This document shows, in pieces, positions 1 to 64,000 of a stretch of 64,000 bases of DNA. Each line of letters begins with the position of its first letter. Position 1 is the first letter of the stretch. Origin of the DNA: Adineta vaga (taxonomy: Eukaryota; Animalia; Rotifera). Where the stretch lies: positions 7,626,001 through 7,690,000 of the forward strand of contig CP075497.1 of the NCBI GenBank assembly GCA_021613535.1. The letters are read 5' to 3'. The notes under the pieces are model-generated. The model worked only from the letters and a program-made list of their open reading frames with translations, did not search any database and was not told the DNA's origin. A program made the position numbers and the translations under genes.

Positions 1-659
1 GTATTATGAATGCAAAAGGAAATACTTACAATTCAAAAGTTATTAAATATACTGCACATGTACTTAATACAATGTATAAACATAAATCATTACACGAATT
101 TTATAAACAAAATAGTTATAAAGAAAATGATTTTCTACAACATCGATCAATCAATTCAAAATCATTAACATCAAGTCCACAATCAACATTACATAGACCA
201 CGAGGTGATATGGGACAGCCAACACATTTTACAACAAAAGGAAAACAAATTGTTCGTCCACAAAGTAAAATCTAAGAAAATGATTGATTAATATAGAGAG
301 AAAAAAACGAGAGATTTATATTTGATTTTTAGGATCGGAAGAATATCGAATGCAAAAACTGAATCAAAGTGCTGATAATCTATCAAGAACATATGGAAAT
401 GGAGTAAGTCGTCGATATTTTCTAGCAATACAGTTTCACTGATTAGTATGCCTCTCAATATATGACTTTTTTTTGTCCATTGAATAGAATGTAATAATTT
501 CCAAGAAATAATTTATGTCTTCTTTAGATGACACCGACTCATATGGATCCACATGCTGATTTATATGCTACAGTTCATAAAACTCGTTCACAACAAGTTC
601 AACCAGCAACATGGAATCAACTAAATAATCCATCTGCATCGCCTGATTCCTGGGTATAA
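1..659 (+). CDS. CTNND2: 3' end of delta-catenin / p120-family armadillo protein (partial)
   Basis: First exon resembles the last ARM repeat (SKVIKYTAHVLNTMYKHKSLHEFYK). Hand-spliced exons ~333-402 and ~529-659 end in NNPSASPDSWV*, matching the ASPDSWV PDZ-binding C-terminus of delta-catenin/p0071. Confidence 0.85.
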
Positions 660-1015
660 TCTCATCGTTTCTTTTTCTCTTAAGCAAAATCTGTCAGATG
701 TAAATTTGCCAAGACATAATACAAATTCAATGAAACTTTTGGTCTTCTCTTTTCTTTTATGATGCGTTTTTGTGCAATCTTTTCGTTGATATGCAAAGGA
801 AGAAATCTGATGTTTTTCTTTTCATACGAGTTAATCAACACGTTTAATGTATAAAAGTGTTATTTTCTCTTTAATCAAGTTTTGTGTGTACGTTTGTTCT
901 GTCTCTTCTCCTTGTTTCTTCGAACACAATCTCTTTTATAAAATAAAATTAAGAAATAATCAGATAAAGCAAAGAAGAAAAAAAAACGATAGTACATTCC
1001 ATTGACATTGTAAGA

Positions 1016-4000
1016 TTAACTATTCTTTTTCTCGGTTGGAATAATATATGGTTCTTTCAAACGAGGATCTTCATTAAGTTTAGTTTCCAATTGCAAATAT
1101 TTCTCTGTTGTTAATTGTTTATGTCTAGAAGAAAACGAATTTTCTTTTTCTTTCTATTGAAAAACAAAATAGATAAAGTTTGAACAAACCGATCTAATCG
1201 TTCTTCAAGTATATGTAAACGAAATTGTGCTTCTTGACATAAACGTTGATATTCGAGTTCATCTTCTTTCGTCATACCAATTTGATGTTTCTGATACCAT
1301 TGCTGTTTAGTTACAAGTTCTTGAATTTCACTTTCATAACGTGCTTGCATGAGATTAGCTTTACGAATGGAACGTTCTTTAAAGTCACGTTGAGCAGCAA
1401 TACGTAATTGTTGAGCAATTTGTGCATTGATTCGAGTAGGATTACCTTTAAAGAATTGTTATGAAAAGTAAATATAGTGTTGCAAAAAAGACAGATGAAA
1501 TACAAACCAATAGCAGCAAGAAATGGTGCAAGATAATTAATTTCAGGAATTTTCTTTTTATCACTTTCTTCTTTAGCTTTTTTCTCCTAAGAAAAGAAAT
1601 TCAATTGCAAATCGTCTATCTCAATTAAATTGTTTACTAACCAATGCTTCTCTATATTGTTTGGCTTTAATATTTCGATCTGTATCATAAACACTAACTT
1701 CGAGATCACTCGAAAGTTCTTCTTGTTGACGACGATATTCAAGATCACGTGTCTTTTAGAAACAGATATATTGATTTCTATGTAAAAGATAAAATATTTA
1801 CTTCTTCTTCAGCTCTTCGAACACGTCGAATAACTTCTTCTTCTTGTTCCATTAATTTAAGCATTTTATAATACAAATCACGTTTAGATAATTGTTTAAA
1901 ATCTTCATCAGCTTGGTAAGTTTCAAGTAGATCATCACTCCATTTTAATGTGACAGTTTTATCATTCCAATTCGCCTAAATCAATTAGAAAATGAATGCT
2001 ATTATTTACTCCTACGAAAAGAAGATTTCACAAAACTTACCGGTTTGATATAAGTTCTGAAAAATAAAGATAAAATTGAATAATTTACTAAAGGAAATTG
2101 AAAATAAAATCTACCTTGTTGATGGTGTGATATGAATATCATCTCGATGATAAGTAATAACAAATTTATCATCTTTGATTGCAAAAATTAATTCGTGAAC
2201 ATCATCATTTGCATTTAATTCTAAATTACGGCCATATTGTTCCGTAATCGACTGGAATTAAACGAAACAAAATTGAATGCTACACCAATGATAAAAACAA
2301 TATGCTTACGAGTATTGGTCGTTGAGTATCCTTATCAGCTGGACCAAATTTTTTCGGTCGTTGTTCAAATACAGCTTTACGATATTCAAGAAAATCATCA
2401 CGATTAACAAAATAATCAGTTAATTCAAGCGTTGTTTCATGTCGTTTAGCTAAACCATCTAAACGTGCTTTATCATAATAAATCATTGTACGTTCAAAGT
2501 CTGCTCTAAAACCATAGGTATGTTCTAAACGAAAGTATTGACATCAGTTTGTTTCTTTATGCATCATTTTTAGTCATGGTAGCACAATTCTATTCTGTTG
2601 CTACAGTTCAATTTATTTCTCATATTTTACCTTTTAAATGATCAGATCGACCTGGTAGATACGTTTCATGAACAATATTATTACGAGACTCATGTACACG
2701 TTCTTCAAGTTTATCTTGACGATGTGCATATTTTTGTGTAACATAAATAAGTTCTTTAACTAAATTTCGAAAAAACAAAATTATTTCGCTAGATTTCAAT
2801 GGAACTTACAATCATAATCGGCAAATTCTGAGATTTTAAGAATAATACCATCTTTCATATGATACGGTGCGTATTTTTCTACACGCGTTTTCTTGTAGAA
2901 ATATGTTTTACGACAATGTGGATAACGTTCTTGAAATTCTGTAAAAAGAAAAGAATTCTAATAGAAGGTTTGATGCAAATACGAAAATGATTCTACCTTG
3001 TTTGGTTATAACAATATGATCAACCCATGATGGAGGTAATTCAATATCTTTTTGAGTTGCTTCAACACTTGTCTATGAAATAGAAGAGAAAACATAACTA
3101 TATATCTTTTCGTAAGGAAAGAATTTCGTTTACTTTTTCTTCTTCTTCATCGAGAATTGCAGAATTACCCAACGTATTTAATGTGGCTGTTGATGCACCA
3201 CGTAAATTTGTCGAATATGTAAACATAAACTCCCAACGTGCTTGATCATTTAGATCAAATTGAAGTGACTAAAAACATGTAATATATTCTTTCTAGTTTT
3301 AAGAAGAAAGAAAAAAACGAACTTCACAACCGTTGGAACAATCTTGCATATTAACCCAATAATTTTGATGATTCCAAACACTTTCAATACCCAAATATTC
3401 TACATCATTTGTTGCTTTACCATAACCTGTTGTTGGTTCAATAAAAAATGCTTCAGGTACTTCACGTTTGCCAGAAAGAACTAATACCCAAGAATGTACT
3501 CGAATACCATAGAGTGGATCAGGTAATGGTTTTTCAATTTCCTATATCGAAAAAAATTATATCATAAACATCTAGGAACATTATATTAAATAACTTACAG
3601 CAATTCGTCGATTTTCTTCTTCTCGCTTTCGATCTTTATCTGCTTGAATTTTATCCAATCGTCTTTGATGCATATAAGCATCATACTTCGATGTTAAATC
3701 TTTTGGTGGTTTAACTGTATATTTTTTCTGTGGAGGTTTTGTTCGTTCCACATGTTTCTAAATAGATCCATTGATTAAATTAATTATCATCAAATAGAGA
3801 AGATTTACTTAACATACTTCTTCTTTTTTCTTAGTATAAGGATTTGGTAATCGAGTTGTGTCCATATAACAAACTTCTCTTGTTGCATAACCACTAACTA
3901 CATATGCATCGTATCCAGCACCAATTAATAATGAGCAGAGAAGAGTCGCATAATCGAAACAATTGCCACGTTGATCAGTAAGGATTTTTGTCGGTGACCA

Positions 4001-4746
4001 AAGTGTTTTCGGCTAGAGAGAAAACGAAGTATTTTAAAAAATGATTAAAATTATGTTTGAATCTCAGCATACAAGTTCATGTGGTGGTTCGAGTAATTCA
4101 TAGTTCAGATGATCGGCAACGAAATCTCCTGCTGCATCCCATTGAAATAATTTCGAAAATGAAAGTAATGTCGGTTGAATTGTTGTGCAAACGAATTTCT
4201 ATTAGAAAAATAGATAAAATCATAACGATATAATGTTATTTCAAGATACTTACAGGAATACCACATTCGTTATAAGGATTTAAAAAGAGTGGTTTTCGAT
4301 CACGATAAATATAATGATATTGCCGACGAAAGTTTTCAATAAATGTTAAGATTAATTCTTCTTTTTTTGCATTTGATCGATAGGATACGGGGTAATTTTC
4401 AGGATGTTCACAAATAACAACTGGCCTAAAATAAAAACAATGATTCAACTATGAAATATCTTAGCTTTTCGCGTGAAGACGAACGGAGGAAACATCTCAG
4501 GTGCAATAATTGGTTGTAACTGAGGTTTAGGTGGAGTATTATCTTCTTGTTGATCGTTGATTTCATCTGTAGGTTGATCGGTAAGTTCTTCATTCGTATT
4601 TGTAACTTCTTGTTCATTGTGCTCCATTTCTGCAGACAACTAGAAAAGAGATGGAATGCTATTTTATATTTATTTCAGTGAAAGAAATTGCAAACTACAT
4701 GTCCATTGGTCGCTGTAGAAGATTCAGGAACTGTTTGTTCAGTCAT
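1016..4746 (-). CDS. DRC7: Dynein regulatory complex subunit 7 (CCDC135/lobo), multi-exon
   Basis: Motifs FIENFRRQYHYIYRDRKPLFLNPYNECG, KFVCTTIQPT, GNCFDYATLLCSLLIGAGYDAYVVSGYA, GIRVHSWVLVLSGKREV, GIESVWNHQNYWVNMQ and a C-terminal coiled coil ending KLNEDPRL. About 20 short introns; includes a 16-nt exon at 2041-2056. Confidence 0.93.
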
Positions 4747-5316
4747 TGTTGACAAGTAAAACAGCTTTTCTTGTATTAACTTGAAATTGTTTCTACATCA
4801 CCATTTTGTTGTTTAACTCCATTGACAACCAACTATAAAATATTATTGGTTACTTTCAACCAATCGATGGTAGTCTGCATCATCTTATAGAAAAAGTGCA
4901 TTTGTTACCTTTCTTTTTTGATTTATAAGATCTAATTGAAAGATATATCAAGATGACATAGAGTCTGCGTAATTATATGCAGACTTTGTTATCATCAAAA
5001 AGTTAGTTTTGCATCGTCTAGTTGATCTTTTCACACTTTTGAGATAGTGATTAACAAAGTAAATAGTAATGTATGAATGTTTACCAACTATTAAATTGTT
5101 TATCTTCGAATTTTGAGAAATTTATAGAATGAAATTTATTGTTGGACAAAAGAGAAGCAGAAAAAGAGATTGTTTTGCAAACAAGTATAGTCTATAGTTT
5201 TGAAGAATTAAGATTATATAAAGGAATATTTTTTCTACGATACAATACAAAAGAGAAAGATTAAAGAAAAATTGCTCAGTCAATTCAAGTTTCTTCTTTG
5301 TTACATTTCTCGTTTT

Positions 5317-6211
5317 TTAACGAAGTGAAAATGGAAGAAGATTGGCATGAATACCGCCAGAAAATAATTTATAAAGGAAGAGACCATAAGCTGTAAATGT
5401 AGCTACAGCATTAATCGTATAACCAAATGTACGTGATGGATGATTGATGGCGGCATCAAATGTATAACGACTAGAAATGAATATTGAACTAACAAAATCC
5501 GATAGAATAGAACCTACCCAAGAATAAAAAGACCAGATAAAGCAGGAATAATGCGGAGATTATTTGCTTCAAGTACAGATGCTAAAGCTAATTTAGCTGC
5601 AGTAAATGCCAGAAATGATTCTGTTGTATTGGATAAAATTCGTTGTGTTATTTGTAAGTGATGATTGCCTTCTGATGATGTAGGCTCAATTCCATCTATA
5701 ATTGAAACATTATCTACACATTTTCGAATAGAAATTGAACTAACTTACATTTTGAACGTACACCAATAACACACCATATAGCTGTAACCATTGAAATACC
5801 CTAGAAGAAACAATTCTGAATAAAAAAATTCTTAAATTCCACATAGAATTTCACCTCGAGACCAGTCCATCGGAGAGCGTCTAAAGAGAGGAAAAACGAA
5901 AAATAATTTCATATGCGAAAATTAATAATGAAAATACATACAAGCAACACGATCAGCAGCTGATGATAGTATTGGAATACCAATTGCAGGAATATTTCGA
6001 TTAGCTAAAAGAAGAAGACCACCACTAACACCTAAGCCAGCTAATATATATGGACCATTTTGTTTAAGTTCGAATTCAATTGTACGAGCTGTATCGTTTG
6101 CTCGTGATGACGATGTAGTTGTAGACTAATATAAAGTAAAAAAAAACAAACAAAATCTTTCCGATTAATTCGAGAATCTTCGTATAACATTTAACATACG
6201 GAAAAAGCCAT
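5317..6211 (-). CDS. TMEM79 (mattrin)-like MAPEG-superfamily membrane protein
   Basis: Hand-spliced 6 exons give ...SSAADRVAYALRW...LQITQRILSNTTESFLAF...LRIIPALSGLFILGRYTF...SRTFGYTIN. The helix pattern and motifs match TMEM79-type proteins. Confidence 0.7.
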
Positions 6212-6926
6212 TTCTTCTTGATTCAATTAAATGATTTGTTGATCTAAAATGAAAAGATAACTATCGATCAGTCGAAGTAGAATTCAAAACTTATTTCGAT
6301 GTGAATGTGCGTAGTTATGTGTGAGCGATAAAATACAAAAACAAAATGGATTTGTGCATTTCATTCTCTCCCTCTCTTGTTCGTCCTTTACTTTCATAAT
6401 ACCACAAGACTATAACCACACATGTATTTCTAGCTCGGGAAAAAAAGAGAAAAATGACGATTCACACATTACAGCAGTGCAATAGCGATGATGACGAACA
6501 GTATAAGTAATACTTCGTCGGTTGAGAAAAGGAAAAAGAAGGGAGAGCGAATATCTTCGTCTAACTAACGTAAATTGCCTGCCTAGTTGATGCAACAGAC
6601 GGCGAGAATGAAAGAACTGAAAGGAAAAAAGAAAAGAAAGAAAAGTGAAGAAAGGAAAAAAATTATAGGAGAACTAGGAACTCAGAACTCGTGTAGTACA
6701 GCAGTTCGTTTGACCTATTCACTCGTAAACAGGCGTAGAAAGTCAGTAAGTGGTTCTATGCCAGAACAGAAAGGAAAAAATAGAGAGAATACATTTCCTT
6801 CATAAATAATGATTGAACCATCTGTTCAAAATTGTGTAGTAACACAGATGAGAAGAAAAATAGAAATTGATCAGTTTTAATAATATCACATTTATTTAGT
6901 TTTTATTAGAAATGAAATAGGAAGGT

Positions 6927-9900
6927 TTAAATTCGATGATTTGCATGACAATCTCCATTAATGCCCATATAAGCTGGCCAAATTTGTTCTTTATATGGTA
7001 GCAGATTGTTATTCTCAGATGTCATTTGACAATTGGACGAATTATTTCGTTCACATTTCATATTTTTAAAATGAAGACGAAAACGATAGACAGTTAGTTG
7101 TCCTAATTGTTTTTTAAATGGATTTGACATTGATGTTTGTACTTGATCGATTAATTCCGGAGATATTTTCAATATAGTTTCATGTAAACGCGTTTTATTT
7201 GTACATAAATCTTCAATATAATGTTCATACGCATCATGATCCATTCCGAATACATTTTCTATCAAATAAATAATTACAATATTGCTAAATTCAAAAGAAA
7301 TTTATCTACGATTTGTTGGTTTTAATCGTTCCTCTTCTTTAGCCATGCCTTCATCAATACAAGCTCGTTCATCTGCATGTAATAATATCGATGTATCTGA
7401 ATGAATCCAATAGGTTGCAAAGATTAAATCAATACTTGATTTCGAATTCAATTCAAATGAAGGTGCTAATGTACCTATAAAAAATATTTTATCATCGCAA
7501 AGGGAAAAAAAAACTAATGATTGAACTTCTTACCAGTGGAAATTGTTCTTTGTAATCCACCATTATCGTGTGGGCCAACATGTCGTTTAAATTTCTTTCG
7601 ATTTCCACGAGAATCCAGATCATCTTCATTTTCATCATTCACTATTATTTCATCAGTAGTTTCATCAGATAATGTTGATTGACTTGAATCTGTTGATTCT
7701 TTACCCTTTTAATAAAAGATAATTATATTGAATAAAGATGAAATTTCGATATCAAACCTGCATATAATCATCTAATCGTTGCCAGGATTCATATATCGAT
7801 AAATAAGCAGGATATTCTTGAAGAAAGTTTTTTATATCTATTAAACTTGGTCTAGAAGTACTCCGTTCAATAGCAACATGATGATCTAAAATATCTAAAC
7901 TAGAATCTTTTCGTCGCAATATACTTTCATACTTGAATTATAAATTAGAACACCGGGTGGTTTCATAGATTGTGTTAGACCATGGAGTGCAGTAAAACTT
8001 GTTGTTTGATATCGTAATTTACACATATCAGCATGTGAAAGAAGTGCACTTGGTGTATCTAGAAGAAAGAAAAGAATATCTATCTATCAAGCAGTGTAAG
8101 TAATCAATAGTATACTTTTATCATAATCAATTTTTCTTTCGTAATCATTATTGTTGTTGTTGTCAATTCCATCACATTCTCCCATCCAATAAATAAACAT
8201 GTCATGTCCATGTTGTTTAAAACTGACTAGAAAGTGATTGAAAGATATTAAGTTTCGAAGAAATCGATAGAAAATTACTCAACTAGTTAATGGTGAACTT
8301 TGAACACCAATTGTTTGTTCAATTGATTTATCTAATATTGTTTTACCCGTCAAACCATCAAGAATAGTTGTCTATTATGAAAATAAAGATTCATTCAAAA
8401 ACGATTTCTTTCTTTACCTGTGCACTATAATATAATGGATAACCTGGTCCTGTCTGATAATGAATCATTATATCCGGTATGTCATCATTATTAAAATATC
8501 CAACTGCAGGTGAACTAAACCAACAACAATAATAATTATTTGACATTTTTCACATGAAAATATATTAACCTATATGTTTCTGAACTAGGAAAAGTTCGAT
8601 TCCACAATTGTTTGAATGTTTTTCCATCAAACGCAAATAATGTTGAATTATACAATGGAATAATAATATCTTCAATATCATCGTTATTAACATCGATTAG
8701 AACGGGTGGTGTCATTACACCTTTATATTTATCACTGATGATTTCAATATACTGAAATGAAAAGCAAAGAAATGAGTTTTATTATTTAGACATATTCTAC
8801 CTACTGGTGCTGAACAATATTTTGTAAAACATTTCAAATCAAATGCATAAAGACCACCACCATGCGTTTCACCACCAGTTCCTATAAGAATATATTCTTC
8901 CTTCGATGATCTTTTCAATAATTGAGGAGAATAATACGATTCCATTCGATCAGGTACAATAGATATATTTAATAATTTGCCTGTTTTTGTACTAATAAGT
9001 AGAACTTCACCTGCTAATTTAACTGTATCATCTAAAACAAAATCAGAATGTCATTTAATTTGGCGATCATTATTTTATTTTATAACAAACGTGGTTTTCG
9101 TATTGGATCACCTCCATGTATAGTAATAAGATCATTTATACCATCATTATCAAAGTCTTTTTCTAAATATAATGGTGTATAAAAATTCATAGTTGTATTT
9201 CGTATATCATTATCAAAGATCCATATTAATGAACCTGTTTTGCCACTAATTGCTTCAAATGTCTATCGAGTAACAAAGACGAGTTCAATTCAGAAGACGA
9301 GAAATTTCATTTCAAACTCACTCCTCCTCGTCCACCAGTCAGACAATCTGGAATTTGATCTCCATTAATATCCCGTTGACAATTCAATGCAAATACTTCA
9401 TGATTAGATTTATCATAATTCCATAGAAGTTGCCCGTTACGACCATCTAAAGCCTAATGAAAAGACAGTTTTTCTAACAACACAACTGGTTTTCTTTTCT
9501 TTACTTTCACACCTCCATTACACGGAGAAATTCCATCAAAATAAAGATCACATAACAATTGATTGTCTGATAATGTATCAACACCTGTACCATAACCAAA
9601 GATGACATCGAGTATACCATCAGAATTACAATCAACAAGACGAAAAGCTGTTTCAGTTAATAGTTTAGGAAAACCACTAGTCCATATTAGTTCGATTTCA
9701 ATATTTTCTTGTGATTGATTCGTTGTTTCATTGGAGTGAAATATTATATATGAACTGAATAAAACAAGTATCGTTACAAATAGAAGTGAAGACAAAAATA
9801 TATAACAATAACAAAACCGCAACGAACGATTCTCAGAGTTTCGATGCCTAGATTATGAAAAAATATCTTCATTTAGCAATTGAAAAATAAGCTTGCCTAC

Positions 9901-10023
9901 AAACCTATATGCTAAGCCATAATTATCTTCAGGTCTTTGTTCATTAATTAGTAATGTTCCTTGGTCATCTTCTGCTATAGACATTTGTGATAGTTCACAA
10001 CTTTCCATGCTAACAGTTGTCAT
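6927..10023 (-). CDS. FAM234/ITFG3-like type II membrane protein with FG-GAP/beta-propeller repeats
   Basis: Short N-terminus, one TM (CYIFLSSLLFVTILVLFSSYIIF), then repeated DxNxDGxxD loops (DCNSDGILDVIFG, DINGDQIPDCLTGGR, DFDNDGINDLITIHGG, DVNNDDIEDII, YFNNDDIPDIM). Confidence 0.75.
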
Positions 10024-10995
10024 ATTTGTCAGCAAAATAAAAAAATGTCGTATGTTAGGGAGCACGTTTCTTTCTCCTTCTTCGTTTTCTCTCCAATATT
10101 AATAAGTTTCTATCTAACTATTCCTTCTTCTCCAACTCCTCTCCTTTGTTTCGTTCCGTTGTCGGCAAATTTTCCTCTGTAACGACAACAACAACATTAT
10201 CTTCCTTTTTTTTCTTCTTCTTTTCTTCACAATAATCCAACAGTGAACTGTTAGATCGACAATCCACTCGAATTTTGTCTAGTAGTACTATCATAATCTA
10301 TCTCTATGGCATGACATAGTTCACTCTGTTTTCTTTTATGCTTTTAGATTCATTAAAAAGATTTGATAGAATTACGTGATAAATGAATACGAGGAGAAGA
10401 TTGAAAAGAATATCGATGAACGTGATGAATGTATAGCTTCAATAACCAAATTGGATGAATGCGTGGGAAACAGACATTAGAAATTATTCATTATTAATGA
10501 AGAATAAGCTTGATTTGATTGAGAAGATAAATCCTGTTGACTATCATGCAAAAGTATTCAACATTTGTTTTGCAAAATCTATAATTACTAGGATACCATT
10601 GCAATTAACATGTCTTTGACGTGTTTCGTAATCTGTAACCATACTAATTTCGAAACATTTATATATTTCGTACTGCAAATTCCAGGTACATCGATGTAGA
10701 AGACGATGTGAGACGACAACAAATATACATATTAGTCAGAATTTTTTTGTTGTTGACTTTATTAGGGTACAAATCAAGTGTTCTCTTTTTTTCAATTCTC
10801 TTTCTGGCATTACTTTTAACCGATTCCTGACAATTGCCTGTACAACGAAACTGTTTGAAAAATATTTTAAAATCTGAAATGAATCATACTATGAATTAAT
10901 ACACATCTATATAAACCCAAAGCAATCTTTTACACAATCGGTTATAATATTTTATCGGGTTAATAACTATCGTCTTCAATTTAATACATAGCATA

Positions 10996-12251
10996 ATGAT
11001 GAAATATATTTTATTTTTCATTGTGCTGACTACTTTTACTTCAATATCTCATCAATCAGGTAAGTTGACCATTACGTTCTAGGCATCAACCATTGTTCAC
11101 TTCACTATTGTTTCACTTGGCAGTCTTATCTGAATCACTGAAACGATGTCGACGAGATGCTGCTTCAACATGTGTTCTTGCACCTGAACTAACTGAAGGT
11201 CCATACTATTGGAATACATCACTCATGAGACAAAATATCGCGTAAATCCCTTAATGTCATCACCATCTTCATAATCGTCACTACATTTTCTTTCTAGAGA
11301 GGATCGTGATGGCATTCGACTTCGTCTTCAAGTTGTCGTCACCGATGCCAGTACATGCTCACCTATTGCCGATGCTGCTGTTACACTTTGGCATTGTGAT
11401 GCAGGTGGAATCTATTCACATTACATTCAAGCTAGTCAAAACGTACCAAATCCACAAAATGATAATCAAACATTTCTTCGAGGTAACTACGCTTTTTTCC
11501 TTCCGCTTTTCTTTGCTAATGCATCTCGCATCTTTGTGACATGAATAGGTATTCAGTTGACAAATGCAAGTGGTGTAGCAACATTTGATACTATCTATCC
11601 TGGATGGTATATAGGTCGCGCCATACATATGCATGTGAAAGTTCATCTTGGTGGAACATATCTGAATGCATCGAGTTATTATTCAGGTGCTACTTATGTT
11701 CACACAGGTCAATTGTTTTTCAACGATTCGTTCAGCGATTTGGTGAATGCACAAACACCCTACAACAATCATAGTGGTAGTCGACTGTTGAATAGTGCCG
11801 ATAATATTTATTTATCAGGAGGTTCATATACATTAATGGATGTTCAATATGTGAATTCTGGCGTGGTTTCACTGAGGGCTTGATCACGACAGTAACACTT
11901 GGTGTTACATCATCTGCTAATGAATCGACCACACCACCACCATCAACAACAACAATCACACGTGGTATGCCTGAGACCACCACAAGTGAAATTAATGGAC
12001 CAAATCCCATTACTACCACCACATCCCACTCTCAAACTACCACTACAACTCGTCGTAAAACTACCACTAAACCTAACAAACATCCAGGTGGTCATTATCC
12101 AAAACCAAATCAACCAGGTGTACCCTCACGTCCAGGACAGAATCATCCAGGTCAACCTGCACGTCCAGAAAATAATCATCCAGGTGGACCAGATTGGACA
12201 AAATCGTCCTTCTGGAAATCGTCATTGAATATTGTTCAAGAGGATGAATAA
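10996..12251 (+). CDS. Secreted intradiol ring-cleavage dioxygenase, copy 1, with Thr-rich tail; apparent 1-nt frameshift at ~11862
   Basis: Signal peptide MMKYILFFIVLTTFTSISHQS; CVLAPELTEGPYY, LWHCDAGGIYS, TFLRGIQLT, TIYPGWYIGRAIHMHVKVH, HTGQLFF. Three GT-AG introns. TATA-like ctatataaa at ~10907. Confidence 0.9.
11377..11858 (+). repeat. Near-identical segment shared with 14280-14760 (includes intron 3)
   Basis: Direct comparison shows only scattered substitutions over ~480 bp, including the intron. Confidence 0.95.
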
Positions 12252-13909
12252 ATTCTACGCGATCAAAAGAATGGGAAAGACATTTACCTTTACTTAGTTG
12301 TGTTTTATTAACCAAAGTTTTTTTTCAGTCATTCATAATCGTCCATAGTATCTTCACGTTTTTTTAATGCTTGTATGTAGAACTTTCACTGACTAAAATA
12401 AACTAAAGAGAAAAAAATGAACAAAATTCACTCTTTCATCGATAGATTGTTCTTTCAAAGACATATATGCACATCCATAGTGTAGAAATAGTGTGAAGAG
12501 AATATCAAAGCACCATCTACTTGATAAGCATAGGAGTTTCATGCCATAAAATAAATTATCAATCTTCATTTCTAATGGAATTAATATCACAAATGTTTTA
12601 TGGCATAATTGTCCTTTTCTGTATGGTTCATTAGATTCGTCATCGTTAACAGCAACGCTTGTCTTACGCATTCATACACTAGGAAAACTGTTATTTCTAG
12701 TAAGCTGATAGTTTTAGTAATATTGTGAGAAGTACTAGTGATGTTTACTACTTTCACTCTTATTCACACCCGTCTTTCATCTTACAAACTAGAAATATTG
12801 AGAATAGCGTGTTAACTATTTTCTTAAGTATTTATTCTTCCAGTAGCTTTTAAATATCACGAATGTACTATTTTGACTGTAATAAAAAATCAACATTGCT
12901 TCAATAACAAGAATGCATCCTATTATAAACGTACTCTGATGTTACCTTTTATGTACGTCATCTGGCGAAAACAAACCGTTTGCATTACTTATATTGGATG
13001 TACTTTTTCTCAGTTCTTTCACGTTTTCTTGACACAATGTTGAAAAAACTTCATAATATCATAGGCCTTTTTTTTCTCTCCCAAAAACGAAAGAAACAAA
13101 TATACGTAGATATGTAAATATACTTTAAACCTATCAGCATATTTTTGCACGAATATCGTTTTATTAATATGCAAATTATACTTCGTCGATTAGTAATAGA
13201 GAAGAAATTGTACCTAACATGTATATATTAATTGATAATTGCATGAAATAAAAATTTGTAAGTTAAAAATATCATCGAAAAAAACTTTGATATGAAACTA
13301 GAAGGACGCATACTTCGAAGGTGAAAGGAATAAAAAAATGTACTTTTTAACAACTCCATTCTGTTTAGGTGTTTACAACAATGATGAATTTGTGCACTAT
13401 TTTTTCTATTTGTCAAAGCACCACACGGTTTCTATTTGTATGCACTCTTGTCACAGGGGAATGCGGAGGTGAGAACCGTGGGACATAACACCTTCTCTGT
13501 TTTTAAAATTTTCGTTTTATTTTGCTGATCAAAATCAAGTCGTTTATCTTAATCTTTTGAAATCGTTTTTGAAAAAAGAAAAGAAAGAGTTGCATTCCTG
13601 TTGATATACTAATTTCTTTTCTTCAAATGCATTCGCTGTTCCTGTCTCTTACACCTATTTTTTTTACATTTATGAATGTACTTTTAGCAAACGTTTATTT
13701 ATAGACTATGTCCCGAGATGGTTTATAGCCTCTTTACTCTCAACATTTGCATCATATAATTAGTCACCGACTGGACTATATAAGCAGACAAAAATCTTGT
13801 AAAACTATTATCTACAAGTTTTCATTAGTGAAAAACGTTTTTTTGCTGAATACTTTTACAGTTATTTTATTTCTATTATACAAATACTTACGCATCTTTA
13901 TACATTACT

Positions 13910-14950
13910 ATGACAAAATTTATTTGTTCTATTGTTGTACTCATCGTTTTAGTAACACTTTTTCATCGATCCAGTAGGTTTCTCAACTTTTGATTTATTC
14001 CTCATTTCTTATATGTTTGACTTTTACATCACGTAGTCGCATTAGAATCACAGCAACGATGTCGACGAGATGCTGCTTCAACATGTGTTCTCGTCGTGAA
14101 CTAACTGAAGGTCCATACTATTGGAATACATCACTCATGAGACAAAACATCTCGTAAGTCTTCTGACTTTATTATTATCATTCATAACATTTCTTTCTAG
14201 AGAGAACCGTGCTGGCTTTCCACTTCGTCTTCAAGTTATCGTAGCCGATATCAGCACATGTTTACCTATTGCCAATGCAGCTGTTACACTTTGGCATTGT
14301 GATGCAGGTGGAATCTATTCACATTACATTCAAGCTAGTCAAAACGTACAAAATCCACAAAATGATAATCAAACATTTCTTCGAGGTAACTACGCTTTTT
14401 TCCTTCCCCTTTTCTTTCCTAATGCATCTCGCATCTTCGTGACATGAATAGGTATTCAGTTGACAAATGCAAGTGGTGTAGCAACATTTGATACTATCTA
14501 TCCTGGATGGTATGTAGGTCGCGCCATACATATCATATCAAAGTTCATCTTGGTGGAACATATCTGAATGCATCGAGTTATTATTCAGGTGCTACTTATG
14601 TTCACACAGGTCAATTGTTTTTCAACGATTCGTTCAGCGATTTGGTGAATGCACAATCACCCTACAACAATCATAGTGGTAGTCGACTGTTGAATAGTGC
14701 CGATAATATTTATTTATCAGGAGGTTCATATACATTAATGGATGTTCAATATGTGAATTCCGGCAGTGGTTTTTCTGGTGGTCTAGTTACTTCAGTACAA
14801 CTTGCAGTAACAGGATTATCTTCATCGAATACTACATCAGCTACCACAGCGGTTTCGACAACGAGTAGTGGCACAATAACTACTATTTCTACAGCAGCAT
14901 CGAATTCTTGCGGTGGTCGTGCTGGTGGTCGTCCGTTCTGGTTATGGTAA
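13910..14950 (+). CDS. Secreted intradiol ring-cleavage dioxygenase, copy 2; apparent 1-nt frameshifts at ~14095 and ~14533
   Basis: Signal peptide MTKFICSIVVLIVLVTLFHRS, same three intron positions and catalytic core as copy 1, different Ser/Thr tail ending CGGRAGGRPFWLW*. TATA-like ctatataag at ~13776. It may be a pseudogene if the indels are real. Confidence 0.85.
14280..14760 (+). repeat. Near-identical segment shared with 11377-11858
   Basis: Direct sequence comparison. Confidence 0.95.
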
Positions 14951-15370
14951 TGTTAACTTGAAGATGTTTATGCCTTGTGATACTTTATGACTATTTTGAA
15001 ACACATCTTGTGAATATATTTCATGACAGTGAAATTGTCTTGTGAGTTTTTTTGATATTTTTAAGGATGAAAAATTGATTACATGAATAAAATACTACAT
15101 TTTTTATAGAATCTTTCATATATTGATTGTACAACTTCATCTAATATCATATCAGCATAACTCATTGCGAACCAGTTCTGTCTTACCGATACCAAAATAG
15201 GGACAGTTAATCCTCAGTTTGTTTTATAATGTAAATGAATGATTTATTGCAGATTATGATCATATACATATACAAAAATGCGTCACACAAGAAACGAGAA
15301 TTTTAAGATATATGTCGTAAAAGAAAATTGTTAGTTATGAAAAGTCATCGTGTTCAGATTTGTTTTATCT

Positions 15371-17420
15371 TTATGATTGTGGATACTGACATTTCACATT
15401 TTGAGCATAATCGCATCGATCAGCTTGAGAATTAAATCGAAGTGATGTTGGACAACTTCGACTCAATAACGTTCCATAAGCATTTCCACTCGCTCCTAAA
15501 TTATATAGACGTGAAAAATATCATTAGTAGTACAATTAAAAGTCAAACCTTGATGATAATGAATACATTCAAAATATTTTCCTTGAGCACAATTATATGG
15601 ATCAACAAAACGACCGTTTGATCGACATTGAAAATATTCTTTTATGAATGAAAATTAAATGATCATTTTATTCATTTTGAAAATTCTACTAACCATTTTC
15701 GCAATATCTTCCACTGTATCCACTTTTACATAAACAACGAGCTGAGACACCGGAACCTGGTGCATTTTCATAACACGTACCACCATTCACACATCGAACA
15801 CCATGACAATTACCAACCGCTACAGTATGCGTATCTAATAGAAATAAGTTTTTATCTTTGCACTACATCGAAATCATCTATTATCTGCACTCAAATATAA
15901 CCATAATAGTCAAACGAATATAAATATCAATACGGAAGATGATTTTCAATTGGACACAAAATACATCGTGCCATTTCAGATGACTTACTTAGTTTATGCT
16001 CACAAAATCGACCAGTAAAACCATTTGTACAAATACATGTTTGAGAAGCAAGCATACTGCATATACCACCATTTTGACATGGACAGAAAAGTGTACGAGC
16101 AGTACTAGTAGTTACTAGGAAAGAAAACGAAAAATTAATTAGGATCTAAATTAGTCTATCTATGTAAATCTAAAGTGAAAGTCTTGCTGCTTAAATTACC
16201 TGCTCGAGGTAAACATTGTGAACGAAAACTTCCATCTTGACAATAGCATATATACGATGCTTGTAAATCATAACAAACTCCACCATATTGACCTAAGTAT
16301 CTGGATAAAATATCGGATTCATATATATCTTTAAATTACTTACAAGGATTAGAAGCACATTCATTGACATCTGAAAGATTTCAATTCCAGTCGAAATAAA
16401 CTGATTATATTTTTTTACTTACTCATGTCACAAAAAACACCAGTATAACCTGGTTTACAAAGACATCGATAATCATTTGCTGTTTGTAAACATCGTCCAC
16501 CATTCATACAAGTTCGACTATCAAATGGATTACATGTATACGGAGAGTGTGTCGTTGTACTCATCGATGTTGTTAGCATTCGAGCAGTCGAAGCTGAATA
16601 TCCAAACACTTAAGAAAAGGAACATAGTCAAGTAATTTTTTATCAAATACATAACAAAGAAAAACGAATATTTACTTCGACATGATAAGCCAAATTGACC
16701 ATTTGGACATAAACAGACAAATGGAATGTTAGGATCAGTAAGTTGAAGACATTTGCCTGGATTACATGGATTTTTTGAACAGGGTGAAATTATTTGTTCT
16801 AAAATTAGACAATAATAATCGATTCGTCACATTCTTTTCTATCTTTAATACTATCACATAATTTTCCTGTCCATGTAGGTAAACAATTACAAAAATAACT
16901 AGCTAATCCTTCGATACATAAACCATTGATACATGGATTTGAATAACAACCACTACGAGTAACTAAATATATATAGAATCCTTATTATAAAAGTGATTTG
17001 TTACTCTTGATTATTTACCATTACAACTTGTTAAAGAAATTGCATCACCAGCACATCGACATAAATATCCATGAAGTAAACTTGGTACTACTTCACAAGT
17101 GCCTTGTCCACATGGTTTTCTTGAACATGGATCTATCAATTGAAGTCGATATATATATCATTCACAATTTCAACAAAACTATCAACAAACTTTCAGTTGG
17201 GCATGGTAAGATTGTATTTGAACCACTAGGACATCGACAAAAGTAAGGTAATGATGGATTTTGTGTTTGAATACACACACCAGATCCACAATTAATATTC
17301 GTACAAATATCTATCATCGATATAATCATTCTGGTCTTTTAGAAATATAATCAATTCAATTTAATTACCTTCGCTAGCAACGAAATGTACAAGAATAAAA
17401 CAGAAGCCGAATAGAATCAT
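15371..17420 (-). CDS. Secreted protein with ~8 EGF-like repeats and a C-terminal chitin-binding type-2 (peritrophin-A/CBM14) domain
   Basis: Signal peptide MILFGFCFILVHFVASE; EGF units such as CMNGGRCLQTANDYRCLCKPGYTGVFCD and NECASNPCQYGGVCYD; final domain CRSNGRFVDPYNCAQGKYFEC...SCPTSLRFNSQADRCDYAQNVKC. No TM. Confidence 0.85.
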
Positions 17421-18119
17421 TTTGATTCAACTATGTGTCTTCCAACTAATACTGATGAATGCAATCGAATAGATCCGTGACAATCAGACATATTCGAAAA
17501 TAAAATCACATCGTTCTTTTTCTTTCTTTGATTCTCATATTTCCATAGTTCTTCACATACAATTGATGACGTTGTTTTTAAAGATTGAGGTCATTTGATC
17601 ATGTTGTCTGTCTCGTCATTTGTATAAAACAAAAGTAGTCGTCTTTACTATCACACATATACATTATTTTAGACCTTGGGAATAAGACGGACACAACATA
17701 TATCTCAACCGACTGAGAGTGTAATTTGATCGTGATGATTGAACAAAGACACGATATCTGATAAGAATGTATGAGACAAAATTCACTTGTTCTTCTTTTC
17801 GTGTCGAAGGACAGAACAAATCTTTTGATTTCTTTGCTTTTTTTAAAATCAAACTTGAATCGATTGTATGAAACAAATAATAGTTGTTTTCATATCGACG
17901 TCACTAAATGTAACTTTCAATTTTTAACTTATTCTTTCCATATAAACCTTATTCGATAGCCAAAAAGCTCTTCTCTTCTCTTCTCTCTCGTGCACACCTT
18001 ACGTTAAAAGGATTCACATTCTTTCATGACAATATAAACACATGCGCATATAAAAAGAAAAAGAAAAAAAACGTTATATAAAACTATTTGTTTCATTAAT
18101 CGTCATAGTAGAAGAAATC

Positions 18120-20191
18120 ATGAGTTACGGATCAAATGTTTTAGCAGAATATCCAACATCATACAATCAATCTACATTACCCAATATTGACATAAATAGA
18201 CGTTCTACCTTTGAAAATTCCTATCCACCAGATAATTTCTATCAAAATGCTGATCCAAGATTTAATCAGGAAAGAACAATACATCATCGATCGTCAGTTT
18301 CTCAAAATTCTTCGACAACAAGTTCACGGAAACCTATTCCACCTAATCAAACAGCTCCACTATTAAATGAAATCCCGAAATATGAGGAAAGTCTTGGTAC
18401 AGCATCTAGTGTTGCTCGTTCAATGAACAATATAAATATTCAACAAAATCATAATCAACCAACAAATAATATTAATCATAAACCTCAATCTCAGCCGAAT
18501 CGAAACTTCTCACAGACTAAAATTCAACAGCAACAGACAACACGTATTCAACCTGATAGAGATGTAAATAAGGGAATTATGAATGGTGAATCTAATAGGA
18601 ATGATAATGTAAATCAGTCTGTTAATATGGAAGCATGGTTAGGTGACACAAAAAAGAAATCAATAGTAGATGAAAAATCAACGAAACAAGCATGGACTGT
18701 TAAAACTGATCATATGGATCCAACCCAACAAAATAAATCAATACGTTCGAAGACTAAATCTAAATCATTTACCAATTCAATAAATCGTGATAAAACCTAT
18801 GAAATTCAACAGGATCCATATTTTGATGCAGTTGATGATGAAAATTCATCTCCATCTTTTCATCAAACAACATCAACGCGAACTCATTTATCTACAAATT
18901 CATTTCGTAAGTTATTCCTTATTTATACAAATCTATCTATTCAAAATGGATTTATTAAGATCAAGCAAGTCTAAATAGTCCATCGAGAAATCCTAAAACT
19001 TCTTCATATGAACCACCATCACCAAAACGTGTACCAGGTACAATGCCAGTCAATTCTTGGAAGCGACAAGATCAATTACAAGTATTTGGTTCTATTCATT
19101 TATCAAATGTATGGATTATCTTCTTTCGTTTAGTTTCCACTTGATTCACTTCAACTAGATTCTTCTGAAAGTGAATTCACTGGTCGTGACAATATTCATA
19201 AGAATGCTGATGAACGTTTTCATGAAGCTCTACAAAAACTACGTGCTGATCGTGCTAAGCAACAAAAAGAATTAGTAAAAACAAACAAAATGTCTTATTT
19301 TGACGTTTTTTTTCTTCTACGGAACATGTTTTCACCTAGAGCGAAACAACAGCAAAACGTTTGCAATACGGTGATTATATTCGTCATTCTTCTAAAGATG
19401 AATTACTTCAAACTGTTGTGAAATCACCTTCAGGAACAGATTTTCTTGAATTCAAAAAAGGCAATTTATTATCTCTTTCTAAACAAGAAAAGGTTAAACA
19501 ATTCATTCGATTAGCAAAACAAAAGTCAATATTTTCTTTATATCAATAGAAAGAACTTTATGATCAATCAAGATCTTATGCAGAACGAATTCGATATCGA
19601 AATTATGATAAATGGCATGAAAATGAAATAGCAAAATCTCTTCAAAAGAATGCCCTTCAAAAAGATGCTTATCAAGTAACTTGCACTTATTATTATTTTT
19701 TCTTCATCTTTCTATGTCTATTTAAATAGGAATCGGAATCAAGTAATTTAACTCCACGTCAAAAAATGAAAAATGCTAAATCAAAATCTGTTAATCGTAC
19801 ATTAAAACAACATGGATCAGATTTGACAACAAAAACAACAAAGAAAATGGAAACAAAACAAAGACTTGTTGGTGATAGTAATCGAATAAAAACAAATGAA
19901 AACTTGCATACATCTTTTGTTCGTGATCATCGATTAGATGAGGAGTATGGAAAGTATCCCGCTTTTATTAGCAATCATAAAAAAATTGATTCTGAAAGTA
20001 AGAAGAAAAGAGTTCGCTATGCTAAATACGATTCTGTTGGACGAGAAACAAGTGGTGTTGACGATAATGCAGATAATTATGCTAGACATACTCCACGAAC
20101 CATGCATTTAAAACTTCGTCAAGTTAGCAGTAATTTATATTCTTTAGAAGAAGAAAAACCATTTGATGATGTTCGTTATAAAAGACGATAG
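18120..20191 (+). CDS. Uncharacterised hydrophilic N/Q/S-rich protein, ~6 exons
   Basis: 284-aa first ORF, internal exons bounded by GT-AG, and a 141-aa terminal ORF. No recognisable domain. Confidence 0.7.
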
Positions 20192-20790
20192 ATGATGAAT
20201 CAAATCATTTTTTTTTGTATTTCTTTTTCTGATCATTATGAAAAGAATCGTGAATAAACATGTTCATGAGATTCTTGTATGAGTTATATATTGTGAATAA
20301 ATAAGACACAAAATTTCTCGTTTTCATCAAATAATAAAGAAAGCGAACTTTTTTTCTTCCTCGACAAGTTATTTTTACGTCGCTATGATGAATTTCTTTT
20401 TATTTGAATGCGATTTAAATTTTGACGTTACTTCTCGATCGTTCTGTTTGATTGTTGTTGTTGTACACATTTGTCGCTTCTCTTCTTCTTCTTTGATTTA
20501 TTTCTTATCAACGCTGCTTCTAAATAACAGCTACTTATTAATGAAAAAAGTCAAGTTCACTTTTTTTTTCGTCTAACAAAAGTATTTGCTCGTTGACAAA
20601 TATACATATCGTCTTAATTGAGTGGCATATTCGATACAATTTGTCACCTTTTTCTTTTATTCTAAATTCCAATTAACAACGAAAACATCTGAAGAGAGCA
20701 AAAAACATCTTATTTCATCTAAAATAAACATTCAAAACACATAAGAGTGGCATTCAAACGCTTGTACATTCGTATAAAACAACAAGAAAA

Positions 20791-23526
20791 ATGAATGCAC
20801 TCGAAACAGAATATTCATTTTTGGCACCAACATGGAAATTACCGCCTGTAGCAACTCCATCAATGTATTCTCGAGCGTATGGAGCACCATATGCATCCAA
20901 TGAATTAGATAACGATCTCGATTGGGTAAGTATAAACACAGTGAGAGAATTGAAAAAATTTCAATGGAATATATGTATATATATATAGGTTCTATGGAAA
21001 AATACTTTATATAATTCACGACATATTCCATCATATTTGCTTTCATCAAGATCTTCTTACGATTATTCAATGCCAACAAATCAACAACGACCAATAATTC
21101 CTTCAGTTCCCTCACAACAGCAACAACAACAACAACAACAGCAGCAGTATTATCAAATACCAAACGTACATCCAAAACAATCTCATTCGTTTCATTATCA
21201 GCCACCAAATAGTTTTTCACAAAATACGCATACTCTTCAAACGTCTCAAACTTTTGAACCAAATCATAATCAAAATGTTAATCGAGAAATTACATATTCG
21301 ACAGCAGTTCAAAATAATCATTCTTCACCATCAACACAAAAACGACGTGTACAGATAATCGATCACAATCGTCGAACACCATCAAGAGCTATTAATGATC
21401 ATACATCTGGGAGAAATAGTTATAATTCTCCTCAGCAAACATCTAATATGAATAAATCTCAGATGAAATCGAAATCATCTGTAACAAATCAAGAAAATCG
21501 ATTTGGTTATACTGGAAATCATTTTAATATTCATGAATATCTCTACGGTCTATCGGCACCTGATCCTGGTTAGTGAGAAGAATTTTTGATTATTCAAAAG
21601 AAACCTTTTCTAAACATTTGTTTCTTTCAGGTAGCTATGTCGATGCTTTTCGACATCATCAACGTCGTTTACAGGACGAAAAACTAACTCGAAAATTTGT
21701 CTTGAATGACTATAAAAATTTTGCTCAAAACGGTGGTTTTGGTCCTGCATTTGGAAAAACCGATCATGGAATATCGAAAGATAAGGTTTGTATCAAAAAA
21801 ATCTTTCGTTTTTTTTTTGCTGAACTAAAAGTTCATTCTTCTTCCAATTAGGTTAATAATCAAAATCGAAGAACAGTTTATGCAAAAGAAGTTCGAGAAA
21901 ACAATCAACAAAAAGTCGAAACACAAAGACGTTTACAAACAAGTTATTCACAACAACGAAATCCAACTGGATCTGTACCAAAATATCAACGGGTATGAAC
22001 GATTGAAATTCTTTTCGATTAACAACACATCTATTCGAATTAACTAATCATACACTTTTTGCAGCATGATGCCACTAAATCCGACTTTTCGTCTGCACGA
22101 GAGGTGAGAGAATTTGAACGAAAAATCAGACGTGAACACAATAAAAAATGCAAATGTTCTTTGCATACATAATCACACTAGACGAATGTTTAATATGTAC
22201 ATATTGTCAATTGATGTAATTCGCTTTTTTTTACAATATTGATTGACTTTCTTGTTTTGTAAATATCTTTTGTGGGTCATAACTTGTGTGTTTATTATTG
22301 TCTTACGTTATTGGGGATGATTTCGGTTATAATTAGAATGATTTATTCTGTATTTGTAGGCTCGTGAATATGCGGATACGATCGAAAAACCTCGACAGAC
22401 CAAATCATTGGTGCGTTTGCGTGATCCTATGTCCGGCAATGTTATTATTCCTGATGCTTTACATCAATCTCGTCAAAATCTAATCACTTAACCTATATTT
22501 ATCCTTTGTTTTGCTTTCTTAGATGACACTATATCCTGCTTTGTGTTTCATAAATTCTTTTCTTTATTATTTGTATATATATATATATCTATCTATATGT
22601 GATTAATACTATCGTTTGTTAATTAGTTGCTTAAGTTTGTTTGGTTATTCATATAGTTCTTTGATCGAAGTTTATATGTGAAGTGATTTGAAAAAAAAAG
22701 TCTTGTCTCAAAGATTTCTACTAAACAAATAATGTTGGAAGAAAATACTCAACGAACGACGAAGGTTATCATAATAAATCTATTCGTTCGATATTGTTAT
22801 TTATATGAGTGAATGTCTAACAGACTTTTCTCAATAAGAAAAACTAATTAATGATAGAAGTATGTCTGATCATTTCTTTTTCCTTGATTATGTTTTGAAA
22901 GAAAAATCTACTTGACAATTCCTTGCTTATTTCGTTTGTATCAGTATCTATGACTTCAAGAGTTCAGTGATCTATTAGTTTATATTTCATAGGTTGCTAC
23001 CAATCTCTCATTAGAACCTCCAGTTATCTTACCAGTAATCACACCTTTATCAAGCAATGAACGTCATTCCAGTTTAAGTGATCTGTTACCTATTGAATTT
23101 GATATAGAACAATCAAGACGTTTTTCATCTTCGAATACTATATCAACTGAAAAACGTCGTGTTCGTTTTCAACCTCATAATCTCGTTCGACGTCGTTCAA
23201 GTACATTTACAGAAATTCCGTCGTATAATTTGGAAAAGAATCTGTCATCAAAAGTTCGTGATGAAAAAGATCAAAAACAAAAAAAGAATTTCGAAAATTT
23301 TCAAAAATCTTCTCAACTTTCACCACAATCATCTCAAAATCAAAATGAAAAACAATCAATGAATTTACGTAAAACAATGTTAAGTAATCATTTGACAAGA
23401 ACGAATCTCAATAAGAATAATAAACCTCATTCGTCTATTCCTCCAACAAAGTTCAAATTAGAAAATTATGACTTTAAAATAAATGGAATTCCTCGTCATA
23501 ATGCGAATGATTCATTTCATCAATAA
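20791..23526 (+). CDS. JHY (C11orf63)-like ciliary protein
   Basis: Spliced product contains RKFVLNDYKNFAQNGGFGPAF...RRTVYAKEVRENN...AREYADTIEKPR, recalling the JHY motifs (TLKDY, GGLGP, EYAKQVKEYN, ALEYAKTIPKP). PolyQ in exon 2. Family call is from memory of the motifs. Confidence 0.6.
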
Positions 23527-23640
23527 AAACGAAACTATTTATTTACTTTTCTTTTCTCTCTTTCTTTCTTTCTTTTTTTTGTGGAGACAGAGGTTAGATA
23601 AAACGACATGTATGAAAGGTCATATTAGATATCATCAAAC

Positions 23641-24262
23641 ATGCCGGAGAGTCTCGAACATATTGACAAAAAAGCATCAAAAGAAGAGAAATATAAACAA
23701 GTTTTGATTGAAATCAAAAGTTTAGTTCAACATGAAAAAGATTTAATTGCCAATTTAGCAAATGTTAGTGCAATACTCAAAGAAATCTTTGCTTTTTGGT
23801 GGGTAGGATTCTATTTAGTTAAAGATAACCAACTGGTACTTGGTCCATTTCAAGTAAGAATATCAACATAGAGAATTTTTTTTGTAAATTTAGTTATTAT
23901 TTTTCTTTTCAAAGGGTCCATTAGCATGTACAAGAATTCAATTGAATAAAGGTGTTTGTGGTACAAGTTGGGCGGAACATAAAACTATTCTAGTACCAAA
24001 TGTTCATCAATTTCCAGGTCATATCGGTATGAAAAACATTGTGAGTGTTAGCAATACATGAATTGATTTTTTTCGTATAGCTTGTTCATCAGCTTCACTA
24101 TCTGAAATAGTCGTACCAATTATTCGAATAACATCTGATGATAAACAAGAACAAGTATTAGGTGTATTGGACGTTGATAGTGAATTTGAAGGTCATTTTG
24201 ATGAAATAGATCAATATTATTTAGAACAATTGGTTCGTGAATCAATTGAACCATGTTTTTGA
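23641..24262 (+). CDS. msrC: Free methionine-(R)-sulfoxide reductase (GAF domain, fRMsr), bacterial type, 2 introns
   Basis: Exons 23641-23853, 23915-24026 and 24081-24262 give DLIANLANVSAILKEIFAFWWVGFYLVKDNQLVLGPFQGPLACTRIQLNKGVCGTSW...VPNVHQFPGHIACSSASLSEIVVP...GVLDVDS..HFDEID. All three conserved cysteines are present. Confidence 0.95.
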
Positions 24263-25607
24263 TTTAAAGAAAACAAAAATCAACAGAATTCTTCCGTTTT
24301 TTTCTAATCAATTGACATTTCATTAATCATAATTATCCATGTCTATTCGATGATTTGATATGTTTTGGAATATAAATTTCAGAAAAAAAGCAAAAGCTCT
24401 TGTCCTTGAATAAATTAACAAATATAATAGAAAAAAAATTATTTTTCTTCCGTTTCTCTTTCGATTGCCGAGAGGAATGTGTGATGTGAGAACACATCTA
24501 GCATTTAAAAGAGATCCTGTGTTCATTAAGAGAACATTTTTCCGGATGCTTCAACATTCGATACAGTTTAATTAACAAGTAAGAATACCCATAAGCGAAA
24601 GAGAATGACTAACCATGCACGAACGTGATTACATTTTGATTTTCGGATCATATTCACAGTTTTATTAAACTAAAACTAATCTATTCAATGAAAATGAGAG
24701 TAATTTGATCGGTAATCTATTCGTTGTGATGTTATGACCTTCGATGTTTTTTTTTTCTTATCGAGATATTGTTAATAAACTTACGAGAAACGCACGCATC
24801 GAATGAATAGATTTTACAAATCGACAATCGATATGACGAGAGTAGAGATGTATTATTTACATTTATTCTTTCTTTTTCTGATGATTCTATTAGAATGAAG
24901 TTAGTAAAGAAGAAAAAAAAACAGAAGAAAAAGATCGATCTTAAACTATTTTTTCTAGAATAAACGATGCTTTTTTTCTTCCCTCTCTCTCTCCCTCTCT
25001 TGTTCCCTCCTTTTTTCCTCAATATTATTCCGAGTCAATCATTTGCTTTAATACGGTAACCGACAACAAACAGAATAATAAAACAAGCCATCATGGATTT
25101 TGATTTTTTCCTATAATTGATCAAGTATGTCGATTTCTTATACACATCATCAGTTAAGTTTGCTTCTTTCTCTCGCTTCTTTTTTTGTATATAAAATAAA
25201 ACGATCTTTTTGATTGACAGGAAATAAGGTAGAGTTATTGCATTTGTTGATGTTATTTTACAGGGGTAAGCAGGTTTGTGTCGACGTCAATAGAAATTAG
25301 TACTTGTGACAAATGACGATGTCTATAGCAATTCTTCTCATACATATATAGAAGCAAGCTGGAAGCTATTTGTACTAACACATACATAGAAAAAAAGGAA
25401 ATCGAGCTTCTCTACATCTTCTCATCAAAACGATCCGTAGAAATTATTTTCTTCTTCTACTCGATTTAATTCCAATTTCTAATCATACATTCATACATAC
25501 GTATATATAAGTATCCATCGACCACCTATTGTGTTGTACAAACAAGTTTGTTAGATTCTTTTTTTTCTCATTTGGATTATTCTTCTTTTTATTCTTTAGT
25601 GTTACAA

Positions 25608-26723
25608 ATGTTTTATTACATCTTATTCTTTGGTTTACTTATTCTATCGGTGCTTATCGCTGAACCTATTATTCCTAATCCATATGAACCTGTTCCACCA
25701 CCATCCTATAATTATTATGCATATCAACCATCCCAATACCAACAACAACAACAACAACAACAGGCACAAACACCTTCACCTTATTTAAATAAGCGTAATC
25801 CTAATAACGACCCTTATTCAAATTCTCAACAATCATATTCATCCATAGCAGCGACTTATGGAACTAGTGGAACGAAAGCATCATCATCCAAGCAATGTAA
25901 ATTACATATAAATTGTCCAAGTACGAAAATAAAAAAGATAATTTTATGCAATTATTTAAATATTCGTTATTTTGTCTAGATGCAAGAAACCGAGTGACAC
26001 TTGATATTCAAGGACCAGCAGGTATGTATGTTTTGATTCGAAAAGCTGGAAAGTCAAAAAACAATTTCTATTTATTTAGGCCCACCAGGTCCGCCAGGAA
26101 AACAGGGCATGCAAGGGCCCAGTGGTCCGCCAGGATTACCTGGTCCACCAGGTAAATTCTATTTCTTTTCGAATCAGACAATATTCAGATTTGTTTTTGA
26201 AGGTCGTGATGGTCATTCAAATATAAAATCTGCATTTTTTGTCGCATTAAACAATACATATTCTTTACAAACAGATTCATCTATAATCGTTTGGGATGAT
26301 ATTTTATTGAATAAAAATTATAATTTAAATAAAACAACAGGCATCTATTATGCTCCAATCGCTGGTCTCTATGAATTTAGTTTAACAGTTTGTGTACCAG
26401 CAAATAATATTGTATGTTTTCTAGTTTCTCTTCTTATCTTTATGTTTATTAGGATATGAATCATTTTAGGCATCTGTTTCTCTGTGTAAAAATACGGAAA
26501 ATATTGTACCATTGTGGGTCGAAGGATATTTAACAGCTGTGAAAAATCAAAAAGTACCCGTTTGGAATACGGCATCAACAACCGTGGTTTTATTTCTAAA
26601 TCGAGGTGATCGAATATATATTCGTGCCAATCACGTAATGATGGAGATTATAATTTTAAAACATCATTATATGGTTGGCGTTATACTACATTTGGTGGAT
26701 ATTTAATTCACGAAGATAATTAA
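25608..26723 (+). CDS. Secreted C1q/TNF-domain protein with short collagen repeat; apparent 1-nt frameshift at ~26627
   Basis: Signal peptide, P/Y/Q-rich segment, GPAGPPGPPGKQGMQGPSGPPGLPGPPGRDG, then SAFFVAL...TTGIYYAPIAGLYEFSLT...TASTTVVLFLNRGDRIYIR. The canonical YTTFGGYLI* end lies in a shifted frame. Confidence 0.88.
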
Positions 26724-27491
26724 TATCGAACATCTTCTTCTATGTGATATAATCTATAAAACTGATTTGATTTCTAAGAAAAAGAAAAATAGACATTATG
26801 ATTTGATTTTCAAATTGATCATCTAGTTGAATAATATGAAAATCGTAGTTTATATACACGTCTAGATAGACAAAGGCACTATTGAAAGAGAATGTGAATT
26901 TAATAATCACCATCACAAAAACTCTTTGAATAATGCTTTCGTTTTTGTTTAAACTTACTGTTTGTTTTGTTTCGAACTAAAACATATGTGCGTATTTCAA
27001 TGTATTCGTGATTGTATTTATAGGTAGTAAGTTCGTTTTTTCTCTTCGTTTTAACACTTGTCTCATTTTCTCTCTCTCTCTCTTCCTCTCTCTGACTGTG
27101 TCTCTTCTTTTCTCATAAGTCAACCAGCTTTTCATATTGAATGCATTCAAGCATGGATTTTTTTTTCACCTATTGAAAAGATAATAATGCATAGATAGGT
27201 GAAAAGAGGATGGTCATCAGTCAATGAATATGTGCATATATTTAACATGCACATTAGGATAAAAGCGAGAAAGCAATTGCTCGAAGGTATGTTGAAAACA
27301 AACAGACAAGCCGAATGAATATCGATGATATTATCGTGTCACATCTATTTAGGCTATTGGATATCGTCACATATATACATTCACCTTTTGCGTTTTTTCT
27401 CTCTCTCTCTTTCAACTGTCTCGATTTATGGGATGAATTGCTTGATGAAACAGAGACGTAGTCGATGAATAATCATTGAAGTACTTTGTAT

Positions 27492-27515
27492 AAAACAAAA
27501 CAAAACAAAACAAAA
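27492..27515 (+). repeat. (AAAAC)n microsatellite
   Basis: aaaacaaaacaaaacaaaacaaaac seen directly. Confidence 0.85.
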
Positions 27516-28461
27516 CTTTGAATTTTCTAAGCCAAAAAAAGATTGATATTCACTCTGATTATATCAAACAGTCGTCTTGAGCAAAAAAAACATTTATTTA
27601 TAATCTTAATTAAACCACAGCTGTTTTATTTCACAATAGAAATTTGATGTTATCTTTTCTATTCTTTAAAATTCTTATCAATCATTTCAATCATCAACAA
27701 ATATTAAAAGGTTTTTCACTTTTTTTGAAAACAATCGATCCTTTACAAAATGTTTCTTTTGTCTTTGATAATACCCATATTGAACTTTTGACGTGCCGCA
27801 TTTAATGTTAAATTGCTTTTAGGAAAAAACTCTATATAGTTAATTACATCTTTGTAAAACATCCTGAATATCTTCATTATATTTTCACTTAGAAAAGAGA
27901 GAAAAAAACTTCTAAACTTCAAATAAACATTTGAATTGCCGTCAAAACAATTATTTAATTAAAAAACCTATACTAGTTGAGAAATTTCTAGCGAAGAAAA
28001 AGAATATGGGAGGAAAATCATCATGAGCAATGGTTTTTTAACCAATGAAAATCAAGTTAGTAGAAACAAGAAAAACCTATAGTTGAGCAGAATGCACTAT
28101 CAAAGACAAGAACAGAGACAATCGTGTGCGTTGAGTAGGACTAGTGGAGCCTACGCACTTTCAATGTCAAATACAAATTGATTGAAAATCTCTGGAGATT
28201 ATTTGTTTTATACGATTAAACAAAAAAATTTTCTTCTTTTTCAGATCAAATAATGTCTTAAAAAACAAAAAAGACTGATTTCAGAGAAAAAAAAACTTTA
28301 AGGTCAATAATGGCGGCCTTATTAGTTCAAAAGAATCATGGTAAGAAAAGCTTCGAGAACAAGTTAAATAATTGATGACTTTATTTTTTCTTCTTCTTTC
28401 AGATTAATAAAAACAAAGATGACGAATCTTTGAAATAAAAGAATACTTTCAGAATTTTTTC

Positions 28462-31400
28462 ATGGATATAACACCTGATTTAAGTCATTTAACTGTTGAT
28501 GAAAGAAAAATAATCGAAGCTGTTATTAATCGAGATAAAGCTGAAGTCAAATGTGATACTGGTCAAACTTCGTAAGATAAAATTACAAAATAAAACACTA
28601 ACAACTTTCAACGATACTATTTCATTTCTAATTTAGTTTGGCATATGACAATTATTCAGCGCCATCGTTAGCAATATCATCTCGTCGTTATTCTCAATCG
28701 AATGAATCAGGCGTTTTTTGTCAAATATGTCAACGAACAAAATTCGTTAATGAACAATCATCTCGTCAATGTTCCATATGTCAAAAACGTTTCTGTGTTC
28801 GTTGTGGTATTCGTGTGAAATCACACTATTATCTTTGTCAGCAATGTCGACAAAAGCAAGAACATTATTTTTCTTCAACAAAAACTATTTGTAAACAATA
28901 CGTATCTGATTATATTTTATCTCAGACAACAGATTCAAATTCAATGAATAAAGATGGTCTTAATCAACAACGTATTTTACCGAAATTGAATACTGATAAT
29001 AATGAGGATACGTCATCACCTGAATCCATTGCAATGTCTGATAAAAATCAACGATTATTACCCGTCATTAAACAAGATATGCGTTCCATGAATATTCTAC
29101 GAGATTTTCAATATCATTCACTTGAAGATCGAGAAATAGGTCACGAATATACATTGAAAGATTCGGGAATTGATACAGCAAGTTCAAGTACAATTTTAAA
29201 TGTTATACCGACAGATCAATTTCAAAAGGTTTCTATAAATGTTGTTGTTTTTTGTCTCGTGTATGTGTTCTCTATATCGGAATGGAAATATTCTAATTAA
29301 TAATTCATTGCCGTTTTCTAGCCGATGACATATTGGCGTTTTAATGAAACACGTACTGAACAAATTGGTTATATTTATTTGAAAAATAATCTTTCAACCT
29401 ATGAACGTGAACATCAAAAATTAAGTATAGGAGATATATTCAATACATTAGGTTTGACAATCGAAGGAAATCAAGAAAATCTTGTGGAAATTGTTAAAGT
29501 TCTACCGGGAAGTATTGCTGATAGTTATGGACAATTACATGCTGGTATATTTTATAGCAAAAAATATCGAATGTGTTTCGTTTAGAAAAGAAAAGTTTTT
29601 GATTTTAGGTGATCAAATACTTGAATGGAATGGCGAGAAATTAATAAATATTAATTTAAATGATATAAATCGTATTCTTTCGAAAATTCCTCTTCATTCT
29701 CCACAAATTCATATGATTGTGAAACGATCACTCAGGTATATATTTCATATAAAATGATTAATCTTTTAAAAGTCGATTGTTTAGAAATCCAACTGTATCT
29801 ACTAATAATGATCATTTATTACCAAATCGATTTTTCGAAGGTAAAGAAAAAAAAGGAAGAAAGATTTTTTATTGAGTTTATATTCTTGTGCGACACTTCT
29901 TATTGTCATTTGTGCTTCCTTCCTTTATCCTAAAGAATAAGGCAAATCATAATGAACTGTATAGAAAAAGACGAATGATGAAGAGAAGAGAAAAGAAAAC
30001 CGATAATAAAGAAATGCTTGGACAAATACTCACTCTTGAAGAATGAGTTGTACTTCATTCCTTTTTCTCATCTCTCGATGAATACTAAATCTTTCTCTCT
30101 TCCTTCTTCGTCTGCTTCTTCTTTTTTTTTTCTTCTTCGAAACAACATTGCAGACGTTCTCCATAGAATATGAGAAGAAAAGAAGAAAATACTCACGCCC
30201 ATTCTCTCTTCACAACAAGACAATCATTGCTTTTTTTTCTCTGAAAATTCATTACAATATATAACAAATTCAATGACATTAATACTGATAGTTTCTTCAG
30301 GGAAATATCATGCTTTTTTCTAATTATTCAGTTGATCAAATAAATGCAAAGATCATAACTAGAACTATTTTGCATTTATTAATATGTTTGCTTTTCTTTC
30401 TAGAAGATAAAATCATACCATCAACAATAGACACCCATTCTATTCAATTACAGGTAAATCTATATTCGAAGTGAGAAAAAAACAAACACACACAAACATT
30501 TTCTTCTCTTCGTAGCTTTCATTTCGATATGATGAAAATTGTTTACATATTATGATCTATGGTGCTAGAAATATTCCTCTTAGTCAAGGTCTCTTGGCCT
30601 GTCAAGTATCATTGCAATCGGAACATGATATATCGTAAATTACAAATTGAATACGATAGTCTTTTGAAAATTCGTTTCATATTTTATTTTAGATCAAAAC
30701 AAGAGAAATGCACAAAAGCTCAACCATGTTCATTAGGAACATGTACATGGAATCAACATATAATCTTTTTTGATCTTGAAACACTTGAAAATATATTATT
30801 ATGGATTAAATTAATCAATCTTGAGCATAATCAAGACATTTTAGGTGAAATAAAATTTCAAGAATTAAATTTAAATAACGATTCACAATGGTACAAATTA
30901 AATAGTACATCCGATGGTTTGTTTTGAAAAAGAAGAAAAAAAACAATTTCCTTCCATTAAAAACATTTATTTTACATTCAGGAATAGCATCCAGTCATGT
31001 TTACTCTTCAGCAACAGACACGTAAGAAATAGAAGAATAATCTCAATTTTATTTTTAATATTCAAAATGTCTTTTAGGCCACCAATGACAGCACATGCTC
31101 GTAAAAGACAACTGCCAGATATCCCAACAGCACAGCTAGAAGCGAATAGAGAGAAAGGTTTTTCTTTTGTTTTTGAATTCTAATTAGTATTCTACAAATC
31201 TTATTTTAATAAATAGTTTCACAAGATTTATTTCAAAAAGCGGCAGAATTAAAGTTACGTCTTCATATGCAATCAAAAAATGATAAGTCTCTTCTTACGC
31301 AACGTAGCTTTGATCAGACAGATTCCATTTATCAAAAAATGTACGAAGATCGTACGCGATCGACTGATGGTAATTCAAGAAAATCACTGGTTAACTTAAT

Positions 31401-33169
31401 GACATCATCGTCAAAAGCATTGTCATCCACAAATCTCAAAGATAAAATACGTATACCAATCATTCGAGACAAAAGTGTACCAGCTACAATACCCGTAAGA
31501 CAAACGATGACAGCTGGACAAACTTACGTTGATGTGGAAAAAACGAAAACAAAATCTGTAGAAGAAAAATATCGAAAAACGATTAAAAAACGATGTAAAT
31601 GAATACTTCGTTGAATGTTCAATTTTAATAGAAGTCTTTTTTTCCAGATTCTTCAGAAACACACGCAGATGATGTTGATTCTGATGGATCGGAATTATCA
31701 TCTGCTTCCCGACTTAGTTCAATTAGTGCATTATCGACACAATCAGAACGGCCTCGACATTTACGAAAACAAAAGTCTTTAGATCATATTTTCGTTCTAA
31801 TTTCTTTCAAATAAACTCTTGTTTTGTTTTCTAGTTTATCAAGACGTAATCATGAACATTTATATCCAAATGATGAAGTGCAGTTAAATGACGAAGAACT
31901 TCGACAAATGGCAATGCCTTTCCATGATACAACGACACATTCACATACAAATCCTTCAACTACGACAGATCTATCGGCAGCTACAGCAACACCACCACCA
32001 CCACCACCATCGTCATCATCAACAACAACAAAAACAAATGTTTCAAATGGAAAATCTACGAAAGCGGAACAACGTAACGATGGTACATTATCTGATTCTG
32101 CTCTCAGTACTCAATCTGAACCGAATAAAAAACGGCAACCATCTATGTCATCAAAAGCTCTCGTTATACTTGGATTATCGAAAAAAGCCAATAGTTCATC
32201 GAATCTTGGTGGTGGTAAATTGATTCTTAATAATCGATTTATCTCTGTTTGATTGTTACTATAGGTAAACGATATGGCTTTCAAAGAAGTGAAGAAGTTG
32301 GTGTTCAACCACATTTACGTAATCGAACTTTACAACAACAAACAAGTAAAGAAAATGAAACACCATCTAGTGCTCCACCTTCAATATCATCACCTCGATC
32401 ATTATTCAATACAACTACTCAGCATTCTCTACCTACTGATATGGCCAAGTATGATTCGTATTCAATTGACTGAATGAATAAATTCTGATGAATTTCATTT
32501 ATTAGATTATGGTCGGGTGGATTGAAATTACCTCATGAACATCAATTTACTGAATTTATTGAAGATTTAGGAAAAGGACAATTAGTTGGTCGACAAGTTC
32601 TTGCTTCTCCTTGTCACGGTGAAATTCAAGTAGGTCTTCGAAATCAAAATGGCCTACTCGAAGTTGAAATAGTACGAGCAAGAAATCTGATTCAAAAATC
32701 CTTTTATAAATTACCTCCAGGTTTGTTTATTTGCTCATCAGTTTGATAAATCTATTTTCTCGTTTGAATTTTAATAGCACCTTATGTGAAAGTATATCTT
32801 CTTGATGGAAAAACATGTGTAGAAAAACAACGTACACGAACAACCCGGCGTACACTTGATCCACTGATTCAACAGACCCTTCTATTTAAAGAATATTTTC
32901 GAGATAAAATTTTACAAGTAAATAAAATGATTTTCGAAATATTCGTATCGACGATTCTTTTTTCATTTAAATAGATTAGCATTTGGGCTGATTATGGTAA
33001 ATTGGATCGAAAAGTATTCATGGGTGTTTGTCAAATCGGCTTGGATGAAGTGAATTTGAATACTTCTCAACAAACTCTAGATTGGTATAAATTATTTTCT
33101 GCTAATTCTTTGATGAATAATTATACGATTGTTCAACAATCATCCAAAAGAAAAAATACAATATCATAG
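28462..33169 (+). CDS. RIMS: Regulating synaptic membrane exocytosis protein (RIM/UNC-10)
   Basis: PDLSHLTVDERKIIEAVINR Rab-binding helix, zinc finger (CQICQRTKF...CSICQKRFCVRCG...LCQQC), PDZ (KVLPGSIADSYGQLHAGDQILEWNG), divergent C2A, RQLP motif, GFQRSEEV, C2B (FIEDLGKGQLVGRQVLASPCHGEIQ...APYVKVYLL...IWADYGKLDRKVFMGVCQI...WYKLF). Confidence 0.93.
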
Positions 33170-34619
33170 AAAGAAAAGTATTGTCTTTTATTATTTATTT
33201 CTTCGTTTTTATCTTTTCTATTTAGATTCACACTGAAGATTACAATCTATTTATCTATTAATTGATGTTTTTGTTTTTTCTTATTTGATATAATTGTAAG
33301 AAAAGAATATTTTTAGTTAAAAAATTTATTTCAAAATATTATTTGTTTTTCTCTTCTCATCCCATTCTTCTTTTGTTCTTCATTGCTTTGTTTCTCTGTT
33401 AATTAATAAATGTATATCTAATGATAATTATCATAGAACATTCAATTTCAATTGTTAAAAGTTCAATCTATTCTGATGATTAAGTATTGTTGTAGATTTG
33501 CATCATTGCGTATTCCAATTAACGAGTTCGGTTATCAATGTCAACCATGTATTGACAGTTTTCATTCAGGTATTCGAATAGAAATCTAAATGTCTCTCAT
33601 TTATGCTTAGATATTTGTTTCAATCAGTTTCCCAGATTAGATATCTTCTGTCGAATTATTTAACAAGAAACATATTGACTTTTTGATAAATTATACTTTG
33701 CAAAGTGCTGACGTATACGATGACATATTCTTCTTTTTGTTCTGTTGACACTTCAATGTAAATCATTTTCTAAATGCATTTCCTGTTCTGCACTTGACTC
33801 AATCAACGGCTAAAAGTACCTGTTTCATTTCTTATTGGTTTCTATTTAATTACTTGAGACATGATCGAGTGTATCACCGTAAGAGATCACTTATTTAAAA
33901 ACATACTCCGATAAGAAGTTCAGCTTTTTTAATAGTTTCCTATTTTAGAGTAAGTCTAGAGAAAGAAAAGAACAGTTCTAGGGTGATCCTTCAGAAAATA
34001 GACTACTAGTCTCAATACATAATTTCATTGGTTGATTTTCACTTGGAAATATAATTCATGTCGATTAAATTTATCGGTTCATTATGCAATTAAGAAATCT
34101 ATCGATTCAGATATATTGATCTAATTTTAGACTTTTAATTGCAAAGATTTGATCTTCGATATTTTATAAAACTAACAGATTGTAAAAGGCTTAATTGAAA
34201 ATCACATTTGGTTTACAAAAGAAATATTTCAATTTGCATGAGACATCTTTTTTCATGATGTGTAAATAAATAAAATAGAAAATTGTTCATATTCTTGTTC
34301 TCTTCTTTAAATAAATAATCACATTCATTTGGAATGAATAAATCTCGGAAAATACAAACGTATTTTTATAAGAAATACTAGACATATCGAAAAAAGATTA
34401 TAGCACATAGATAATACATGTAATGTTTAGAAGGAAAACAAAATCAATGCACATAGAAAAAAATGACTATGTATAATCATCACTAAAGTTTCATTGAAAG
34501 ATACGTATAAAAAAAATTACAGAACACAATTAATGCACTAGTTAATTATCTGAAGATTATATTCGCTTCTCACCATTAAATATGAACAGAAAAAACGATC
34601 ATGTTTTGTTTGTTTTATA

Positions 34620-37600
34620 TCAAGTTTTATAGTAGAACAGGAAAAACATACACAGATTTCCAAATAATGTAAATGCAGCACCGATTACCATACAAAAATT
34701 TACACCTGTGCGCTCTAGTAATGGACCTAGAGAAACAGCTACTATCAATTCACCGAGAAAATAACAACTATTCAACAGAGAACAATCTACACCTATACCA
34801 CGCTTCGAACCATCTCTATTTTTATACTAAACAAGACAAAAAAGTTCATTTCAATTAAACAGAATGTAGAAAGAAAAACAAAAATATCATCTTTACCGAT
34901 TCATCTGCATGAAATTGTGATAACATATGATAAGGAAGAGTATTTAATGAAACGACTAACATTCCAACTAGAATGCAATAATAACAGTAAGCATGGATGT
35001 AGTTAAAAATAAAAGTGACTTACAGGTAACACACATGATGATATTAACAACAATTTCATGAACAAAGAAGTTTACCATACATCCAATTGCATAGACGAAA
35101 TAGCCAACAAAATAAAGTGTTTTCAGAGAAAACTTTTCTGCTAACCATCTTTCCAAACAAACTAGAATAAATAATATATATATAGACTTAAATCTTATGA
35201 AAATCGATGTTGATTTCTTTTGATTTACATGCATAAACAGCACTACTAGCTGAATATAAAAATAAACCCCAACAACCCATTGTAACACCGTGTTTATATC
35301 GTTCTAAACCAGCATCATCACCATGTTCAAATGTGCCATTATATACTGTCTGTTAAGATAAAAAAGAGATATGTTATAATTAATTTAGAATTCCTATAAA
35401 TATTCTATTCTTACCGTAGCCACAAAATCTGTATAATATAAATGAGTAGCAAAATAACCAATCCAACCAATAACTTGACATATCATTAATTTCCATAATC
35501 GAGGAGGCATCTAATTAATATTTTAGAAAATATAGATATCTTTGTCGTTAAGAATAAGAAACGAAAACACATACTCGAACCATTGAAATAAGCATCGATT
35601 TGATGGTAACATTATCTTTTTCATCATAATCATCAATGTCTTCTGAAGCTGGACGACGCATCAGACCTATTTTATTCAACAAAAGAACAAGTTTTCGAAT
35701 CCAAATCGAATATAAGAATTCATTGAAGTTTACCTAATTTAACGAGTTTCGCTTTTTGTTTAAGTTCAGCTGCGAATGCTTGTGTTGGAACAGGTGTAGG
35801 ATTAGCTGGATCAGCATTGGTTATGGATGCAGCTGCAATTTGATGAGAATTTTCCAATTTTTGTAATAATATAGTTTCATTTGTTCTGTCTTCATGGTCA
35901 TGAGGAATATGTCTACCTGTTGCTGGATCAATTTCCAGAAAGCCTTCTTGATTATTCAATCCACTTAAATATATATTGGCTGTTGAACGATCATTTCTAC
36001 TACTTGTATTATATCCTCGAGAACTATTTCGACGAAGAGAAAGTAAAGGACGCTTTTCATCAGTTTCGATTTCTGCTTGATCATCGTCATTTGAATTTCC
36101 TGTATCACCATTATCACGAGAAGATGAAGATATAAGTGGTTCTTCAGGAACACTTGTCAACGTTGATATAGAACAGATAATAAATAAAAAAGTTGCAACA
36201 TAAAAAATCACACTAAATTCACCACCTAGAATATAAACAAATTATTTAGCATCATTCGACTTGCATCATGCCTTTATATTTACCATCTTTAGAAAACATC
36301 GGAACATATGGCCAATTCATGGCACCAACAATAAAACCCAAACCACCTCCAAAGCCTATTGAAAATAGATCAAAATTTCATTATTTTGTTCATCTAGTAC
36401 ATCATAATTTACCTCCTAAAAAATGAAAAATATAGATAGATTGAATTTTACACTAAAATCATTTATTTTTTACCAAGAATAGCATGTATATTAAATCCTC
36501 GTTCTTGATCTGATAGATTTGTTGTATCGATTAAATAAGCACGAATTGGAGCATCAGCACTATCCGCACAAAAGTCTATATCGCATATGATCATTCGTCT
36601 GTTAAAGATTATTATTTATATTCTTCTTACCGAGAAAAGTAACACCCACTGCTGTCAATACGATTGCTTTATATGGAATCTTTTCAAAAGTAACAACAAA
36701 AAGTATATATAAATGAAATAGAAAATCAAAACATACTGTTCCAGGTGTTGTTGGATCTCCAAGAAGCACACCTAGATCAGTACTATTCAGTAGTAATGTT
36801 ACGCCAATAAAAGCACCTAGAAGATGATAAAAATGCAATGTTTTCATAGAAGATTCTCTTATAAATTCGACTTACCAATAGCAAATGCTAGAATGAATGG
36901 TCGTCGTCTTCCCCATCGACATTTACATGTATCACTCCACATACCAATGATTGGTTGTAGAAAAAAACCAAGAATAGGACTTATTAACCAAGCCATAGAA
37001 TAAAATCTTGATAGAAAAATTTTTATAAGAAAAAATTCCTATATATCTGATAAAACATACGATTCAGGTACACGAAGTGAAGTTAAAATAGGTACGGTAA
37101 GTGCTGTTTCAACAGCATACATAAATTCAATAGCAAAGAAGAATAGCACCAAACGTAGAATAACCCATATACTCTTTGATGGTAGCTGATCTATAATAAA
37201 AAAATAGAAAAATAATCATTTAATTCGTAAATGTATTATAATTGAATAATGAGCATAATATTAAGTAGGTAGATTAGACTAGACTAGACAAGACATATGT
37301 ATTTATATTAATGATGCCAACTGTCAGACAACCAAACAGGATGTCTTCTCATTCAATTTAGCTGAATGATATTCCTCAAGGAAATAACATGATTGTTATA
37401 CCATAAAGATAATTAAGCTATATGGATTTATATTATTAATGTACTTTTCCATTGCAGGTAATTCTACGGTTGAAATTTGTTTTTCATGTATCTTTGTTAG
37501 TACTTTCTTTCTAATTTCCTTATAGTATCATTTTTAATATGCGTAAGTCTCGTACTCTTTTGAGCTTTTTCCAATATAATTAATTTGATGTTCGAAGGTC

Positions 37601-39768
37601 ATGTTTCTACATGTTCTTTCATGTATAAATAGTTTGATCTTAAAAACATATTTCCTTTCTTTTCAACTATCGTTATACAAAGAAGGAAAATATTTTTTTC
37701 CTGAACATTGATTGATGATCAGGTGTGAATAGAAATCTATAGAATTAATCGAACAATAGTCGAACATATAATTCACTCGTTCTTTGATGAATATAGATGT
37801 TCAATTCGGTGTACGTGAGACTCTACGGAACAATAACGTTAGCCCAGATGATTATACGAGCTTCATTCTATTCAATGCGTGCCCGACCGCTAATTTTTCC
37901 TTCCGTTTCCTTACTCACACATCTAAACAGAACAAAAGTTTCCTTCTAAAAAAACCGAAGAAAGAAGATGAAGCAGAGACAGAGAGAGAGAGAGAGAAAA
38001 AAAAGGAATATAATAACGCTAGACATTCACATCTCCGTGTAAGAAGAAACTATCAGAATAGAAAAAGATGATAACTTCTCAATCAACATTATCGGAATAT
38101 TAATCGATAATCATTCTAATTCTCGTCAATTTTTTAATATGATAAATCTTTTCTTAATCATGTCAACAAATCAAATAGATCAGTTAATTTTATTTCAACG
38201 TCTATTAATTATATTTGGTTCAATATGTTTTCTTTGGTTAATTATTGGCCTTATATTTCTTTCCATTGAAACATATCGTCGTTTGAAAAAGAAATCCAAT
38301 AGAAAATTTTCCACTAGTCATCATCTATCGTTGCATTTACCATCGACAAGTTTTAAAAAAAGTCAACAATCATTCGCAGGAGATTATATATCTGATAATA
38401 ATCCAAACGATGAAGTCGATAGTATGGATGATCAAACAAGTATTATGACTTCTGTATCATTTATTTCCGAAAGACCAAAGATGAATCATGAACATCCATA
38501 TTATATTTCCCCATGTCAACGTATATCTGAAGAACAGCTTGCACTAACACTTCCGTCTCCAACAGGGACTTCGAACTTAGCTTATAGTTCATCAACATTA
38601 TCGTCATCTATTGATAACGATCCATCATTTTTCTATTATCCAGCTTGTCATAATTTTGCTTATTCTCAATCGACATTGGCGTCATCGAATGATAATTTTG
38701 ATCAGAAAATATCAACACCTCCAGTCATCTTTCCTCTAATTAACTCAACGTCTTCAACTCATCAATTTAATTTCGAACGTCAATCATCTACAAATACAAT
38801 CATGAGTCAATTGACACATGAAACATGTTTATCATCATCGAAATCTTCGATAAAACCTATTCCATTACCAACATTAATGATTACTGATGTTGATCGATTA
38901 CAAACTGATATTATTGAACTTGAAGATTTTGAACCCGAAAAGGAATGGTATCGAAATAGGTCTCACTTAAGATATTTAATTAATGATCGATTACCCATGA
39001 AAATCAAATAATCTATCTTAGTAAAACAAATTACCTTCGTCTTCATCTTCATTTTCATTATCACCGGTTTCAATTGCTGGTGATGCTGTTCTATTTTGTC
39101 TATAACCAGGAAATAAATGTCTTGGCATTGGTGGAGCTATAAACAAAATAAACGATTTTTCGAATAAAATTTTGTATGACTTTTTTTCCTTTACCTTTTG
39201 GTATTCTTTGTCTTCTTAGAGCGAAATATGCACGTCGAAAAGCAGGTCGTTGTTCATAATATGATAAACCATCAAGACTATTGCCTAAATCTGATATTCG
39301 ATGAATTCCTTTCGAACTTTGTCTTTGTAAATATGGATAACGATTACGATTTTGTGAATGATGTGGAAAATGATGATGATGATGACTATGTCTGGAAATA
39401 GTCGAAGAAGGTAATGGATGATCAACATCAATAGCTGCTAATGAACGTGATAATTGAGGATCTGTTGTTGTTATTGGTCCTGAAAAAGCGACATTATCTG
39501 TCGTATTATTCATTCCCATATTGATATAAACGGGTAATGTTGGTGCAGAAAATCCTTGTAAAAGATCGAAAGGTGTATCATTGGATGGAAGTACTGGTGC
39601 ATCAATAAAAATTGATGATGATACTGGAGGTATATCATCTGTTCGAATAGGTAAAGTATTTTCGATTGATGTATCATACATGGATGTGTAAGATAAATTT
39701 TGTTCATGACCGGAATATAAATTTCCTGTTGGTTCACTTTTAACGGATGAGGGTGGTGAACTTGCCAT
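34620..39768 (-). CDS. SLC45-family (MATP / proton-associated sugar transporter-like) MFS transporter with long N-terminal extension
   Basis: [89 protein letters not shown]. Exons at 39035-39768 join in phase (g|at) across intron 37191-39034. The 5' join is my inference. Confidence 0.88.
38139..39011 (+). CDS. Intronless single-pass membrane protein with Ser-rich cytoplasmic tail, nested antisense in the SLC45 intron
   Basis: 290-aa ORF in AT-rich DNA; [24 protein letters not shown] followed by the basic stop-transfer [10 protein letters not shown]. Start may be Met at 38160. Confidence 0.75.
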   Translation: MINLFLIMSTNQIDQLILFQRLLIIFGSICFLWLIIGLIFLSIETYRRLKKKSNRKFSTSHHLSLHLPSTSFKKSQQSFAGDYISDNNPNDEVDSMDDQTSIMTSVSFISERPKMNHEHPYYISPCQRISEEQLALTLPSPTGTSNLAYSSSTLSSSIDNDPSFFYYPACHNFAYSQSTLASSNDNFDQKISTPPVIFPLINSTSSTHQFNFERQSSTNTIMSQLTHETCLSSSKSSIKPIPLPTLMITDVDRLQTDIIELEDFEPEKEWYRNRSHLRYLINDRLPMKIK

Positions 39769-41785
39769 AGTGATATTTTAATATTTAAAAAAAAATTATA
39801 TCTAGATAAAGAAAAAACATCAGTTTTCTTTTCTCTATCTGTTATCTATCATTTCACTGGAAACGCACATGGTTACATTACATATGACTCAGCTGATGAT
39901 ATCATTTGCTTATCTTTCAGCCATATTAACAGTGTTCAATGCCTTTATTCGTTTTTTAAACAAAAGATGGTGCTAACTGAAATCTTCAACTAAAGTGAAA
40001 AAAAATTCTATTTAAAAAATAATACAAATGACGTTGTATCGAAATGTACATCGGGATGATGATATAAAATGTCCTTTTACGATTTTCTTGTGCAAATAGG
40101 ACATTGGATTCTTATTTACCTTTGTTTTTCTTTCATTTTACTGATAATAAACTAAAAGAATATGTTTGTTTGTCGATTCACATGAAAATTAAATGCGTTT
40201 TAATATTTATACTTTGACCTATTATGGGATCTAATGTTTCATAAAAGTATTTCACGATTGACTTCATTATATGTATTTAAACGAATATTCATTCGGCATT
40301 CATTCATGAAAATGATTGATCTGATATCTATGCAACGATATATGTATTTTATGACAAAGTTCTATCCAGATGACAAGTAGACATATATCTTTTCGAAGTC
40401 GAATGTCTAAGATAAATGACATTGTTTTGATGACGCTGATTGATAAGAAAATACATGTATGAGAAGTCAATAATGAATTCCTTTTAAATATCCAGGACTT
40501 TTTATTATTATTATTGTAATTATTGATCGTATCCTATTGTTCATGTAACAATCGTTTTTTGTTAACAAATATATTTTGATTTTTTTTTATTATAATATTT
40601 GGCATTGAAAGAGTATTACAGTTGATGCGGAAACTAACGTAACGAATAGGACAAAGGTTTTACGCTAATGATGTTGTTTTTAGAAAAAATCTATGCTCAA
40701 CATAGAATTCTAAAATTAACTTTGCTTAGATACGTTTTTGTTTCCAAAGCTTATCTAATCATAAACAACTCTCGGAAGGCCTTGAGAAATTCATTCACAA
40801 TCCTATATGCATTTATTTTAACATGTCATACATATTTTAAATTACATATATCTTTGACTTAAAGCAATAATTTTATCACATTCAATTCCGACACTTTCAG
40901 GCTGCATATACATAAAGCATCACTACATCTTCAATATAATTAACGACATGAATGTATACGCATCAATGTATTTTCATAGAATTTTTTTTCTTGAACAAAA
41001 AAGACAAAATTGAATCTTTGAAGAAACATTCTTTTCAATATAAATCAAATCTCTGTAATTCTACAGTTACTTTCAAAAGCATATATTTAGTTTTGTCAAA
41101 ATACAACGATAATTATTCAGTCACGTTCTGTTTTTCTACATCCCTGTTTCTCAGTTGTCCCAGTAACATTTTTCAATGTTTCAAACGCAAAAAAAAACAG
41201 CAGAAGGCAAAATGTATTCATACAGTTACCTCTGTAAACATTCTTCGAAAAGGAAGAAAAAAACGTTGTAAAATTCAGAATGAAAAATTCCTTCAGTCAC
41301 ATTTCTACAGTTATATAAACGAAGACAAGTATGTATAGACAATAACAGATACTTCAGTATAATAAGTGCTGAAATTTTCTCACCAACGTCCTTGAAAAAA
41401 ATCATTTTGAATAATTTCCGTTAGAATATGAGATTCAATAATAATGATCCATTCAAAGATGACAAAGGGATGAAAATTTCAGAAAAAATTGCGTGTTTGT
41501 TAAATGATGTTGAATAAAAAGAAAAAAAAGTAATTTCTAAGCAAAAATTATGAAAAATCACGAGTTTTCGTTCTGTAATCATATCGATACATGTAACTTG
41601 TGAATCATATATATTTCAATGTCATATACTGTTTCGCCGAAAATTTGCCTATACAACGGCATATAATCTTTCGTTACACCATTTTCATATTTATTCAATG
41701 ACTTCACGATTTAAATAAGTCAACAAATGTTTCTCTTTCTTTTCTAGATCGATTCATTTTGTTTTTATTTCATTGAGAAAATCAA

Positions 41786-41971
41786 ATGGCATCACAAGCA
41801 GGACGAAACAGTGTCCGCGAGGATTCTCATCATAATCAATTTTCTAACAACAATGGTCAAGACGATCAAAAAAGCAGTAAACAAAATACATACGATACTT
41901 ACAATGAAGAAAATCAAGATCGAATGTTTGGTGAAAGTAGATATCCACCAATAGAGAGACCACCGCATTAG
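41786..41971 (+). CDS. Putative small hydrophilic peptide (61 aa)
   Basis: aaaATGG start context, upstream acceptor tttctag at ~41747, coding-like composition against very AT-rich flanks, aataaa at ~42111. Confidence 0.45.
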   Translation: MASQAGRNSVREDSHHNQFSNNNGQDDQKSSKQNTYDTYNEENQDRMFGESRYPPIERPPH

Positions 41972-44574
41972 ATTCAAATGCTCATAAAACATCGAAAACG
42001 AAAAAGAAAAACAGCAAGAAAAAATGTGTCATTTCGTGAATCTTATGTTCCATTTATGATTTCACTTTTTAATGTATAGTAATATATAAAGAAAAGGTTT
42101 ATGAATTTCAAATAAATAGTTTCCTGAATAAATCTTAAAAAAATAAGAGTACTCAATCGAAAGCTGATTAATATTTCTATCATTCAACAAAAGAAATCAT
42201 TATTTTTCTATTATGAAAAGATGCACCTAACTACTATTTATAGAAAAAAACCTTGAAAAAAAATCTATTTTAATAAGTATTTGCTAATATCAATGAGGAA
42301 ATCAACTTGTTTCTTTTGTCAACCATATTCTCATTGTTCCTGTTGATTAAGATCAAGGTCAAATAACATGTTCATTTCTTCTTATTATATATAAATGTTT
42401 CAGACATAAATATTGAGATGTTCTTGACGAATTGCAAAGATTGTCTTTCATTCTTAATATCTAATTACTATTTTCTTTTCCTTAAACCAATATCGATACT
42501 CGAGGCAAACTATTTATTTATTTATTCTTCGAATATGTTTATTCGAACTTTGAATTCAAAAGTTATGATTAATACTTTTCGATCAAGCGAACAAATATGT
42601 CTTTACACATAAAATAATCTGACATTTTCATAGTCTACAGAAATCAAATGATTCAAACAAGATTCTCAATACATGTCTACACAGCATAGATGATATTTCC
42701 AAATGTTGATCATATCGATTACATGCATATTTGACGATAACTTATATGACACACGCATCATTGAAACTGAAAACGATTGACAACTTGTTTTGTCTTTGAT
42801 TAAAATATGTCATTGACAATCGATGTTTATATATAATGACCAAATAGTTGAAATATCAGAATGAAATGAGATGATTCTTGTTTGTTGAATAAATAGAAAG
42901 ATCAATAAATAAATAAATCTTGATATTGAAATTCATCAATGAATAGTTCGATTAAAGATATGAATTGATAAGAAATTCTTTGAGACATTTATTTGATAAA
43001 AATATATCCTTCGATTGGTCTGATATCATGCAAATTATTTGAAATAGTTGTACTTTTTAATGTATAGATGTTAAATGAGAATATAACTATTTAGCTATGT
43101 GTCCGCAAACCATGCGTAAAAATTGCATTTTTTTAATAAAATAGGTAACATAACGAATATCTTATTCTTGCTGTCTAGTTATTTAAAACTCTTCGTTACA
43201 ATGGAAAACTAATCGTACGTATTAAATCGTGAGTTAATTTTCATTCGATATAAGAATATTTCTTCTTAGTTTATTATTATAAACAACGAAAAGTAATCAT
43301 GATTCTATACTGTACAACAATCGAAATAATGTTTAAAAAAAACACATTCTAATGTTGTCTTAAATATTTCATGAAGACAATACCTTTCAATCAATTGAAC
43401 ATTAGTCGAATAGAAATTGAAAAGCAATTTTTCATTATTTCAATTTTAAATTGATATCAATAACTTCTCACAAGATTTTTCTAGAAGAAGAAGAAAAGAA
43501 AAACATAACAATAGGTTTTTATCTCTTTAATTTTCAATATGTATTTCTTGTTGTTGATTACATCAGATTCTTCTCGAGAAAGTGTTGCTTGATAAGACAA
43601 TACATGCGCTTGGATAAGTTCGATTATTTATCTTGTCAAGTCATTAGATCAGATAACTGCAATGTTCTTCTAGTTGATCAAGTTTTATTCACTATCACAT
43701 CTGACGCATTGTACATATTGAACATTCTTACATCATTTGATATCGTTTTTTCTCTTGAAAAAAAACCCCCACATAAAACTGATTTAATGTGTGAAGACAC
43801 ATACACACGAAGGTGATATTAAGGTTTAATTTTCTATCAAACATGCGATCTATCGATATGTTATTTTCGATTTTATATACGTATAATTGTGTAGAAATCT
43901 AAAACAAGTTATCATATATATTTGAAAGTGTAGAAACAAAACAATTTGTTTATCATTCTTGAAAGTTTCAATAGAATTGTTTTAATCAAAAGAACAAATG
44001 TAATATCCCTTGACAATTATTTTAATGCTTTTCGTTTTTCTTTGTCTGAACTTATGCTTAAAATACAAGAGTAAGTATGTCGATGAATTCTATAGAGGAC
44101 AGACATGAATTGATTTTAATGTTATTGACCATCAATACGATTAAATTGCTCAGTCTCCTCCCTTCAATGATGTTGATATAATTTGATTTTTTTCTTCATC
44201 CGAAGTTCAGTAAGAGAAAATATCCTTTTGTCCTTTTTTCATACTTATCGTTATTCATACAGGTTAGTCTTATTCTCTTTCTCTTCCCTTCCCTCCCTTT
44301 CCATCCTTATTATTCGTTTTCGAACTACGGATCAAACAATATTTGACAAGAAAAAAACGACGTTGAACAGTGTTTGTACTGATCGAAAGGTAAAAGCTGT
44401 TTTCTCTTCATTCATTAAAACTTTTAATTATAGTTATTGACTAGTGAACAGAACAAGATAAAGTGTAAATATCGATATATTCTTTATCTTAATCTAGATT
44501 GTCTCACATAAATCATTCCTGTATCATATTGAACAGAAAAAGTTTCATGATTATATTCATTTGATTCGAAACAA

Positions 44575-47500
44575 ATGCATTTACTGAACAGATTTATCTC
44601 TATTCATCTAATCCTTCAAATATATTTTTGTCAATCTCAAATATATTCCAAAGATGTTCATACTGATGGTATGAATTCCAATACGACGAAATCATTAAAC
44701 GACACGTTAACTATCGGTAAGTTGTTGAATACATTACTATAAAGAGTTGCACTAGTGACTCTCATATATATATATGTATATATTCTTATTTGGAAGTTCA
44801 AGTAGATGATGGAGTGTCTGTTCTATTTGATAATCATGAAAATCTATTCATCTATTCATTGATCACATAGATTTTGTTTCCATTTAGACAATTTATCTAC
44901 AGAAGATTCAGTGAATATCAATCGTGAAATATCTCAAATTATTATTGAATATCCGTTGACAACAAATATACGTACGAAATATGTCACTGATGAAGAAGAT
45001 TACACTATAAATGAATCAATTACGTTTACAATACAAACTAATCAACAAAGATTACAATCGATAACCATTCTTGCTGGTTTTGCTTATGAAAATATTAATT
45101 ATGTATTTAATATCGAGGTTTGATTTTGCTTTGAAACAAACTCTTTTTTTTTTAGTTTCTTTTTTCTTTTTAGAATAATCGATTGAAAATTATCTTCTCA
45201 CAAGATAAGTTACCTGATCTAATATTAACATCAAGAAATGATTCACTATTAATCAACAATGGACAATGGCATCGAATAAATATTGAACGATCAAATCATA
45301 CGGTTTGATATTTTGTCTAATCGAAAAAACATCGATCAGTTATGCAGTTCTTTTTAGTTACGATTTATTCTTGATGGTATTGAACAATCTACTATAGAAT
45401 TATCTAATGAATGGCAAACAAAAACTAATATCTTCATTGGAAGTGAACTAACACCTGTTCCTAATAACGATTACAATGGTAGAATTGCTGACGTAAGTCT
45501 ATCATAATCCAGCATTATTTGAAGACAAAAAGGCTAATGCGTACACATATTCAAGATATATATGTAAACGAATTATAATTGATGTATATTGGTAGTTAAG
45601 TGGATTTTTGTACAAACTGTTGTTGAAGAAGAAGAAGAAGACAGACAGACAGATATTTTTAATACAAATTCATTTAGTGACAGACGATAGACTGATAGGA
45701 CTATTCTGGGATGTCTAAACAAGATTGAATATGATATAATTGATAGATCAAGGCAAAAGAAGATAGAATCTCCTCTAACAGAAGTACATTGCCTTGAAGA
45801 TACATAGACAGTCAATGTTGGTTCAAAGAATATTCGATATATACATGAAAATTTTCAATATCAATTGTTTTGTTTATCTTTTCATTGATGGACAATATTT
45901 ATTTACAATCAAAAGAAATGAATGTTTACATAGATTTATGTAGCTATAATCTTTTATCTTTCAAACATCTACATGTCATAATTATTGTTTTTCTTTATCT
46001 AATTAGATTATCGTTAGTAATACAGGTCAATTTTTGATTCTTCGTGAAGAAGATCATTCAGATGAACATTTCAAAGATTCATCAAAGAAAAATCAATCGA
46101 AATCATCTCATAGCATTGCTTTTTTACCCAATGATAATCATGAAATTATCCTTCCATTATCGACAAATTCTTCGTTTTATAGTTTATCATTTTCATTTCG
46201 AACATATTCAAATATCAGTACACTTTTACATTCCAAAAATCTTGATTTAAATCTTGATATTGACGGTTATTTAATATTAGTTATTCGAAATCAATCAACC
46301 CAAAGAATCTTTTCATCTGATACACCAAATCCAATTAATGATGGAAATCTTTATGTCATACACTTGGAATTAATCAATCAAACTCTTCAAGTATGGATCA
46401 ATATCAACAAAACAATCTCGATAGAACTTTCATCATCTTTAATCATTCCAAATTTTATCTTTGGTTGGCAAAATCAATTTCTTGGTTGTATAGAAAATGT
46501 GACTTATAATAATCAATTAATCACATTTAAACATATACCATTTAATCGTCAAAAATGTCCATCGAATAGTCTTCTTTTAAAATCTCTCTTCAATGTCTAT
46601 ATTGATCAAATCATATCGTTTGAAGAATATGATCGTCCAATTGTTATCATTCTTGATCAACCGAAAAAATTCTCAACATTTTCATTTTCGTTTTATACTC
46701 AAGAATCTAATGGAATTATTTGTTCATTAATTGATCAAAATTATGAAAACTTCCTTATCTTAAGTATTCGTCGTGAACATTTCATTTTAACTTATATTAA
46801 TCAATATCACGAACGAATCGAAATATCTATGAATAAAACAATTAATGATCAAATTGAACATGAATTTTCAATACGATTAATAAATAAAGATGAATTATTA
46901 TTTCAATTAGATGATAATCGAATAATGAAGACGATGTTTAATGTATTTTATATTCAAACGATTTATTTGGGAAAATTAGATGGTTTTGTTAAAGAAAAAT
47001 ATTATGATTTAGATCGAGAAGATTTTCTTGGTTGTCTAAAGGATATTCTATTAAATGAACAATCAGTAATCAAATTGGAACATATCTATCGATCAAATCG
47101 ATTGGGAGATACTTGCCGATTAACAAAACGTGGACGTAAGTTAATAAACAAAAAGGAACGTTCTTTTTTCTCTCTCTCTCTCGCTTTCGTCCCTAAACGA
47201 TTCTGTGTAAATATTCATTAGTTAGGTTTAAATTGTTCATCGGAGTATTCAATTTCTCGAATAAGTTCAATGGAGTGTAACGAGAAAATGAATTTGTTGA
47301 AGATTAATTAAGAAAATCTATGAAACGGAACAATAAATTTAATCTTAATTTCCTTCAATTTGTTTAGTTATCATAAATACATATATATATATATATATAT
47401 GTATACAAATGAGAAGAGAAAGTAAATTTGAAAATTGTTGATTTAACCTTGATAGATAAAATTGTGACATAATATAGTTGATATTCATTTTCACGGCTAT

Positions 47501-48887
47501 TTTCTACCTATCAAAATCGATCCATATCAGATTAATTTTGTTTGTTCTAGGCAAAAATTTCATATCATATATGTCAACAGAGATAAGTTTTTCTGTTCGC
47601 GATGATCATGATATAATTGAAGTAGAAATTCCCTTCAATGAAGAATTTTATCAATGTCAATTATCGATTAAAACTCGATCATTAAATGGTATTATTCTCT
47701 CAATGTATTCTGATGATGATTATACGTTTGTTTTCTATTTAAACAATGGCAAACTTGTTTGGAAATATCATTCATATGATTATACGATTTCGGAAGTTAT
47801 CTTTCAGGATCATCAAACGATTAATGATGGACAACAACATGATATTTTCATATCCAGACAGATATCAAAACTAACTTCATATAAGAATATGTATATAGAA
47901 ATAGATCAACGCGGCAGTCAAATATCATTGCCTTCATCTTCCTTATTATTTTTTGATGTTCTTACAATTGGTGGTTCACATCGAGAAATGTCGACAAGTA
48001 ATTTACTTGTTGGATGTTTTGCTAATCTGACATATAATCATCAATCATTATTACCTGAAGGAATTGTGAAATTTGATCGGTATGATTGTTTTTATGAACA
48101 AGATTCAATTTGTGACAAACAAATCCCTTGTGAACATGTTCAATCTTTTCAATTCTGTGGTCAAATCGATTGTTCGGTTGTATGTTCACCGTCGACACTT
48201 GATATTAATAAAAAAGGACTTGTTCGATATTTTTCTGATATTGAATCAGGTGAATATGAACAAATATATTTAACAATATTTACGACAGCAGGCAATTCAA
48301 CTTTATATGTCACACAGAATGGTTCGATTCAAGTATCAATTATCCTTCAAGTGAATTCATACGCGAATCGAAAAATTTCTTTTTTTTAATTAAATTTCCG
48401 TCAACATTTAGGATTATTATCCACGTTTAATCATTCAAAATGGTGGAATAATTTATACATATGATTTTCCTGGACGTGTACGAAATGATCAATGGCATTT
48501 ATTACAATGTCAAAAAACATTAAATACAGTATATTAATTTCGTTGTTGTCATCATTATCACTCATACAATCGTTTTTCTTTTCCTTGTTTTTTATAGATT
48601 GATTTAACATTTGATGAAGAAACTCGACATTATACAAATTTTACTGAACATTTTACTTTGTTTGCTGATAATTTAATTCATATATGCGGAGGAAATTTTA
48701 ATGGATATATTCAAGATGTAAGTGAAGACATAGAAGAAAAAGATTTTCATTGAATTTCTTTTTTAATAGATTATACTTACAGCGGATAATCATTACGAAA
48801 ATTTAATACAAAATTCGATTCATAATCCTGGATTAATCGATTATGATCGAAGTGTTACTTGGAATAATCGTGCCAACATACCTGAAT
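44575..48887 (+). CDS. Signal peptide plus five laminin-G domains; probable 5' part of a long isoform of the downstream EGF-TM-WD40 gene
   Basis: MHLLNRFISIHLILQIYFCQS; LamG hallmarks NNGQWHRINI, NDGNLYVIHL/FLGCIENV, NDQIEHEFSI/FLGCLKDI, NDGQQHDIFI/LVGCFANL, NDQWHLLQ/FNGYIQD. Last clear exon ends at a phase-1 donor (48888) with no TM or convincing stop exon. Confidence 0.8.
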
Positions 48888-49419
48888 GTAAGTTTTATCA
48901 ATATGTAAAACTAGACATTGATGACTAGAAGCCTTTCGTGTACTCGTTTTTTTTTCTTTTCGATCAACATCTACATGTGTATATATATATATGCATACAT
49001 ATTTGCTCAGGTGATCTAAGATCATTGCTGTTAATAAATTTTTTACTCGCGATTGAATGTACGCAAGTGTGGATATCGCCTTGAAGTTTGATTCAATCGA
49101 GGTGGCGACGACAATGTCAAGAGAGTTGCGACGACGCTTGATGGTTGTGAAGGAGAGAGAGAGAGAATATAGATGTAGATGAATGTGCATTTCGACAAAC
49201 TTGTCGTTCCTGTTGGCGCATATTCGTAACAAATTTTTTTTGCACATGCCCGCGCTTTTATTTTTTTTTCTTTGTCTTTTCTACATCAAATAATATTACT
49301 AACATCCCAATTCAAACAACACAAACGTGCGCTCATATATATACACGATCGTTCTTATGTGTAGTTCGTGTACGTTTTTTTAATGTTAATAAGAAGTTTT
49401 TTTTTCTGTTCCTTTAGTC

Positions 49420-50360
49420 TCTCCCTCTCTCTCTTCCCTTCATTCTTTTTCTTCTTTCCTTTTGTACGTGTGCTTGAGCACATACATACATGCACAGTTA
49501 ACATATATACAGAAAAGTAAAAGAAAAAAAGACTGTAGGAAGAGAACGACAATGAGGACAACGACTTCTGATTTCAGTATTACCAGTGTTAATAAAGAGA
49601 GAGAGAAAGAAATAGATAGAAAACAGTTGAGATGTTGTTAGTATAACATCTTCCTTTGCTTCGTTGATGTAGTTGTTCTTACTAATGCGATATATTACTA
49701 AGCATTCTACTTTTATAGCTTTCCTCTCTGTATTACTCATACATAGTTGATTTTTCTCGATATATTTCTCTCTTTCTCTTTTCTCTGCCATCAATAGCGT
49801 CGCCGCCATTTTGCGGTTTGCTGTTTGTTTGCGTCTTACGCCATTCCTCTCTTTTTCTCTGTCTCTGTCTCCGTCTCTGTCTCTTATTTCTTCTTGTGTT
49901 TCTATTACTCCTGCATCGAGAGAGAGGGAGAGAGGGAAAGAAAAGTGGGAGGAGGAGGAGAAAAGAGACGAGCTCAAAACGATATTCACCATCATCAATC
50001 GACACCGGCTATTGCATTATTCGAATTATTATTGGCAAAGGACTTTCTTTTCTTCAAGTCTTTTTCATCTCTATCTCTATCTTTGACTTTTATCGTTTGC
50101 TATCATCGTCGTTATTGTTTCATTCTTGATATATATATATATATATATATACAGTTACGATTCTCAACAACTACATATTACTCATCGACCTTGCTAAGAA
50201 AAGCAAAGAGTACAAAAAATATATATACATATATACATATATATATTCAACGTTAGTCGTCGTTTGTAATGATGTGATTCATCCATCCGTGCATTCATTG
50301 ATATAAGAGTTACACGCTTCTTTTTCATCGCTTTTTTTGTTATATTCATTATTACGTACA
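49420..50360 (+). promoter_or_regulatory. CT/GA- and TA-rich putative internal promoter with YY1/Pho-type motif (gccgccatttt at ~49802-49812)
   Basis: Perfect YY1 core among GAGA/CTCT tracts directly upstream of the signal-peptide exon at 50361. Function is inferred. Confidence 0.35.
50128..50151 (+). repeat. (TA)n microsatellite (similar tracts at ~47381-47400, ~52043-52061, ~62118-62136)
   Basis: Seen directly. Confidence 0.85.
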
Positions 50361-53300
50361 ATGAAATTCTTCGCTTCGTTACTATTGATTATCACTATAA
50401 CCGAAGCTGCACCTTCTCGATCGTCTCAATATGATGCACGACCAGGCGGCAACATGCCGTGTTACCTTGGCTGTTGTAAGTGTAACAATCTTTTTTCTAT
50501 GAATTTTTTTTTATTGTATATTTTTTCTATGAAGAAAACTTTTGGTTCATTGGACATATAAATATATATAATCTGTTTAAGGGACACCTTGTGAACGAAT
50601 CCAATGTCTTAATGGTGGTTATTGTATACAGCCCGCCTCACAAACAGGTTTAGCTCATTGTCAATGCCCTTCGAAGTTTACAGGATATCGCTGTGAACAA
50701 GCAGGTAAACAGTTCTCAACTTTTCTTTCTTGCTTTGATAATACACGCTGAGTATATGCCATTTGTCGTCAACGGGATAATGATGTCGGAGCCGGTGATA
50801 AGACCTTGAGAAATAAATAGATCAGCCTGTGTATTATGTGCGTATATATGTGTATGTGTGTGCGTGTGTGTGAGAAGGATTACATATTCTATCGTTGATA
50901 TTATCTCTTGCTCTTTCCCTTCTTCTGAGCATCAAGGTAACTATGCAAACAAAAGCATTATACGTGCAAGTAAAAAAGCTAATTTGAGTCAAGGTTCTTC
51001 TTTTCCTCTATCTTCTTCTTTTATCTTTCAATTAATTTTGTTGCTTTTCATTTTTCTTTTAGCCGTAATAGTTGATCCATGTTCAACTTATCAATGTAAT
51101 CATGGCACTTGTAACAAAGATCGTAACAGTCAACCATATTGTTCATGTTATGAAGGTTATGGTGGTTCACGTTGTGAAACTCAAATTGGTATGTTAAAAT
51201 ATAAACGAGCTTAGATGATTAATAGAAGTCAAGAAGTATTAGTCGAGTAGTCATTTTTCTTCGACTGATTCCAAGGTGATGCAACAATAACTAACGATCG
51301 AATTCCATTAGTGAATAGAATAAAGAATGAAGACGAGAAAATTAGGATACATTTTTGACTGGCACATGTATGGAGACATACATCAATCATTGTCTTTCGA
51401 GTAAAAGTTGTGGTCAGTCTTTGTCTTCTTATCATTACTTATGTATAAATGTCGCTGAGTTAAGACAAAAAGAGCGAAGAAGAAATTTCAAAAGAATAAC
51501 ATTTGGATAAAAAGATCGGTGACAGCATCTCGTTCATAATGATAGAATGCAAACAAAGACAGACAGATGTTTGGTCTTTGAATAATAGACTAATAATTAC
51601 ATATTGGATGCCTTCATAAGCTAAACGAGTTCATCAGTTGATTATAAGAAAGAGAAGGAAAATTGATCAATACTAAAATAGGATATGATTGTGCAAGGGC
51701 TTGCATAATTCTATCCAAATGTTTATCTCTCTATCGAGCGATCAACACTAGTTCGTATTTCTTTCTCTCTGCCTCGTTTCTTTTTATATACTACCCTGTC
51801 ATTGCACCTCCTCTTCAAAGATATAATTCAACATTATATTCAAGGTAATAAGTTGTCGTCGTCCATTTTTTACATCACATTGCGCCATGCTGTGTATGTA
51901 CGTACACGAAAAAGTAACATTATGCAAATTTCTCTTGATTGAACATGAACATGTGTATATGTATACCGTTAGAATCGGACAAAAAAAATCATACTCACGC
52001 ACACATGAGTTGCACGCACGCTCAGCTGGTCAAATATATACATATATATATATATATATATGCGAATATGTATACTCGTTCTTATTTTAATTGAACTAGT
52101 CCCTACTCTTCAATTTGCATAATGAAAAAAAGATTTCTATACATTGATATATTTATATGTAGAAGTAAAGAAAACAAAAGCTATAGATGATAATGATAAT
52201 GATATCTATTATAAAAGAATTAATTAAACAGAAAAGTTAATCGAATTTTGTATGTGAAAAAGACGAGTATAAGTTCTACTTAGATCCTTGTGCTCGAGTC
52301 AATTGTAACTACGGACGATGTGAATTGGTTCGTAGTACACCAGTTTGTCGATGTTATCAAGGTTATACAGGTCAAGAATGTCTCACAACAATTGGTGAGT
52401 TTCGTGTGTTTGTTTTTTAGAGTGTTTTCTTACGATGTAGTTGGATTTGCTTTGGTAGTTTATAGAAGACAAAATCGACAAACTGCTAGAATTCCTAGAA
52501 ATACTTTTTTCTTCTTCTATGTAATCATTTCGTTTATTTATCTCTGAAGATGCATGTGCTCGAGTATCATGCAACTATGGTTCATGTATCAATGAAGGTG
52601 CATCATACAGATGTGAATGCCAGCGAGGTTATGAAGGTTCAGCATGTGATCGACAAGTCGATCCATGCGCAAGTTTTGTTTGTTATAATGGAGGTATATG
52701 TCATGCACAAGCAAGTAATCAACCAGTGTGCCAATGTGCACATGGTTATCGAGGAGCGAATTGTTATGAAGCAGAGGGTAGGTGATCAGATTCACGAATG
52801 ATCAACGAAAAATATGTTCGCATGAATTCAACGAACAAACGCATGTTGATCTTTGCTCTCTCTCGCTCTCTTTCTCTCTGTCTTTCTCTGTTATGCCTTC
52901 GATCAATTAGACACCTGTCATAATATTACGTGTAATTATGAACAGTGTCTACTTAATCAGCATGATCAAACATTTGACCTGTGAATGTTTGCGTTACTAT
53001 GAAGATGTTCAATGTGTTTGGATGAATTCCGAATGTTTGATTGTTATGAATAGACAGTTGACATACGTGTTCTGTAAATAGAAAGAAGAAGAAAAGAATG
53101 GCACTATTCTAAGGCTTCACTAAAGCAGTAAAAATCAGCTTCTATTCAATCTAACAATTCCATGTACTTGAAAAAATAGTTTTTTTTTCATATCCGTCTT
53201 GCAACAAGAATAGAAATAATAATCCTAATACATATGAATGTATTATTTTTATTATTTAATTGAAGATCAAGTTTGTTTTGATTTTATTGTTCTTCACTGC

Positions 53301-56254
53301 ATGAACACATTGATTGGGCTTCTAGATAATATATTGAAAACAAAGTTAACCTCTGAAAACCCTTTAGTTTTTAATTTACAATTTCACTGTTTATTTTATT
53401 TCTTTTCTTCTTCTTCTATCATTAGTGGTTGATCCATGCTCGCGTTTCGAGTGTTATGGTGGTACTTGTACAAATGATCGAGGTGTAGCTCGCTGTGTCT
53501 GTCCAGCAGGACGTGCTGGCAACCGTTGTCAAGGTTAATTGAATTAATCCAATTTAGAACAATATCTGAATGATTATTGTTTTTATTTGAAAGATGATAT
53601 TTGTACACTGTATCCCTGTGCCCATAGTGGACAATGTATTCCAGAAGGTGCTAGTCGACGATGTATTTGTTCAACACCATACTATGGCGATGATTGTCGA
53701 GAAGGTATGAATGAAATTATTGAAATTGAAGACAATCATTGATTATATTATGAATTTGTTTAGTACATCGACCCAATCCATGCGATAATGTCTATTGTGG
53801 TTATGGACAATGTCTTGAAGGATATTGTGAATGTCATGGAGGTTATTCCGGCGCACGTTGTGATATTGCACGTAAGTTTCATCTTTAATTTCATTTCATA
53901 TAGGAAGTAAAATTCGATTTTAGCTGATCTATGTGCTGGTGTTAATTGTAATCAAGGCACATGTTATGAAGGTCGTTGTACATGTGCAGATGGTTATACA
54001 GGATCTTATTGCGAGACACAAAGTATGATTTGAAGAAAAAAAACCGAATATTCTTTGAAAACAAAAATAATACTCTAAATATTATGATATATAGTTACAA
54101 CACCAGCAACAATAGTTGCACAAACACCATCACGACCAGTCTTAACAGCTCAAACTGTTGGCCTTATTGGTGCAAGAAAAGGTCAATTGATCGATTACGG
54201 TCGACTATTAGGTGCTCGTGCTGGTCCCATTGGGTGGTTATTAGCCCCACTGGCAGCTCTGTTGTTAATTCCATTAGCACTCGCATTTGCAGGCGTAAAT
54301 GTACACACGGTGCCTGCTTACCAGGTGGAGGACGTTATGTTCCAGTTGCAGTCGGTACGATAGGTGAAATACGAATTCAAATGTTCTTTTTTAACTTGTC
54401 TTTTTCTCAGGTGGCGGAAATCGTATTACTCGTGATCTTCAATTAATCGATCAACGTGGTGATAATTTAGCAACGTCAGCAGGAGAAACAGAAACAACAA
54501 GAATTGAACAAACACGTGGTAAGTGATAGAGTGTAGATTGTATTAGAATAGAACATGTTTGAAAGTGATCCCATTACAGAAATCGTTAGAGAATACGGTG
54601 GTATGGAAGCCGTGGGTGGTGTTGTTACTAACTATCCAACCATATCATCACGTTATGGTGACTTTGCGCGAGAGAATCAGCAGCAGCAACAACAACAACA
54701 ACAACAAACATCATCAGGCTTCTCACAACGTAGGAATACGCATGAAATTGATCGTTACTTTTTTCTTGTTAATCCTATGCATGTTCTATTCGATACTTGT
54801 AAAATCTTATCAATCAAATTCTAATTTCTTTTTTCTAGAACATATCATCGAAACCGATTATCATCCACCACCGGTTGCAGATTTTGGTTATGGTCGCGGT
54901 GGTCTCACTGAAGGATATCGAGATACATTTGAATCATGGGAGTCAAATGGTGCTACTGGTGGTTATTCAATGAATGCAATGTTTGCTGATGGCGGCTTAC
55001 AAACTGATTATGAAATGAGTAATATTAATTCAGTTAGTATGACACCAAATGGAAAATATGCGATTGTTGGACAAAGTCAAGGACCACCACAAATATGGGA
55101 CGCTATCGTAAGAAAAAAAATAATATTGATATTCTATGATAGATAAAGATACAAATATTCGATTTTAGAATGGACAATTAGTTTCAAGTATGCAAGGAAC
55201 AAGTACAAATTGTAGTAAAGTAGGATTAGCATGCAGTGGTACACTTCTGGTCGGTTTAGCAAGCGATGGCATCGATTCACAAACAAGCATACTTCAAGTA
55301 AGTTGCTATAATGATTGCTTCATACAAATAATATTTTCTCGTATCTATAGATCTGGGATGTAAACACTGGAAAACCAGTCCAATTAACTCATCAAATTAA
55401 ATGCGCGACATTCACCTTAAGTAATAATTCAAGTAATCTTATTATGGCTGGTAATCAAAAATATGGACGTGGTATATCTGTTGGTATACTTGATTTAAAT
55501 AATTCCGAATTAACAAAAGAAATTAAATCAGATACAAATCAATCTTATGGTGGTACACCATCATTTGTTTTATTAACTTCAGATGAGCGATATGCCGTTG
55601 TTGCTTGTCCAAATGGATCAGCAACGAATTATGTTGTTTTTGATTTAACAACTCCTCATGAATTAGTTCAACCAGCAACAATTACTTTCGATTGTGAACC
55701 AAAATGTTCACTTGTTTTAAATAATGATCAAATGTTAACTGGCACTCGAAATGGACAAGTTATTGTTTGGGATATTCCATCATGTCAACGTATACAAACA
55801 TTAACAGATAATGGTCAAAATGCACATCGAGATCGAATAACAGACTTAAAAATTGCACCTGATCGTTCATGTTTTGTAACGACAAGTGCCGATGGAACAG
55901 GCAAAGTTTGGGATACAAATTCCAAAGAATTAATTTCAAGATTAATTGGACATAAACGAGAAGTAAGAAATATTTTCAATTCATATGTCTATTTAGTTTT
56001 TCAAACAAATCATTTGACTATTTTAGATAACGTGTGCATGTGTTTCAACAAATCAATTAGTTGCAACTGGTTCCAAAGATCAAAATATATGTTTATGGCG
56101 TATGCAAACTGGTCAAACAGCATCAACAATGCCTGTTGGTATGGCACCAATTGATATTCATATGGCTGCGCATAATCGAACAATTGTTGCGATTGGCGAT
56201 AAAGATGGTGAAAGACAATTATTAATGCTACGTGTCGTCTCTATACAACGATAA
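50361..56254 (+). CDS. Type I membrane protein: signal peptide, 9 EGF repeats, TM, cytoplasmic linker, WD40 repeats; apparent 1-nt frameshift at ~54292
   Basis: MKFFASLLLIITITEA; EGF exons 50582-54021; TM IGWLLAPLAALLLIPLALAFA; phase-compatible exons continue into WD40 repeats (QIWDAINGQLV, IWDVNTGK, TGTRNGQVIVWD, AHRDRITDL..TTSADGTGKVWD, GHKREITC..TGSKDQNICLWR). Confidence 0.82.
52911..53020 (+). pseudogene. Decayed EGF pseudo-exon inside an intron
   Basis: After an acceptor ttag: DTCHNITCNYEQCLLNQHDQTF, frame break, TCECLRYYEDVQC. All 6 Cys are kept but the conserved Gly residues are lost and there is no clear donor. Confidence 0.6.
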
Positions 56255-57071
56255 AGTTTTGCTGAATAATATTCTTCTTTGTTTTTTATGATTATTTTCT
56301 TGCATGTTTATTTGCACAAGTATTCGAACAAGATTCCTGTTTCTTTTCTCGTTTTGTATTGGTGCTGCTCTTGCTATTTCTTACTATAATTTTAATCTTA
56401 TCCCTGATCTTTTGGCCATCATCGCTTCTGAACAGTTATTGTTTATTTTCTTTTTTCTCGAACATCCTTTTCTTTCTTTCTTCTCTTTTTCTACATGTTT
56501 CTTTACTCTGTTAGTCACAGTTCGTATGCATGTTGTGTTTTGCTCTGTTAGCAATAATGTAAAATATCATCCCACCTATATTTCCTTGATAACAAAAGAA
56601 GAAAAGAAAATGATCTGAACTTTTCATCATTTATCCTTTTGATTTTTTTTAGGTAATTCTTCTTAAAGTCTTCCTTTGACAAAAAAAACACATTATCATT
56701 CGTTTTGTCTTCAGTGTGTGAAGTTTGTTTGTTTTTTAAACTTTGTTCATGAAATTTCCTTTTTTTATTTATTTTTTTTTCTTTTTCTTTTTTTCTATAC
56801 ATCATTATATGAAATAGAAAAAGATTTTTCTTTCATTTCAATGTTAATATAACAACTATTACTTCAGTTCGATTAGCAAGACAAACGAACAAATAATAAA
56901 CATTTCAAATGAATTGAATATGAGAAAGATATTCTCTATTTAGGCAAAAAACAAAACATACAGTTTTGCTCATATGTCATATAAATATGTTTATTGTTGA
57001 GATTTTCAGTTCATCGATTATAAAAAATAAAAGAGGTTAAAATAAGAACTGTTTCGGTTAAGATATGAAGA

Positions 57072-58479
<1,408 letters not shown>

Positions 58480-59109
58480 TCTCAATCTAAAACAAAGAAC
58501 AAATATCAATTATAAATAACCTTCCGAGTTACTTCCATAGAAATTAGAAATAACTAATATGTTTATGGGTGTTATTCTAAATACATTAAAAATCGAGAAT
58601 CAACCTTGGGATAATCATTATTTTGATCACCTTGAAAATACCTTTGTTTGTGCGGTTTACAACGTATTACTATAATTGCGTGCCCTTCGAACTATCAGTT
58701 CAGACTACGAGAGACCATTATGAAAAAACGAATATATGATCACGTAATATCTGATAAACAGAATTTATCACATACATTTCGTATATGTATTTGCAGGCGG
58801 TACTTTTTTTTTGTTTACTAAAACTCGATACGAATTCTGACTAGTGTGTTTAGTTCGTATTCAAATGTGAATGTAAATACTAAATATATAACTATAATAT
58901 AAAAATGTATGAATGAAGTAAATAACATAATTGATTGGTTTGATATTTATAATTTTGTAATAGATGTCACTGTTCATCATTCATTTTCATTGGTTGGGAA
59001 AAATTGATTTTCTTTTCAATTAATTTAGAAATCATTCTGATTGTGATTCTGATTTTGACAAACAAGTGTGAATATCGTTATAAAGTTTTTATTCAACTTT
59101 CTAGATAAA

Positions 59110-59898
59110 ATGAGTAATCCCACATCGACTGACGAACAAAATCGTTTACCCAAAGATGGACTTGTTGTTCAAACAATGTTACAAGAAATGGGTATCACAA
59201 ATTACGAACCAAAATTAATTCCAATGGTGCTCGATTTTATGCATCGTTCGTAGAAAAAAAAACTCAATCATATCTTCTCTATAGTTTACTACTTTTTAGA
59301 ATATACAACTGATGTTTTAGAAGAAGCAAAACTCTATTCAATTCATGCAGGAAGAAAACAAGTTGAACTTGAAGATATTAAATTAGCTTGTCAAAATTGG
59401 GCTGAAGAACATTCCACAATGCCAGCCAAAGATGTAAAAGAAAAGATCATTCAATCTATTCTATTTCAATATTGAATGTATATTGTTGTTTCTGTTTTCT
59501 ATAGACGATTACTGAATTAGCAAAAGCAAAAAATCGAAATCAACTACCACCGATTAGAAATTTTTCTGGTCCACGTTTACCAGCCGATCGATTTTGTTTA
59601 TTAGCACCAAATTATAAATTAAAAGAAACATCCAATGAACATTCAACGAGTCAAGTAGGATTTTCATAGTTCTCATGAAAACATATTCATTTTTCACTTT
59701 CAGTCAACACAACAATATGGTACATCTAATGCACCACCACCACCACCAACATTTATTACTGATCATTATAACCCATTAACAGGAACAATCACAACGACAA
59801 CAGCTAGTGGAAGTTTTGCTTCCAATGATTTATTTTCATCAACAAATAAAAGAAAAATGACTGACTCTGATGATGAAGATGATAATTATGATATGTAG
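59110..59898 (+). CDS. TAF9: TFIID subunit 9
   Basis: LPKDGLVVQTMLQEMGITNYEPKLIPMVLDFMHQYTTDVLEEAKLYSIHAGRK, ELAKAKNRNQLPPI..GPRLPADRFCLLAPNYKL, acidic end KRKMTDSDDEDDNYDM*. Confidence 0.95.
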
Positions 59899-60654
59899 AG
59901 AATAAAGTTTCTTTGCTTGTATATTTATTTGAATAAAACAATAGAAATGTAATTCCAGAGAATAAATATTGACAATATTCAAGAATATTAAACTGGCAAA
60001 AAATCGGATATACTATTCAAGATTTCATTGAATTGAATAAAACTCAATCTTAACTAAGATTTCCTGATCAATTTGAGTCATCCAATCGATAGTTTTCTCA
60101 AAAAAGAAACTTTATTCACATATTTCATCTCATGATCTAAATAAAATACCATTTAAAAATTTATAATTTGTTCAAAAAAAAACATCAAATCTTTCGATTG
60201 TCTTATTCTGTAATAAGGTAGAGAATCAAATTTGATTAATATCTATATTAACGTTAAAATAGCGCATACATTCAATAAAGATATTGTTTCTATTCAGATC
60301 TAATTTGATTTGATGTGTTGTTTGAAGACAAAAGAAAGTTTTATTGTTAATCAAATAATTGTTCAAGCAATACTACTATAAGCGTTCAGACTAATACTCA
60401 ATAGATTACAATTGAAATCGAATAATTCAATTTAGTATTGATGTTCTTCTTTTTATTTGTTAATATGTTAAAAGAAAAAGAAAACTGCTTATTGGATGAT
60501 GTTTTATTTATATCAAGGAAAAAGAAGAAAACATAGTTCAATAAGTCTCATGTATATAAAAAAAACATAGCATAACAAAAAAGAGTCGAGATAAAGAAAA
60601 AGAGAAATAGTCGATAATTTCCCAACAGAATCTACGATAACTTCTCTGATATTA

Positions 60655-61161
60655 TTATTTATTATTGTTTGAAAGTGAACGAAGCCAGTCGTATGTTTCT
60701 AAACAAATGTCAAACATATCTTGTGCTATACGCTTATTACAATAAAGTCTTTCATCACTGGTGAATAAATCAATTAATATAACATTTCTTTCCCATAGAA
60801 GCAATAAGCCTTTTGGTGGTGCATAGAAACCTTCTTGTTCACGAAGATAAGATATAGTCGATGTATATGAACTGAAACATTTTGCATTCTTACTAGCATA
60901 TATTGCACAAGTTTGTAAACCACGAATTAATAGAAACATCGCCCGACGAGCAATATTTGTTGTTTGTTTAATAATTTTCAAACTTTCTTCTTCGTTGTCA
61001 TCAATAATCGATTTATCACATTCTTCGTGATATATTGTAGATTGACCATCACGTCGTTCTATACCAATATCACAAGCCAAAGATTGTAATTCATCAATAC
61101 CATGTAAAAGTGTACGAAAAGTTTGTTCATCTGTAAGACATGATGTTTGATCTTCACTCAT
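60655..61161 (-). CDS. Intronless 168-aa hypothetical protein
   Basis: Uninterrupted ATG-initiated ORF with balanced globular composition in AT-rich flanks. No family recognised. Confidence 0.65.
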   Translation of the reverse strand: MSEDQTSCLTDEQTFRTLLHGIDELQSLACDIGIERRDGQSTIYHEECDKSIIDDNEEESLKIIKQTTNIARRAMFLLIRGLQTCAIYASKNAKCFSSYTSTISYLREQEGFYAPPKGLLLLWERNVILIDLFTSDERLYCNKRIAQDMFDICLETYDWLRSLSNNNK

Positions 61162-63135
61162 CTTTTATATGACTTATTCGTCTATTCTTTTGTATTATTA
61201 AAACTAAAAAAAATAAGTTACGCATGATCGCCCAACCATATTCGTCATCTCTCATATTAAGTTTCTTCTATAATAAGAGAATAAGAAACGAACAGATGTC
61301 GACAGTGAGAAGTTATTCTGGAAAATCGAATTCTTTCATAGAAAATTCTTATTTCTCACTCTCGCTCGTTCTTGATCGTTTATTTTCGTGGTGTTTATTA
61401 ATAAATAACTTTTCCCATATGCACATCAATAGAAAATGACAGTTTCCATTCGTGTATGGGCACATGCACGAGTTTGTTATAGACAAGCGAACATCAATTT
61501 GTCATACTTGTTTCGATACTCCATCTTCGTAATTGGACACGTTTCTATTTCCGAGCAAGAAAAAACTATTGTATACAATTATTATCGAAAGCTATGTTTA
61601 AACATAATCATTGTCATTGTCATCATCGGTCTTTCTTATTGTTCTTTACTTCTGGACAACACATACAATGGACAAAAACGCAATTTAAATATCTGTAGAA
61701 ATCAAAGAACAATTGTCCATCTTGTTCAAGAAGCATCTCCTCAGTATTGAATTGTTCCACATTATATATTCTTATGTGATTAACAATCGTTAATATTCTA
61801 TTTCAATTCATTCAACTATACCATCGACGATCGAACTATCCTCGTTGACAATCCACGTTCAGTGATTTTCCATTACGGACATGTATGTATATTTGATCGT
61901 TTGTTTTCATCGCTTTTAGAAACGTGCGACAATATAAGAAGGTAATAATCATTGATTAGAAGAAAAATTCTATTATACAATCGTTTATATGAAATCTAAT
62001 AACACTAAAGATAAAATAACCGACATAGTGTCTATTCAACAATCAAGGTCACATGAGAAATATACAGGTTTTGTTTCTTTACCTATAGTTCTCGATGTGC
62101 GTGTCGAACAATAATATTATATATATATATATATATGAGTGTGTGTTTGCTCGTTTTTCATTTACAGAATAATTCAGTCCGTTTGTCAAATCTCTTGGGA
62201 AAGGTGCAAATATCCCATCAATAAAGAAAGTCAATCGCAGCACTAAAAAATGATAGAATTCTCTTTTAATACACAATAGGAAGAAAAGGAATAAGAAAAA
62301 AAATTAGAAACGAACGAACAAATGAACGAACGATAGATAAGCCATTACAGGGAACAACTTCTTTAAACGTTTTGTCTGCTCCTCTGGCTCTCTGGCGCTC
62401 TCTCTCTCCACATCTTTCTTCTTCTATGAATGAATTGATGACTATTCTCGAGAAGAATAGTGTTTGATGAGGGCGAACAACAGAAATGTCTATTAGAAAA
62501 GAAAAAAATAGGGGGGGGGGGAGAAGGGAGAGAGACAGAGACAAAGTCCACGATGCTTGTCTCTTGATAAATGATCATCATTACAGGCACATAAGCTAAA
62601 AGAAAGCAAGTATTGTATTCACTATTCGTTTATTGTATATGATGTTTTCCAATGAGAAAAAGAAAATAAGAACTTGACCACTTTCATCTGCAAAGATCGA
62701 ATGAGTGCGTGAAGAAAAACATTTGTAAAAAGATGGAGAAATATATCTGACATTACTGACAAATCTTCTCTTCCCTCGAATTAGATGGATAGATCTGTCA
62801 AGCGCGTCTATCGTCTTTTGCCACATGAGAATCTACCATGAAGCGAATGAAGATTAATACTATCAGTATTTATAAATATATATAAATACATACTGAAAAA
62901 AACTAATAGACAAAAATATTTTCCCTTTTTTGCCTTTCTCTCTCTCTCTCCTTCTCTTTCTCTCTCGCTTTCTTTTTCTCTGTCTATAGACTTCTATTGA
63001 GTAACGAGTACGTATTACAGATCAGGTAAATACAAAAATAATATGAAGAGAAAAGAAAAAATACAAACATTTGATTTAATTGCTGAGATAGATTTATCTA
63101 TTCTAGACAATTTCTTTTCCTCTATTGTTATATGT

Positions 63136-64000
63136 ATGATCGAAGATCTTTCATACTTATATTTTAACGATTCGGTCATAATTCATAATTTGACCAATTA
63201 TGGTGTTCAAGAATCATCCGTGGCTATCTTTCCACCAACAGATTCAATTGATTCTTCACATCCTTATCCAGTACAATTTAACATAATACTTGCTATTATG
63301 GGTACATTTATTTCATTACTAACTGTATGTGGAAATGTACTTGTACTTCTATCATTTTTTGTCGATCGACAAATACGTCAACCAACAAATTATTTCATAT
63401 TTTCGTTGGCTGTAAGTGATTTTCTCATTGGATTTGTTTCGATGCCATTTTTAACATTAGCAATATATAAGAATAAATGGGTGCTCGGATCATTCTTATG
63501 CGATATCTGGTTATCATTAGATTATACTATCTGTTTAGCGTCCATTTATACAGTACTTTTAATTACCGTTGATCGTTTTTGTTCAGTTAAAATTCCTGCA
63601 AAATATCGTAATTGGAGAACAGAAAAACGAATTATTTCTCTGGTGCTTTTAACATGGCTTGTTCCTGCAGTTATTTTCTTTGCTTCAACTATGGGTTATC
63701 CATTATTTAGTAAGAGACCAAATCTAAGTAAAATTGATCTACAATGCGAGTAAGAAACGAAAAATGAAAGAAACGAAAAATAGAAATGAAATATTTCTTC
63801 TATTGTAGTGTACAATGGAATAAAAATCCTTATTTTAATCTTGGTTCGTTTATTTGCTGATGAAAATATCAAATTTTAAATCATGAAAATATTTCTTTTA
63901 GGTCTTACAATTGGCTATTTTTGGGTGACACTTTTAGTAATGTTTACACTTTACTTTTTTATCTATCAAGTTGCAAGTGCACTTGAAAAACGTTCACAAG
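63136..64000 (+). CDS. Muscarinic acetylcholine receptor, B-type/GAR-like (5' part, runs off the window)
   Basis: GNVLVLLSFFVDRQIRQPTNYFIFSLAVSD, CDIWLSLDYTICLASIYTVLLITVDRFCSVKIPAKYRNWRT. Further exons at ~63809-63843 and 63902-64000 encode TM5 (TIGYFWVTL). Confidence 0.9.

Follow-up and report, generated by a model that had tools for sequence, protein, structure and literature searches.

Gene Layout and Domain Architecture

The window analyzed here, a stretch of 64,000 nucleotides from the rotifer Adineta vaga (contig CP075497.1, positions 7,626,001 to 7,690,000), carries on its forward strand, from about 44.5 to 56.25 kb, a set of exons whose best single reading, and the one that we consider probable, is a PHRED-1-type receptor gene with two nested first exons. 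The whole gene would encode a signal peptide, five laminin-G (LamG) domains, about nine EGF repeats, one membrane helix, and a cytoplasmic WD40 propeller; the product is thus a predicted cell-surface receptor with its LamG and EGF domains outside the cell and its WD40 propeller inside.

The first exon of the long form (44575-44716) opens with an ATG at 44575, encodes a signal-like N terminus (MHLLNRFISIHLILQIYFCQ...), and ends ATC G/gtaagt in phase 1. As judged by a hydropathy scan alone rather than a signal-peptide predictor, this N terminus (FISIHLILQIYF) is hydrophobic, as are those of P0067, P0071, and P0019. The exon is homologous to the N terminus of the Adineta steineri orthologue P0067 and also to a nested ATG exon (at about C3:8627628) within the C3 ohnologue (minus strand, C3:8611000-8630500), which indicates that nested exons of this kind do serve as first exons. 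It is followed by the LamG block (44888-48887), which comprises eight exons (44888-45117, 45174-45302, 45358-45492, 46007-47135, 47551-48350, 48412-48528, 48598-48717, and 48770-48887) with five predicted LamG domains and ends in a phase-1 donor, T/gtaagt. Pfam searches of the window recovered Laminin_G_2 matches at 46007-47134 and 47553-48350, and all five LamG domains of P0067 score above the Pfam cutoff. It aligns collinearly with P0026, P0067, and the C3 ohnologue, and its exons show dN/dS values of 0.24 to 0.59 against the ohnologue, indicating purifying selection.

The 1.7-kb intron that follows (48888-50581) falls into parts of different character. Its 5' part (48888-49169) is not conserved and contains a candidate stop exon (49011-49084) and the stop of the read-through frame (48926-48928). 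The next part (49170-50360) is conserved and transcribed and represents the leader and putative promoter region of a short form, whose first exon has its coding part at 50361-50475 (MKFFASLLLIITITEAAPSRSSQYDARPGGNMPCYLGC plus T, followed by a phase-1 gtaagt donor). Inside the latter lies an AG (50405-50406), a possible acceptor of phase 1 for the long form, with an exon start at 50407 and T/CT read as Ser. The first shared exon, EGF 1 (50582-50704), has a phase-1 acceptor (aag/GG) and a phase-1 donor (G/gtaaac). The remaining shared gene (51063-56254) is collinear with residues 1001-1895 of P0067 and includes later EGF exons at 51063-51190, about 52270-52400, 52540-52782, and 53400-54020, so that nine to ten EGF-like exons, one apparently frameshifted, lie within 50582-54020. 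A single membrane helix (IGWLLAPLAALLLIPLALAFAG) lies within 54088-54360, as in each orthologue, and is succeeded by a cytoplasmic linker and the WD40 propeller (55169-56251), with the stop codon at 56252-56254. Pfam matches in the window to EGF (52525-52782) and WD40 (55351-55995) agree with this layout.

Relationship to the PHRED-1 Family

This predicted architecture is that of planarian PHRED-1 and hence belongs to an already known family. PHRED-1 of Schmidtea mediterranea is predicted to be a type I membrane protein and to have a signal sequence (Adler and Sanchez Alvarado 2017, bioRxiv 10.1101/131789). It has six LamG and nine EGF domains, a transmembrane segment, and an intracellular WD40 region, all encoded by a single 8-kb transcript confirmed by 5' RACE, and the domain combination has been reported only in lophotrochozoans (bioRxiv 10.1101/131789). 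In the rotifer and acanthocephalan protein models, one frame likewise contains all of these parts, a likeness at the level of domain architecture. The window copy differs in having five LamG domains rather than six, and the N-terminal block is longer in the C3 ohnologue and in Didymodactylos. Beyond rotifers and acanthocephalans, protein searches returned generic EGF/LamG or WD40 proteins, and a protein-atlas feature search with the cytoplasmic part found generic WD40 clusters only. The planarian paper reports neither isoforms nor an internal start exon, and the word "isoform" is absent from it (bioRxiv 10.1101/131789). To our knowledge, no nested start exon has been described for PHRED-1.

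A Short Form That Lacks the LamG Domains

Contigs from three RNA runs of one study, with a depth of 13 to 17, run from 49988, 49991, or 50022 through 50475, then 50582-50704, and then from 51063 onward, and the joints 50475>50582 and 50704>51063 occur together in single contigs. These contigs begin within the intron 48888-50581 and continue unbroken through the ATG exon. The gene therefore produces a short form with its own signal peptide and without the LamG part, as the sequence-only reading had proposed in the form signal peptide, nine EGF domains, transmembrane helix, and WD40; its mRNA combines the joint 50475>50582 with a leader of at least 370 nucleotides inside the intron. RNA coverage comprises 49627-49910 and the region from 49988 onward, and the loose ends of the contigs match the leader of the ohnologue.

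The same first exon recurs in relatives. We found it in all seven loci with enough downstream DNA, namely, the two ohnologues, Didymodactylos (L011:25808-25910), and four metagenomic loci (L018, L020, L025, and L026). In each case the exon combines an ATG and a hydrophobic start with a YDAR/QYEG...C..C motif and a GTAAGT donor in phase 1. In three further bdelloid data sets, spliced contigs (L013, L014, and L015) start within the homologous leader, carry in-frame stops ahead of the ATG, and show the order signal-peptide exon, EGF1, EGF2; the leader of L013 can be aligned to 49967-50360. The spliced open reading frames P0163 to P0165 begin MKFF...CYLGCW/TPCER..., i.e., with the short-form exon followed by the shared exon.

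The leader region is 67% identical to that of the ohnologue over 1.4 kb, against a dS of 0.5 to 0.8, with near-identical blocks at about 49340-49400, 49625-49700, 49810-49850, and 49975-50040. The minus strand of this conserved leader has no conserved open frames that would point to an overlapping gene, and an Rfam search of it for known RNAs gave just two subthreshold plant microRNA matches in low-complexity sequence.

Splice Phases and the Shared Tryptophan Codon

The sequence-only reading drew attention to two donors of phase 1 that end in T and feed one acceptor. Both are as described, with CCT GAA T/gtaagt at 48887 and GGC TGT T/gtaagt at 50475, and EGF 1, preceded by ...tttaag, opens with GG ACA CCT TGT at 50582 in phase 1, so that either join would yield TGG. 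Matching phase is in itself weak evidence, with a chance of about one in three per site, and all of the module boundaries checked here are phase 1. The common Trp codon is not conserved across loci: the base carried at the LamG-end donor is C in 10 of 12 bdelloid loci (giving Arg), G in one, and T in the window alone. We accordingly reject the shared codon as meaningful and regard it, on the comparison of these loci, as a coincidence of the window copy.

What exceeds chance in these alignments is the retention of the LamG-end donor itself beside an intron that cannot be aligned. The donor is in phase 1 in 12/12 bdelloid loci (GTAAG in 10, GTAGG in one, and GTAAC in one), and the read-through tails beyond it vary in sequence and in length, from 3 to 38 codons. 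A metagenome scan with the LamG-end alignment as the query gave 12 loci, all genomic and with introns present, which are informative for donor conservation alone.

Evidence for a Proposed Long Form and Competing Explanations

Transcription of the long form would begin upstream of 44575 and proceed through the LamG exons, and 48887 would most likely be joined directly to 50582, so that the internal first exon is left out. Splicing among the LamG exons is seen in RNA, in the joints 48350>48412 and 48528>48598 at a depth of 2 to 3. The predicted junction 48887>50582 was sought in the contigs of the three RNA runs and is not among them, because no contig covers 48707-49626. The proposed long isoform is favored by the conserved donor and by fused relatives, but its joint is absent from the contigs of the window species, and we infer a form with signal peptide, five LamG domains, EGF repeats, transmembrane helix, and WD40 propeller from conservation and from these relatives.

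The order LamG block, start exon, first EGF exon is kept in 7/7 loci of sufficient length (both ohnologues, Didymodactylos, and the four metagenomic loci), and the two ohnologues share the LamG block, the start exon, and the EGF-TM-WD40 part in identical order and on the same strand. Fused gene models exist in six bdelloid species (four Rotaria species, A. steineri, and D. carnosus) and in two acanthocephalans (Pomphorhynchus and Neoechinorhynchus); they span residues 1278-2676 of P0026, from the last two LamG domains to WD40, in full in the bdelloids and to 99% in Neoechinorhynchus. The bdelloid models may share similar prediction pipelines, and their choice of acceptor differs. P0071, from a relative, is an uninterrupted frame of 2,061 aa on an intronless contig of 7,099 nucleotides with a signal peptide, LamG and EGF domains, one transmembrane helix, and WD40. 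Protein and contig searches for a bdelloid RNA-derived sequence spanning LamG to EGF returned none, only genomic read-through frames and short-form transcripts.

One variant of the same scheme keeps one gene with two starts but lets the long form enter at the internal AG (exon start 50407) and then continue by 50475>50582, so that the peptide APSRSSQYDARPGGNMPCYLGCW would be common to both forms. This acceptor is the one chosen in the model of the closest orthologue, A. steineri P0067, and in the Rotaria models P0053, P0054, P0058, P0060, and P0069, and it has the correct phase in the window, the ohnologue, L025, and L026. It is absent from this place in L018, L020, and Didymodactylos, however, and is therefore not conserved, whereas the direct path is available at every locus and is used by the models P0026, P0051, P0052, P0059, P0065, and P0066. 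We consider entry at the internal AG unlikely.

Somewhat more doubtful still is an arrangement of two neighboring genes, one for a secreted LamG-only protein and an independent one for the signal peptide-EGF-TM-WD40 product. Here the LamG transcript would either read through into the intron, with a stop at 48926, or end in the exon 49011-49084, with polyadenylation before 49.3 kb; the fused bdelloid models would be prediction artifacts, and the split would have followed the divergence of bdelloids and acanthocephalans. Consistent with this, no joint from 48887 is seen in the RNA contigs, and the short form comes with an ATG, a signal peptide, and a leader of its own. There is also an AATAAA at 49034-49039, evolution of the LamG exons is three to five times faster than that of the remaining gene, and the Didymodactylos model P0049 terminates the LamG part separately. 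Against it, the phase-1 donor is retained at 12/12 loci while the would-be coding tails and the positions of their stops are not conserved, the candidate exon 49011-49084 is missing from the ohnologue, neighborhood and strand are retained at every locus, and real transcripts with the fused frame exist in a relative and for planarian PHRED-1.

The candidate stop exon itself was rejected as a conserved feature: it yields no tblastn match, has no counterpart in the ohnologue, falls within the part of the intron that does not align, and has zero RNA depth in the three runs, where coverage of the LamG part is sparse in any case. It might still serve as a minor transcript end. A search for a hidden terminal exon or a conserved acceptor in 48888-50360, covering all phase-1 AG sites with pyrimidine tracts in both ohnologues, found none conserved and no conserved frame. 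The LamG block, described at the outset as having its own signal peptide and no convincing stop exon, accordingly comes without a conserved terminal exon. Since the read-through frame stops at 48926 and the AATAAA follows at 49034-49039, a LamG-only product could nonetheless be made.

The 5' End of the Short Form

Returning to the single gene with two nested first exons, transcription of the short form would start inside the 1.7-kb intron, no further downstream than 49988 and perhaps already before 49627. The short mRNA carries a long conserved leader and its own ATG and signal peptide (50361-50475) and, spliced from 50475 to 50582, encodes a LamG-less receptor. As regards the internal promoter that had been postulated, the RNA contigs place the 5' part of the short mRNA inside the intron, and we infer a true promoter there in preference to another origin of the 5' end. 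RNA contigs lose rare forms and cannot reveal transcription starts, and their depth is a poor measure of expression. Trans-splicing is known in bdelloids, and true starts are invisible in contigs, so a single promoter upstream of 44575 with the short 5' end generated by processing of the long transcript, e.g., by spliced-leader trans-splicing, might be considered; this is highly improbable, given that L013 and the contigs of X1 to X3 match the genome from the first base on and carry no foreign leader, that the contig depth of the shared exons is severalfold above that of the LamG exons (a weak measure), and that about 1 kb upstream of the ATG is conserved between the ohnologues.

Comparison with Neurexins and Crumbs

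In the neurexin genes NRXN1-3, an internal promoter yields a short form whose alternative signal peptide is spliced into shared exons, and the stalk, membrane helix, and cytoplasmic tail are common to the long and short forms (PMC10084454). The window gene resembles this arrangement in that its short-form exon, with its own signal peptide and about 20 specific residues, is spliced into the first shared exon and in that the proposed forms share the EGF stalk, helix, and tail and differ by the presence of the outer LamG domains. The order of domains differs, being (LamG-EGF-LamG)x3 in neurexins (PMC10084454) and five LamG followed by about nine EGF domains here, and the short neurexin tail, with its PDZ-binding motif (PMC10084454), stands against a WD40 propeller. 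With its LamG x5-EGF x9 order and its WD40 tail, the gene falls outside the neurexin family proper; PHRED-1 itself has been called a divergent neurexin-1 homologue. The beta form, moreover, keeps the last LamG domain, whereas the short form in the window keeps none. Here the nested start follows the last LamG domain instead of preceding it, so the likeness to alpha- and beta-neurexins is probably convergent.

A second parallel is offered by the vertebrate Crumbs homologue CRB1, a gene for a single-pass EGF/LamG receptor with the isoforms CRB1-A and CRB1-B, in which an internal promoter is used together with a 5' exon of its own. The short isoform has an N-terminally shortened ectodomain and is the major form in some cells. 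CRB1 belongs to a different family, its cytoplasmic tail is short, and the 3' exon of CRB1-B is distinct as well.

Broader Implications

More tentatively, we propose that bdelloids possess a PHRED-1-type gene with a nested series of first exons that encode signal peptides. The C3 ohnologue would have three of them and the window copy two, its outermost LamG block having been lost or never present. Such a gene might provide graded ectodomains, among which the LamG-less form would be the most abundant, and might have been kept since the deepest bdelloid splits and have arisen independently of the alpha, beta, and gamma promoters of neurexins. The difference between the ohnologues in the outermost block may point to a division of labor after genome duplication.

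PHRED-1-type receptors form a spiralian-only family with one studied member, which acts in muscle patterning in planarians. A conserved internal start that drops all LamG domains and retains the EGF stalk and the WD40 tail would supply a natural long/short pair with which to probe the role of LamG, much as alpha- and beta-neurexins have served for synaptic adhesion. There are also consequences for annotation: public bdelloid models join the parts by two routes that disagree with each other, some of them absorbing part of the short-form first exon, and the short form, which is dominant in the RNA contigs, is listed in no public bdelloid model.

Gene structure and domain architecture

The window is AT-rich animal DNA (about 30% G+C) with short GT..AG introns, located at C6:7626001-7690000 in a genome of six contigs (100.8 Mb), and its closest protein relatives are all bdelloid (Adineta steineri, Rotaria, and Didymodactylos), followed by acanthocephalans. 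Domain searches, run exon by exon, confirmed laminin-G (LamG), EGF, and WD40 domains in its exons (Pfam). From reading frames, splice sites, and collinearity with orthologues, we modeled the LamG block on the plus strand as a first exon with an ATG, a hydrophobic start, and a phase-1 donor (44575-44716), followed by exons at 44888-45117, 45174-45302, 45358-45492, 46007-47135, 47551-48350, 48412-48528, 48598-48717, and 48770-48887. The last of these ends CCT GAA T before gtaagt, the short-form ATG exon (50361-50475) ends GGC TGT T before gtaagt, and the first EGF exon (EGF1; 50582-50704) is preceded by aag and opens GG ACA CCT TGT, precisely the bases that the sequence-only reading had reported at 48887, 50475, and 50582.

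A diverged second copy, the ohnologue, lies on the minus strand of contig C3 of the same genome, with its LamG exons, ATG exon, EGF1, TM helix, and WD40 repeats in the same order. Between the two copies, dN/dS is 0.24 to 0.59 for LamG, 0.12 to 0.23 for EGF, and 0.08 to 0.16 for the cytoplasmic linker and WD40 region; thus, the LamG exons (46007-48887) evolve much faster than the remainder of the gene, including 55169-56251. An EGF exon at about 52908-53030 is apparently frameshifted in the window by an additional base near 52970 and a further two close to its end. It is intact in the ohnologue and in L013, a contig from a related species, and the A. steineri model P0067 also has no exon matching it; it may be a dead exon bypassed in splicing.

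A short form with its own first exon

We are virtually certain of a short form that lacks LamG and starts from a first exon of its own. The RNA comes from runs X1 to X3 of one study, which are labeled only "RNA?" and which we take to be RNA because their contigs are spliced; contigs of run X5 contain introns and behave as DNA. In each of X1, X2, and X3, one contig (depth, 13 to 17) runs unbroken from 49988-50022 to 50475, then through 50582-50704, and then from 51063 onward; an ATG exon preceded by at least 370 nt of leader is thus spliced to EGF1. The short isoform that had been proposed, with its joint from 50475 to 50582, is therefore present in all three runs. A small extra contig covers 49627-49910. 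Similarly, three open frames on short spliced contigs from other bdelloids (P0163 to P0165; Logan SRR12193041, JGI 3300056998, and ENA ERZ22157241) begin with the signal-peptide exon and continue as CYLGCW/TPCER... into EGF1, EGF2, and beyond. Contig L013 aligns from its first base with 49967-50476, then 50582-50704, and then 51088-51188, with in-frame stops ahead of the ATG.

Comparison of L013:633-760 with window positions 52283-52387 revealed that L013 runs from EGF2 straight to the exon at 52549, skipping the EGF3 exon, which the short-form contigs L014 and L015 include; alternative splicing of single EGF repeats is possible. Within the intron that separates EGF2 from EGF3 (1.1 kb), run X3 yields RNA contigs (depth, about 3) at 51466-51998, and stretches of this intron are conserved with the ohnologue (51506-51715 at 69% and 51917-51960 at 91%). 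This RNA could reflect a retained intron, an alternative exon, or a nested RNA.

The first 300 to 400 nt or so of the long intron between the last LamG exon and EGF1 do not align between the window and the ohnologue. From 49170/49266 to 50360, overall identity is 67%, with near-identical blocks on the plus strand at about 49340-49400, 49625-49700, 49810-49850, and 49975-50040; thus, despite a synonymous divergence of 0.5 to 0.8 in the coding exons, roughly 1 kb ahead of the short-form ATG is conserved. Neither an acceptor nor an open frame, on either strand, is conserved between the ohnologues over 49170-50360, and the region matches no Rfam family. Loose contig ends at 49663 and 49700 match the leader of the ohnologue, so the leader region is transcribed in both copies. 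In our reading, 49170-50360 probably comprises the short-form leader and promoter, and its conserved blocks might contain promoter elements or act in translational control. At 50270, ahead of the short-form ATG, there is also a small upstream open frame (ATGATGTGA).

Conservation of the LamG-end donor and the first exons

In Didymodactylos carnosus, from a deep branch of the bdelloids, model P0026 (2,676 aa) has the LamG-EGF-TM-WD40 architecture and is collinear with the window. At the corresponding locus, L011, the final LamG exon closes with GAA G before gtaacg (phase 1), and the intron of about 3.7 kb that separates it from EGF1 (at 26431) contains an ATG exon (25808-25910; MFIGILIVAILISFISNVYSQAVYDARSGGCYYC plus C, then gtaagt) that has a YDARxGG...C..C motif in common with that of the window. 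The equivalent LamG exon of the C3 ohnologue closes with CAA C before gtaagt (phase 1; the carried C would give Arg), and the ATG exon, MKILISLLSIIILIEAAPP...CYLGC, ends in T before gtaagt. An alignment of the LamG end, used to scan metagenomes, recovered twelve genomic loci from other bdelloids. Nine of them include the last LamG exon, which closes with ...IP(E/Q) plus C; the donor that comes next is GTAAG in eight loci and GTAGG in one, and a frame continued past it would run for 3 to 38 unrelated codons before a stop. In all four loci with enough downstream DNA, the ATG exon and EGF1 lie 1.1 to 1.7 kb beyond that exon.

Overall, the donor is kept in 12/12 loci and the arrangement of LamG end, ATG exon, and EGF1 in 7/7 loci able to show it. 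The two phase-1 donors had been noted to end in T and to complete the same TGG codon; this is so in the window, and the LamG-end donor itself is conserved, but its T is not, being replaced by C in the ohnologue and the nine metagenome loci and by G in L011. Conservation extends to both proposed first exons: the short-form exon recurs in the ohnologue, L011, and the four sufficiently long metagenome loci, and the exon at 44575 has homologues in the ohnologue and at the N terminus of A. steineri P0067 (1,895 aa), in which all five LamG domains score above the Pfam cut-off.

The predicted long form and its acceptor

In RNA, the LamG exons appear only in short contigs (depth, 2 to 3), joined as expected at 48350>48412 and 48528>48598. 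Contigs cannot reveal transcript starts, ends, or rare forms, and those of X1 to X3 give zero cover of 48707-49626, so that a joint from the donor at 48887 is neither observed nor excluded. The same gap spans the candidate stop exon at 49011-49084, in which LamG transcripts might have ended; it has no counterpart in the C3 ohnologue.

Relatives argue for a fused long form. With the part of P0026 from the penultimate LamG domain through WD40 (residues 1278-2676) as the query, fused models from four Rotaria species, A. steineri, and D. carnosus cover 100% of this part, and one from the acanthocephalan Neoechinorhynchus agilis covers 99%. In Pomphorhynchus laevis, several annotated isoforms contain, in order, a signal peptide, five LamG domains, EGF, and TM, and their tail matches the cytoplasmic exon of the window. 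P0071 is an uninterrupted 2,061-aa frame with a signal-like start, LamG, EGF, one TM helix, and WD40, preceded by a 615-nt leader on a 7,099-nt contig (L012); since the orthologous genes have at least 20 introns, this contig would most simply be a transcript. We infer that the long form is very likely present in this species.

For the LamG/EGF junction, the two sides were aligned with models with an X at the join. Models P0053, P0054, P0058, P0060, P0067, and P0069 enter the ATG exon at an AG just after its signal-peptide part (equivalent to an exon start at 50407 in the window), and P0026, P0051, P0052, P0059, P0065, and P0066 pass directly from the LamG end to EGF1. The 50407-type AG is missing in loci L018 and L020 and in Didymodactylos, and the direct path is available in every locus, which favors 48887>50582, the acceptor of the sequence-only reading, as the predicted joint. 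The public bdelloid models P0051 to P0069 thus disagree at this junction; P0064 drops the last LamG exon, and none of them represents the short form seen in RNA.

Nested start exons in the ohnologue

Ohnologue comparison revealed, at C3:8627440-8630500 (minus strand; reverse-complement positions 1-3060), an extra N-terminal LamG block (P0064 residues 1-472) ending CAA T before gtaagt (phase 1), with no detectable counterpart in the window. Between it and the next LamG exon, at about C3:8627628, lies an ATG/signal-peptide exon (MSFTKQFPFLVILFSLQIYPCQQQ..., ending ACT G before gtaaga; phase 1) homologous to the first exon of the window at 44575, giving this copy three nested start exons. An exon that is internal in the ohnologue therefore forms the outermost start of the copy in the window, which supports the view that nested ATG exons would act as working first exons. 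Overall, it appears probable that the gene uses two nested starts to produce a long and a short form.

Relationship to PHRED-1 and neurexins

The predicted architecture of the rotifer gene is the same as that of planarian PHRED-1, a predicted membrane protein of 2,536 aa with a signal sequence, six LamG and nine EGF domains, a membrane helix, and intracellular WD40 repeats, the likeness being drawn from domain architecture. PHRED-1 has a single 8-kb transcript, confirmed by 5' RACE, and homologues with this combination reported only in lophotrochozoans; its authors termed it a divergent neurexin-1 homologue and reported no isoforms (bioRxiv 10.1101/131789). Our literature search found no paper on a PHRED-1-like gene in rotifers. 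The PHRED-1-type family has thus been described before; what is new to it is the nested-start design. Neurexins produce alpha and beta forms from an internal promoter with an alternative signal peptide, with stalk, helix, and tail common to both (PMC10084454). The rotifer gene would follow the same alpha/beta logic but, as had been stated, has neither the domain order nor the tail of the neurexin family.

Paralogues of the WD40 tail occur in the same genome at C6:6678548-6678829 and C3:9471414-9471902 (39 to 47% identity). Public long LamG and WD40 proteins without EGF matches (P0075, P0077, P0078, P0082, P0087, and P0088) include some with an activin-receptor-type domain, and the family of WD40-tailed receptors may be wider than the PHRED-1-like gene.
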